Shown: piece by piece, positions 1-53,992 of the stretch | How positions within the stretch are numbered: the first letter of the stretch is position 1 | How the letters are laid out: every line of letters begins with the position of its first letter | IMG/VR virus record: IMGVR_UViG_3300032053_000101 | Coordinates: 1 to 53,992 of that record | From: a virus | Taxonomy: Duplodnaviria; Caudoviricetes | DNA length: 53,992 nt | Direction: 5' to 3' (one strand) | Program-made: the position numbers and the translations under genes | The notes under the pieces: model-generated | The model's database searches: none | What the model was told of the DNA's origin: nothing | The model's input: the letters and a program-made list of their open reading frames with translations, nothing else

Positions 1-340
1 AATCATTCTTTGTTGTTATTTTTGCCATTATATTCGGTAGCCAAGAATTAAGCTGATCTACTAATCTTAATTCTCTTGGAGTTAATTCAAAAAATGTTAG
101 ATAGTAACTTGTTTCATAGTTTGCTTGAGAATCAAAGAATTTTACCAGATAAAATTTATCCGTACTTGCATCTGGATCATTATCATCATATTTTACAACC
201 CAATTTCCAGATACTTTAGATCCAATTGTAGTTAATAAAGTATATCCATCTTGTTCGGATTGAGATCTATAAATCCTTATTTTATCATAATTTGTCAGAT
301 TAACAATCTCATCTGGAATGAACCAATATATCGTAATCAT
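1..340 (-). CDS. Partial ORF running off the window start; probable virion/head-completion protein
   Basis: Open frame from ATG at 340 (MITIYWFIPDEIVNLTNYDKIRIYRSQSEQDGY...) to the window edge; not in the supplied track; lies downstream of the capsid genes. Confidence 0.6.
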   Translation of the reverse strand, partial: MITIYWFIPDEIVNLTNYDKIRIYRSQSEQDGYTLLTTIGSKVSGNWVVKYDDNDPDASTDKFYLVKFFDSQANYETSYYLTFFELTPRELRLVDQLNSWLPNIMAKITTKND

Positions 341-343
341 TCT

Positions 344-529
344 TTAATTTTGTTGGTGATTAAATTTGTACATTTCTTTACAAAAATCCTTATTGAGATT
401 TATATAGAATCCTACAATATTATTTTCTTTTAATATACCTTTCTCTATTAAAAGTTTTTCTAATACCGTGATCCTTAATATCAAAGTATTAAATATCATC
501 TCACATGAACTTATATTCTGATTATTCAT
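344..529 (-). CDS. Hypothetical protein
   Basis: 61-aa ORF packed between co-directional neighbours. Confidence 0.55.
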   Translation of the reverse strand: MNNQNISSCEMIFNTLILRITVLEKLLIEKGILKENNIVGFYINLNKDFCKEMYKFNHQQN

Positions 530-971
530 TTTTTACCATCACTACTGGAATTGCCCATATTCCATCTTTTGTTTGAATGAGAGGAACTTTTGCCCATTTC
601 CTTTTTTCTCTTACCCAACCATATAATTGAATATGTTGTTTCTTATTATCTCTTTCAAGATTTGGAAGAACATCTTTTGGAGAAACTCTTAAAAAACTTT
701 CCTTTTTATAGGTATCTCCTAATACAACTTTTAAAAGTATAGATGCATTAGGAGATATGTTATTTTCTTCTTGGTTTATAATAGCAATTGCTACATTTTG
801 ATTTGTATTGAATTCTTTTGTTGACTCAGCAAATCTAAAAGAAAGTTCTTTCTCTTCTCCATCTTGTTTAATAAATATCTTAGAAGATTTTTTTTGTTCT
901 TCTGATAATATATCTAAATCCCAAAAGAGTATAATATTATCCTGATTTCTTCTAAATACTCTTAAATTCAT
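522..971 (-). CDS. Hypothetical protein in the virion module
   Basis: 149-aa ORF with RBS, operonic packing. Confidence 0.65.
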   Translation of the reverse strand: MNLRVFRRNQDNIILFWDLDILSEEQKKSSKIFIKQDGEEKELSFRFAESTKEFNTNQNVAIAIINQEENNISPNASILLKVVLGDTYKKESFLRVSPKDVLPNLERDNKKQHIQLYGWVREKRKWAKVPLIQTKDGIWAIPVVMVKNE

Positions 972-987
972 ATTTAAATCCTTTCTT

Positions 988-1701
988 TTATTTTGTAGAA
1001 ACTACATTATTTTTTATCTGATTCAATCTTTCTGTTGCTAGCCTTTTAATCTTATCATTATCATACATAACCAATTTTTCCAAAAAAGCTACATCATTAC
1101 ATTTTATGATTTCCCATTTCTTTTTTAGATATGGAGATTTTAACCATAACTGAAAATTAACATCTAATTTAGAAACATCTATCTTTCTTTGTTTTTCTAC
1201 TTCAACTTCTTTTATTAGATCTTCAGCGGTTTTTGTAATCTTTTTTGTAGCTTGTAATACTTTATCTGCTATCTGTACTTCCTTTGCAGACCCTGGTATC
1301 TTTGATTTTGTAGTTTCGATAATTGAACCCATATCTTCTACAGAAGCTATTTTAGTGGTAGATGTTTCTTTATCTATAGAATTAACTCTATCGATAGTAT
1401 CTACTGGACTTGATACTATAGGATCATTCTGTTTTTCTACATAAATCGCTTGCTTTTCTTTTTCATCTGGTTCCGAATGAACTACTTCTTGAGATTGAGA
1501 AACTACTTTTGTTATCTTCACAATCCTTTCACCTTCATAAACTTTTATAATCTTTTTATCTAAAAATCTTTTTATACATTCAGAACTATTGATAGTATCA
1601 TCTGAAAGATCAACAGAAATATCTCTAGGCTCAATACTTGTAATAGCCTTATCCATATCATACAACAAAACTATTGTATCAGTTAAATTTAAAAATTTCA
1701 T
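988..1701 (-). CDS. Hypothetical head-associated protein
   Basis: 237 aa, GGAGG RBS; N-terminal ~55 aa resemble the N-termini of 18520..19134 and 19457..20746. Confidence 0.65.
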   Translation of the reverse strand: MKFLNLTDTIVLLYDMDKAITSIEPRDISVDLSDDTINSSECIKRFLDKKIIKVYEGERIVKITKVVSQSQEVVHSEPDEKEKQAIYVEKQNDPIVSSPVDTIDRVNSIDKETSTTKIASVEDMGSIIETTKSKIPGSAKEVQIADKVLQATKKITKTAEDLIKEVEVEKQRKIDVSKLDVNFQLWLKSPYLKKKWEIIKCNDVAFLEKLVMYDNDKIKRLATERLNQIKNNVVSTK

Positions 1702-1734
1702 TTTATCCTCCTATTTCCTTTCATTTTTAAAATA

Positions 1735-1764
1735 TAGAGGAGAGGAATAAAGTCCTCTCCTCTA
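1735..1764 (-). terminator. Probable intrinsic terminator after the major capsid gene
   Basis: Perfect 12-bp stem TAGAGGAGAGGA/TCCTCTCCTCTA, 6-nt loop, followed by TATTTT on the minus strand. Confidence 0.75.
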
Positions 1765-1779
1765 ATTGAAAATCAATTT

Positions 1780-2763
1780 CTATACAATGTTTACAGGAAC
1801 AACACCTGCGGTATTATGAATACCAACACCAATTTGCTCCCAAGAAACTATATCATATTGCTGTAGTGGAATATTATCAAATATTTTCACTTCAACAGCT
1901 TTTCTTTCCGGGATTCTACCAAGTTTATCTGGAGTTGTTATTACATATGCTTTCCCTACAGGAACTCTTGTTGAAACAAGTAGTTTTGCTCCGTAAATAG
2001 AACCAAATAAACCAGTCTCAATAATTGTATTTACCGAAACCTGATCTAAATCAGTTGTATTCCATTTTAGAACATCAGCATACTGTGCTGGGTTCATCAC
2101 AACAGAACCTACGATTAACTGCCTCTGTAGAATCTGTTTGAATGCATCTGCTAAAGAATAACGAGTAATCTGAGCTGTAGTAACTGGAGTATTTGGACCT
2201 ACTGTTGCAGCGGTATCCAATACTCTTAAAATTTCATCATCTTCAGCAATTGCAACTGCAATAGCACAACGCTCTTTTGCTCTATCAAATGCAGGATATC
2301 TTCTGATTTGAATCTCTTCCCATTTTAGCGTATGATCTATAGAAACTGGAAATGTTGGAAATTGAATACGCTTTATGTTGGCTTGGAATACAGGTGCAGT
2401 ACCTCTTGCGGCTACTGTTACTGCCCCAAACTCTGGAATATCCAAATCGTAGATAGGAAATTCTCCCTGAGGAATTTCGTCTACTAGAAGGATTCTATTC
2501 CTTCCTACTGCTACATAATCTAACCTATTCTTTAGCGGAACTTGCATTGCAAATGCTGTTCTTTTAAGACCATTTGGGCCAGAAAAGATAGCATTAAATG
2601 CTGATTCTGCTTTATCGAGCATTGCTTGAGTTGGAACCGTTGGGATTCCTACGCCAGCTTCTCTTTTAAAGTTCTCGTCTCCGAGAATAGACTCAGACAT
2701 TTTTAACAAGTTCTTTATGAATAGGTCTTTCTGTCTTGTTGATAATTGACCTAAACCTATCAT
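1780..2763 (-). CDS. Major capsid protein (HK97 fold)
   Basis: 327 aa; capsid-like segments (AIAVAIAEDDEIL, VVMNPAQYADV, GLFGSIYGAKLLVSTRVP, WEQIGVGIHN); position after protease and decoration genes; strong RBS and terminator. Confidence 0.85.
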   Translation of the reverse strand: MIGLGQLSTRQKDLFIKNLLKMSESILGDENFKREAGVGIPTVPTQAMLDKAESAFNAIFSGPNGLKRTAFAMQVPLKNRLDYVAVGRNRILLVDEIPQGEFPIYDLDIPEFGAVTVAARGTAPVFQANIKRIQFPTFPVSIDHTLKWEEIQIRRYPAFDRAKERCAIAVAIAEDDEILRVLDTAATVGPNTPVTTAQITRYSLADAFKQILQRQLIVGSVVMNPAQYADVLKWNTTDLDQVSVNTIIETGLFGSIYGAKLLVSTRVPVGKAYVITTPDKLGRIPERKAVEVKIFDNIPLQQYDIVSWEQIGVGIHNTAGVVPVNIV

Positions 2764-2887
2764 TTTATTTTCCTCCTTTTATTGTAAAATAAAATTGTTC
2801 TAAAAAATGATATACTATTATCCTATCCATAATATTGAACTGGCTTTTAAAACCTTTTTAAAGTCTTCAAAGTATATCTTAGACTAA

Positions 2888-3382
2888 TTACAACATCCTT
2901 ATTTCCATTGTAACATCTTCAGTTGCAGGTGGTTTCAAAACATAACCAAATTTTGAACCAGTTACACCAGTTGAATCATTTGTAATTAATCCAGATGCAT
3001 TACAATACAAATAATCATTTACTAAATATGTTTTAGTTGTATCCCATACATTGATTGTATCGATTGTACCATCAGATTTTACATATAGATTCGGTCTAAC
3101 CGTAACCATACCAAGCACAACGACTGACATTTTGCCAGAACCGTATGCTCCAAATTCTCCGAATGTATCATCTACATAAGAGTTTTTGTTTGATTTAGCT
3201 AAACCAAATGTTATTGTTGAACCATCCGAATTCTTAACCAAACTTGTGCTAGTTAAACGCACAGGTCTTCCTGGATAAAGAACCGCAGAGGGATCAACAT
3301 ATTTCGTAGAATCTTCCATGGCTCTATAATCGACATTAATTCCATATACGAACATAGATTGACCGGGTGATACTTTAATCAT
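2888..3382 (-). CDS. Probable capsid decoration/cement protein
   Basis: 164-aa beta-rich ORF between protease and capsid genes, the usual decoration-protein position. Confidence 0.55.
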   Translation of the reverse strand: MIKVSPGQSMFVYGINVDYRAMEDSTKYVDPSAVLYPGRPVRLTSTSLVKNSDGSTITFGLAKSNKNSYVDDTFGEFGAYGSGKMSVVVLGMVTVRPNLYVKSDGTIDTINVWDTTKTYLVNDYLYCNASGLITNDSTGVTGSKFGYVLKPPATEDVTMEIRML

Positions 3383-3409
3383 TTTATTTTCCTCCTTTTA
3401 TAAAATAAA

Positions 3410-5566
3410 TTATTGTGATTTGATTGTCATGTTTTGCCAAATATCTATTAAATCGTTTATCTTTGATTCAGTTCCAATCTGTTCATAATAACTAGGAACA
3501 TTAGCATCTTTTGCTATACCATTATCCGGCCCAGTAGTTGGACTGGCTTTTGAAACTTTCTTTAGAAAATCTTCAAGTATACCAATATTCTCTTCATTAA
3601 AAGAACTAAACTGTTCCTTTAATTTCTTTTCTTCCTCATCATTCTCAATCAAACCCGATTCTTTTATTTTGTGAATTAACTTTTCCACATCTTGAACTTT
3701 TGCCTTCTCAATCATTTGAGTTTTTATTGTTTCGGCTTCCTTTTTTGCAGTTTCAATCTCTTTTACTTTTGCATCTAAATCTATTTTTAATTTAGCAATT
3801 TCTTCATTTGCTTTCTTTAAATTAGATTCAAGATTAATTGCTCTTTCCGGAGCAGAAACTGTACGGCTTGGAAATCTCTGAAAATATTTCTTTACCGCTG
3901 TTCCATCAGTTCTAGTTGTATCGCTTGGTTTCTCTTTATTAACCTCTGTTTCATTAAGCGATCTTTCTACCTCTCCTCTTCCTGGTAATTTAGGATATTC
4001 AATTTCTCCCTCATTAACAGCAAAGAAATCATAGGCTCTTTTATTTAATTTTGCATGTCGACTAATCCATTTAACCCAACCTTCAAAAGAATTGTTACAT
4101 TCCTTTTTCATATGTTCTAATGCATCTTCAGGATTAATAACATCAACTGAACCTTTCACAATCTTTTCCTGAACATCTTTAGGAACTATTAAAGATGCTC
4201 TTACAACTTTCATACTCTTACCTTCTCTTCCTACAAAATAACTTTTCTCCAGTGTTTCCCCTGGTATATAAACTAAACTGAACATGTTTCCATCCTCCTT
4301 CCTTGCTTCCTTGGGAATTTCCACTTTTTGTGGTTCCAAGTGCAAAATTTTTCTATATTCAGCAATTTTTTCTGCTTCTGACATATCTTTTGCTAATTCA
4401 TCTATATAAACATTAGTTGCTTGATCTCTATCATATAATCTTAATAAGATTTTATCTTTTACTGCTTCAGACTTTAAAGAAAACCCATCTCCAAGTATAA
4501 TTTCTACCGGCTTTCCTTCTTGAGCAGTTTTTGGTTGTTTAGAAGCTTCTGCTACAGCTTCTGGTTTTACTTCTGTCTTTGCCGCAGGAGCAACTTCTTC
4601 CTTTATCTCAGATATTTCTTTTTGAACATCTATCTTCATATCTTTTACAGTTTCTTCAACAACTGGTTTTACAATTGAAGGAACTTCTTTAACAGTTGTT
4701 CCAAGCTGTTTATTAATCTCTTCCGTAACAACCTTTCTTACTTCAGAATTAATTTTTGTATTAACTGCTTTTTCAACGATCTCTTGTATTCTTTTCTCAA
4801 AACTTTCTGTATCTTGTTCTTCAAGAGCTTTCTTAAGCATGAAATAATCTTTGGCTGTTATCTTATCCAAAATTTCTTGTGCCATAAATTCTCCCTCCTT
4901 TTTAGCAAGAATTGTTTTTATTAACGCATCCCTATCTGCCGGCATTTTCACACCAGATAATTCAGTAAATCTTACCCCTTTGTTTATCTCATAAGCAATT
5001 TTACCTGCTTCTACTTCTCTACCCTTTATGTAATTACTTGACCTAGGCATCATATGACCACATAATTCAATTTCATTATGAGCAATGTTCTGACAAATCG
5101 AACATTGTGCTTCATCACAAATACATCCCATAGATACTGCATTTAATTCTTTTGATTCAATCCTTCTTGCAACATCAGGAAATTTTCTTCTATCTACTGC
5201 AACGATATTTGTTATATAATCATTTGTATCGTCATAAGTTGCAGTCAATATAATTCCTTTTGCTTTTACAGGATCATCAGAATCATGTTCAATATAGAAT
5301 CCTTTTCCTATAAATGATTTATAAGATTTCTTTAATTCATCTCTAGAAAAATAATCTCCATTCTGATTTGCACCATATTTTTCTCCTGCCGATATTGATC
5401 TAGATTTAAAATATAAGAAATTATCCTTATCAAATTCAAATACTTCATTTATATCTAATTCTTTAGTTGATTTGACAATTTCTTGCCATGTATCAGACAA
5501 AGAAGCAGTTTTCTTGAAATCTAATATTTCCAGTACTTCTGCTGTTCCTATTTTCTTAAAACTCAT
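3410..5566 (-). CDS. Prohead protease fused to a scaffold-like coiled-coil region
   Basis: N-terminal motifs NQNGDYF, YIEHDSDDP, AVSMGC..CSIC, FTELSGV..PAD (HK97/herpes-type maturation protease); long charged helical C-terminus. Confidence 0.8.
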   Translation of the reverse strand: MSFKKIGTAEVLEILDFKKTASLSDTWQEIVKSTKELDINEVFEFDKDNFLYFKSRSISAGEKYGANQNGDYFSRDELKKSYKSFIGKGFYIEHDSDDPVKAKGIILTATYDDTNDYITNIVAVDRRKFPDVARRIESKELNAVSMGCICDEAQCSICQNIAHNEIELCGHMMPRSSNYIKGREVEAGKIAYEINKGVRFTELSGVKMPADRDALIKTILAKKEGEFMAQEILDKITAKDYFMLKKALEEQDTESFEKRIQEIVEKAVNTKINSEVRKVVTEEINKQLGTTVKEVPSIVKPVVEETVKDMKIDVQKEISEIKEEVAPAAKTEVKPEAVAEASKQPKTAQEGKPVEIILGDGFSLKSEAVKDKILLRLYDRDQATNVYIDELAKDMSEAEKIAEYRKILHLEPQKVEIPKEARKEDGNMFSLVYIPGETLEKSYFVGREGKSMKVVRASLIVPKDVQEKIVKGSVDVINPEDALEHMKKECNNSFEGWVKWISRHAKLNKRAYDFFAVNEGEIEYPKLPGRGEVERSLNETEVNKEKPSDTTRTDGTAVKKYFQRFPSRTVSAPERAINLESNLKKANEEIAKLKIDLDAKVKEIETAKKEAETIKTQMIEKAKVQDVEKLIHKIKESGLIENDEEEKKLKEQFSSFNEENIGILEDFLKKVSKASPTTGPDNGIAKDANVPSYYEQIGTESKINDLIDIWQNMTIKSQ

Positions 5567-5576
5567 ATTTTACCTC

Positions 5577-5786
5577 CTATACTGTTAATTTTGTTTTACA
5601 CTTAGGACAAGTTAAAATTGCCCTTCCAATAAATAAAGATGAACCTTGTTTTATTATCCCATTGTCAATTTTTATTTTTAAATCAGTTTTGCAATGTGAA
5701 CAAATCACATCTCTGGCTTTCTTCTCATTAAACTCCAGATTAAAATCTATAATCTTTTCTGGTGAACCTACTTTTTTAAAACTCAT
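5577..5786 (-). CDS. Small zinc-ribbon protein
   Basis: CxxC...CxxC; starts MSFKKVG like the protease (MSFKKIG). Confidence 0.6.
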   Translation of the reverse strand: MSFKKVGSPEKIIDFNLEFNEKKARDVICSHCKTDLKIKIDNGIIKQGSSLFIGRAILTCPKCKTKLTV

Positions 5787-5809
5787 AATATCCTCCTTTA
5801 TTCATTTTT

Positions 5810-6289
5810 CTAATAATCATAAACGGTGTTCCAAGTAGAGAAAGGTTGTGTTCCTTCTGGTTCTGGTGTTCCTTTTGGTTTTTTATAATTCAAAACATCA
5901 GCTGGATATGAATCCGCCGGTGATTTAGCAAATGGTTCATATCTAATCGGACCAATTCTTTCAATTGTAGGTTTAGGTATAATCTGTTTAATCTTTATTG
6001 GAACTTCTTTATTACAGAACAAACATAAATAATTCTGACCATTCCAATATAAACTAATATCACAATCCGGGCAAAACGGCTCGCTACTATACTTTTTCTT
6101 TTTCATAACACCATACCTATCCGTAAAACGACCACCAACCATCGAATCACTATCCGAAGGTTCATATTGTTTAAAATAATCAAATAATTCATCTCTTTTA
6201 ACCCTCTTATCTGCTAATTCCGGAGTTTGTAACTCCGTTTCCTTTATTTTCTCTTTATTGTCTTTTTTCTTCTCTATTAACCATTTCAT
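5810..6289 (-). CDS. Hypothetical protein with a zinc ribbon
   Basis: CPDC...CLFC; N-terminal MKWLIEKK motif. Confidence 0.6.
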   Translation of the reverse strand: MKWLIEKKKDNKEKIKETELQTPELADKRVKRDELFDYFKQYEPSDSDSMVGGRFTDRYGVMKKKKYSSEPFCPDCDISLYWNGQNYLCLFCNKEVPIKIKQIIPKPTIERIGPIRYEPFAKSPADSYPADVLNYKKPKGTPEPEGTQPFSTWNTVYDY

Positions 6290-6313
6290 GTGTTTCTTAT
6301 CCTTCTTTATTTA

Positions 6314-6361
6314 AAAACACCTAATTTTAGCTATTAGGCCTATTAGAATTGATTTTATAGG
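6314..6361. repeat. Dispersed intergenic element, copy 1 (copy 2 at 32643-32691)
   Basis: AAAACAC + CTAATTTTAGCTATTA-N9-GAAT(T/G)GATTTTATAGG shared with 32643-32691. Confidence 0.75.
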
Positions 6362-6377
6362 TAGTTTTAGACTATTT

Positions 6378-6605
6378 CTAATCTAGTAAATCGGCTTTCT
6401 CTTTTTCTATTGTTTTATGTAGATCGCTAATGAAACCATTTAAATGCGATATTATAATATCTACTTCTCTTTTAAGTTGTAGAACAACATCATAATCTTC
6501 TAATTTCTTCTTTAAATTCTGAACTTCTCTTTTAACTGAATCAACAGAAGAATATATATCATCAAAAATTTCTTCTAATTCTGATACAGTTGTTTCTTCC
6601 ATCAT
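6378..6605 (-). CDS. Hypothetical coiled-coil protein
   Basis: 75-aa ORF, tight packing. Confidence 0.6.
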   Translation of the reverse strand: MMEETTVSELEEIFDDIYSSVDSVKREVQNLKKKLEDYDVVLQLKREVDIIISHLNGFISDLHKTIEKEKADLLD

Positions 6606-6606
6606 T

Positions 6607-6828
6607 TTACTTTTCTTCTATACTTGGATTATAATTTGGAATAATTCCATCTTCATGAAATCCACCTGGATTATCTTCAGCTTTCTCTATTGTTTCTTTT
6701 AATCTATCCAACATAACTAAAGATAGATTATATTGTTTCCTATCAATATAATCTTTGGTTTGTTTAATCAAATTCAAAAGTTCTTGTCTATCTATTTTTA
6801 ATCCTGATTTTTTAATTAACCAACTCAT
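6607..6828 (-). CDS. Hypothetical protein
   Basis: 73 aa; N-terminal MSWLIKKS motif. Confidence 0.6.
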   Translation of the reverse strand: MSWLIKKSGLKIDRQELLNLIKQTKDYIDRKQYNLSLVMLDRLKETIEKAEDNPGGFHEDGIIPNYNPSIEEK

Positions 6829-6829
6829 A

Positions 6830-7081
6830 CTATATTTCTAATCTATATGGATACAAATTCTTTTCCATGATATTAATTGCTTTTATCACTGCTGAATTTT
6901 GTTCTTTTTCGGTCTCATTATCACCTGAATCTTGAATATCAAAATCAAATGTTTTTTCTTTCTCATTAATATCATATATCTTTACAATCAATCCATTAAC
7001 TTTTTCACCTATTTCATTTACTGTATTTTCAATCTTTTGTTCAAAAGCTTTATCCATTGATTTTTTGTTTAACCAGTTCAT
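6830..7081 (-). CDS. Hypothetical protein
   Basis: 83 aa; N-terminal MNWLNKKS motif. Confidence 0.6.
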   Translation of the reverse strand: MNWLNKKSMDKAFEQKIENTVNEIGEKVNGLIVKIYDINEKEKTFDFDIQDSGDNETEKEQNSAVIKAINIMEKNLYPYRLEI

Positions 7082-7085
7082 TTTT

Positions 7086-8603
7086 TTATACTTCCAAATG
7101 ATGTTCGGCTACTTCGTACCAATCAACTTCGTCTAATGCTGCATTTAATAAATCCGTGAACAAAGTAGCTGTATCTGTAAGTGGATTCATTTCCTCAATT
7201 GTATCTTTTATATAATCTGCCAATTTAAATTTTGCTTCATCAGTTTCCTTTTTAAATATTTCCGCCTGTTCTGTTATCATATTATATAAACCTTGATCAT
7301 TATCAATCCAAAGTGCAACTGCCCATGTTTCATAATTCTTCCAACCTTGATAATCGGATTGTTTATTTATTTGATTCTTTTTTAATGAAGCAAATATTTT
7401 ACCATCTTCAGTAAATTCATAATCATTAGATTTTATTGTTTCTATAACTTGTTCATCTGATGTTAAATATTCATATGCTTTATCTAATTCATTATAAATT
7501 TCTTTATTGGTTTTATAATTATATTCCTGTATTTGTTTCTCCAAATCAGCTACTTCATTATTCACTTTTTCATTTTCTCCATGATAACCCAAAAATACAC
7601 TAGTTGTGTTTTCATGGACATACATTGTTGTAGTTCTTTTAACTTCACCATCTATTTCACCTGCCGATGCTTCTTCAAGTAATTCTTTACTAGCTTTTAA
7701 TCCTAATGATTTAATTATTTTATCAACATCTAAACTTTTTGCTGTAAAACTTGCACCATCACCTTGAGACCAAAACCCACTATATGCTATCTCAACATTA
7801 TTAAATCCTTGTCCTTCTAATTTTGATCTCCATTCATCGATAATACCATCAGACCATTCTTCATTATCAACATTTATATCTCTATGTTTTTCTAATACTT
7901 TTTCTTTACCTTCTTCAGATAATTCATCAAACTTATATACATTATATTCTTTTGTTACTTTTTTTGGATTCGATTGATTATTAAATGAAGATTGTTTACT
8001 CTGATACTTTTCTACCAATTTATATGATGGAACCATTTTACCTTCATCTTCAACCATAACATAATAATCTCCCCATAACAAATCATCACCAAATGCAATT
8101 TCTAATTTTTCATCTTCGATAATAGCATTAAAAAATTTACCATCATATTCAGTTTCTTTTAATACTTTACCTACAATCTTATTAGTTTTTTTATCATATA
8201 TATCTTTACCTATTACTTCACTAATATCTAAATTTAAATCGCCAGGAGTAGTTCTTGATTGCTTATTTAATGAAGAAGGAAAAACAAGTTTTCCACCGGG
8301 AAACATTTCTATCCATTCCGTTTTATTATCTAATGAAGATTTCTTATTCTTTTCTCCAGATAAAGTTCTGGCAAGCTTATTGATCTCTTCATTTGTTATT
8401 GGAACATTTTTCCCTTTTGTTTCCCTATATATTAAATTCCTATAAACTATAAACTTCTCATCGGGAGTTAATTCTTTAGCCCATGATTTCTGCAATCTCT
8501 CAAACTTCTCTTTTGCTATCTTCTTTACTTCATTCTTATCAAATGAAACTTCTTCAGATTGCCTTATCCATTTATTCTCTTTTTCTTTAGTAATCCAACC
8601 CAT
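7086..8603 (-). CDS. Modular putative internal head polyprotein
   Basis: 505 aa; modules separated by SSLDNK, SSLNKQS, SSFNNQS and INKQS; includes YSGFWSQGDGASF and GWKNYETWAVALWIDND modules. Confidence 0.6.
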   Translation of the reverse strand: MGWITKEKENKWIRQSEEVSFDKNEVKKIAKEKFERLQKSWAKELTPDEKFIVYRNLIYRETKGKNVPITNEEINKLARTLSGEKNKKSSLDNKTEWIEMFPGGKLVFPSSLNKQSRTTPGDLNLDISEVIGKDIYDKKTNKIVGKVLKETEYDGKFFNAIIEDEKLEIAFGDDLLWGDYYVMVEDEGKMVPSYKLVEKYQSKQSSFNNQSNPKKVTKEYNVYKFDELSEEGKEKVLEKHRDINVDNEEWSDGIIDEWRSKLEGQGFNNVEIAYSGFWSQGDGASFTAKSLDVDKIIKSLGLKASKELLEEASAGEIDGEVKRTTTMYVHENTTSVFLGYHGENEKVNNEVADLEKQIQEYNYKTNKEIYNELDKAYEYLTSDEQVIETIKSNDYEFTEDGKIFASLKKNQINKQSDYQGWKNYETWAVALWIDNDQGLYNMITEQAEIFKKETDEAKFKLADYIKDTIEEMNPLTDTATLFTDLLNAALDEVDWYEVAEHHLEV

Positions 8604-8623
8604 TTTAATACCCTCCTATATTG

Positions 8624-10176
8624 TTAAATTGTTAATTCTTCTTCCCCTATAGGTGAAGTTTCCTTTGGTGTTTCTGGAATTTCTTCTACTTTCTTCTCAA
8701 CTGCTGGAGCTTCTGGCATTGAAGTTTTAGGTTCTTCTAATGGAGAAATCCTTTCTCTTATTTCCGGAGAAATTGGAGCTCTCTCTTCTTCCATCACAAT
8801 TTTAGGTTTTTCTTTAATTGTCCACTTCTCTACTTTCAACCCATCAAGAACCTGATTTCCAACTTTCTCATCTTTCGTTGCTCTCTCTTCTCTTAACTTT
8901 CTCCATAAAGGATCTAACTCAGTCGATTGCTCTTCTTTGAATTCTTTCTTTATTACTTCTGGATCCCAATCAAATAGTTCTGCAACATACTTAAACGGAA
9001 CTTCTTCCTTATCTCTTAACCTCATAACATATTCCTGCAAAGTAGTATTAGATAATAAATTAAGTTTCTGCCAGAAGAATCTTGGTAAATCTAATTCTGG
9101 TTTCCTTGTTCTTACATTATGAGCTAATTCCGCTTTACTTCTTTTCTTATACATCTTTCTTGCAATTGCAAGAGGTTTGAATATCTTTTGTATTGCAGCA
9201 TTCTCTAATAAATTTCTATATGTTATATATTTCCCCATTAATATCCTAACAGAGATAGCCTGACTTGCATAAGGTCCGAGTTCTCCATGTAACACCGCAT
9301 CATTAACAAATAATCCTGCTTGAATTCTTTTCTTAACAAATTCAAAATGAGGTAATAAATCCATAATCTTATCTTTTCCTACAACATAATCTACTTCCAC
9401 AAACGGATTAGTGATTATATTAAAATCAGGATCATTCACTGCCTGTAATAATAATCTCTGAAACTCTAAAATTTTAGATTTATTAGGAATCCATCCTTTT
9501 ATTTTATCTCCAAGTTTAAATATCTTTATCGGAAATGTATGCCTATCGACAAAAGTATATAATAACATTCTTAATTTATCTTCATATATCAAATCCTTCA
9601 CAACTGATAATACCGGGCTTATTCCTCTTAAAGTATATTTATTAGGTCTTTGAGCTAAATGGATCAATCTCTCATTTGCAAGAGGATATGGTTTCTTCTT
9701 CCTCATTTGAGTTATAAAATCTGGATTTAGTTTTTCCATTGCTTCAACTAAAGCTTTATCAGCTGGTTTATTTGATTGAAGCATTTTCATAACATCTTCA
9801 TTTGGTCTTACATAATAAATTGCTTCTTTTGTAATATAAGTTTTATAAATCTCAACTTCCTCTGGAGGAAATTGATTGAATGATTCAAATTCAAGATCTG
9901 CAATATTCCAGTTACCATAAGAAAATGCTTCTCCAAGTAACCAGAAATCTCTTCCCATCTGTATAAAATGTTCAAGTAAATTTAATCTATCTTTAAAATC
10001 ATTATAATAACTACCATTCTCTTTTTCTTCACATTTCATTTCAAAATCTGATAAAGGAAAACTTGCATGTAACTCAATAATATTTCTTATATACGGATTA
10101 TATTGATAGTAATGTCTTAACCTTCTATTTAATTCCCTAATATTGTCCTTAGGGAACATCATTAGTATTGGATCGA
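8624..10176 (-). CDS. Portal protein, exon 2
   Basis: Portal-like segments (YYQYNPYIRNIIELH, FWLLGEAFSY, RLIHLA..LRGISPVLS); upstream of the protease/capsid genes; joins exon 1 in frame to give 593 aa. Confidence 0.8.
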
Positions 10177-10418
10177 CTACATGTTACTTTTAAAACCTAT
10201 TTTTAAAATAGGCGAAGTAATATTTCTATTACTTTCTGTATATTACTATACAGAACGGACTATATCATCATTCTTATTAGGAATGTTCAGCGTATAGTCT
10301 CTACGGATTCCAGCAACTTCTTTAAAGTTCTGGTCTTTCCTCGGAATTGTCCTTTTGCAAAGGAGATTTCCCGATATAGCTAAATTTTTCACATATAAAA
10401 ATATGTGCTGCCCATTTG
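10177..10418 (-). ncRNA. Group I self-splicing intron (242 nt, no ORF) in the portal gene
   Basis: Exon ends in U and intron ends in G; P1 GCUGU/GCAGC with U-G at the splice site; R (CGUAGAGACUAUACG) and S (GAUAUAGUCC) core elements; removal restores the frame. Confidence 0.9.
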
Positions 10419-10647
10419 ACAGCGGATCCAAATACATTAACGGAACTCGAGTGGCATCTACTGAAGGAGAAAATCCAAATTCACTTGCACCGTATTTTTC
10501 CATTTTTTCTTCAAACTTTGCCTGAGCTAATTCTGTTTTATCTTTCATATCTTCCGGATCTAATTTATGGAAACTACCTTTTATTCCAATAGATTTGAAA
10601 GCATTCAAATTCTTTATTGTTTCCTTATCAAATTTATCTTCTGACAT
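10419..10647 (-). CDS. Portal protein, exon 1
   Basis: GGAGGTGA RBS; 76 codons + 1 nt; spliced junction reads YLDPL-F-DPILMMFPKDN. Confidence 0.82.
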
Positions 10648-10752
10648 TCAATATCACCTCCCTTTACTTTATTGGTTATTAACTGAATGAAATATTGTTT
10701 CCAATCACAGTTACATAATTTCTTTAATAAATTAATTTCTATCATTTTTTAT

Positions 10753-12351
10753 TTATATTGATTCAGCATCACTTCTTTCATTAAAAAAATATCTTGAAAG
10801 CCCCTCTTCCGATAAAGAATATTTCTCATTATCTTCTCCTGTTATAATATCACTCGATACAATATCATTATCTATTACCAAAAATATCATTAATCCCATT
10901 TTTTCATTTTTTGGAGATGGCAAAGTAACATCTCTTAATTTTAATAGAACAGAAACAAGTGCATTAGCTGAAAAGAATTCATCTTGAACTTGTTCCGGAA
11001 CAGATACTGTTTGTTCCATTTTTTCAACTAATTCTACAGATGTATATTTAAAACTTTGAACTATAATCTCAAAATCCTGAAAAGTTTCATTCTTCTCTTT
11101 AATATATCTTAGAGTTTTATCTACTATATCTGCTGGAATAATTTCATACTTAATATCTTTTCTTTTTTCAAAGAAATCTTTTGGTGTAACTTCTTTTAGT
11201 TCTTCTTCAAATGGTTTCGAAAGTTCTTCCTTTTCTAATTCAAAAACCTTTTCTCTTAACATTTCTTTTTTATCTTCTTCTCCTTCTGGATTCATTTTCT
11301 CTATGTCTGGACCGGATTGTTTATTTAATGAACTTTTTTTACCTTTTTTTAAATCTTCATGATATTTTGCTTCATCTTCTGGTCCTTTAACTTGAAGTCC
11401 AAATTGATCAACTATCCGATTTGTCTTATTATCATATACTGCAACATATAATCCTTGTGTTCCAGGATAATATTGAGTAATAACTTTATATTCTTTACCT
11501 TTTTCCTTTATTATAGTTTGCATAGAAGATTGTTTATCTAATTCATCAGATTGTTTTAATATATAATTTTTAGCCAATTCAACATATTCAGGATGAGTTA
11601 TTTTGTTAGCTTGTAAGCTTTTAGTTAGAACATTGTTCATATCTTCCTTGCTTAATGTATCAGAATTTTCATAAAGATAATCATCAAGTTTATTGAATTC
11701 TTCACTTGCAGATACATGGAACGGAATTGGTTCTGTTAAATTCTGTTTTGGAAATTCTTTTAATTGTTTTACTGATACAGGTTTATCCCAGTAATATGCT
11801 TCTTTTACAATCTTATCTAATTTTTCTCTGGCTTCTTCTAATGTTCTATGATAAAAACATTCATCACGCTGAAGATCACCCTTCTGCCCAAAGATTTCAT
11901 AACCTAAATTCCATGGCATAACAAAATAATAATCATATTCTTTTCCTTTTGCTTCACCCCATCCGTAAGAAATCGTAGGGATAGTGCCAGGGACATTCGA
12001 AGTATGGAATTCTACATTCATCCAATCTTCGACACTAACTCCAGTAAGGCGTTTAAAAACTTCTCGAATTTCCTTCAAAGGATATCCGACTGACATCAAA
12101 TAATTCTCTATGTACTTATAACCATATTTACCCTCAGTAATAAGTTCTCTCATATTTTCTTCTATCTCTAATGTTTGTTGTTTTAAATTAGATCCACTCC
12201 ATAACCAATTATTTAAACTCATTACAGTATCTTTTAATCCTATAGTTGCTGCAATCTTTTTAAACCTATTCTTAACACGATTTAAAATTTGATCTTCATC
12301 ACCAGTTGAATCCGTATTAGCATCAATAAGATTATTATTAAATTTTCCCAT
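10753..12351 (-). CDS. Hypothetical head-module protein, modular
   Basis: 532 aa; ILKQS, LDKQSS and SSLNKQS linkers flank an apparently inserted module. Confidence 0.6.
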   Translation of the reverse strand: MGKFNNNLIDANTDSTGDEDQILNRVKNRFKKIAATIGLKDTVMSLNNWLWSGSNLKQQTLEIEENMRELITEGKYGYKYIENYLMSVGYPLKEIREVFKRLTGVSVEDWMNVEFHTSNVPGTIPTISYGWGEAKGKEYDYYFVMPWNLGYEIFGQKGDLQRDECFYHRTLEEAREKLDKIVKEAYYWDKPVSVKQLKEFPKQNLTEPIPFHVSASEEFNKLDDYLYENSDTLSKEDMNNVLTKSLQANKITHPEYVELAKNYILKQSDELDKQSSMQTIIKEKGKEYKVITQYYPGTQGLYVAVYDNKTNRIVDQFGLQVKGPEDEAKYHEDLKKGKKSSLNKQSGPDIEKMNPEGEEDKKEMLREKVFELEKEELSKPFEEELKEVTPKDFFEKRKDIKYEIIPADIVDKTLRYIKEKNETFQDFEIIVQSFKYTSVELVEKMEQTVSVPEQVQDEFFSANALVSVLLKLRDVTLPSPKNEKMGLMIFLVIDNDIVSSDIITGEDNEKYSLSEEGLSRYFFNERSDAESI

Positions 12352-12364
12352 AAATTAATCCTCC

Positions 12365-14785
12365 CTAGAATATATTAATCTCTTCTTTTGTTACCAAATT
12401 ATCCTGATCAACGAAATATTCATTTCCATATACATCGCATATCAATATTTCTTTCCCTCTTCTTCCTAAAAGCTGAACCTTTTTCAATCCATCTCCATCA
12501 CTATCCAAGTATGCATAAAGCTTCTGTTCTATAGGTTTCCCATTCTCCATTACATCTCCTTGCTGTGTTGCGGCCGGATATCCTTTTTGAAATACCTTGG
12601 CCGGACCATTATCCCTTTCATCATGATATCTATCTAATTTTACTGTTGGAGATACAACTAAACTATCTGGTTTTTCATGAGATAATTTATCTATAGAAGA
12701 TTTAGCTTCAAATATTGCTTCATCATATTCATCTATAACATATGTTGCTATTTGTTCAGGGTCCATTTCCCCTTGATTAATCTGAAATTGAATTCTATTT
12801 TCAATTTTTTCCATAGATTCCATAAGCTTGAATTTTCTTTCTCCTACTCTTTTATGAATAATATCTTTTATTGTTTTAACTAATTCTTCTTCCGATTGTT
12901 TATTTAATGAAGCCGCAACGAGTTCTGGTTCCAATTTATAAATTGAATTTATTGTATGCAAAACTTCTTCAACTGGCCGTTCCGTGTATTTACAAACGAT
13001 ATCAATAACCAAATCAAACCAACCGCTATTATCAAACCAATTCTCAGGAGCATCACTTTCTACTAATACTCTTTCAATCGCTTCCTTTAAATCCATCCCT
13101 TTAAAAACATTCGATTTTTTATCTAATAAACTGCAGGTTTTTTCAAAAATAGATTTAAATTTTAATGAAGATTCCTTTTCCAGTTCTTCATCAGGGAAAA
13201 GAACTTCTCCTTCATTATTAACAAAATACCCACCAAATATTAAATCATTATCACTTTTCCATTTATATCCTTTTTCTCTAGCATACTTTTCCATTTCTTT
13301 TTGATCTAAAAATCTTTTATCATTAAATATTTTCATATCTTGTATTGACATATCTTTAGGAAAATCTCTCTTGCTATATTCTCTTAAAACAAGATAAAAT
13401 TTAGATTGCTTGTTTAATGAAGATTCTTTTTCTAATTCTTCATAATCATATATAAGTTTTCCTAAATCATTCTTATCTATTTCAGGTTGGTCCCATTCCG
13501 CATCCCTAATATCAACATCATCATCTGAAAGATCATAAAACAAATCAATAACTCTTACTCCTAACTTATCTATCTTTTCATCATAAGATAAATCTTTATT
13601 CTTTAATACCTTTTGTATTTCTTCATCATATTCATAATCATAGGGTTCTAAATATCTTTTAATATAAGCTTCACCTTTTTGAACCGATATTGCTATTCTA
13701 TTTAATGAAGATTTTATCTCAAATCCATATACAATAAGAAAATTATCTTTTATTTCTGCATCTAAATTAGTTCCAAATCTATTTAAAAAACATCTTAATT
13801 CAGAACCTGTTGGAGAAATATCGAAAAGAGTATCATACAAAATTTTAATATCTTCTTTCTCCTTATAATCTTCAAAAGATTTCTTTAAATTTGATGTTAA
13901 TAAAATTTCAATTGAAGGAATTTTATTTAATGAAGATTGTTTAATTATTATTTCTTTAGGTTCTACAATTTTTGTTGTATGCGGATCAAATTGAATTTGC
14001 ACTCTTCCATCGCCTAATATATCAACAACCTCAGCATCTTCTCCATTATGAACAACTTTATCCCCAATATCAAATACTTCATGAAGAGATTGTTTTTGTA
14101 AAGAAGATTCTTTTATTATAGCTTCCAATTTTTCTGTATACTCTGTAGGATAATAACCCCTAAGAATTGATAAAATTTTATTTTCATCATCAGTTTCACT
14201 TATTTCTTTCATTATTTCATCATAAGTAGCTGATAAACCTAAATCTTCCCTTACTACTGTTTCAACTATATTTTTCAATTTCTCAATATCCATTGATTGT
14301 TTATTCAATGAAGATTGTTTCATTTCTTTCTGTTCTTCTGGAATTGGATGATCCATGTTCTGTAACTGTAATCTTAATTCTTCTATATGATGTTCTTCCT
14401 CTCTTACAATATGCTCCAAGAGTTCTCTTACATGTTCTCTCTTGGTTGTTAAGATATGAGCATTATAAGTATTGATTGCTTCAATTTCTAAATCTATATC
14501 ATGTTCTAAATTTTTTATATCTTCATCCCCAACTATTACTTTTAATGATTTTTTATCTAATGAAGATTGTTTTTGTAATCTCTCCCAAGTTTTAGGTTGC
14601 AATTCTTTATGAACAACTTGACCAATTGCTAATCCTTTACCTCCATAATTCCAATAAATCTTCAGAGTATCTTCATCTACAAAATATACCCGACCCTCTC
14701 CCTTTTCTTGATGTTCAGGATCAATTACAATATCATCAATTTTAAATGAATAATCTGATTGTTTTAACCATTTATCTTTAATCAT
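12365..14785 (-). CDS. Modular putative internal head polyprotein with a ferritin-like module
   Basis: 806 aa; about ten SSL(N/D/Q)K(Q/K)S-type linkers; EIEAINTY...EEEHH ferritin-like metal motif. Confidence 0.62.
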   Translation of the reverse strand: MIKDKWLKQSDYSFKIDDIVIDPEHQEKGEGRVYFVDEDTLKIYWNYGGKGLAIGQVVHKELQPKTWERLQKQSSLDKKSLKVIVGDEDIKNLEHDIDLEIEAINTYNAHILTTKREHVRELLEHIVREEEHHIEELRLQLQNMDHPIPEEQKEMKQSSLNKQSMDIEKLKNIVETVVREDLGLSATYDEIMKEISETDDENKILSILRGYYPTEYTEKLEAIIKESSLQKQSLHEVFDIGDKVVHNGEDAEVVDILGDGRVQIQFDPHTTKIVEPKEIIIKQSSLNKIPSIEILLTSNLKKSFEDYKEKEDIKILYDTLFDISPTGSELRCFLNRFGTNLDAEIKDNFLIVYGFEIKSSLNRIAISVQKGEAYIKRYLEPYDYEYDEEIQKVLKNKDLSYDEKIDKLGVRVIDLFYDLSDDDVDIRDAEWDQPEIDKNDLGKLIYDYEELEKESSLNKQSKFYLVLREYSKRDFPKDMSIQDMKIFNDKRFLDQKEMEKYAREKGYKWKSDNDLIFGGYFVNNEGEVLFPDEELEKESSLKFKSIFEKTCSLLDKKSNVFKGMDLKEAIERVLVESDAPENWFDNSGWFDLVIDIVCKYTERPVEEVLHTINSIYKLEPELVAASLNKQSEEELVKTIKDIIHKRVGERKFKLMESMEKIENRIQFQINQGEMDPEQIATYVIDEYDEAIFEAKSSIDKLSHEKPDSLVVSPTVKLDRYHDERDNGPAKVFQKGYPAATQQGDVMENGKPIEQKLYAYLDSDGDGLKKVQLLGRRGKEILICDVYGNEYFVDQDNLVTKEEINIF

Positions 14786-14820
14786 TTTTTCTCCATTTTT
14801 TATTTAAGTGAAAACAAATA

Positions 14821-14863
14821 GAGGAGTTTTTTAATGATGGTTATCTCCTCATCCATCATTAAA
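14821..14863 (-). promoter_or_regulatory. Hairpin or possible H-type pseudoknot upstream of 12365..14785
   Basis: Stem UUUAAUGAUGG/CCAUCAUUAAA whose loop GAGGAG is complementary to the downstream CUCCUC. Confidence 0.45.
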
Positions 14864-14868
14864 TTTTT

Positions 14869-14994
14869 TTATTCAACTGGTTCGTGTCTTAAAAACTTTT
14901 TGACATCTTCTTTTTCTTCTTCTGTTGCATCAGATAATCCCATAGCTTCAATCTTTGCATTTAATACATTTTCTATACCCCATATTTGTTCCAT
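14869..14994 (-). CDS. Small hypothetical protein (41 aa)
   Basis: AGGAGG RBS; MEQIWGIENVLNAKIEAMG...; below the ORF-track cutoff. Confidence 0.55.
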   Translation of the reverse strand: MEQIWGIENVLNAKIEAMGLSDATEEEKEDVKKFLRHEPVE

Positions 14995-15004
14995 ATTTTC
15001 CTCC

Positions 15005-15823
15005 TTATGATGGTATTATACTTAAATCATCGTAAACAAATGTTGCAGGACCGTGTAAAATCTGCGTTGGAATAGTTGTTGGAGTTCTTAATACCCTTCC
15101 AAATGTTCCCTTTAGACCAATACAACCTTTCACAATTGGACTTGTAATTGTATATATTAAAGGTCCTACTGTTACTCCATCCGAAATTCTTTCAAAAGAA
15201 ACTATCACAGAATTACCTATAATTGTTCCATAAAGTCTAAATCTATCAGTAATTGACCAAGGTAATGTTACTCCCCCCATTTCAGTGCTATTTATATATA
15301 TCCCATTCTCCCATTCTTCAATACCTATCCACCAAGAATATGTAATAGATGGACCAACAGCTATATTCCTTATAAGTGCTGCTGATGTCATAATACAAGT
15401 ATCGTTCCATGATGGAACAAGGGGATTCGCTCTTAATATTAAATAAGGACTAAATGTATCTGATTGTCTTGGTCCAACATCCGGCAATAACACAGGAAAT
15501 CCAAACTTAACTTCAAAAGCAAAGTCATCATAATTATCTATTACTGTTCTAAGTGCTCCTGGATTCCTACAATCTAAACAATACTCTTGTAATTCATTAT
15601 TAACTATGCTCCAAGTTGAAACATTACTTGGGTCATATTCTACATAATCTGCTCCAATATTTGCTCTATTAAAATCATCTATAAACGGAACTTCAAACAT
15701 ACTTGCTCCACCATGTTTTATAATTGTTGCCTTGAAATTTTCTTTGTTTGGTCCGTCTGGCATCTTAAGCCATGCTTGATACATTCTTGTTAATGCTATA
15801 CTAGGTACTATTCCACCCTTCAT
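15005..15823 (-). CDS. Putative virion protein with a beta-sandwich (lectin-like) domain
   Basis: 272 aa, beta-rich; FIDDFNR...YDDL ends resemble the FSDDFTR...YDNV domain of the upstream fibre protein. Confidence 0.5.
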   Translation of the reverse strand: MKGGIVPSIALTRMYQAWLKMPDGPNKENFKATIIKHGGASMFEVPFIDDFNRANIGADYVEYDPSNVSTWSIVNNELQEYCLDCRNPGALRTVIDNYDDFAFEVKFGFPVLLPDVGPRQSDTFSPYLILRANPLVPSWNDTCIMTSAALIRNIAVGPSITYSWWIGIEEWENGIYINSTEMGGVTLPWSITDRFRLYGTIIGNSVIVSFERISDGVTVGPLIYTITSPIVKGCIGLKGTFGRVLRTPTTIPTQILHGPATFVYDDLSIIPS

Positions 15824-15846
15824 TTTTATTCCTCCTTATACTTTAT

Positions 15847-18465
15847 TTATAATGGTTCTATTCCTAAATTTATTGCTTCAATTATCTCATTGACTTTAGC
15901 TTTCACCACCAAAAACTTTTCTGCATTAACTCCATTAGCTGTAATTATTCTTATCTTTGCTATGATAGGAGAATATACACCATTAGTTGTAGCAAGATTA
16001 GCTCTAATCATTGGCTGATGTGCAACACCATTCCAAGGAGCAATCATACCATCTACTAATTGACCACTTACTAATCCTATAATCCAATGTGCTCCATTAT
16101 CCAACGAAACATCATAAGTTAAAGTTGTATTTATTGGAATAGTATCAATAGCTTCAAAGATAAAACTTGCTATGGGATCTATTGACTGCAATAGATTTGT
16201 TAAAATTGTTCCACTTACATTATAACCAAGCGTGTCTAAATCTTTATAAACAACATTATCATAATACATCTCTAAATCCCAATAATAAGTCAGGAAATTT
16301 AAATATCCGACTGTTAATATTGGGGGTTTTCCACCACCATTAACATCAGTATAGTCTAATACTAAAGTCCCATTTTCATAGATTTTTATATTATTACCAT
16401 TAGCTACTAACTTAAAATGGAGAACAGAATTTCTTGGCAGCCCATTAAATACAGAAGCAGAAACAGAAACAATGTTATATCTTGCTCCATTAACAATTTT
16501 ATCTATCCATACTCCTCCACTGGTAATAATTGAACTATTCATTGAAATATTACCAACCATTTCATATTGCGTTGTTCCCGACACGCTTGGAGATGCTTGT
16601 TGTGTAGATGACCTAAATGAAGCAACTACAAGCTGTGAAATTATATTCAAATCAGTAGTAACTTTAGCATCAAAAGTTAATTCAAAGTTCATTGCTAATG
16701 CTGTTTTAGATGCTACTGCACTACCTCCTCCAAAAAATGGGAAAAATAATTGATTGTTCTTTATTTGTGGAATACCTCTAATTATTTTCCATTTTGCTAA
16801 ATCAATTGCACCATCTAGTCTGGTAAAATCATCAGAAAATATTATTGCAGGTTCTGTTGTCTTAAATAATGTCAATCCACTCACAGCTAATAATCCTGAA
16901 TAATTTGATCCGCCTGTATTTATATCGCTATCCAGAACATTATACCCTAATTGCATCACACCTAATTTTAAAGCTGCAATATCATTTTCACTTTGTGCTA
17001 ACCTTACTTCATCTTGTGCTTGCTGAGTTAATAGCCAATCAGGAAGAATTGGTCTATTCTCAAGAGTTGCTATTCTACCTTCATGCTCATTAACATCAAT
17101 CTGCAATGCTGTTATATAACTCTCATCTAATCCAAGTCTTTGAATTAAATCATTGATTGCTTGTGTATTACCACTTATCAATGTTGACAAGTTAGATACA
17201 GCATTTGCTAAATCAATAGACAATTGATTAACAATAGGTTGGATCTGATTGAATATCAAATCTCCCATCGCTGCTATATCTATTTGCAATTGTGCTATTG
17301 CTGTATTTATGTTCTGCTCAATCTGAGTCTGTAAAGCAGATAATGCTGTATTTATATCTGTTTGTAATGTAGCAATCTGAATTGTTAAATTATTATAAAC
17401 AGTCTGATCACCCTGAGCAATTTCTGTTCTTACATTCGTAAACTCATTAACTACATATTGATACAAATTTACAATCTGTGTATTCTTTATATAATCTATT
17501 TCATTTTCTGCTGATGTTAATCTTTGTTCTGCTAAATCTACTCTTGTCATTAAAGCAGTCAAACTACCAGCAAGCGTCTGAACTTGTTCATAAACTTGTT
17601 GTATAAATGCATCATTTTCTTGAACTGCATTTTGTAAATCTACAACAGCATTTTGCAAGTTTTGAGATTGGGATTGTAAATTGTTTATAGATACTGTTAC
17701 CCACTCAGAAAATGTTGCTAATGCAGTTTGAAGCTCACTAATATCTAATGTATGCTGATTGATCTGATTTTGTAGTGTTGTACATCTTGCATTTATTTCA
17801 GTTGCTAATGCTTGATCACCATTTGCAATTTCTGTTCTTAATGTTGCAACAGAAGTTACAATTAAATTATAAAGATATTCATAAGATTGAAGCACAAGAG
17901 CATCAATCTGTTCTTTCATCTCGTCTATTTTATCCAGATAATCTCTTACTGTATTATCAATCATTGCTAATGTAATAGTTCCTGAAACAGGAACATTGGT
18001 TAATTTAGAAATTAAAATCTCTGGATCATCTTTTGTTGGAGGAGTTGTTCTTTCTCCTATAATACCTCTAGCATTATCTGGTCTTTCAAGACCATCATCA
18101 AGTGAAGTCCATTTTGTAACTGTAATAACAATATATACTGTTCCAGAACCTTGTACAGTATAATTAATTGTTTGATTAGGTTCAAACTGTGCTATATTTT
18201 TATCTCCAACCTCAACACCTTTGATCCACGCAGCAAAATCTCTAACTTTAATTGTTTTTCCTGTACCTATAATAACTTCTGCATTCCATTCTTTATTTGA
18301 TTTTGTAATTCCACCTATTGTAGTATTTCCACCAAGTGGATAAAGTCCAGGACCAAAAAGAGCCATAATCTGTTGAGTTCTATCAGCTAATTTATTATGT
18401 TTTGGAAATTCATAACATTTAGCATCTGAACCCGTTCCTACTACCGCTGTTACACTCGTTCCCAT
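15847..18465 (-). CDS. Fibre/whisker-like virion protein
   Basis: 872 aa; long central heptad coiled coil followed by a ConA/LamG-like beta domain. Confidence 0.65.
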   Translation of the reverse strand: MGTSVTAVVGTGSDAKCYEFPKHNKLADRTQQIMALFGPGLYPLGGNTTIGGITKSNKEWNAEVIIGTGKTIKVRDFAAWIKGVEVGDKNIAQFEPNQTINYTVQGSGTVYIVITVTKWTSLDDGLERPDNARGIIGERTTPPTKDDPEILISKLTNVPVSGTITLAMIDNTVRDYLDKIDEMKEQIDALVLQSYEYLYNLIVTSVATLRTEIANGDQALATEINARCTTLQNQINQHTLDISELQTALATFSEWVTVSINNLQSQSQNLQNAVVDLQNAVQENDAFIQQVYEQVQTLAGSLTALMTRVDLAEQRLTSAENEIDYIKNTQIVNLYQYVVNEFTNVRTEIAQGDQTVYNNLTIQIATLQTDINTALSALQTQIEQNINTAIAQLQIDIAAMGDLIFNQIQPIVNQLSIDLANAVSNLSTLISGNTQAINDLIQRLGLDESYITALQIDVNEHEGRIATLENRPILPDWLLTQQAQDEVRLAQSENDIAALKLGVMQLGYNVLDSDINTGGSNYSGLLAVSGLTLFKTTEPAIIFSDDFTRLDGAIDLAKWKIIRGIPQIKNNQLFFPFFGGGSAVASKTALAMNFELTFDAKVTTDLNIISQLVVASFRSSTQQASPSVSGTTQYEMVGNISMNSSIITSGGVWIDKIVNGARYNIVSVSASVFNGLPRNSVLHFKLVANGNNIKIYENGTLVLDYTDVNGGGKPPILTVGYLNFLTYYWDLEMYYDNVVYKDLDTLGYNVSGTILTNLLQSIDPIASFIFEAIDTIPINTTLTYDVSLDNGAHWIIGLVSGQLVDGMIAPWNGVAHQPMIRANLATTNGVYSPIIAKIRIITANGVNAEKFLVVKAKVNEIIEAINLGIEPL

Positions 18466-18519
18466 TTTATTTTCCTCCTTTTATATCTTTTGTTAGTATT
18501 TCTAATACTTTATTTTTTA

Positions 18520-19134
18520 TTAAGCAAGTGTGCAAGTTGCCGTATCCGTTTTATTTAATGATGTATTCCCACCACTTAATCCTAATGTAATTGTTCCTAC
18601 TGTTCCTTTAACTTGAACTTTAGCTTCTCCTTCAACAAAAGATAATGTAACTGGACCTGCTCCATAAACTCCACCAATTAATCTTATTTGTTTTGTTCCA
18701 GCAGTTCCACCAGTTATTGATACCACAATTGTTGCAGTTGAATTAACATAGTCAATACCACCATTCCCATTTGTTATTGCTAATGTAATATCTTTATCAG
18801 TATTTATGGCACCAGCGTAAGCATTATCATTTCCTGCACCATTCACAGGAGTAAACTGGATAGCAACATCAGCACCTAATAGAGTTTTTTTCACAAGATA
18901 AGTATCTCTTTCTTCTCCTCCACCTACTATATCTTCGATTTCAACTGGTTCTTCTTTTCCAGTTACTTGAATATATCCACCATCAATATATCTCTTTAAT
19001 GTAGAACTTCCTTCTGCATCTTCATCATAAATAATCATTTCTTCATTCAGATCTAATGTGATAGGTTGTTTTGTTTCCCTATCCAATAAATCATTTATAC
19101 TTATTATACTTGAACTAATATTTTTAATCTTCAT
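18520..19134 (-). CDS. Putative virion structural protein
   Basis: 204 aa; shared N-terminal domain, Gly/Thr-rich Ig-like C-terminus. Confidence 0.55.
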   Translation of the reverse strand: MKIKNISSSIISINDLLDRETKQPITLDLNEEMIIYDEDAEGSSTLKRYIDGGYIQVTGKEEPVEIEDIVGGGEERDTYLVKKTLLGADVAIQFTPVNGAGNDNAYAGAINTDKDITLAITNGNGGIDYVNSTATIVVSITGGTAGTKQIRLIGGVYGAGPVTLSFVEGEAKVQVKGTVGTITLGLSGGNTSLNKTDTATCTLA

Positions 19135-19415
19135 TTTGCTACTTCCTCCTTTTTTATTTCCTTGATTAATAACTCTGATAATTGATCAAATTTACCTTTA
19201 TTATAATTCATCTTCGCTTCAATGTTCATCAATTCTTCTTTCTTTGAATTTATTTCTTTGATCAAACTTAAAGCTTTTTCTTTATTTGATTTATATTCAT
19301 CTTCGATCCCCACCATTTTTGCCTTTAATTCAATTCCCTGATCGGTTAAAACATCATTAGTAACTTGCTTTAAAGTAATAGTTTTTTTTTCTTCTTTTCT
19401 GTTATTTTCGTTCAT
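19131..19415 (-). CDS. Hypothetical coiled-coil protein
   Basis: 94 aa, overlaps the start of the next gene. Confidence 0.6.
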   Translation of the reverse strand: MNENNRKEEKKTITLKQVTNDVLTDQGIELKAKMVGIEDEYKSNKEKALSLIKEINSKKEELMNIEAKMNYNKGKFDQLSELLIKEIKKEEVAK

Positions 19416-19456
19416 CTATCTTTATACCTCCATATTCATTTATCTTAATATCTACA

Positions 19457-20746
19457 TTAAGCTTTTTTTACTGCAACAGTTACTTTTGCTCCGGCCCCAG
19501 GGTCCCCAATCCATGTTACCGAAAGAGAATCGGCTCCTAAAACACTCCATGCAATAACAACATCATTTGCTGGAGTTCCACCTGCTACCGAATTTACAAC
19601 AGATAGTACTGTATCAGCTACAGCTAATCCTGTAACTACCAATGTTTCTGTTGCCCCAGTTCCACCAACACTGGCCGCTGATAAATAAGTAATTATTTTT
19701 GTAAGATCAGAATATTGAGCATGTGAAGCTGTAATTGATGCTTGAGCTGTTACTGATAAATTAACATCCACATCGCAAGCTCCAGCAGTTACTACTGCCT
19801 GTGCAGCGACTGATAAATTAGCATCAACCGCTATATCAGAAACTTCGGCTACTGTTCCAACAACTCCATGAACACCTGTAGTTAAACCCGAATGAGTTGA
19901 TATATCAGCTATACTTGCTATTGTTCCTGCAACTCCATGCGTAGCTGTCAAAGCTGCGTGTGTTGCAACTGTTCCTGAAGGTTCTGCTGATGTATTAACA
20001 TCATTTACACCATGCTTTTTTGTTACAGCATCCTTAACATCTGCGGCTGTTGATTGATTCCCACCACCAAAATCTAAATATTGGTCCGTATCTTGAGTGT
20101 GTTTTTTTGTAACTGCATCTTTTGCATCGGCTACTGCAACTTGATTTCCACCACCGAAATCTAGATATTGATCTGTATTCTGTGAATGTCTTTTTGTTAT
20201 AGCATCTTGACCCGCTACAGATAAATTCCCATCAACTGCTATATCAGAAATTTCAGCAACAGTTCCTATAGCCCCGTGAACACCACTACTTAAACCATTA
20301 TGAATATCAACTTTAGATTGAGAACCAGCAACAGTTTCTACTGTGCTTGCGCCTACTCCATGAACACCAGTTGATAAACCATTATGAGTAGAAATTGCTG
20401 AATCTCTATCCGTAACTGAATCAATGGTTGACCCACCAACACCATGAATTCCTGTAGTAGCAATTTCATGAGTTGCTAAATCTCCTGTAACAGATTCAAT
20501 ATCATCTGCTAAACCTTGTACATCTTCAACATCTACTCCATCTAAAAGATAATTTTTTGTTACTCCAACTTCTTCAATATATCCTGCATCTAAAAGATGT
20601 TTTATTGCTCCAACTTCAGCAGATTTTATAACTTCATCAGTTTCATAATATTCTACAGTTTCATTATATTCTATATAACTTTGCTGACTTGTAATATCCG
20701 ATACAGATATAGGCTGTTGATCTGGATGTATATTTTTTACCTTCAT
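19457..20746 (-). CDS. Repeat-containing fibre-like virion protein
   Basis: 429 aa; repeats H..L(S/T)TGVHG and a tandem 29-aa DA(I/V)TK.H.Q.TDQYLDFGGGNQ unit. Confidence 0.6.
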   Translation of the reverse strand: MKVKNIHPDQQPISVSDITSQQSYIEYNETVEYYETDEVIKSAEVGAIKHLLDAGYIEEVGVTKNYLLDGVDVEDVQGLADDIESVTGDLATHEIATTGIHGVGGSTIDSVTDRDSAISTHNGLSTGVHGVGASTVETVAGSQSKVDIHNGLSSGVHGAIGTVAEISDIAVDGNLSVAGQDAITKRHSQNTDQYLDFGGGNQVAVADAKDAVTKKHTQDTDQYLDFGGGNQSTAADVKDAVTKKHGVNDVNTSAEPSGTVATHAALTATHGVAGTIASIADISTHSGLTTGVHGVVGTVAEVSDIAVDANLSVAAQAVVTAGACDVDVNLSVTAQASITASHAQYSDLTKIITYLSAASVGGTGATETLVVTGLAVADTVLSVVNSVAGGTPANDVVIAWSVLGADSLSVTWIGDPGAGAKVTVAVKKA

Positions 20747-20815
20747 TTTATTTTCCCCCTTATTTTAAACCTATGATTTTGAATTTTAAACTTACGATCT
20801 AATTTTAATCTTGTT

Positions 20816-21010
20816 TTATATTATTTCTTTTAAATTAAAATTCTTTACTAACTTATTTTTTTCATATTCATCAGATAATAGAATATCTATCTTATTAATA
20901 TGATTTAGAATATCTTTATATTTCTTATTTTCTGTAACAGATACCATTTCCATTACATAATCTTCAAGACACTTTAAATGAGCAATTATTTCGGTTGATT
21001 TATCCATCAT
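20816..21010 (-). CDS. Hypothetical protein
   Basis: 64-aa ORF overlapping the upstream stop codon. Confidence 0.5.
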   Translation of the reverse strand: MMDKSTEIIAHLKCLEDYVMEMVSVTENKKYKDILNHINKIDILLSDEYEKNKLVKNFNLKEII

Positions 21011-21663
21011 GCTGTTTCCATGTACAATTTATCAAACATCTTATCAATATCACTTATCTTTTTATCTACTTTATCTATAAGCGGTTCAAATACAGAAGAA
21101 ATCCATCCTATAAATCTTTGCCATACTTCTCCGATAGTAGATTCTTTTATAAGTTCATCATAAAAAGTAATATTGCTTTCTTCCCTTTTTACTTTAACTT
21201 CTTCTTTTAATCTTTCCGCAGCCGATTCTTGTGCAAGCGATTCATATTTTGCATTAACTTCTTCTACAATAGCTTTTAAATCAGGAGACAAAAGACTAAC
21301 CCTATCACTCAATTCCACAAACATTTCTTTGTATTTAGGAGTTACTTTACCACCAACATGTTCCAATTTAACAATCCAACCTGCTATCTTATAGGTCCAA
21401 GCTTCTAATGATTGAAGAAGTTTCTTTAATATTGGCTCATCTTCTTTAACCTGCTTTTCTATTTCTGGAATATGTTTCGATTCTATAAGACTTTTCCTGT
21501 ATTTTCCAATTGCATCCTGAACATCTTGATTCATCTGTTCAAGCTTTATTCTTAAAGATGACATTTCTTCAATACCACGCTCTTTTTCAGTTTTAACTTT
21601 TTCAGTTTCAATTTTCGGTTTAACTTCTTCTTCCGATTTAACACTTAACCAATTCATATTCAA
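21007..21663 (-). CDS. Hypothetical helical protein
   Basis: 218 aa; MNWLSVKS start motif; preceded by a conserved upstream element. Confidence 0.6.
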   Translation of the reverse strand: MNMNWLSVKSEEEVKPKIETEKVKTEKERGIEEMSSLRIKLEQMNQDVQDAIGKYRKSLIESKHIPEIEKQVKEDEPILKKLLQSLEAWTYKIAGWIVKLEHVGGKVTPKYKEMFVELSDRVSLLSPDLKAIVEEVNAKYESLAQESAAERLKEEVKVKREESNITFYDELIKESTIGEVWQRFIGWISSVFEPLIDKVDKKISDIDKMFDKLYMETA

Positions 21664-21667
21664 TCCC

Positions 21668-21693
21668 CCTTATTATATAGTTAAAGGTATAAC
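21668..21693 (-). promoter_or_regulatory. Conserved 26-bp upstream motif (candidate phage late promoter), copy 1
   Basis: CCTTATTATATAG(T/C)TAAAGGTATAAC, 25/26 identical to 31365-31390. Confidence 0.55.
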
Positions 21694-22175
21694 TACTTCT
21701 TAATCCAAAATGTTCTATCCTTAGATTTATCATTAGATTTATTGATAAATTCTGGATTATATTTTACAAGCTTTTTTGCAGATACTTCTGTTTCCTCACC
21801 TGAATTATCCCACTTGATTAATAAACTATCAATACTATATCCTTCTCTTACTATAGTTCCAGTTCCACCAGTTGTTTCATCAATTATTTTATCTCCTGAA
21901 AATAGGTTCTCTGCATTAGAATCACTTGCAATTGGAGTGAATTTTGCCATATTCTTTAGTGAGTACATAAAATCATTAACTGTTTCATTTGCTATCTTCT
22001 CCAATACTTCACCTATTAACCTTTCATAATTACTTTCAGAACCAGCATATTTCTTTGATAATTCTAAAGCTTCTTCTTTTGTTAGCTCAGATTCAAATAT
22101 AATATTTTGTATATCATCAAGCATAGCACTAACATTACTAGCTATTAATTCTTTAAATTTAGGTACATTTCCCAT
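21693..22175 (-). CDS. Hypothetical protein
   Basis: 160 aa, AGGAGG RBS; SH3-like C-terminal segment. Confidence 0.6.
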   Translation of the reverse strand: MGNVPKFKELIASNVSAMLDDIQNIIFESELTKEEALELSKKYAGSESNYERLIGEVLEKIANETVNDFMYSLKNMAKFTPIASDSNAENLFSGDKIIDETTGGTGTIVREGYSIDSLLIKWDNSGEETEVSAKKLVKYNPEFINKSNDKSKDRTFWIKK

Positions 22176-22192
22176 TATCTTATCCTCCTTAT

Positions 22193-22393
22193 TTAAACTA
22201 CTACCTTAACATTGGTTGCTTTTAATCCTTTAACTTCTGTAGTAATATCATACTCAACTTCAGCATTTTCCTTTAAAGTCTTAAATCCAGTTCCCTCGAT
22301 TGCAGAATGATGAACAAATACATCCTTTCCATCTTCTCCGGTTATAAACCCATACCCTTTGGTTCCGTTGAACCATTTTACTTTTCCCTTCAT
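22193..22393 (-). CDS. cspA: Cold-shock protein (CSD RNA chaperone)
   Basis: GKVKWFN..KGYGFI (RNP1), DVFVH (RNP2), 66 aa. Confidence 0.95.
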
Positions 22394-22607
22394 TTTAATC
22401 TACCTCCATTTCTTTCTTTTTAAATTTAACTACACTTCTCTTCTTTGCAGCTTCTATACAATACTTACACCAAATTACTAATCTTGTATCTTTAATATCT
22501 TCAACAGTTACCTTTTCTGTAAATTCAGGTAAATAACAATCCCCACATTTATCACATTTTACAAAAGATTCCATTCTGTTAATTAAAGTTATATTGGTTA
22601 ACCGGGA

Positions 22608-22934
22608 CTACAGAACTTCTCTTAAAGCTTCTGCGAACTGCTTTATCTGACCATAATTATCTGGTATTATATTATATCTGAATATACATCTATTCAAACT
22701 CTCTAATTCATAAAAATCTCTACATGAATCTAATATCTTTATTATCTTTGTATAATTATCATCTGCCATCACAAGATTAGCTATATGACCTTGCTTCTTC
22801 ATTTCTTGACAGTACTTCTGTTCTTCTTCCCTTGCTTTATCTAAATGAGTTTGGAAATGATCCTTTAATAATAATAATCTACTTCCTTTAGCATATTCAT
22901 CATATAAAAAATTAAAATTAGCTTTATCATTCAT
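22608..22934 (-). CDS. Hypothetical protein
   Basis: 108-aa ORF. Confidence 0.55.
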   Translation of the reverse strand: MNDKANFNFLYDEYAKGSRLLLLKDHFQTHLDKAREEEQKYCQEMKKQGHIANLVMADDNYTKIIKILDSCRDFYELESLNRCIFRYNIIPDNYGQIKQFAEALREVL

Positions 22935-23359
22935 TTTAATCTATTCCCTTTCTTCCTTAAAACTTCTTTAATATTTACCAATTGATTATGACATTCAATC
23001 CATTTATCATGATAAAAATTCATCCATTTTCTTAATCCTTTTTTATCCAATTCTTTTCTTTTCATATCCATTCCTCCTATTAAAAACTGGAGATGTTATT
23101 TCTAACAACTCCGTTACTTTTTCTACACTTGGTAGATAAGCTCTATATGATATTATATACCCTTAAAGGTATAAACATCAAATTCATAAAAATATTTATA
23201 CCCTTTATGCAATCTTTTTTAATTGTTTTGTATTTATTGAACCTTATAGGGTATAACATAAACAATTAATCTTTCACTCTTTATCCTGAAAATCTATTAT
23301 TATTATTTGCCATATAAAGAATAAAAACTGTAAACCATAATAACCAAAATAATGTCATA

Positions 23360-23614
23360 TTAAACTTCAATCTTCTTATCTTTACTATCTACTACTTTTA
23401 TAACAGTATTAAATTTAGCATGATCAGAATAATTAAATCCTAAAGCATTCATAATCTTCCACAACAATTCATACATTGCTATACATTCATCTTTTCTTTC
23501 TTCATCAAACTTACCTTCTTTAATCTCTACAACTTCACTTACCATTATATCCTCATTAGGATAATCTATCTTATATCCATTATCCACTTTTTCTATTTTG
23601 ATAATCCATTTCAT
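23360..23614 (-). CDS. Hypothetical protein
   Basis: 84-aa ORF with GAGGAG RBS. Confidence 0.55.
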   Translation of the reverse strand: MKWIIKIEKVDNGYKIDYPNEDIMVSEVVEIKEGKFDEERKDECIAMYELLWKIMNALGFNYSDHAKFNTVIKVVDSKDKKIEV

Positions 23615-23751
23615 TTCTTATTCTCCTCATATTTTTCAACTATTGCCACCAAATCGCTTGATAGCATTTCCGCATTTGAATACATCTTCTTATGCAGATT
23701 TATTATTCTAATTAAATCTTTCTTCAATTTATCTTTATCTGGTTTTGTCAT
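23611..23751 (-). CDS. Small hypothetical protein (46 aa), paralog of the C-terminus of 34953..35312
   Basis: INLHKKMYSNAEML versus INTHKKMYSNPEML; ATGA overlaps at both ends. Confidence 0.6.
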   Translation of the reverse strand: MTKPDKDKLKKDLIRIINLHKKMYSNAEMLSSDLVAIVEKYEENKK

Positions 23752-24824
23752 ATATTCAAATCTACTTTATATCTCCATGTTATTCCATGATCTTTATGAA
23801 CTCCAAAAAACCATTGTTTCGGAGAACTGGCCATCTTCAGAACTTCTAAAGCATAATCATCATCTGTTACAAAGGTCCCATTTGTAAGTATCTCTTTATT
23901 GTTCCAATCCTGCGATGCTATCACATGGAAGTGCCCGCATAGCATATATTCAAATTTTTCTTTCAAAGAGCCGGTCCATCGCATGAGGCTTTGTATAAGA
24001 CCATAAAAAGGAATTCCAAGCCATCCTCTTATCTGACCTCCATGAACCAATAAAAATCCATGATTTTTTATTTTAATAACATCCCACCAGTTTTCACTAA
24101 CATCAAACTTAATCTCTTTATAATTCTTCAGATATGATTCCAATGTATGATATAGAATTGTATCAAAGTTATTCTTTTTATGAGTATATTTTGAAATCCT
24201 TCCATGATTACCCGGTATACACTTAACCTCAACTTCAGGAAAGATATTAAGCATATCCAGAATAAATTCAGATAGATAAGGAGTTCCTTCAAATATTTGT
24301 TCTATAATCTCTTTATCTATATAATGAGATTGAGCAGGATAAATACTTTCTCCTTCAACAATATCCCCAACCATAAGAATATAAAGTTTATCAATCTTAT
24401 ATGTTTTTGTCAAAATAGATATTATCTGGTGAATTGAATATCTTAATACTTTCAATCTTATTTTAAACACATCAAAATTATATGATTCCGTTTTCTTACC
24501 TATATGCAAATCAGATAATAAAAGAACAGCAGATTCTGGAGTGGTTCTAATATTCTTATACTTCCTTGAGAATATTTCTCTGGGTTTTATATACTGTAAT
24601 GGTTTTACATGTTGTTTTACTATATCAATAATATATCCTATATTTCCAGTTCTAGAAGATTCTTCTAATAGTTTCTGTTGTCGTAACTTCTCAATCCTAT
24701 TCAATGTCTGTCTGACATCTTTAGGATTCCTATTTAATATCTTAGCAAGATTAACAACATCGGATTTCTTTGTTACCTTTGCTCTTAACAAAAAATCTAA
24801 ATCATCATCTGTCATTTTAACCAT
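23748..24824 (-). CDS. Calcineurin-like metallophosphoesterase with N-terminal HTH
   Basis: SDLH, GDIVEG, PGNHG, VHG, GHFH motifs. Confidence 0.85.
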   Translation of the reverse strand: MVKMTDDDLDFLLRAKVTKKSDVVNLAKILNRNPKDVRQTLNRIEKLRQQKLLEESSRTGNIGYIIDIVKQHVKPLQYIKPREIFSRKYKNIRTTPESAVLLLSDLHIGKKTESYNFDVFKIRLKVLRYSIHQIISILTKTYKIDKLYILMVGDIVEGESIYPAQSHYIDKEIIEQIFEGTPYLSEFILDMLNIFPEVEVKCIPGNHGRISKYTHKKNNFDTILYHTLESYLKNYKEIKFDVSENWWDVIKIKNHGFLLVHGGQIRGWLGIPFYGLIQSLMRWTGSLKEKFEYMLCGHFHVIASQDWNNKEILTNGTFVTDDDYALEVLKMASSPKQWFFGVHKDHGITWRYKVDLNI

Positions 24825-24835
24825 TTTTTCCTCCT

Positions 24836-25558
24836 TTATTCATTTCTTTTCAATTCTTCTTTTATAAGATAATTCCGAACAGGTTTCTTAATTAATCTTT
24901 TATTTAATTCTCCATTAGAAATCAAATCATATATTTTGCTAATAACACTATTTCTAGATCTTTTCACAAATCCACCAATACGAACCGCAGTTACTCCTAA
25001 ATTATATAATTCTTTTAATTTTTCTACTTCATCAATAGTCCAATAAGTCCTATTATCATCTATTCGCTTCGTATTTATGGGTATATTATAAGATCTTGCT
25101 CGATGCCTAATCATATCATATGTAAAATGTTTACCTAATATTTCACTCATCTTTCTTGCTATCATTCTCAAACTTAATCCTTCTCTTATTAATTTCCTTT
25201 CTAATTGTAATTCATTATCAGGAATTTTCTTAGGAGTCCCAACTTTACTATGTATACAAAAACGCTTACATACATCTCTAACTCTATCAGGAACACATTT
25301 TAAAATTTGTGATATTTCAGAATGTGTATACTTCTTTTTCACTAATTCTCTCACTCTTTTCGCTTCTTGTTTTGTATAAGGTTTTGGCGATCTAAAAGAA
25401 AAAATACTTCTTCTATTTAATATAGCTTCTAATCTACCTCTCTTTAACTTTGAATATCCAGCAATTTTAGACCAAGTAAATCTTTCTTTCTTATTCAGAT
25501 TCTTAGCTAATCTTATAAATGCTTTAAAATAAGTTTGCAAATCAGCTTTTATTATCAT
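24836..25558 (-). CDS. Multi-HTH DNA-binding protein
   Basis: Basic; several HTH/Myb-like segments (WTIDEVEKLKELY..RSRNSV). Confidence 0.65.
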   Translation of the reverse strand: MIIKADLQTYFKAFIRLAKNLNKKERFTWSKIAGYSKLKRGRLEAILNRRSIFSFRSPKPYTKQEAKRVRELVKKKYTHSEISQILKCVPDRVRDVCKRFCIHSKVGTPKKIPDNELQLERKLIREGLSLRMIARKMSEILGKHFTYDMIRHRARSYNIPINTKRIDDNRTYWTIDEVEKLKELYNLGVTAVRIGGFVKRSRNSVISKIYDLISNGELNKRLIKKPVRNYLIKEELKRNE

Positions 25559-25694
25559 AACTAATTATCTATCAACACGCATTGTAATATATGCTATAGC
25601 TAAAGATGTTAAACTACCCTTATAATTCCCAGTAATAAAAAGAACTATAGAAGTAATATAAAATATTAATCCTAATAATCCGTAAATTGTTTCT

Positions 25695-26860
25695 CTATTC
25701 ATTGTCTTCTTTATTATTTCTGATTATTCCATTAGCCAATTTCTTCGATACAAAATTACATTCATCACAAGTTTCATCATGATAAAAATGACCAGTAGAA
25801 TATTTTATGGTTTCTGTTAATCCACCATATTCAGTATGTAATTTAACTTCTGCATCAAATTGATAAAAGCAATCTCCATCTTTACATGCTTCATCAAATA
25901 TCTTCTTAAAACAATCTTCTAAATATTTGCTTATCTTGTTCTTATTCATTTGTTCTTAATTATATCTCCAAGTCTTACAACAGGATTAAATATCCAATCA
26001 TTACCAAATAGATATAATAACAATATTAAAACTAAAATTGAAACTATCATAGTTATTGTATCTTCTCTTAATTTCATCTTCCTTTTCCTGTCATACATTT
26101 ATAATGTTTATAATAACTCTTTAATCTATTAATCAATTGATTATCTGTTATATAATAATGATCATCTTTAGGATCCATAGAATTTAATAATAATTGCATT
26201 AATCTAAGTTCAGGTAATTCATTCCATATCTTCTTTATCTGTTTCAATACTTCTTCATTATTGTTTTTCATTTTCTGCTCCTTTCATTTCCTCATCGTAT
26301 TCCTTCTCCGTAACAATAGGAACATTATCTATATTCTCCCATGATTCAAAATTACATTTACATATTTTGATTATTCTATTAACCTTATTAGGTTTTCCTC
26401 TAACAACAAGAGTAGGTTTTCTTTCTGTTCCGCATTCAGAACATACATACTTTACTGTGTATCCTTCTCCAGTTTTAGCCATTTTTTATTTTATCTAATC
26501 TATCTATTATTAATAATGCATAAGCCAAATTAAGAATAGAATCACAACTTCCATTCCATGCAATATAATGATTTTCATATAGAAGAACCCCATCTGGATA
26601 AACCGAATTTAACATCTTACTAGCTTTAATAATATTATCCTTTAATTCTATCTTTAACTTCTCTTCTCTTTTCATTTTTCTATTTCCTTCCATTTTATAT
26701 CTACCCAATTTGAACCTTCATGAATAGCTTGCATAACTATTGCTCCATTAATCATCTCTAACCACTTATCTAAATCTTCTCCATCTAGATATCTTTTTGA
26801 ACTATCCTGATATTCAAATATTACTTTTGTTACTTTATCTTTATTTTGTTCACCATTCAT
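25695..26860 (-). CDS. Run of five small hypothetical ORFs (25695-25949, 26074-26271, 26258-26482, 26475-26708, 26672-26860)
   Basis: Overlapping co-directional 62-84 aa ORFs with no recognisable family. Confidence 0.5.
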
Positions 26861-27051
26861 ATCTATCCTTTATTAGTTGAGCAATAAACTCCTGGCGGTA
26901 AATTATCCATATTGCTTACCCATCTTTTCCCAGTTCCATTACAAGTCGAACATAGAATTTTTATACCATCCTTATTAACTTGTGTTCCGAAACCACCACA
27001 ACACTTACAACCTTCCTCATGATATTGTTCTAACATACTTCCTCCTTATTA

Positions 27052-30000
27052 TTAAATCCATTCGCCACCCTGTTCATGTAAATTCTCGTAAATAAATTCT
27101 CCTTCTGCCGATAACCTTTCTCCTTCCGAAGTAAATAATACCTTAACTGCTCCAACAATACAATCAATTTTATCTTTTGTTCCACCTTCTGGGTGGTCAA
27201 CCTTTTCTGATTTAATGGATTGTAATTGTTTAATTTCAGAAATTAAAATTCCATCATTAAGAAGTGATATTCTATCAGAATACAAAAGATCGATAAAGGT
27301 TTTATAATCAGAATATTTTAGATTATAAACATCGGAATGAATTCCCATTATCGAAAGGCGCTGCACAAGTAAAGCAGAATTCCACCTATCAAAATAAACC
27401 CCACCAATTCTTATTCTGGTTTTCAGTTCTTTAATAAATTCTTCAATATTATTTAAATCAACAATCGCTTCTTTGATTACCTGACCCTTTGAATCCTTAA
27501 TCTGAGGATCCCATGAAACAATAAGATCTACAATCAATTTATCATCTTCCTTATGCGTTACAGATAGTCCCGCAGCATCATTTTTTAGACCAAGATCAAT
27601 ATTAATTAAAAATTCTTCAGTAGAAACTGCTATATTCCACTTTGTTATTCTTTTCCTTATCTTCCCTTCCGAATAATAATCTTCTACTTCTACAATCGGC
27701 AATCTTTCATGATCGATTGCTTCATCTACTTTCTCTGGAAATTGTATAAAAGGAGACTCTACCGAAGGAGGCTCACAACAATACTTTGCTTTTGCATCTT
27801 TTGGATTATGATCAAAAGAATACTTTAAAGAAATCGGTACATTCCATTTTTCAAATTTAAATGTTGGTCCTGGAAATGGTCTTGCTTCCCATGTGCAAAG
27901 CTTAACCCCATACATTTGTAAACTGGATAAACTTTCTTCATACATCTGCATTGTAAAATCACCTTTATATCTCGGATAACTTAATATGAATCCTTTATAT
28001 CTACTTCCGAATCTACTTTCTGCACTTGTATTCAACATATCAAATATCTTATTAGCATTCCTGTTTTTTGATTTATCACGAAACGCAGATGCTTCATCCA
28101 TGATATAGCTAATTAAATTCAATCCTTCAATACTTTCCAATTCAGAATTAGAAGAATATATACCATTAGCATTAAATGAAGATATTGTATCTACTTCTAA
28201 ACAATATAATTGTTTTTTACCTATATATTCTATAGATTTAATTGCAGAAGCAAATAAATTATTATCCATAAGAAATTTTATTATTGGGTTATCATGTAAC
28301 CATATCTTTTTTTTAATGAAATTGGAACTAAAAGTTTCATATTGACAATCCCTTGGAGTGTTATCATCATATACATTTATTCCTTTTTTAATCTTCATTT
28401 TATACCAATCTAATATTAAACTCCCAATATCTGCATATTTTAATAAATGCTGTTCTTCAGCTAATGGCCAATTTTTCTTATGTTTATAAATTTTAACCAT
28501 AGGAAATAATTCTATAAATTTATTTTTAAAAGAACTAGGGATAAATATTTCATACAAATCTTTATGTAATATGTTTTTTTGTTTTACAATACATATATTC
28601 ACAGGAATACCAAAATTATTAAGTATTAATGATATTTTATTTATTAATTTTAAAGATACTGAAGCATATCTAAACATAGTACCCAAACAACCATCTCCAT
28701 CCCATAATCCTGCTATAAAATATTTCATTTGTTCTTCTGGTAAATTCATTAATAAATCAGGTATATATTTATCTCCCATAAATTGTTGTTCTGAAGAAGA
28801 TCTAAACCCTAATTGTTCAAAAATTTTAGCTATTCTATAGTTATAAATCATATATTTACAACCTCGATCTTTTTTGTTCTTATAACATTTAAAATCATCA
28901 CCAAATATTAATCTTCCATATTCTTGTATTCTTTTACCTACTAATTCATCATATTGAGATATTTGTATTGAATACGATGGTTGATTCCTTCCTTTTCTTA
29001 TGAATTTTTTATATGTACCTTCAGCAATAAATATCCCTAATAACCATGCTAATTCATTATTAATATATAAATTATTATTATCAGGAAAAAATTTATAATC
29101 TTTATTTAAACCTAATTTTATTTCTTTTCTTGTACTGGCAATTGTAGTACTAGAAATGGGCATTCCTTCAATTTTTAATGTATTTTTGATTTCAAATATT
29201 GATTTTTTATTTAAAATTAATTCTATTAGCCTTTGTTTTTTATATTGTCTAAAATCACCTATTAAATATGGCTGCTTTATTTCAATTTTATCAAAATTAC
29301 CAAATTTATTTAATGAATTAAAATACCATAAATAATCTCCAACTTTCAGTTCAGATAATGATATTTTTACGAATTGTTTATTTCTAATTACATTAAATTT
29401 ATGGTTTAAATTACATTCTATAGATAATCCATTTTTAAGTGTTACTTTATAAACATCATCTATACAACTAGATGTCGATTTTACTTTATATTGATTATTT
29501 CCAACCGTTACATATTCTCCTATATTTATATCTATAATTTTTTTCCATCCAAATGGAGTTAAAATTAAAGTATCTCCAGATACACAATGTTTTGAAAACA
29601 TTCTTATTCCTTTTGGAAATAATATAGCATTCCTTGTTATTTTTACCTGATTCAATACTTCCTTTTCCTTTTCTGATACAAGTTGGTTTGATAATACAAT
29701 AGGATATTTTGTCTTTAACCATATATTATGTATTATTCTCTGTTTTAATTTCTCAAAGAATACATTCATTGCTTGATCAGCGGAATATGCAACATTAACA
29801 ATATCAATACTTTCATCTGGTGGAAGATTTAATATTTGTTGCGGATTCTTACAACATAAAAGAAAGTATGTAATATAACAAATAACTAAAGCGGATAAAG
29901 TATCTTTCCCTGAATTATGATTATACAATCCATTAGCCAAATAGTTATGATAAACAGGGACTTCTAAATCATAATATATGTCCTTTTTGTAAAATTCTAT

Positions 30001-30738
30001 TTTTATTATCTTATCTAATTTTTTTGTTTTACCATGGGAATAATTTGCTAAATGACCATATATATTATGGAATTCTTTATTACATATTTTACAAGTTATT
30101 TTAGATATATTCTTAATATCATCATCTAATATCAAATCTCCAACTTTTAAATCTTTCAATGGGGACCAACCATGTAATGTTTTAAATTTATGCTCTAATG
30201 TAACCTTTATTCTTTTCCTACTTTCCGTTTCAACTAAATATAAATCATCTTCCCCTTTAATCCAAGGAATAGAAGATCTAGCATAATGAAGATTCGTATT
30301 GGAATCTATGCACTGTACAGTTATTTCTTTTTGTAATTTATATAATTTTTCTACTGTGTAATCTTTATCTTCTAAAGCATCATGAATTATAGTATCTCCA
30401 GCAATACATCCTTTCCCCCAGAGTAGAACAGCAATACTAAATGCTTGGTTCTCAAATATGTTCTTTGATATCTTATCTTTATATTGATCATATTCTTCAA
30501 AAGGAACACCATAGAGTACAGCATAACAAGGATCATATTGAGCAGGTGATAAATCTATGAAATTAAGATAGTCCGGAGATGTAACAAATGTTCTGAAATC
30601 AACCGGTTCTTCTTCAAAGATTGTTTCAGGTAGGATAACGGCTTCTTCGATAGGTTTTTTAATATCCTCTTTAGTAATATTAGTAAAATGATTTGAAGCT
30701 ATATTACTGTATTTGTTTTGTGTAATCTGTTGCGGCAT
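27052..30738 (-). CDS. terL: Terminase large subunit with two inteins (583 aa after splicing)
   Basis: Spliced Walker A GKG|SGKD, Walker B YIMDE, nuclease IDLG..ND and DHP..G.KD..D. Confidence 0.9.
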   Translation of the reverse strand: MPQQITQNKYSNIASNHFTNITKEDIKKPIEEAVILPETIFEEEPVDFRTFVTSPDYLNFIDLSPAQYDPCYAVLYGVPFEEYDQYKDKISKNIFENQAFSIAVLLWGKGCIAGDTIIHDALEDKDYTVEKLYKLQKEITVQCIDSNTNLHYARSSIPWIKGEDDLYLVETESRKRIKVTLEHKFKTLHGWSPLKDLKVGDLILDDDIKNISKITCKICNKEFHNIYGHLANYSHGKTKKLDKIIKIEFYKKDIYYDLEVPVYHNYLANGLYNHNSGKDTLSALVICYITYFLLCCKNPQQILNLPPDESIDIVNVAYSADQAMNVFFEKLKQRIIHNIWLKTKYPIVLSNQLVSEKEKEVLNQVKITRNAILFPKGIRMFSKHCVSGDTLILTPFGWKKIIDINIGEYVTVGNNQYKVKSTSSCIDDVYKVTLKNGLSIECNLNHKFNVIRNKQFVKISLSELKVGDYLWYFNSLNKFGNFDKIEIKQPYLIGDFRQYKKQRLIELILNKKSIFEIKNTLKIEGMPISSTTIASTRKEIKLGLNKDYKFFPDNNNLYINNELAWLLGIFIAEGTYKKFIRKGRNQPSYSIQISQYDELVGKRIQEYGRLIFGDDFKCYKNKKDRGCKYMIYNYRIAKIFEQLGFRSSSEQQFMGDKYIPDLLMNLPEEQMKYFIAGLWDGDGCLGTMFRYASVSLKLINKISLILNNFGIPVNICIVKQKNILHKDLYEIFIPSSFKNKFIELFPMVKIYKHKKNWPLAEEQHLLKYADIGSLILDWYKMKIKKGINVYDDNTPRDCQYETFSSNFIKKKIWLHDNPIIKFLMDNNLFASAIKSIEYIGKKQLYCLEVDTISSFNANGIYSSNSELESIEGLNLISYIMDEASAFRDKSKNRNANKIFDMLNTSAESRFGSRYKGFILSYPRYKGDFTMQMYEESLSSLQMYGVKLCTWEARPFPGPTFKFEKWNVPISLKYSFDHNPKDAKAKYCCEPPSVESPFIQFPEKVDEAIDHERLPIVEVEDYYSEGKIRKRITKWNIAVSTEEFLINIDLGLKNDAAGLSVTHKEDDKLIVDLIVSWDPQIKDSKGQVIKEAIVDLNNIEEFIKELKTRIRIGGVYFDRWNSALLVQRLSIMGIHSDVYNLKYSDYKTFIDLLYSDRISLLNDGILISEIKQLQSIKSEKVDHPEGGTKDKIDCIVGAVKVLFTSEGERLSAEGEFIYENLHEQGGEWI
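28147..29586 (-). mobile_element. Intein with LAGLIDADG homing endonuclease (480 aa) in TerL
   Basis: CVSGDT start; LLGIFIAEG and FIAGLWDGDG motifs; ends ANGIYSSN before Ser. Confidence 0.9.
29914..30408 (-). mobile_element. Mini-intein (165 aa) in the TerL Walker A motif
   Basis: CIAGDT start, TLEH block B, YDLEV..NYLANGLYNHN end before Ser. Confidence 0.92.
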
Positions 30739-31315
30739 TTGCTAAAGCCTCCTTATATTCTTCATCAGATTTATTCTTATTTTCTAATCCAACATATAAT
30801 AATATCCTAAACAAATTATCTATTATATAAATAACATCCTTACTTGCTACAAGATCTAGGAAATATCTTCTTCTTAATTCTATTAACCTTATTTTATTCA
30901 TCATCATTTTTTCCTTAATAAATGTTTTAGGTGCAAGATCCAATCCTTTTGTTTCTAACTCTCCAAGATCTTTATTGAGTGAATCTATATCATCATTTAT
31001 ATTCTCATATGTTGTTAATCTTTGTTTTGCTCTTTCTAGTTCCTTCTTTCCATCTTTAACCATTTCCTCAACTGTTTGAACTTTATTCTGTTCTAATCTC
31101 TGGTCCTTTAATATCATCAATTCTTTGGATTTCTCAGAACCTTTGAAGTATATCAAATCAAAATTTCTAATTGTGTTATTTGAAATTTTAACCTTATATT
31201 GTTCTTTAAGTATTTCTGCTATCTTGCGATAAGATATATGCTGCGTTAAAAGACCACCAACTATGTTTTCTAATTCTGTTCCTACTATTTTTCTCATTTT
31301 GATTATTTTAATCAT
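30704..31315 (-). CDS. Probable terminase small subunit
   Basis: N-terminal HTH (SYRKIAEIL..ISNNTIRN), coiled coil, overlaps the terL start. Confidence 0.6.
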   Translation of the reverse strand: MIKIIKMRKIVGTELENIVGGLLTQHISYRKIAEILKEQYKVKISNNTIRNFDLIYFKGSEKSKELMILKDQRLEQNKVQTVEEMVKDGKKELERAKQRLTTYENINDDIDSLNKDLGELETKGLDLAPKTFIKEKMMMNKIRLIELRRRYFLDLVASKDVIYIIDNLFRILLYVGLENKNKSDEEYKEALANAATDYTKQIQ

Positions 31316-31330
31316 GATAAATCTTTCTTA

Positions 31331-31408
31331 ATTGATAAAATATTGATAAATATTGATAAATTCTCCTTATTATATAGCTAAAGGTATAACCTACTATTTT
31401 TATCAATA
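31331..31408. repeat. Three direct copies and one inverted copy of (T)ATTGATAAA upstream of terS
   Basis: attgataaaa-tattgataaa-tattgataaa at 31331-31360; tttatcaata near 31399. Confidence 0.55.
31365..31390 (-). promoter_or_regulatory. Conserved 26-bp upstream motif, copy 2
   Basis: Matches 21668-21693 at 25/26 positions. Confidence 0.55.
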
Positions 31409-31520
31409 AATATAATGGTTTTGTGCCGCTTTTTTAAGGAAGGTGGTGAAAGTCTATTAAATCAAAATTAAGGTTATAATCAGGATTTAATAATTATATA
31501 AATTAATAAACCTCAAAAAC

Positions 31521-31720
31521 ATATCCTATTTTGTTCTGTGTGATGCGGTTCTGTCAAATTGTATCATATAATCTTATTTTAAAAAATTCCGTTGTGTATA
31601 GTCAAATTGTCATATTTCATCATGTGATGTTATGTCAAATTGTATCATATAATCTTATTTTAAAAAATTCCGTTGTGTATAGTCAAATCGTTATATTTCA
31701 TCTTATGTTGTTCTGTCAAA
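31521..31720 (-). repeat. Non-coding array with 5-nt NAY-NN periodicity, units delimited by TTTGAC (putative guide-RNA array)
   Basis: TTTGAC spaced 33/48/33/48 nt; 30 of 32 pentamers after these anchors end in AY; begins 25 nt after the RAMP gene stop. Confidence 0.8.
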
Positions 31721-31744
31721 TTGTTTTAATTAACCTAATACAAT

Positions 31745-32401
31745 TCAATCATCCTGTTTTTTAAATTTTAATAGATTGAGTTTACCTTTCTGGAAACTTC
31801 TCATTGAACCCAATCCTATTTCTTGTGATAATTCTACCATTTTTTTAAATTTATCATCAGATATTGTTCCATTATCTACGATCCATGCTTCATATTTAAT
31901 TATTCTTTTTTCAGAATAATCTGCTCTTTTTAATATACTTCTATCCCCTCTTGGACCCATAACATGGCCAAAAAAATCTTCATAGCCATCTGGTTTATCA
32001 GATAACCTTATATCAGTTGGCTTAATAAATAAGCCATGTTGAAATGTTTGTCTAAAACTTTTAATTAAAAATCCAAGAGTCTTTGCAGATTCTCTCAACA
32101 TTGCTTTAATTTGATAATCAGCTAAAAATATACCGCTTCCGTTGAAAGACCTAAATCCGCACCACATCTTAGACAATTCTTCTTCTTGATCTAAGGGTTC
32201 TATATCTTCTTTTAATTGTTCTGCTACCCCTCGTGCCTTTTCATTATCTTTTATTTTAGCAGTTGTAAAAGCATCAATCACATCTTCATGGCGTGGCAAT
32301 CCACCATAAATTCTTTCTCTAGCTTGCATTTCTACTGCAAACTTTTTATATATACTACCATCTTTCTTTACTTCTACTTCTTGACCTAAATCATTCTTCA
32401 T
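31745..32401 (-). CDS. Stand-alone Cas7/RAMP-superfamily protein (Vipr-like)
   Basis: First strand + IYGGLP, IFLADYQIKAMLRESA helix, thumb (GHVMGPRGDRSILK), C-terminal G-rich loop IGLGSMRSFQKGK; no other cas gene in the window. Confidence 0.78.
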   Translation of the reverse strand: MKNDLGQEVEVKKDGSIYKKFAVEMQARERIYGGLPRHEDVIDAFTTAKIKDNEKARGVAEQLKEDIEPLDQEEELSKMWCGFRSFNGSGIFLADYQIKAMLRESAKTLGFLIKSFRQTFQHGLFIKPTDIRLSDKPDGYEDFFGHVMGPRGDRSILKRADYSEKRIIKYEAWIVDNGTISDDKFKKMVELSQEIGLGSMRSFQKGKLNLLKFKKQDD

Positions 32402-32418
32402 GATAAGCCTCCGCCTTT

Positions 32419-32456
32419 ATTTCCCGCTTCCCCGTCTAGGCAAAGAAGCGGGAAAT
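32419..32456 (-). promoter_or_regulatory. Strong 5'-UTR hairpin next to the RBS of the RAMP gene
   Basis: Perfect 12-bp stem ATTTCCCGCTTC/GAAGCGGGAAAT, extended by G-U pairs on the minus strand. Confidence 0.65.
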
Positions 32457-32502
32457 GGTTATTTTTAATTTGGATTATTCCTTCGCTTTTCATCCTAACT
32501 AT

Positions 32503-32530
32503 ATTATATCATAAATATTAGTTTTGTCAA
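32503..32530 (-). promoter_or_regulatory. Sigma70-type promoter for the RAMP gene
   Basis: TTGACA-16 nt-TATAAT with an extended -10 TG. Confidence 0.8.
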
Positions 32531-32642
32531 GTGAAAACTTAAAAACAAAAGATACTTAATATCTATTTACTGATAAAATCATAGTTTAAACATCATTATT
32601 CTACTTTATATCCTTTTAATGATATTTTATCTATTTATCTGT

Positions 32643-32691
32643 AAAACACTCTAATTTTAGCTATTATGCTTACCGGAATGGATTTTATAGG
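32643..32691. repeat. Dispersed intergenic element, copy 2
   Basis: Matches 6314-6361; lies just 3' of tRNA-Asp. Confidence 0.75.
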
Positions 32692-32696
32692 CTATC

Positions 32697-32773
32697 TGGC
32701 GGAGCTAGTGGGAATCGAACCCACGATCTTCTGCTCGACAGGCAGATGTGTTAGCCGGCTACACCATAGCTCC
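32697..32773 (-). tRNA. tRNA-Asp(GUC)
   Basis: Full cloverleaf GGAGCUA/UAGCUCC, anticodon loop CU-GUC-GA, UUCGA T-loop, encoded CCA. Confidence 0.96.
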
Positions 32774-32785
32774 ATCTTAATCAAG

Positions 32786-32900
32786 TTACACTACAGTATT
32801 ATAATTAGTCTTCTCTGTAGTGTAAATCTGGTCCGGGGAAGAATATCAAGCTCCAACGATAAAGCTTATCTTCTTAACTTTATTCAAATTACGGACCAGC
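32786..32900 (-). ncRNA. Two long hairpins upstream of tRNA-Asp; possible ncRNA
   Basis: TTACACTACAG/CTGTAGTGTAA (11 bp) and CTGGTCCG/CGGACCAG enclosing a further stem. Confidence 0.4.
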
Positions 32901-32944
32901 TTATTGTAGTATTATTCTTCATATACGCTTACTAAACGATCTTA

Positions 32945-35900
32945 TCATTTAGGTAATAAAATATTATTAATTTTATCTTCTAATTGTTTGAGTTTGGTCA
33001 TAATAAATTCAAAATAAGCATCACCATAGTTCTTAAAACATTCAATTCTATTACCACACAATGTACAAACCAATACTTCTTTAGATAATACAAAACCATA
33101 AGATAGATTATATTGAACATTATCTATATTCTTATATTCATGATTACATGTATTTAACATCATATCCTCCTTTTTTCATATATAATTCCTCCTTATCTCC
33201 TATCTTCTTCTTCTTCTAAAGCATCTGCCAGAGTATTACACTGGTCAGCAAGTTCTCTCAAATCTTCTATGCTCCAATCATTCAATTCTTCCATCATTTC
33301 TTCTACTTTAGTCTTTTTCATACCTCACCTTCCTTTATATTTTTTAAATACCGTTTAAGCTTGGCTTTTAATTGTTTATCATTAATAATATTCTCATCCC
33401 ACGTCATATATTTTAATATATTTTCCACTTCTTCTTTGCTTAATTTTATTTTAGTTTTATTCATTCCTCACCTTCCTTTTTTTTATTATTTAGTTTTTTC
33501 CCACAAAAAGGACAATATTCAAGATATCCTATTACCTTACTTATCCATTGACCATCACATTTATAAACATCTGTATCTAAAGCAAAATGATAAAATCGTT
33601 TGCAACATACTTCATCAATCTTAAAATTGGATTCTTTTGTATTCATTTCTCACCTTCCTTTATTCTTCTACACAACCAACATGATAATGTTTGTTATAAT
33701 CTACATTATTGTTACATCTAATATCATCATTTTCTATAAAACCTTCTGCACAATCATCACAAAAAACTATTTCTTGTTCACATCTATCACAAATAAGATA
33801 TTTCTTTTCTACTGCATTAGCAGGTTTCATTCCTTGTTGAATACAAATATGATGACCTTGCACTTCATCTTGACAATTAGGACATGTTATTTTCATTCCT
33901 CACCTTCCTTTTTTATTTCTAATCCTGATAGCTTAACTCGTGAGAGAAGTTTCAAAACATTCGCTTTATATATAACCCCCATATCTCTACCATCTAAATG
34001 TAAGGTATCCATATTATTTATACGTTCAATAAATTCCTCTAATGATAATTTCTCATTATTCATTTCTCACCTTCCCTTTCTCCTTCTAAAACATTCGCTA
34101 AATCATTACATTGTTCAGCAAGTTCACGCAAATCTTCTATATTCCAATCGTTCAATTCTTCCATCAATTCTTCTACTTTAGTCTTTTCCATTCTTCCGAT
34201 ATAGCTTCTTGTAAATGATCTCTCTTCATCATTAATCTAATTTTTCCAATTTTTAGTTCTAGTTTATCAAATTCTTTTTGTTCTTTATTAGAAAGTTCTC
34301 TATTCGCTATTATATCTAAAAACTTATCATATTTAGCATTTAAACTAAAAAACTGCTGTTCTAATTTATTAGGCTTATACATTATCCCTCCCTGTTCATT
34401 TTTTATCCACCTTCTTTACTCCCATATGTTTGTTCCATATATTCATCAATAATAGCTGGGTAATCCCAATCACATAACGATTCCCAAATTGAATAATTAA
34501 GCGCATCTTTGCAATTTCTAATTCCATATTTTTCTATACATTCTTTTGGAATAAGTGCCGTATGTATAAGCTTCACGCTTCTATCTCTTTTTGCTTTCAT
34601 TTCTCTTTGTATCTTCCTTTAGCTGTTCTTGCCAATTATATATTAAATTCTTAAGCATAAAAATAACTTCTGTGATCCCATGCTTATATCCATCGATCCA
34701 TATTGGTTGATGTTTCTTGCATAATTTATAATAATCTTTATCGGTTAGTTTCTTGTTACAATATTCACACATCTTTCCTTTCTTTACTTCTGAATCTTTA
34801 AATTTAATCATGCTCATCTACCTTTTTACAGGTATGTGTATTCAGTATTTCTCTTCCAAATTTATAAAGATGACCATTAATTTCATCTCCTAAATATGTT
34901 CCACAATTATCACAATATCTTATTTTAACATCTGTATTTATATTAATACTTTTCATATCAATCCTTCCTTTTTAAACTTTTTAAATGAACTAATCATATC
35001 GGCTGCTAACATTTCAGGATTTGAATACATTTTTTTATGAGTATTAATCAACCATACCAATTCTTTTTTCATTTGTTTATCTTTCTTTACTTCCGATTTC
35101 CATTCCTGTGTTTCTTTATTTTTAGTCATCTCTTTGATTTCATGCTTATAATATTTCTTAACTATATTATCCAATTTTAATATTTCTGATACTATCAACT
35201 TTAATATATAACCAGTAGATTTTGGTATATAAGTAGGATCTTCTTCGAACTGTTTATAATAACTATATGTTCCAGATAAATCCCTTAATACCTCTTCTAA
35301 TTCATTATTCATATTTCTTTTATCTTTTTTACTATATCTTCTATATCTTCTATCGTCATTTTAGTTTCTCCAAATACGCTTCAAGTTTATCTATTATTTC
35401 TGATCCTTCTTGCGTTTTACATCTCCCTTCAAATATTTCCAATTCACCATTCAATATTCTTTCAACTTCTTCCTTACTTAAACTTAGAGTCTTTACTTGT
35501 GTGCTTTTTATCGCTTCATCAAAACTTATTCTTTTCATTTTTTCTCCTTTCCTAAATCTTTCCTATGATATTCTGTCATTATTTGAATTAACTCTTGCTT
35601 CAAGTTTCATATTTCTTTTAAATAACCCCAAACACCAGGAGTACTTGATCCCATCTCTTCTCCCAATGCTGGGTTAAATATTCTTAAATACTTATTGTTA
35701 TTAAACATGATTTCTATATCATTCATTTCATCTCCTCAAGATACTGCTCTAATTTTAATTTTATTTTATCCATTATTTTAATCTTTGATATAATAAACTA
35801 TATCCTTCATCATACATTAATTCTATACAATCTACATGAACTTGTTTAGCTTCCATATTGTGTCCTTTTTCCGTCCCGACTATTCCCGCTAATATTACTT

Positions 35901-36483
35901 TTCCCTTTTTTGCCGTATTGCAAATAATACATTTTTGATTATTATTCCAATTACCTTCTCTAAATATTCTCATTTTGTTTTACCTCCCTATTCCTATCCC
36001 AACATTCTAACATTGTTAAAGATACTGCACAGCAAGAGAACCTAATAATATCTTTTTGTATTCTTTATACATTTTTCTATTCTATTTTCTTTATACAACC
36101 ACAAAATCTACATTGGTACTGTTTTTTTTTCTCGATAGTTTTCCATCTATCCTTTTTACAATTAGGACATATATTACCACTTAATCTTCTTCGTTTCATT
36201 CTTCCTCCTCATCGTTAAAATATTTTTGTATTTCCATTCCATAATATATATTAACTTCACTATCTTTTCGCACATACTTTTGTGCAAACAATCCGCCTGT
36301 CGCACAACGGATATTCTTTTGATCGGATTTTTTTGCATGTTCAATTAAATACTTCAATGTTTCTTCTATTCCTTCTTTTGTAACCGTTCCGGTCCACCAT
36401 TTCCAATTCATAAAAGTATATATCTTCTCCAAATATTCGGATACTTCTCTAATATTATTACATTTATTTAATTGTGCTATCAT
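32945..36483 (-). CDS. Cluster of small hypothetical ORFs (e.g. 32945-33163, 33461-33646, 33660-33896, 34173-34382, 34403-34600, 34581-34817, 34953-35312, 35356-35538, 35773-35973, 36196-36483)
   Basis: Tightly packed co-directional ORFs with RBSs, many with CxxC pairs. Confidence 0.55.
33193..33321 (-). CDS. Small acidic protein (42 aa), copy A
   Basis: MKKTKVEEMMEELNDWSIEDLRELADQCNTLADALEEEDRR. Confidence 0.65.
   Translation of the reverse strand: MKKTKVEEMMEELNDWSIEDLRELADQCNTLADALEEEEDRR
34060..34191 (-). CDS. Small acidic protein (43 aa), copy B
   Basis: MEKTKVEELMEELNDWNIEDLRELAEQCNDLANVLEGEREGEK. Confidence 0.65.
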   Translation of the reverse strand: MEKTKVEELMEELNDWNIEDLRELAEQCNDLANVLEGEREGEK

Positions 36484-36492
36484 AATATTATT

Positions 36493-37602
36493 TTAATGGA
36501 AATCTGTTTGTTCATCTAATAAATACTCATCATTCACATACTTTAATACTTTTCTACCCATATAACACACAGATTCAATTAAAGGTTTTACTACAGATCC
36601 TTCTCTAATCTTCTGTTCCGGATATAAGCAGGATCCACCTTTTGAACATTTAATGAATATATCTTTACTAAATATTCCATTATAAACTAAAGGAACTCTA
36701 TTTAATTCTCCATGTTTATCCATCCAATCATCGAATTCATTCCAACTTAAATAATTACCAAACCCATGTTCGTTAATCCTCATTATATCAAATACAACCA
36801 ATTTATGTTCTCCTTCTTTACAACCATAAGTATATCCTTTTTGTATTCCCCAACCATAAATTTCTCCATAAAGAACTTCTCCGGGTTTCAAAACTTTATC
36901 TAAATTGTATTGCTTTGCTATCTTTAAATAAATATTCTGATCATAAAACCCATTCCATAACCATTTATACTGTAATTGAACATTTCTACTACCATATACA
37001 AATTCATATTTTGGAAGTATCTTTAACCATCTTAATAACTTTCTCCATAATGAATTTGCTTCCGTTGGAACATAACCACAACGGAAATTACTTCCATGAA
37101 CCTTTTCTGTAATAAAAACCTCTTCTCCATCTTGAAATACATTAGGATAATTTTTGAAGTTCTCTATATCCGTATATTTGTAAAAGAATGGATTTAATCT
37201 TTTTTTTGGAACTTGATTGCCTCTCATATGAACTGGTTTTTCAGGAGGTTCAAATTTTGTAATACCTAATTTTTCTGCTACATCTGTTCCTAATTCTTCG
37301 TTCTCTAATCCTAAAAGATTTAATGAAACAACCAATCCCTGAGATATGGCTCCTCTAATCTTAATTGTTTTTACTCTGGATTTACTTAATTTTATCTTAG
37401 AATCAATAGGAAATATCTTCGATTCTATTTCTACTGGAAGTAAAGAATCTATTGGAATATAAAGAGCTTTTGAACTTACTTTAAATTCTCCTTTTTGAAC
37501 TATGCAGGTCCATCCAAAGATCTGAGCGAGTTCTAGACGATCCGCATTGGGATGCTTTTGTATATCTTTTATCTCTACTACTTCAACTCTTAATGTACTC
37601 AT
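36493..37602 (-). CDS. ATP-dependent RNA ligase, Rnl2/DRB0094 type, with N-terminal OB-fold
   Basis: HPNADRLE N-terminus; motif I TEKVHGSN; YGE, VFDI, REG.V, LK motifs. Confidence 0.88.
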   Translation of the reverse strand: MSTLRVEVVEIKDIQKHPNADRLELAQIFGWTCIVQKGEFKVSSKALYIPIDSLLPVEIESKIFPIDSKIKLSKSRVKTIKIRGAISQGLVVSLNLLGLENEELGTDVAEKLGITKFEPPEKPVHMRGNQVPKKRLNPFFYKYTDIENFKNYPNVFQDGEEVFITEKVHGSNFRCGYVPTEANSLWRKLLRWLKILPKYEFVYGSRNVQLQYKWLWNGFYDQNIYLKIAKQYNLDKVLKPGEVLYGEIYGWGIQKGYTYGCKEGEHKLVVFDIMRINEHGFGNYLSWNEFDDWMDKHGELNRVPLVYNGIFSKDIFIKCSKGGSCLYPEQKIREGSVVKPLIESVCYMGRKVLKYVNDEYLLDEQTDFH

Positions 37603-38054
37603 TTCTTCTTTTTTTTGGGAATTTTATAAGTTATTTCACAAACATGTTCTTTATTACACTTATCACACTTTCCAGTTATCTTCTTATCTATTTTCAATTT
37701 AACATATCCATCTATTCTTCTTATAATAGGTTCCCATTTTTTAATCTTATTACCTCCTATTACCAGTAATTTCTTCTTTGCTTTTTCTATATCAAAATCC
37801 AATTTATATAAATCATTATAATCAACTCTATGCTTATGACCTTTACTATCTATTGCTAGAAAATATTCATCATAACTACCATTAGTTAGATCAACAAGAT
37901 TCCACCAAACAACTTTCTCTTTGCATTGTGGGCATATAGTATTCTTCATATTATCAGAATAATCCGTTCCATCAAAAGAATAATCCTCATAAACATCCCT
38001 TGACCATTCGTGGCCATTCTTACAAAGCAATTGATGATAACCTTCAAAACTCAT
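37599..38054 (-). CDS. Hypothetical Cys-rich protein
   Basis: 151 aa; CKNGH, CPQC, CDKC. Confidence 0.6.
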   Translation of the reverse strand: MSFEGYHQLLCKNGHEWSRDVYEDYSFDGTDYSDNMKNTICPQCKEKVVWWNLVDLTNGSYDEYFLAIDSKGHKHRVDYNDLYKLDFDIEKAKKKLLVIGGNKIKKWEPIIRRIDGYVKLKIDKKITGKCDKCNKEHVCEITYKIPKKKKK

Positions 38055-38065
38055 TATGCCTCCTT

Positions 38066-39139
38066 TTAATATTCAATAGCTTTCTCCATAAATTTATCAT
38101 TTTTTTCATATCCCCATTCCCTACCTACTTTACATTCTTTTTCTCCATCTACTTCAAATATATCTGCTGTACAATAAGGAACATTAGGAATAAACGATCC
38201 TGTTCCAATACTATCAAAAATATATCCATCCAGATTATTAATAGTTTTTTCTAAATAAAAACTTTCAATAAATTTATGTATCTTCTTTACATTAAATCCA
38301 GAAGAAATAATAAGTTTTACTTTATCTCCACCTGCTTTTACCAAAGCTTCTTTTAAAGCTTTAACAGATTGAAATGTAACTCCCTTTCCTTCTCCGTATT
38401 GAGATACATTTTCGCCTGGCGTATCTATTCTAACACCATATAATTTCTCCTTGAAATTATTCCACAATAAAACAGAATCATCTATCTCTCTATTATTATA
38501 ATCAATCAAAGCTATAAACTTTTCATTTTCAGGAAATGTATCTAAATAAGCTTGACCAACTTTTAAATAATCTCCTTTAAAAATCGCAATCAAAGCATGA
38601 GGTATAGTTCCAACTCCTTGTTTATCATAATTGATATCTAAATCTCTTTTATATTGTTCTATTTGAACTTCTAAATAATCTAAAGCATTCATTCCTATAT
38701 CCGTACTATGGCTTGTTATTCCTCCAACCTCTGCTCCATAAGAAGCTAATGCTACAGATTCCGGACCAAACAAATGTCTTGCTGCAAAATCTAAAATAGA
38801 TATATCTTTATCTTTTATCAAATCAATCATCATTTTAGATTGGTAAGCACAATAACAAGGCAACGCTACCCATTGCAAATACATAGTTTCAAGTTCAACT
38901 ATATTCTGAAATCTATCCTCAATTATCATTAAAGTATCTCCGGAATTAAATTCCATACTACCAGGTAATGCCCAAATCTTTGATTTAGGAGCCATCTTTC
39001 TTACTAACATAGCAGCTGCACCTAAAGCAGCAATTCCTTCAAATCTTCCAAATACACGATATTTCACTACAGGATTTATACCAGTCTTTTCTGAAACTAA
39101 TCTTGATTTTGTAAAATATTTATCTGTGAATATATTCAT
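38066..39139 (-). CDS. pncB: Nicotinate phosphoribosyltransferase (NAPRTase family)
   Basis: TDKYF, DFAARH, GTIPHAL, GVRIDT, ISSGF, GTGS motifs. Confidence 0.82.
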   Translation of the reverse strand: MNIFTDKYFTKSRLVSEKTGINPVVKYRVFGRFEGIAALGAAAMLVRKMAPKSKIWALPGSMEFNSGDTLMIIEDRFQNIVELETMYLQWVALPCYCAYQSKMMIDLIKDKDISILDFAARHLFGPESVALASYGAEVGGITSHSTDIGMNALDYLEVQIEQYKRDLDINYDKQGVGTIPHALIAIFKGDYLKVGQAYLDTFPENEKFIALIDYNNREIDDSVLLWNNFKEKLYGVRIDTPGENVSQYGEGKGVTFQSVKALKEALVKAGGDKVKLIISSGFNVKKIHKFIESFYLEKTINNLDGYIFDSIGTGSFIPNVPYCTADIFEVDGEKECKVGREWGYEKNDKFMEKAIEY

Positions 39140-39339
39140 TTCTTCCTCACTTCCACCAATCTCACACGAACTGGAATTTCCCCAATTTTACAATATTTTT
39201 TAATTACACATCTATAATAGTTAATATTAGGAGAACCTGATTCTGATATTTTATCATCAAAAATATCTCGTTTCCTACCAACATTTAATAATTTCCCTGT
39301 CTTCTTATTCTTTATCCACCAATATTCATTGAGTTTCAT
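39136..39339 (-). CDS. Hypothetical protein
   Basis: 67-aa ORF with ATGA overlap. Confidence 0.5.
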   Translation of the reverse strand: MKLNEYWWIKNKKTGKLLNVGRKRDIFDDKISESGSPNINYYRCVIKKYCKIGEIPVRVRLVEVRKK

Positions 39340-39497
39340 TCCTTATATCCCTCTTTTCTAAACCAACATACCTCACAGTTTCTTTTCAAAACATTATTTC
39401 CTTCCTTAAATCTTTATCTAAACAAAAATAACAATCATAATTACATTTTCCTAATAAATTAATATTAGCAAAAGTATAATCTGACCTATTTCTATTT

Positions 39498-40031
39498 TTA
39501 AACAATTTTTACTCCCAATATTTTTTTCATCATCTTCAAAGAATATTCCTGAGCTTCCAAATCGAAATCAGCAACTCCATCATTATAAACAACAACATTA
39601 TAATCTCTATTCCTTAATTCTTCTATTGTAAATAATACACATATCGAAGTGCAAACACCAACTACTTCAATCGATTCTATTCCCTTTTGTTTAATATCAA
39701 ATTGTTTTAATATATCAGCTAATATAGTCATATAAAATCCGTTGTATCGATGTTTAGGTACTAAAATATCTTCTTTTGTATCAAACGATAATTCGCTTAT
39801 AAGTTCTGAACCCCGTGTACCAGATATACAATGTTTTGGAAACAATTTAAACTCTAAATCATCTTCCGAATGAGAATCACACAAAAATATTACCGGATCA
39901 TCATTCTTATGAAATTCATCTATTTTTCTTTTTACAAAAGGTATAATTTCTCTTGCTTTATCACCACAATATAAAGCTCCATCTTTATCTAGAAAATCTT
40001 TAAGCATATCTATAACTATTAAAATTTTCAT
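39498..40031 (-). CDS. pncA: Nicotinamidase (isochorismatase-family cysteine hydrolase)
   Basis: VIDMLKDF, DSH, FPKHC..GT.G, GVCTSICV. Confidence 0.87.
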   Translation of the reverse strand: MKILIVIDMLKDFLDKDGALYCGDKAREIIPFVKRKIDEFHKNDDPVIFLCDSHSEDDLEFKLFPKHCISGTRGSELISELSFDTKEDILVPKHRYNGFYMTILADILKQFDIKQKGIESIEVVGVCTSICVLFTIEELRNRDYNVVVYNDGVADFDLEAQEYSLKMMKKILGVKIV

Positions 40032-40070
40032 TTCTTCCTCCTTTCACACTTCATAGTTTATGGTTATTTG

Positions 40071-40385
40071 TCATGGATTAATTAATTCTGCATTTTTAAA
40101 TATATCTTCTTCAAAATCTTTATTTAACATATCATTATGCCTAATTCTAATAATAATATCTCCCGTTTTAAAATCGTGATTTGTTATTAAATCTTTTCCT
40201 ACAAAATTCATTAGCCGAACCATCATTTTATAACTTTTTCTTTCTTCTTTAATTTTTACTTCTTCATCTCTTAACATTTCCAATTCATTTACCCAAGCAT
40301 GTAAAGGTCTACCGTCTGGCATTATAGTTGAATCATTATCAAATCTTTTTGGTAAATCTATTTTACAATCTTCAAAGAAGCCCAT
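40071..40385 (-). CDS. Hypothetical protein
   Basis: 104-aa ORF. Confidence 0.55.
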   Translation of the reverse strand: MGFFEDCKIDLPKRFDNDSTIMPDGRPLHAWVNELEMLRDEEVKIKEERKSYKMMVRLMNFVGKDLITNHDFKTGDIIIRIRHNDMLNKDFEEDIFKNAELINP

Positions 40386-40714
40386 ATCTTCCTCTTTCTT
40401 GTCTTTTTTACTTTAAAATAAGGATGCAAATCTTTATGATTAATCTTCTTAATAAATGGTCCACATTCATCATGACCTTTAATTATAATCTTTTTGTTAT
40501 TATTCTTCTTGTTCATAATATATTATATAATATCTTTTTATATTACCGGAAAAAGCTTCCGATAAATCCTAATTATACTTATTATATTTAATTGCTTCTA
40601 AAACACTGAATATAATTATTACTATCCAAATCCAAATCGGAAAAATTATATGCAAAGAACTAAACCTTAATAATCCCATAATTACAAAAAAATCAAATGC
40701 TGTTAATCCTTTAT

Positions 40715-42676
40715 TCATTTTACTGCGACTTTCTCTCTTTCTTCTCTTACATTCATTTCTTTCTCTAAGTCAATCTTACCCACTTCATTTACCTTTTTAA
40801 TAAGATTTAAAATAGTGTCTTTCTCTAACTTTTCCGGAGATAAATTAATATCGCATTTATCTTCATTCTTAACTATTTTTGCCCCAGCTTCCAATAAGAC
40901 ATCATTTAAGTTAATAGAATTCTTATAAAAATCCCTTAAATAATTTAAAGAATGTTTCATATAATCCGAATCATAAGAACTTATAGCATTACCAATATTA
41001 GCTTCAACAAAATAAAATTTGCATTCCTGTTCATCGGTTATCATTAATCCTAACATTTTCTGCTGTTCCTTCATAATTGTTTTGGATACACATATTATAT
41101 CATTAGGATTAACCATATAATTCAATTTTAATCTTTCCTTAATCTGTTCTTTAGATACAAATACTTTAAATGGAACTTCTATGTCCTTATCAAAATTAAA
41201 ATAATTAACTGACAATATATAACATTGTTCTGGTTTGCTCATTACATAAAATAATTCAGACGCTCCGTTAGGTAACTGCGCATCTGTCATATCCCCTGAA
41301 AATAATATTTCTCCATTACCAGTTCTATATAAAGCGTCCCAACCTATTTTACTATTACCATTAAGCAAAGATAAATCTAAATCAATTCTATTTCTTTTTA
41401 CATTTTCCCAATGAATACCAACAACAAAGTTTTTAGGTACTACAACACAAGTCCCACAAGGAAAATATCCTGCAAATTGCTTTTCTGTTGCTGGTAAAGT
41501 ATATTGTATATATTCAGGAATATAAATCTTCTTATCTTTAACATTAGGTTTAATATCGCTTACTACAGAATCCATTACTATATCCAATATATCTTTATAT
41601 TTTTTTGTATTTTTACAAGTAAAATCAGTAGCATACGATTTACCATTTCTTATTTTATATAGTATAGATTCCGGCTCTCCTGTTCTGAATTTAAGAGCAT
41701 ATGCAAGTCTTATTTTTCTAAATATATTTTTCCTTTCCAATTCTTCATTTAATTTTGTTTTATTAATATTACTTATATTGGCGGTAACTTCATTAAGATA
41801 ATCTGACGGCATCGGTTTATGGTATTTATCTGCCAACTTCCTGATTTTGTTAATAACGGTTTTCAATCCTTTATTGGTTCTGAAAGCAAGAAATAACGGC
41901 TTGAACCTGAAAAATATTTCCGATAAACCATTTAAAGTATATTTATCGTTATATTTTTTGAATAATCTTAATATAGCCAAATTATCTTTTAATTTTATTT
42001 CTGCTATTGTAACCTTATCTTTAATTAATAAAGTTCTGTTTGTACTCTTATAAATAATAAATCTTAAAAACTCTATTGGATTCTGTGGAAATAAATCAAA
42101 ATAATCGTATAACATTATCCTTACTTCTTTATTTCTTATATTATTTATTTCATTTTCCTTTAAATCAACAAATGTAGCAACATCAACTATATCTTTTTTC
42201 GTATCTTCTTTTAAAGCAATTCCAGATTCTAACAAAGACAATAACTTACTTTTCAATTCTTCCTTTGTATATCCCTTAATAACAATTAATCTAATTTTAT
42301 CAGTATCTATTTTAGGTATTTTCAATTTTTCAACAGGTATATATACAGAATCTTTATCGTATATTCCTAGTGCTTCAAATCCATAAGTTGTTATATAATG
42401 AATAATTTGCTCTAATACCAGTTGTTCTATATCAGTATTTTTTACTTTAGCCCAAGATTTATGAAAAGAACTATTTGCCTGTTCTTTAGTAATACCTAAC
42501 TCTTTTTCTATGATATGTATAAATCTTTCTAATTCATCTTCGGAATAATTATATATTACTTCTGGAGAAAATATAAATCCTCTATCTATGGTTTCTTGCA
42601 ATAACTTTTTAGTTGCTTTCTTTTTACCCTTTTCTTTTATTGGTAAAGCTTTAAACAATCTAATTATAGATTTCAT
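40715..42676 (-). CDS. Helical (possibly Ro/TROVE-like) protein with a C-terminal TerD-like domain
   Basis: GIHWEN..IDLDLS..FSGDMTDA..NGASELFYV TerD-like signature; long alpha-helical basic N-terminal part. Confidence 0.6.
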   Translation of the reverse strand: MKSIIRLFKALPIKEKGKKKATKKLLQETIDRGFIFSPEVIYNYSEDELERFIHIIEKELGITKEQANSSFHKSWAKVKNTDIEQLVLEQIIHYITTYGFEALGIYDKDSVYIPVEKLKIPKIDTDKIRLIVIKGYTKEELKSKLLSLLESGIALKEDTKKDIVDVATFVDLKENEINNIRNKEVRIMLYDYFDLFPQNPIEFLRFIIYKSTNRTLLIKDKVTIAEIKLKDNLAILRLFKKYNDKYTLNGLSEIFFRFKPLFLAFRTNKGLKTVINKIRKLADKYHKPMPSDYLNEVTANISNINKTKLNEELERKNIFRKIRLAYALKFRTGEPESILYKIRNGKSYATDFTCKNTKKYKDILDIVMDSVVSDIKPNVKDKKIYIPEYIQYTLPATEKQFAGYFPCGTCVVVPKNFVVGIHWENVKRNRIDLDLSLLNGNSKIGWDALYRTGNGEILFSGDMTDAQLPNGASELFYVMSKPEQCYILSVNYFNFDKDIEVPFKVFVSKEQIKERLKLNYMVNPNDIICVSKTIMKEQQKMLGLMITDEQECKFYFVEANIGNAISSYDSDYMKHSLNYLRDFYKNSINLNDVLLEAGAKIVKNEDKCDINLSPEKLEKDTILNLIKKVNEVGKIDLEKEMNVREEREKVAVK

Positions 42677-42693
42677 ATTCCCTCCAATTTAAA

Positions 42694-42882
42694 AAAGGCG
42701 GGGGGTATATTTGATTTACAGTCAATTTTAATAGGAACCCCCTATGCCTTTATTATTTTTATGAAGGCGAGGAGTAAATCCCGAATGATTTAATAGGAAC
42801 TCCTTATGCCTTCGAGTTATTGTTAAATGGATCGGAAAGTAATTTTGCCAATCAAAGTTTAATAGGAACTTTCTATGCCCCG
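42694..42882 (-). ncRNA. Three tandem structured RNA repeats
   Basis: Invariant GGCAUA and GUUCCUAUUAAA; covarying stem GGGGGU/ACCCCC, AGGAGU/ACUCCU, GAAAGU/ACUUUC. Confidence 0.78.
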
Positions 42883-42899
42883 TGTTATTCATATAAGTA

Positions 42900-42927
42900 A
42901 TTATACCACAACTTTTTACTTTGTCAA
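42900..42927 (-). promoter_or_regulatory. Sigma70-type promoter
   Basis: TTGACA-16 nt-TATAAT with an extended -10 TG. Confidence 0.8.
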
Positions 42928-42946
42928 GTATTTATTTGGTTTCAAA

Positions 42947-43017
42947 AGTGAACTGAAGGATTCGCACCTTCTCCCTTGGGGCCACAACCCAATGCTCTAC
43001 TATTAAGCTAAGCCCAC
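42947..43017 (-). tRNA. tRNA-His(GUG)-like, atypical or degenerate
   Basis: Cloverleaf GUGGGCU/AGUUCAC, UUGGG-UUGUGGC-CCCAA anticodon arm; T-loop UGCGAAU, no D-loop GG, no encoded CCA. Confidence 0.7.
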
Positions 43018-43040
43018 AATACATAAAATTATAATATTTA

Positions 43041-44894
43041 TTAAAATAAAGGTAATTCTATTTGTAAATTATTTATTCTTTTCTTTGCAATTTCAATATA
43101 TTCTTTATTTAATTCAAATCCTATATATTTTCTATTATACTTTAAAGCAACTTTTGCCGTTGTTCCACTTCCTATAAATGGATCTAATACAACATCTCCC
43201 GGTTTAGTAGAACATAAGATTAAAGGCTGTATCAATTTTTCTGGAAATACAGCAAAATGTAATTCACCTGAAGATTGTGTAGAAATAAACCAGAGATCAG
43301 ACGGATCCTTCCCTAATGGATTATTCTGTTTTTCTGAAGATTTTACAAATACTTCCGTCATAGCCTTATCATATTTATCATCAAATTCTAATATCTGTTT
43401 TAGTTTAATCCAATCCTCTTTTGAAGGATATGCTTCTTTATTCAACCCTTCTATCTGTTCTATAGTCAATCCTTTCTTATTTCTATATTCATTCAGATAA
43501 TTAGATATTTCTTCTAACGGAGGTAAATTCCTAAATTCAATAAATTCTTTATCTCTTATACCAATTGAATAATTGAATTCATCTGTCTTATTTTGTTCTA
43601 TTTCCCAACAATCAGCAGGATTTCTTCCTTTATTACTAAACCTAATTGCATTATCCGTTATTTCTATTGATGTCATAACTTCATCATATTGGTCATCAAA
43701 TTGTAATATCTGTTTTAATTTCTTCCATTGTTCAGGTACTGGCAAACAAGCTCCAGAAAGATCTGTTCGAAACCAATGTGAAACTGTTGATTCAGGATAT
43801 TGCATTATCTCTGCAATTTGATTAGTAGTTAATTCTTTCTTCGCTCTCCATTCCTTTAAATATCCACAAACTTCTTTTGTTATTACTTCATACTTTCTTC
43901 TTTCAACTTCTGATAATTCCCTATTCAATCCTTGCCTATTACTATGCCCTTCCGTTCCTTCATACTTAGGGCTTGTCATACTTAATGATCTATTCATTTG
44001 AACATTTTTCATTATTTCAGAACATTTTTTTTGAGAACCACCACCTGACATAGGTAATTGTTCTTTAAATAATTGTTCTTTTTGTTGTGCTTTTATTTCT
44101 CTTTTTTTCAATCTAATATTTCTTGCTCTTGGAGAACCATACAAGCTTTCATCTTCTATATTAGAAAATTTACCTTGATACTCTTTAATATTTTTTCTTG
44201 GTTGATGTAGATTTCTTGCTCCGTAATTTTTACTCTCTTCCGATCTATTATATTTATTATCTTCCGATACTCCTCTAAATAATCTTTTTATAGAGGAATC
44301 TGCCCATGGTATACGAACTGCATCAAGATTAAAATAGTACTTTGGAGATTTAGTAAAGAAAAATATTAATTCAAAACTATTTGCAAAGCGATCTTGCACA
44401 CTATTAGGCATGTGATTTGGTTTAAACCAACAAATTTTATTTCTTAATATCCAACCTTTTTCTTGCATTTCAATTGCAAATCTTTCAGGTATCATCATAA
44501 GTTGCTTTGGTTGAAGCCAGCCTTTATCTGATTTAACTTTTCTGAATTTACTTGCTTCTACTGCTTCATTTCTACTATTTCTTTCCCAACTTGTTTCTTT
44601 CTTACTCAAAGAACCCGATGGTCCATGGAAATAAATATCTCCAAGATTCACAAACAATATACCGTCTTTCTTCAGAACTCTTCTACATTCTCCGTTAAAT
44701 ATCTCTACGAGATTATCAATATATTTTTGAGGATGTTCTTCAAGACCTATTTCTTCATGTTTCAAAGGATCATCCTTCTTAAGATAAATTCTCATCATCC
44801 AATAAGGAGGTGATGTAACTATCATCTGAACAGATTCATCATCTATTCCAGCCATATCTCTACAAGATTTATTATATATTATGTTAGTCTGCAT
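43041..44894 (-). CDS. DNA methyltransferase (N4-C/N6-A, beta class) with inserted HTH-like repeats
   Basis: TSPPY ... HFAVFP, VLDPFIGSGTT. Confidence 0.88.
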   Translation of the reverse strand: MQTNIIYNKSCRDMAGIDDESVQMIVTSPPYWMMRIYLKKDDPLKHEEIGLEEHPQKYIDNLVEIFNGECRRVLKKDGILFVNLGDIYFHGPSGSLSKKETSWERNSRNEAVEASKFRKVKSDKGWLQPKQLMMIPERFAIEMQEKGWILRNKICWFKPNHMPNSVQDRFANSFELIFFFTKSPKYYFNLDAVRIPWADSSIKRLFRGVSEDNKYNRSEESKNYGARNLHQPRKNIKEYQGKFSNIEDESLYGSPRARNIRLKKREIKAQQKEQLFKEQLPMSGGGSQKKCSEIMKNVQMNRSLSMTSPKYEGTEGHSNRQGLNRELSEVERRKYEVITKEVCGYLKEWRAKKELTTNQIAEIMQYPESTVSHWFRTDLSGACLPVPEQWKKLKQILQFDDQYDEVMTSIEITDNAIRFSNKGRNPADCWEIEQNKTDEFNYSIGIRDKEFIEFRNLPPLEEISNYLNEYRNKKGLTIEQIEGLNKEAYPSKEDWIKLKQILEFDDKYDKAMTEVFVKSSEKQNNPLGKDPSDLWFISTQSSGELHFAVFPEKLIQPLILCSTKPGDVVLDPFIGSGTTAKVALKYNRKYIGFELNKEYIEIAKKRINNLQIELPLF

Positions 44895-45687
44895 GTTTGT
44901 TCATAGCTCTTATTATTGCTGGTCTACTCCAATTTCTTGCAAAATTTTTCCATTCTTTAGAATAATTAATAGAATTCTTTTCATCTTTATATAATTGAGC
45001 AAAAGGCATACAACCTATTCTAAAAACTTCTTTCAATATTCTTTCATATTTTTGCATGTTCTTCCCTATTAAAACATAACAAAATAATTTATTTTGATTA
45101 AATCCTGCTTTGTTTAAAATTTTTATAGCTTTACTTAAAGATTTTAAATCTCCGTTATCACAAGCTAACCATAAACTTTTTATTCTCAATCCTCTTAAAT
45201 CTTCCGCTATTTTATCCGTTATAAGATATTTATCTAATCCGCCTTTAAATTCTATTGCCTTTTGTTTTTTAAGCATAGATAAAACTAATTCCCAATGTTT
45301 CTTACTACATGCTAATATGTTATTATCTTGAATAATATTACCCTCTGGAAAATCATCAAATTCTATTAGTTTATTATCTTTGGCTATACAATACCAACAA
45401 TGATTTATACAACCCCTTGATGTAATTGTTATACCTTTTTTGAGATACATTCCAGAAATAAAAGGTTGATTACTTTCTCCGTCAACTGCTACTCCACCAA
45501 TTTTTACTTTCCCATATTCTCTCCAAGCAGAAGCCAATTGTTCGGCATAATCAATATCCCATATAAAAGTTACGGATACATAAATTTCATCATATACAGG
45601 TGTAAATAAATCTGGTAAACCATAATAAGCATCTTTATCATCAGGAGACATACTTGTTCTTCTTGGAAAAACTCTTGCAATCTTCAT
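44884..45687 (-). CDS. Radical SAM-like protein
   Basis: TSRGCINHCWYC (CxxxCxxC), DNNILA. Confidence 0.75.
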   Translation of the reverse strand: MKIARVFPRRTSMSPDDKDAYYGLPDLFTPVYDEIYVSVTFIWDIDYAEQLASAWREYGKVKIGGVAVDGESNQPFISGMYLKKGITITSRGCINHCWYCIAKDNKLIEFDDFPEGNIIQDNNILACSKKHWELVLSMLKKQKAIEFKGGLDKYLITDKIAEDLRGLRIKSLWLACDNGDLKSLSKAIKILNKAGFNQNKLFCYVLIGKNMQKYERILKEVFRIGCMPFAQLYKDEKNSINYSKEWKNFARNWSRPAIIRAMNKHAD

Positions 45688-45856
45688 TTATTTGATACCC
45701 ATTCATTATTATCTATAATTTGTTCTTCTTCAGTTTTTTGATACCCGCACCTAGGACATTGATATATTGTTTCATGATAAAACTTCTTATCATTTTGATA
45801 ATATGAATTTCTTATTACATTCATATACTTAAAACATCTAGGACAATCTTCAAACA

Positions 45857-46702
45857 TCATTTTTTAAACAATTTCTGTTGTTCCTCTTTTATTCTTGGTC
45901 GATTTAATCTTTCAATAAAATCTAACTTTAATTGATTTCTTTCATTATTTATTCTTTGTTCCGACCATTCACAATATTTTTTATTCAAATCTATTCCAAT
46001 ATATCTTCTTTTTAATTTAGAAGCCACGAAACAAGTTGTTCCTGAACCCACAAACGGATCCAAAATAATATCATTTTGATATGAATAAAGCTTTATTAAA
46101 CGATATGGAAGCTCTTCTGGAAATGGAGCAGGATGCTCCCTGTCTAATTCCGGTCGCATATACCATACATTTGCTGTAAATTTCAAAAATTCATTAGTTG
46201 TTATATCAATATCTTTTTTATTACCCTCTTTTTTATGAGTTTCTTTATCCATAACAACTATAAATTCGCTAGCATCCCGAAGATAGGGTAAACTCGGAGA
46301 AAGCCAGGACCCCCAACTTGTGGAATGGCCAGGGATTTCCCCGCAAGGCATTTTTATCCAAGTCAAAATTTCTCTGTCTAAAAATCCTGCTTTTCTCATC
46401 ATTAAAATAAAATCAATACTTAAATAAGCCATTCTACTTTTTGTAGATTGCATTATAGATGACGGGCAATTCCATGCAATACGACCACCTTTTATTAAAA
46501 TTCTATAACATTCTTTTATAATATTTTCCATATATTCAAGATAATTACTATATTTTTGCCTGTCATCAGTTATTTGATATTTCATTCCTACATTATACGG
46601 AGGAGAAGTAATTATCATATCAATAGAATTATCCGGCATTTCCTTTAAAATCTCTAATGTATCTCCATTTATTATTCTATTTTCAAACTCTTGTATATTC
46701 AT
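45857..46702 (-). CDS. DNA methyltransferase (N4-C/N6-A, beta class)
   Basis: TSPPYN, HPAPFP, LDPFVGSGTT. Confidence 0.9.
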   Translation of the reverse strand: MNIQEFENRIINGDTLEILKEMPDNSIDMIITSPPYNVGMKYQITDDRQKYSNYLEYMENIIKECYRILIKGGRIAWNCPSSIMQSTKSRMAYLSIDFILMMRKAGFLDREILTWIKMPCGEIPGHSTSWGSWLSPSLPYLRDASEFIVVMDKETHKKEGNKKDIDITTNEFLKFTANVWYMRPELDREHPAPFPEELPYRLIKLYSYQNDIILDPFVGSGTTCFVASKLKRRYIGIDLNKKYCEWSEQRINNERNQLKLDFIERLNRPRIKEEQQKLFKK

Positions 46703-48904
46703 CTAAAATAACTCTAATTGTTTTTTATATTCATTAATTCTACTTATTGCTATTTCATAATAATCTTTATTATTCTCGATACCAATATATCTACGATCCA
46801 ACATTTTACATGCCAATACAGTTGTACCCGATCCTAAAAATGGATCTAATACTATATCATTTTTTCTTGAACCGAGAGTTATTAAATAACCCATAAGTTT
46901 AATAGGTTTTACTGTAGGATGGTTATTCCGGGGTTTATACTTTGTTAATTTTGATGTATTTATATCGGAACTATTTCTTCTATCTATACCTGCCGTTAAA
47001 CTATCTTTACCCCATTCCTTCTCTTCCAATCCCTCGCAACCTTCATTCTTTTCAGATGTACTTGCTTTTGGAACTATAAAAAAAGGAAATACTTTTTGAA
47101 CATTTTCTGGTAATTCTTTTAATTTCTCTTCAAACCATTTATCTAAATCAAAAAATCTACTGAATGAACCTGAATCTCCATATGTTATTTGTTCTACATC
47201 TTTATCACCATATTTATGTTCTATAAAATATCCTTCTTTCCTTCTAATACAATCCTTACCACTTTTCCTTTTTGTTCCATCATTTAATATATCATCTGAA
47301 CAAAGTAAATTTGCAGGAAATCTAGCTTTATTTCCCCTACTTAAAGCTTTAAATCCCCATCCTTGATTTTGTGTATCTAGTTTCTTATTACCTTTTCTTT
47401 CAATAGCGATATTTTCTTTATCTGCTAACGGTATTCTGCATTCATCAAAATTGACACAACCTTTTCCATTTTTTAATGCTTGTTCCACATAAGTTTTCTC
47501 ACTTAATGATTTCATTACAACAAGAATAATTTCAACGGCAGGTTTTGGTTGGAATCCTGCAAAACCCTTTACTTTGCCATTGGTTTTCTTTTCTAAATTC
47601 AATGCCTTTGGAAATCCACTATTTCCCGTGATAAAGTATCTTTCATTTCTCCAAGCAATAAAATTCCCTAATTTAGTTTTTATACACCAAATTTTCCCTT
47701 TATAATTTATTAATTTAGGACAATAATTACTCCATTGAAATTCAGTATCCGATTGTTTCTTTATACTAACACATTGTTTATTTCTATTTCTTTTAGTTTG
47801 CCATCCAAGAGAAATTACTAACATTTCAAACCAATCTAATGTAAAACTATTGTTTTGATAAAAACAATCAGTAGATTTTCCTTTATAAAAGGATCTTGTA
47901 CCATCGCCCTTAATTAAAGCATTATATAAACACAATCTTTCTTTATATATTAATTCTAATAATTTATTAGTAGGTTTTTTGTTTGGAATCAATATCCTTA
48001 TTTTTTTATTCCAATATCCACTAAACATAAAACAATATTCTTCATAATTTTTATCTTTGTATTTTCTTTTTCTACAATATTCCTTATATGGTATATGTAA
48101 ATCAACAAGTAAATTTCTTATTTCTTTAACATTAGATATATTAACAGAACTTTGATAAATCCTTATATCATTTGCCCTATTATAACTATAAAAATGACCT
48201 TCCGCTAAAATCCATCCTAATAGTGTCGCCAAATTTTTACCTATGCTAATTGAACCTTTATACTTTGCGGAAATGGGAATTTTAATTGCACTATGTAATT
48301 TAATCTTATTGGGTTTATTGTATTTCCAACTTTTATCCCACCATCTTTTTTTACCAGAATGATATTTATTTTTATATAATATATTATGATTCAATGTTAG
48401 CATTTGATCTGTATTCTGATTTTTTAAATTGTATAATTTGCCATCAAAACCGTAAATAAATTTTTGATTTATTTTGGTTTTAACTAAAATATTTCTTTTT
48501 ATATCAAACGAATATACAATATCATTTTTTTTTAATTCATTTAAATTTCTTAATCCATTAGTTGTTAAAATTTTGGTATCCTCTGATAAACAAGCATAAG
48601 TCCAATATATACTTGTAAATCCAGTTTCAAATCCCGCTTCTTGTAAATTATAAATCATTCTATATAAACAATCCTGTCTTGGCGAACTCATTATGAATGC
48701 AAAAGCACCAGGTTTTAATACCCTTAAACATTCCTTCCAATATTCAATTCCTATTATAACTTTATCCCAATCTTTACCCATGAAGGAATAGCCATAAGGA
48801 GGATCTGTAACAATCAAATCTATAGAACTATTAGGAATATCCCCTATTACTTTCAGACAATCATCATTAATAATCTTATTAGTAAAATTATTTATATTTT
48901 CCAC
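46703..48904 (-). CDS. DNA methyltransferase (beta class) with an intein (409 aa after splicing)
   Basis: TDPPY, WTYA|SGFPK, HPTVKP, LDPFLGSGTT. Confidence 0.88.
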   Translation of the reverse strand: MENINNFTNKIINDDCLKVIGDIPNSSIDLIVTDPPYGYSFMGKDWDKVIIGIEYWKECLRVLKPGAFAFIMSSPRQDCLYRMIYNLQEAGFETGFTSIYWTYACLSEDTKILTTNGLRNLNELKKNDIVYSFDIKRNILVKTKINQKFIYGFDGKLYNLKNQNTDQMLTLNHNILYKNKYHSGKKRWWDKSWKYNKPNKIKLHSAIKIPISAKYKGSISIGKNLATLLGWILAEGHFYSYNRANDIRIYQSSVNISNVKEIRNLLVDLHIPYKEYCRKRKYKDKNYEEYCFMFSGYWNKKIRILIPNKKPTNKLLELIYKERLCLYNALIKGDGTRSFYKGKSTDCFYQNNSFTLDWFEMLVISLGWQTKRNRNKQCVSIKKQSDTEFQWSNYCPKLINYKGKIWCIKTKLGNFIAWRNERYFITGNSGFPKALNLEKKTNGKVKGFAGFQPKPAVEIILVVMKSLSEKTYVEQALKNGKGCVNFDECRIPLADKENIAIERKGNKKLDTQNQGWGFKALSRGNKARFPANLLCSDDILNDGTKRKSGKDCIRRKEGYFIEHKYGDKDVEQITYGDSGSFSRFFDLDKWFEEKLKELPENVQKVFPFFIVPKASTSEKNEGCEGLEEKEWGKDSLTAGIDRRNSSDINTSKLTKYKPRNNHPTVKPIKLMGYLITLGSRKNDIVLDPFLGSGTTVLACKMLDRRYIGIENNKDYYEIAISRINEYKKQLELF
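47621..48592 (-). mobile_element. Intein with LAGLIDADG-type endonuclease (324 aa)
   Basis: CLSEDT start, TLNH block B, LLGWILAEG and LIKGDG, ends FITGN before Ser. Confidence 0.88.
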
Positions 48905-49119
48905 TTATATTTTTTGTTCCAAATTATTTTAGGTAAAATCAGTTTATTTGTTCCCGGATAGAACATTTTATGTTTAATAGCAATTGGTTTTAAAATCTTT
49001 TCATTTATATATTTTCCAAGCCTTTTTCTTCTAATTCGTATTTCTTCAAATTTAATTTTAAAAAATTTCTTAAATATTTTATTAATTGTATTTTTATACA
49101 TATTTCTTGTATTTTCCAT
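48892..49119 (-). CDS. Hypothetical basic protein
   Basis: 75-aa ORF between methyltransferase genes. Confidence 0.4.
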   Translation of the reverse strand: MENTRNMYKNTINKIFKKFFKIKFEEIRIRRKRLGKYINEKILKPIAIKHKMFYPGTNKLILPKIIWNKKYKWKI

Positions 49120-49120
49120 A

Positions 49121-49924
49121 TTAAAATAAAGAATTTTGTTTTGGATCTTTCTTACTTAATTTTTCTAATTCATTTTCTATATACTTATCCCCAATTCTAT
49201 CACATGACATCTTATAATATTTTTCATCTTTTTCTATACCTAGATATTTTCTATTTAAAATTTTACTCATTATAGCAGTTGTTCCAGAACCTAAAAAAGG
49301 ATCTAATATTATATCTCCTTCATTGCTACTTGTTTTAATAAATTTAGCTATTAATGATAAAGGCTTTTCAGTTGGATGGCAAGTTTGTCCATAAGCAGAT
49401 TTATTGGGAGTAATCATATAATTAAACATTTCTGTTTGTTTTAAAAAATTCTTTAATTTACATTCACCTTTAGAACCTACCCAAATAAACTCGGAAGCTG
49501 ATAAATAATTCACGAGACGAAACGAAGGAGTCGGATTTGACTTCAGCCAGGCAAATATAGTTCTAGATTTCATTCCATATTTAGGTCCTAATATCAAATC
49601 AAAATATCCTGTTTTCTGTTTATCGAAAAATATATAAAACCAAGATTTAGGCTTTAATACTCTTACACATTCTTTAAACCAACTTTCTGTAAAATCAAAA
49701 AATTCTTGTTCAGAACTGAAATTATCCCACGAACCAAAATCAAGCTTTATATCCATATTCCTTTTCCATGATTTTGCATTTAAAGTTTTTCTTGATATTT
49801 TTTTATCAGGTTGACTGATCATGTAGGGAGGATCAGTAATTATTAAATCTATTGAATTATCAGGAATTGTTTTTAAAATTTCCAAGCAGTCCGCATTTAT
49901 AATCTTATTTTCAAATTCTTTCAT
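49121..49924 (-). CDS. DNA methyltransferase (N6-A/N4-C, beta class)
   Basis: TDPPY, HPTEKP, LDPFLGSGTT. Confidence 0.9.
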   Translation of the reverse strand: MKEFENKIINADCLEILKTIPDNSIDLIITDPPYMISQPDKKISRKTLNAKSWKRNMDIKLDFGSWDNFSSEQEFFDFTESWFKECVRVLKPKSWFYIFFDKQKTGYFDLILGPKYGMKSRTIFAWLKSNPTPSFRLVNYLSASEFIWVGSKGECKLKNFLKQTEMFNYMITPNKSAYGQTCHPTEKPLSLIAKFIKTSSNEGDIILDPFLGSGTTAIMSKILNRKYLGIEKDEKYYKMSCDRIGDKYIENELEKLSKKDPKQNSLF

Positions 49925-50218
49925 TTATTCTAACATATTTTCGTTGCATTTAATTCCACCCAAAATAAATGCTTCTTTATCTAGTGGAGCATAATAATCC
50001 TCTACACTCATACCAATAACTCTTACTACTTTTACATCTTCTTTAAATACTTCCATACCACCATACATACCCAAATCATCAAGATATACACCCAATTTAT
50101 TTTTATCATATTTTTTCACTTCTTTGATTTCTTTTGAAGTATAAAAATCGATTTTGTCTCTTTTGCTTACATAAACTTTTCTACTATCTTCCAATAACAT
50201 TTTTACTCTAAATTTCAT
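49925..50218 (-). CDS. Hypothetical protein
   Basis: 97-aa ORF. Confidence 0.55.
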   Translation of the reverse strand: MKFRVKMLLEDSRKVYVSKRDKIDFYTSKEIKEVKKYDKNKLGVYLDDLGMYGGMEVFKEDVKVVRVIGMSVEDYYAPLDKEAFILGGIKCNENMLE

Positions 50219-50260
50219 TATTTATCTTTTCATTCCATTTCTTTCGGAAATTGTTGAACC

Positions 50261-50845
50261 CTAATTGGATATTTTTGCAATTATAGCCTCCAATTCTCTT
50301 ATTCGTTTTTTATAAGGTTCGGTTTGATGCACATGCTCTCCATTTTTCATTGCCACTAAATTTTTGGGTCTATTATCATCTTTTATTCCGTTTAAATGAT
50401 GGATAACCATATTTTTGCTTAATTTTTTATTATGATATTGTTCCCATATTATTCTATGTTCAAATATATATTTTCGTTTACTTTTATGAGGATAATTTTT
50501 ATTATAAATCATAATATATCCACTTTGTTTTCTCCTACCACCTTTCCAATTACAGCTTTTTTCTTTTCTCCGTGCTAAACTCATTTTTAATTTTGTTTCA
50601 CTTGATAACTTTATACCTTTTCTTGCTATACTCATTTTTTTTCTTGTTTTTTTTGAAACTTTTCTTCCTTTAAAGGATATACTCATTTTCCGTCTTGTTT
50701 CAGGACTATTAATATAACCCAATATTTCTTTTCTTTTCAATTTTGCTTTTCTCATTTTTCTTTTAGTCTTTTCGGAATGAATTTTCCCCTTCATCCCATT
50801 TCCCAAATTATTCAATAATTGTTCTTTTCTTTTATCGGTTATCAT
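50261..50845 (-). CDS. HNH homing endonuclease with NUMOD3 repeats
   Basis: S.ET(K/R).KMS repeats; EHRII..IHHLNGIKDDNRPKNL..H. Confidence 0.88.
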   Translation of the reverse strand: MITDKRKEQLLNNLGNGMKGKIHSEKTKRKMRKAKLKRKEILGYINSPETRRKMSISFKGRKVSKKTRKKMSIARKGIKLSSETKLKMSLARRKEKSCNWKGGRRKQSGYIMIYNKNYPHKSKRKYIFEHRIIWEQYHNKKLSKNMVIHHLNGIKDDNRPKNLVAMKNGEHVHQTEPYKKRIRELEAIIAKISN

Positions 50846-50878
50846 ATTATCACCTCATAAGCATTATACTATAAAAAT

Positions 50879-51535
50879 TCAAGAATTGTCAATAATTAAA
50901 TCTTTAGGATAATTTTTTATAATAATCGGATATTTTGCATTCGGTTTAATAAATAATGGGATTTTATAATGATTACATTGTTCAACTATTCTATCGAGCC
51001 ATTCTTTTTTGTGAACTGGTTTCGGTGTTAATCCGCCGCATATAATCCATCTTACATTCTTATAATGTGATGGTTCAATATATTCTAATAATGGTTCATA
51101 TGATATAAACAAGTTTTTATTATTACTATTAAATAAATATGCTCCTTTTTCTATGTCATCTTTATTATTTGTTATAGTAGTTCCAAGCCAACAATTATCT
51201 GAAAACTCAAACTCTGCATATCGCTTTGGGTTCTTGGTTAAGAATAGAAATTTATGCTGTGGATAATAACCACACATACGAATAACCTTTTTAATGTATC
51301 CAGTCAAAACCCAATTCCCAAATAAATCCGTAAGACTACCAATAAAAATTATTGATGATTTCTTTATTTCTCCTAATTTCAAATACCAATCATGTTTATA
51401 GTGTGGTTTTGTCCAATCTTTAATCCATTTAAATCTATCATTCATCCGTTTAGCGTAACAGTAAATACAACCATGTTTACAACCTAGTGTAGGATTAATT
51501 GTGTAATCACAATATTCTATTTTACTTTTCGCCAT
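50879..51535 (-). CDS. DUF5131 (phage Gp37/Gp68) radical SAM-like protein
   Basis: SKIEY.D.TINP..GCKHGCIYCYA, LTKNPKR, SYEPLL, WIICGG. Confidence 0.85.
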   Translation of the reverse strand: MAKSKIEYCDYTINPTLGCKHGCIYCYAKRMNDRFKWIKDWTKPHYKHDWYLKLGEIKKSSIIFIGSLTDLFGNWVLTGYIKKVIRMCGYYPQHKFLFLTKNPKRYAEFEFSDNCWLGTTITNNKDDIEKGAYLFNSNNKNLFISYEPLLEYIEPSHYKNVRWIICGGLTPKPVHKKEWLDRIVEQCNHYKIPLFIKPNAKYPIIIKNYPKDLIIDNS

Positions 51536-51547
51536 TTCTATAAATTC

Positions 51548-52291
51548 CTACATAAATACCATATTACCTACTTGATGACTAACAAAATTCTTTTCAAACA
51601 TTTTTTTCCATTCTTCTTTTGTTGTTTTATAATCTGCAAAAGTTGTAGCATTGTTCTCGGCCCATTCGCATAATTCATCTATAGTTTTAAACACTGGAGA
51701 TATAGGAGAGCCTTCCGAAACATCTTCCCACAATTGATAACCCTTTCCTTTTGGTGGTTCTATTTTTTTCCAACTTTCATGTAGTTTCTTAATTCTTGTA
51801 GACTGACACAATTCACCTTCACCTTTACAATATTTACATTTGCCATAAATTCCCAATCTTTTCGCTCTTGTTTTAACACATACCCATCGATTTATTGCAT
51901 CATGCCCCATTCCTTTTCTCGCCCAATTATTTACTTCTTCTGTTGTTGGAACATATCCGTTATTAAATGAAAGCCAACTATTTTCTCCTTTCTTAATTTT
52001 CTCTTCTACTATTTTTCTTTGTTTTTCATTCCTCGGAACATGAGTAAAATCCATGAGTCTGCCTTCTTTAATAAGTGCATTTATTTCTTCTTGGTTTATA
52101 TTATAACACCATTTTCTACCAGTTCCTTTAAAATCATACCAATCATCTGATAATTTTTTTGTTTCAGGATTTAAACCAGAACCATCACATGTCTTACATT
52201 CAATATAATTATATGGATTAACATATCCTTTCCATACCTGATGTAAAGGCCAATCAAAATTCAAAGGAACTCTTTTAAATTGTCTAATCAT
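51548..52291 (-). CDS. Hypothetical phage protein with CxxCxGxG motifs
   Basis: CKTCDGSG, CKYCKGEG, GYQLWE..SEGSPISPVF. Confidence 0.65.
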   Translation of the reverse strand: MIRQFKRVPLNFDWPLHQVWKGYVNPYNYIECKTCDGSGLNPETKKLSDDWYDFKGTGRKWCYNINQEEINALIKEGRLMDFTHVPRNEKQRKIVEEKIKKGENSWLSFNNGYVPTTEEVNNWARKGMGHDAINRWVCVKTRAKRLGIYGKCKYCKGEGELCQSTRIKKLHESWKKIEPPKGKGYQLWEDVSEGSPISPVFKTIDELCEWAENNATTFADYKTTKEEWKKMFEKNFVSHQVGNMVFM

Positions 52292-53078
52292 TTTTAGCTT
52301 GTCTTAATCCGTAAATTGTATTCAAGCAAACACTTAAGTGCCATATTTCATTTGATTCTAATTTCTCTTTATTTCTATATTGTTTAATATATTTATCACA
52401 CATCCAACATTGAGTAGGTGGAACTATTTTATCATACAATTGATCCAATTCTTCCAAATTAATATCTTTTATATCTTCCAATTCCTTTTCTTTTGATTTA
52501 TTTTCTTCAATCTCTTTATTAGACAATCTAGGAACAAAAGGATTAAATATAGTTGGAGATATTGTTTTTTCTTCTAAAATCTCAAAATTCTTATCAACAT
52601 CTATTATAAAATCATTTTCTTCATGGACCTTCTTAACTTCATAAGGAACATTATTTAATCGTAAAAACTCTTCAAATATTATATTTGCTTCATATTTATT
52701 CTGTTTATCTTTCAATTTCCTAACATGAAACAATTTAATTGCTTTTTCCCATAAAACACTATTCATTTCTATTTCAATACTATTACAATTAACTAAATCC
52801 TTAATCGGATGAAGAAAACTTAACTTCTGATAGTATGATTTTCCCCATTCAAAATCTTTTGTATTAAGTTTTGAAACTTCATTTTTAGTTATATATCCAC
52901 AAATTCTTCCTAAATTTTTTAAATCTATATGAATTGCAACATAAAGAGCATACGGAGTCTGTTCAAACCTATTACTATAAATCCATAAATTATTATCAAA
53001 ATAATTCTTAAAAACAGATTTACCTTTTTGTTGTTTTTCTCTATCATCTATTACATGTATGTCGGTTAAGTATCTCAT
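52284..53078 (-). CDS. Hypothetical protein, paralog of 53242..53904
   Basis: Shared C-terminal TQCW.C.KYI..YR...EIWHL..CL. Confidence 0.65.
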   Translation of the reverse strand: MRYLTDIHVIDDREKQQKGKSVFKNYFDNNLWIYSNRFEQTPYALYVAIHIDLKNLGRICGYITKNEVSKLNTKDFEWGKSYYQKLSFLHPIKDLVNCNSIEIEMNSVLWEKAIKLFHVRKLKDKQNKYEANIIFEEFLRLNNVPYEVKKVHEENDFIIDVDKNFEILEEKTISPTIFNPFVPRLSNKEIEENKSKEKELEDIKDINLEELDQLYDKIVPPTQCWMCDKYIKQYRNKEKLESNEIWHLSVCLNTIYGLRQAKND

Positions 53079-53241
53079 TTTAATAAATCTCTATATACAT
53101 AAATTTTTACAATCATGCTCAATTTCTATATGATTCCAATCAATATTATTATAAGAATATATCCATCCATTTACTTTATTCCATGTTTCATATCCAACAA
53201 TTTTATTATCTTTGATTAACCTAAATCTTATTTCTTCCATT

Positions 53242-53904
53242 TTAAAATAAAGTTAATTGTTTATTGGTTTCTCTAATATTATTTTTCTTATTATAATCTT
53301 CTACTTTTCTTAAACATTTATTCAAATGCCATATTTCCGATTGTTCCATTTGTTCTCCTTTTCTATACTTATTTATATACTTATTACATAACCAACATTG
53401 AGTCGAAGATTTAATTCTTTCATACAAATCATTTAATTCTTTTAAATTTATATTATTTACCAATTCCTTTTGTTCTTCATTCAAATTCATATCTTTTATA
53501 TTGCATTCTACTCGAGGCTGTAAATAAGGAGCAAACTTAGAAGATGTTATTGATTTCCTTTCTAAATCATTAATGGTTTTATTTATATATATTACAAAAT
53601 CATCTGGTTCATTAATATATTCTATACCATAAGAAACATTATTATCTATACAAAAATTCTCCAAAACCTTATTTGCCAAAAAATGAAATGTAGTTTTTGT
53701 TCTAAATTCATATGGATAATTACTCCTTACAGGAGATTTATAAATTATATTTTTGGATAGTATAGTTCTAATATCAAAAACCATATTGCAGCCCCTATCA
53801 ATCCATTCATTCATTTTATGTAGATCACGATATTTTAAACCGCAGGAAAGTTTATTTTTATGATGTGTTGCAATACTGGAATGTTGTAACGCAGGAACAA
53901 TCAT
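53242..53904 (-). CDS. Hypothetical protein, paralog of 52284..53078
   Basis: Shared C-terminal domain; start position uncertain. Confidence 0.6.
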   Translation of the reverse strand: MIVPALQHSSIATHHKNKLSCGLKYRDLHKMNEWIDRGCNMVFDIRTILSKNIIYKSPVRSNYPYEFRTKTTFHFLANKVLENFCIDNNVSYGIEYINEPDDFVIYINKTINDLERKSITSSKFAPYLQPRVECNIKDMNLNEEQKELVNNINLKELNDLYERIKSSTQCWLCNKYINKYRKGEQMEQSEIWHLNKCLRKVEDYNKKNNIRETNKQLTLF

Positions 53905-53992
53905 GTGTTGTTCTACTTCCCCTCTCGTTGCATATCCATAAATGGTAGATAATGTTTCATCATAATTAAAATATACTGCTATATATAAATCA

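Follow-up and report, generated by a model that had tools for sequence, protein, structure and literature searches.

The locus described here raises the question of what role is played by a non-coding array, built in steps of five bases, that follows the gene of a small protein in a phage genome. The phage is large and A/T-rich and comes from sediment. The stretch of DNA that was analysed, hereafter the window, corresponds to a whole IMG/VR virus record, 53,992 bases long with a G+C content of 29%, and CheckV estimates that it covers 29% of a genome. No end repeats were found in the window. Nearly all of its open reading frames of at least 100 amino acids lie on the minus strand, and the array, read on this strand, occupies part of an intergenic stretch of 429 nt.

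Class 1 effectors bind their guide RNA with one protomer per fixed step, and a thumb of the protein breaks the duplex periodically. VIPR systems, gene-silencing systems first described in 2026, in preprints of April and June, follow a similar plan according to the available text: a lone RAMP protein works with vrRNAs composed of GGY/NN pentamers, one protomer per pentamer, in which GGY is sequestered while NN pairs with the DNA target, and every third target base is skipped (10.64898/2026.04.26.720920, 10.64898/2026.04.26.720927). In the same texts, the Vipr protein of Escherichia phage SUSP1 contacts its RNA through D177 to G1, W178 to G2 and R179 to Y3, and perturbation of GGY abolished silencing, GGY>AAY being among the perturbations tested (10.64898/2026.04.26.720920, 10.64898/2026.04.26.720927). 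According to the text of a preprint dated 22 October 2026, VIPR-like arrays of non-canonical type fall into 21 clusters, and the motifs GAC/NN, CAC/NN, WGT/NN and TGH/NN are named among them (10.64898/2026.10.21.760802). Here, we analysed the array, its neighbouring genes and its relatives. The array is probably a guide-RNA array of a VIPR-like system whose lone Cas7-type RAMP is encoded immediately upstream, and it is most likely an unusual, short-unit version of such an array, written in a non-GGY dialect in which the fixed letters are A-Y. The parts of the locus are as follows.

27052-30738, large terminase, intein-bearing, downstream of the array
30704-31315, 203-aa ORF, HTH-like, downstream of the array and overlapping the start of the large terminase
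31521-31558, minus strand, U5, 38 nt, the gene-distal last unit, without a closing header
31559-31606, minus strand, U4, 48 nt, an exact copy of U2
31607-31639, minus strand, U3, 33 nt, paralogous to U1, from which it differs at 6 positions
31640-31687, minus strand, U2, 48 nt, identical to U4, with one off-grammar pentamer (TTTAA) and a promoter-like site (TTGACT, 18 nt, TAAAAT)
31688-31720, minus strand, U1, 33 nt: TTT, a GAC header step and 5 further N-A-Y-N-N steps
31721-31744, minus strand, 24-nt gap between the stop codon of the gene and the first header, ending in ACAA
31745-32401, minus strand, 218-aa Vipr-like RAMP gene (predicted Cas7/Csm3 fold; ORF, AlphaFold2, Foldseek and hhalign)
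32503-32530, minus strand, putative promoter of the sigma-70-type consensus (TTGACA, 16 nt, TG-TATAAT), with 12/12 hexamer matches plus the TG

On the minus strand, TTTGAC starts at positions 31720, 31687, 31639, 31606 and 31558, which gives units of 33, 48, 33, 48 and 38 nt. This parse, proposed in an earlier note made from the letters of the window, was reproduced letter for letter, including the identity of U2 and U4. The ACAA that ends the 24-nt gap also precedes three of the four later headers, and ACAATTTGAC occurs in the window only at 31724, 31643, 31610 and 31562. Tandem Repeats Finder, run on the window, reports an 81-nt duplication (31548-31724, 2.2 copies, 92% matches), the U1U2/U3U4 duplication of the note, and nothing else there; direct repeats of 23-50 nt with unique spacers, as in a CRISPR array, are absent. 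An Rfam scan of the window returned two tRNAs and no other match.

The note had suggested that the period be compared with shuffled sequence. Identity at lag 5 is 0.462 in the array and 0.32 ± 0.033 in dinucleotide shuffles (z 4.3, reached by 0 of 5000), and when one copy of the duplication is left out (U1U2U5), z falls to 3.5, a value reached by 3 of 5000 shuffles. The array is the strongest lag-5 window of the 54 kb, with an excess of 0.187 where the population standard deviation is 0.048; the next window has 0.170, so that the lead is a narrow one. The grammar can be described by two columns. Among the 28 non-redundant pentamers, 27 have A at position 2 and a pyrimidine at position 3 of the triplet, the sole exception being the TTTAA of U2. 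When the best of five phases was taken in shuffled sequence, the corresponding count averaged 9.8 and was 18 at most, and none of 20,000 shuffles reached 27. Runs of NNNAY pentamers extend to 9 and 10 in the array, while the longest in 200 block shuffles of the window was 8 or fewer. The five-base rhythm is a real feature of this DNA. The idea of a five-base code made of scaffold and variable letters is thus borne out, and the upstream RAMP gene, described below, is the gene to which it is tied, but the scaffold is a dinucleotide and not the conserved NAY triplet that had been proposed: the first base of the triplet, counted by eye, is G in 9, A in 11, C in 4 and T in 4 of the 28 pentamers. 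Likewise, the series GAC-AAC-CAY common to U1, U3 and U5, first taken for scaffold, is better read as a sign of common descent of these units. The minus-strand RNA, in the sense of the gene, folds no better than shuffled sequences (z -0.65), and the units have no long conserved or structured 3′ tail; an unstructured RNA fits what is expected of a guide coated by protein.

The 218-aa protein has no match in Pfam or PHROG, but its relatives form 476 representative clusters at E ≤ 1e-3. An AlphaFold2 model calculated from an 86-sequence alignment has a pLDDT of 91.9. The model comprises a beta-alpha-beta RRM core, a beta-hairpin "thumb" at about residues 139-164 and a G-rich loop, GLGSMRSFQKG, at residues 196-206. 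The predicted structure is therefore that of a small RAMP with the RRM core, thumb and G-rich loop by which a VIPR protein is recognized. Foldseek aligned the model to chains of the PDB with E values down to 4.8e-7 and TM scores of up to 0.54, and the matches listed, to rank 50, are all Cas7/Csm3/Cmr or Cas7-11 chains of effector complexes. When the profile of the family, A1, was compared with PDB sequences, the matches were weak and confined to the G-loops of RAMP proteins, and the near full-length alignment to the entry named "SUSP1 Vipr protein" (36pp_D) was not significant (E 0.28). The relation becomes visible through an intermediate. A1 aligns with the canonical Vipr family A4 over 147 columns in hhalign (probability 95.1%, E 3.4e-8), and the only match of the A4 profile among PDB sequences is 36pp_D (E 1.2e-6). 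Judged from these two profile matches, the protein is probably a Vipr-like RAMP that is distantly homologous to Vipr via one intermediate family. The alignment to SUSP1 Vipr is weak, and with this reserve the arginine aligned to R179 (R201) is nearly invariant in the family, while the residues aligned to D177 and W178 are S and M in the present protein.

A nucleotide search with 1.8 kb of the locus against 50,697 phage records gave no match, and scans of IMG/VR with single proteins as queries, either the RAMP or its 203-aa neighbour, revealed no relatives. An alignment-based scan of IMG/VR with the RAMP family gave 21 loci, and a scan of metagenomes gave 2. In 17 of the 21 IMG/VR loci, the strongest period-5 window lies outside the RAMP gene and within about 1 kb of it. 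For the comparison of flanks, 22 loci were used, L014 being left out as a copy of L013. In the 1-kb flanks, NNN[A/C/T]C runs make up 16.4% of the gene strand, 3.7% of the opposite strand and 3.8% of the sequence further away, and sense exceeds antisense in 20 of the 22 loci. The tracts of the relatives consist of an xxGAC-type header (TTGAC, GCGAC, CCGAC or GCAAC), followed by pentamers and then by 3 extra nucleotides. Their pentamers have three free letters and two constrained ones, which are mostly CC, and AC in L003. Eight of the 22 loci, those with a header that could be recognized by eye, were parsed into units. Of their 69 units, 48 have lengths equal to 3 mod 5, where 20% would be expected, and lengths of 28, 38, 43 and 53 are among those found. 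The relatives that obey the rule of a header and 3+5n nucleotides range from 43 to 72% G+C. Both the GAC header and the 3+5n length, noticed at first in this one array, are therefore properties of the family. The same material does not set the third free position apart from the "dinucleotide" of the earlier reading, since the three free columns of the relatives are equally variable (1.94-1.98 bits); this entropy count is uninformative on the two constrained columns, which were set by the search pattern.

Two of the relatives deserve a closer description. The cultured Microcystis phage Mae-JY09 (PP395641.1) has a homologue annotated as "hypothetical protein", and an unannotated array of the same kind begins at its stop codon; the locus lies at the end of the genome. 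L004 has several GGY/NN tracts together with a 191-aa ORF that matches SUSP1 Vipr (36pp_D) with E 6.7e-4. A member of the present family adjoins this canonical Vipr on the same strand and has a GCGAC/NNNCC array that begins at its own stop codon, with a DnaB gene beside the family locus. The RAMP is the only gene common to all 22 loci, which indicates that the array travels with it and not with the terminase. One upstream gene is common to a sub-clade of 6 loci, to which the window does not belong, and a vap-like accessory gene conserved over the 22 loci was not found. A scan of IMG/VR for the header-plus-A-Y pattern alone returned 47 loci, none with a homologue of the family, and these were consequently read as chance matches.

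The array also varies between near-identical phages. In the metagenome contig L032, the gene is identical over 657/657 positions and the upstream sequence over 159/159, and there are 4 mismatches in the 1635 nt downstream of the array, whereas the array itself has nine units against five in the window. The four extra units are gene-proximal. The first is a variant of U1, the second a new unit of 33 nt and the third a copy of U3, while in the fourth, of 76 nt, a new unit is fused to the tail of U3. Then come U1, U2, a U3 with a single change, U4 and U5. The new units keep NNNAY in phase, in 5/5 pentamers of the 33-nt unit (unit b) and in the first 7 of the fusion (unit d). Contigs from sediment runs that represent the longer form have an identical gene, and their 11 substitutions and 15 deleted bases all lie within 31644-31713; in one sediment run, the flank is joined straight to U3, which gives a 3-unit form. 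In runs X3-X5, the array stretch was partly covered by contigs. U5 is common to the 3-, 5- and 9-unit forms. These nested forms with a common distal end might hint at growth of the array by addition of units on the side of the gene. Units are gained and lost between near-identical phages, a point in favour of the earlier note's reading.

Comparison of U1 with U3, and of each of the two with the U1 variant, gives 11 substitutions, counted over three overlapping and hence not independent comparisons. Eight of these fall in free columns, the second of which accounts for five; two are in the 3-nt spacer and one is a T/C exchange in the Y column, while the A column and the header have none. The differences avoid the fixed A and leave the pyrimidine in place, which supports the idea of scaffold and variable letters. 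U1 and U3 differ at 6 of 33 positions while U2 and U4 are identical over 48 nt. By simple arithmetic, six changes placed at random over 81 nt would all fall in those 33 in about 0.3-0.5% of cases. The contrast may reflect diversification of U1 and U3, or else conservation or conversion of U2. U2 and U4 may not be plain guides, because they contain an off-grammar step and a promoter-like site and are conserved while their neighbours vary.

As far as the text of the preprints describes it, the locus resembles VIPR type II of phage SUSP1 in several ways. In both, a phage-borne lone RAMP has an RRM core, a thumb and a G-loop; a non-coding array lies beside the gene and advances in 5-nt steps of fixed and free positions; the third position of the step is a pyrimidine; and cas adaptation genes were not seen near the present locus. 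The differences from the SUSP1 system, by the same text, are also clear. The fixed letters are A-Y here, and C-C or A-C in the relatives, instead of GGY, and the first position can be any base. A unit comprises 5-9 steps, as against 9-16. In place of the long structured 3′ tail there is a short header, xxGAC, and a phase slip of 3 nt. There is no vap gene at this locus, and in the weak alignment the residues that seem to correspond to D177 and W178 differ while that aligned to R179 is kept. None of the published patterns GGY, NNNGG, YNNNG or NNNNG, as given in the available text, was found on the gene strand of the array, which has no fixed G; such a pattern could apply only if the opposite strand is the RNA.

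The October clusters are similar in having 5-nt arrays with fixed letters other than GGY and adjoining Vipr-like folds, and their xAC/NN motifs resemble the N-A-Y-N-N steps and the GAC header described here. According to the text of that preprint, those arrays have fixed trinucleotides in motifs repeated about ten times, whereas here only two positions are fixed and a header with a phase slip interrupts the run after every 5-9 steps. In the staggered vrRNA arrays, known to us from a figure legend, GGY-type arrays have 1-nt overlaps (fig. S18 legend, 10.64898/2026.04.26.720920). The present units likewise abut head to tail, the end of one being the start of the next, with no spacers or long tails, but the boundary adds 3 nt and a GAC header in place of the 1-nt overlap. 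The Cas7 backbones of type III and type VII CRISPR-Cas (Csm3, Cmr4 and the Cas7 of 9j9e and 8yhe) give the best structural matches among those listed; these systems differ in having a repeat-spacer array and 6-nt steps instead of 5-nt steps with a single small protein. TIGR-Tas, in the text available (PMC12045711), is likewise borne by phages and has compact guide arrays in tandem, free of CRISPR-like repeats, but its Tas proteins have a Nop domain and its units are 36 nt long with dual spacers, where we find a RAMP and a 5-nt step. Pfam shows no Nop domain in the 218-aa protein, which has a RAMP fold instead, and a TIGR or box C/D-like array was dropped on account of this fold and of the arrays of the relatives.

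The strand of the guide has to be considered. The same system could draw its RNA from the plus strand of the window, where the array would read (R-T-N-N-N)n, and (G-G-N-N-N)n in the G+C-rich relatives, followed by a short invariant 3′ tail GTCAA... This layout is closer to the repeat tract with an invariant 3′ tail described in the April text, which also gives NNNGG, YNNNG and NNNNG repeats (10.64898/2026.04.26.720920), and the reverse complement of NNNCC is GGNNN. In addition, the plus-strand RNA folds somewhat better than shuffled sequences (z -2.28, with 2 of 200 folding as well), and U2 has a perfect TATAAT hexamer on this strand. We nevertheless regard a plus-strand guide as rather unlikely. 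The gene strand is favoured by the co-orientation of array and gene in 20 of 22 loci, by the abutment on the stop codon in L004 and Mae-JY09, and by the arrangement in L004, where the canonical GGY arrays, both RAMP genes and the C-type array are all on one strand. The sense reading also makes the best-fixed base a pyrimidine in every case, as in the published Y3 pocket, and R201, aligned to the arginine of that contact, is the residue that the family retains. GAC/NN and CAC/NN are among the motifs named in the October text (10.64898/2026.10.21.760802), and in the SUSP1 constructs, as the text on that system presents them, vrRNA1 and vipr were cloned as one piece, presumably in a common orientation under the single promoter of the vector.

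Other explanations would place the function in the DNA, or deny it. The headers read TTGAC(A/T), like -35 boxes, three sites in the array score 10/12 against the promoter consensus with 18-nt spacers, and the array lies upstream of the HTH-like 203-aa protein and the intein-bearing large terminase, all of which would suit tandem sigma-70 promoters or operators of a terminase operon, or a pac site for a small terminase encoded downstream. Such a DNA element is very unlikely. The region has 16 promoter-like sites where shuffles have 15.4 ± 4.7, which is no excess; the G+C-rich relatives keep the grammar with GCGAC, CCGAC and GCAAC headers that do not resemble a -35 box; and a period of 5 nt would set successive sites on opposite faces of the helix. 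Tandem promoters were dropped in view of the fold of the protein and of the relatives. The array moreover accompanies the RAMP gene in surroundings that are unrelated to one another, for example next to DnaB in L004 and at one end of the genome in Mae-JY09, and because no neighbour other than the RAMP is common to the loci, the terminase and pac-site reading was removed. A functionless pentanucleotide satellite in decay, recently duplicated over 81 nt, would be natural in DNA this rich in A and T, and the pentamers do resemble a degenerate (NACAA)n. We hold this to be highly improbable, given that two columns are fixed while three vary freely, that the header and the 3+5n rule recur in relatives of far higher G+C content, and that the new units of L032 keep the grammar perfectly. 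We give almost no credence to a repetitive protein encoded by the array. A 77-aa ORF is listed on the plus strand (31531-31764), and 84 of 99 codons are free of stops in the window, but the frame stays open since each of the lengths 33, 48 and 81 is divisible by three. In L032, the 76-nt unit breaks this frame and the longest open stretch is 91/153; the relatives have units of 28, 38, 43 and 53 nt, and the period of the constraint is 5, not 3.

With the gene strand taken as the RNA, a guide array would work as follows. The consensus promoter at 32503-32530 is, from its sequence, the likely start of a transcript that contains the gene and the array, which would probably be transcribed together. 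This RNA would be divided at the conserved ..TTTGAC boundaries into units of 33-48 nt. By homology, one protomer of the protein would bind each 5-nt step, holding the fixed A-Y pair and presenting the free bases, and the resulting filament would read a gapped DNA target in a competing element and silence it.

Targets were sought as exact matches to one guide, U2, which is the longest unit, with controls in reversed order. With two bases per step and a 1-nt skip, U2 has 8 matches in IMG/VR, which fall into 5 gene groups; the control with reversed order has 1. The 8 matches are in unrelated genes, with none shared and no wobble register; one of them, read from its peptide, is presumably a giant-virus ribonucleotide reductase. 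The same pattern gave 32 matches in 185,579 species genomes (one per species), again in unrelated genes and taxa and in all three codon phases (8/7/7). With three bases per step, no skip gave 0 matches in IMG/VR and 0 in the species genomes, and a skip of 1 gave 0 in IMG/VR. The exact scans of these two collections thus revealed no convergent target for U2. Within the window, skips of 0-3 gave one perfect self-match, that of U3 at skip 2 (12/12), and similar numbers of near matches under every skip rule, none of which makes a convincing self-target.

Under the published two-base rule, a unit of the array would specify only 10-18 bases. If the clade read all three free bases, its protein holding two, this would explain how 5-9 steps could suffice. 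That all three are read, in arrays that grow by polar addition of units next to the gene, is a speculative proposal that we think is probably wrong as it stands. If it were true, such arrays would be a CRISPR-like record of encounters kept without Cas1 or Cas2, and reading three bases per step would extend what is known of how RNA guides recognize gapped DNA targets. The present locus and some 476 clusters of related proteins suggest a sister family of considerable size, in which the 5-nt step is retained and the fixed letters, the third position and the length of the units are changed. The presence of both dialects side by side in L004 hints that dialects keep two guide pools apart. Five features appear to be new, in that the text of the literature does not describe them, although the supplements may list them: the step with two fixed and three free positions, short units that begin with a header and slip in phase by 3 nt, the A-Y dialect, the co-occurrence of two dialects in one phage and the turnover of units between strains. 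The last of these, a gain and loss of units beside an identical gene, offers a natural handle on the evolution of such arrays. In the nine-unit array of L032, units like U1 and U3 recur four times, roughly alternating with unrelated units.

One phage, represented by the IMG/VR contig L004, has both array dialects, GGY/NN and GCGAC/NNNCC.

L004 2380-4890 and 8320-8415, all on one strand: canonical Vipr and second RAMP, together with their arrays

The canonical Vipr of this phage comprises 191 aa, and its GGY/NN tracts, at least six in number, are dispersed between genes. The second RAMP, which belongs to the present family, adjoins the canonical Vipr and has its own GCGAC/NNNCC array. A further relative is found in a cultured phage, Microcystis phage Mae-JY09.

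PP395641.1 37713-38976 (L023): RAMP relative and array

Here the family member is WWT39994.1, annotated as 'hypothetical protein', and an unannotated CCGAC/NNNCC array extends from its gene up to the end of the genome. Together with its host, Mae-JY09 makes a tractable pair for experiments. The Mae-JY09 locus belongs to a six-locus sub-clade (with L006, L007, L012, L013 and L021) that shares a gene of about 170-200 aa directly upstream of the RAMP gene. This gene is a candidate vap-like accessory, limited to that sub-clade.

Turnover of units can be followed in L032, a metagenome contig with an identical RAMP gene.

L032 2042-2416: nine-unit array, with four 33-nt U1/U3-like units

The four U1/U3-like units approximately alternate with unrelated units. 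Another unit, of 76 nt, arose by fusion and has the tail of U3 as its end, so recombination at the level of units is frequent. On the minus strand of the IMG/VR contig L069, at about 8604-8940, ATTTGAC motifs occur in two pairs with a spacing of exactly 62 nt; these are a different kind of repeat from the array of the window, and no RAMP homologue was found in the L069 locus.

Several other features of the window lie on its minus strand.

32697-32773, minus strand: tRNA-Asp(GTC), just upstream of the RAMP promoter
42947-43017, minus strand: tRNA-His(GTG), 10 kb distant
27052-30738, minus strand: large terminase, 1228 aa, containing a LAGLIDADG domain as well as intein splicing domains in two stretches
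31331-31361, minus strand: 10-nt tandem repeat, 3 copies of ATTTATCAAT (TRF, 95% matches)

The start of the large terminase gene is overlapped by an upstream ORF of 203 aa, which runs on into it. This ORF had no match to any family; by our own reading, a helix-turn-helix (HTH) plus a coiled coil, it looks like a small terminase. The triple 10-nt repeat immediately precedes the ATG of this HTH-like gene at 31315 and could serve as an operator or as a site for a regulator.
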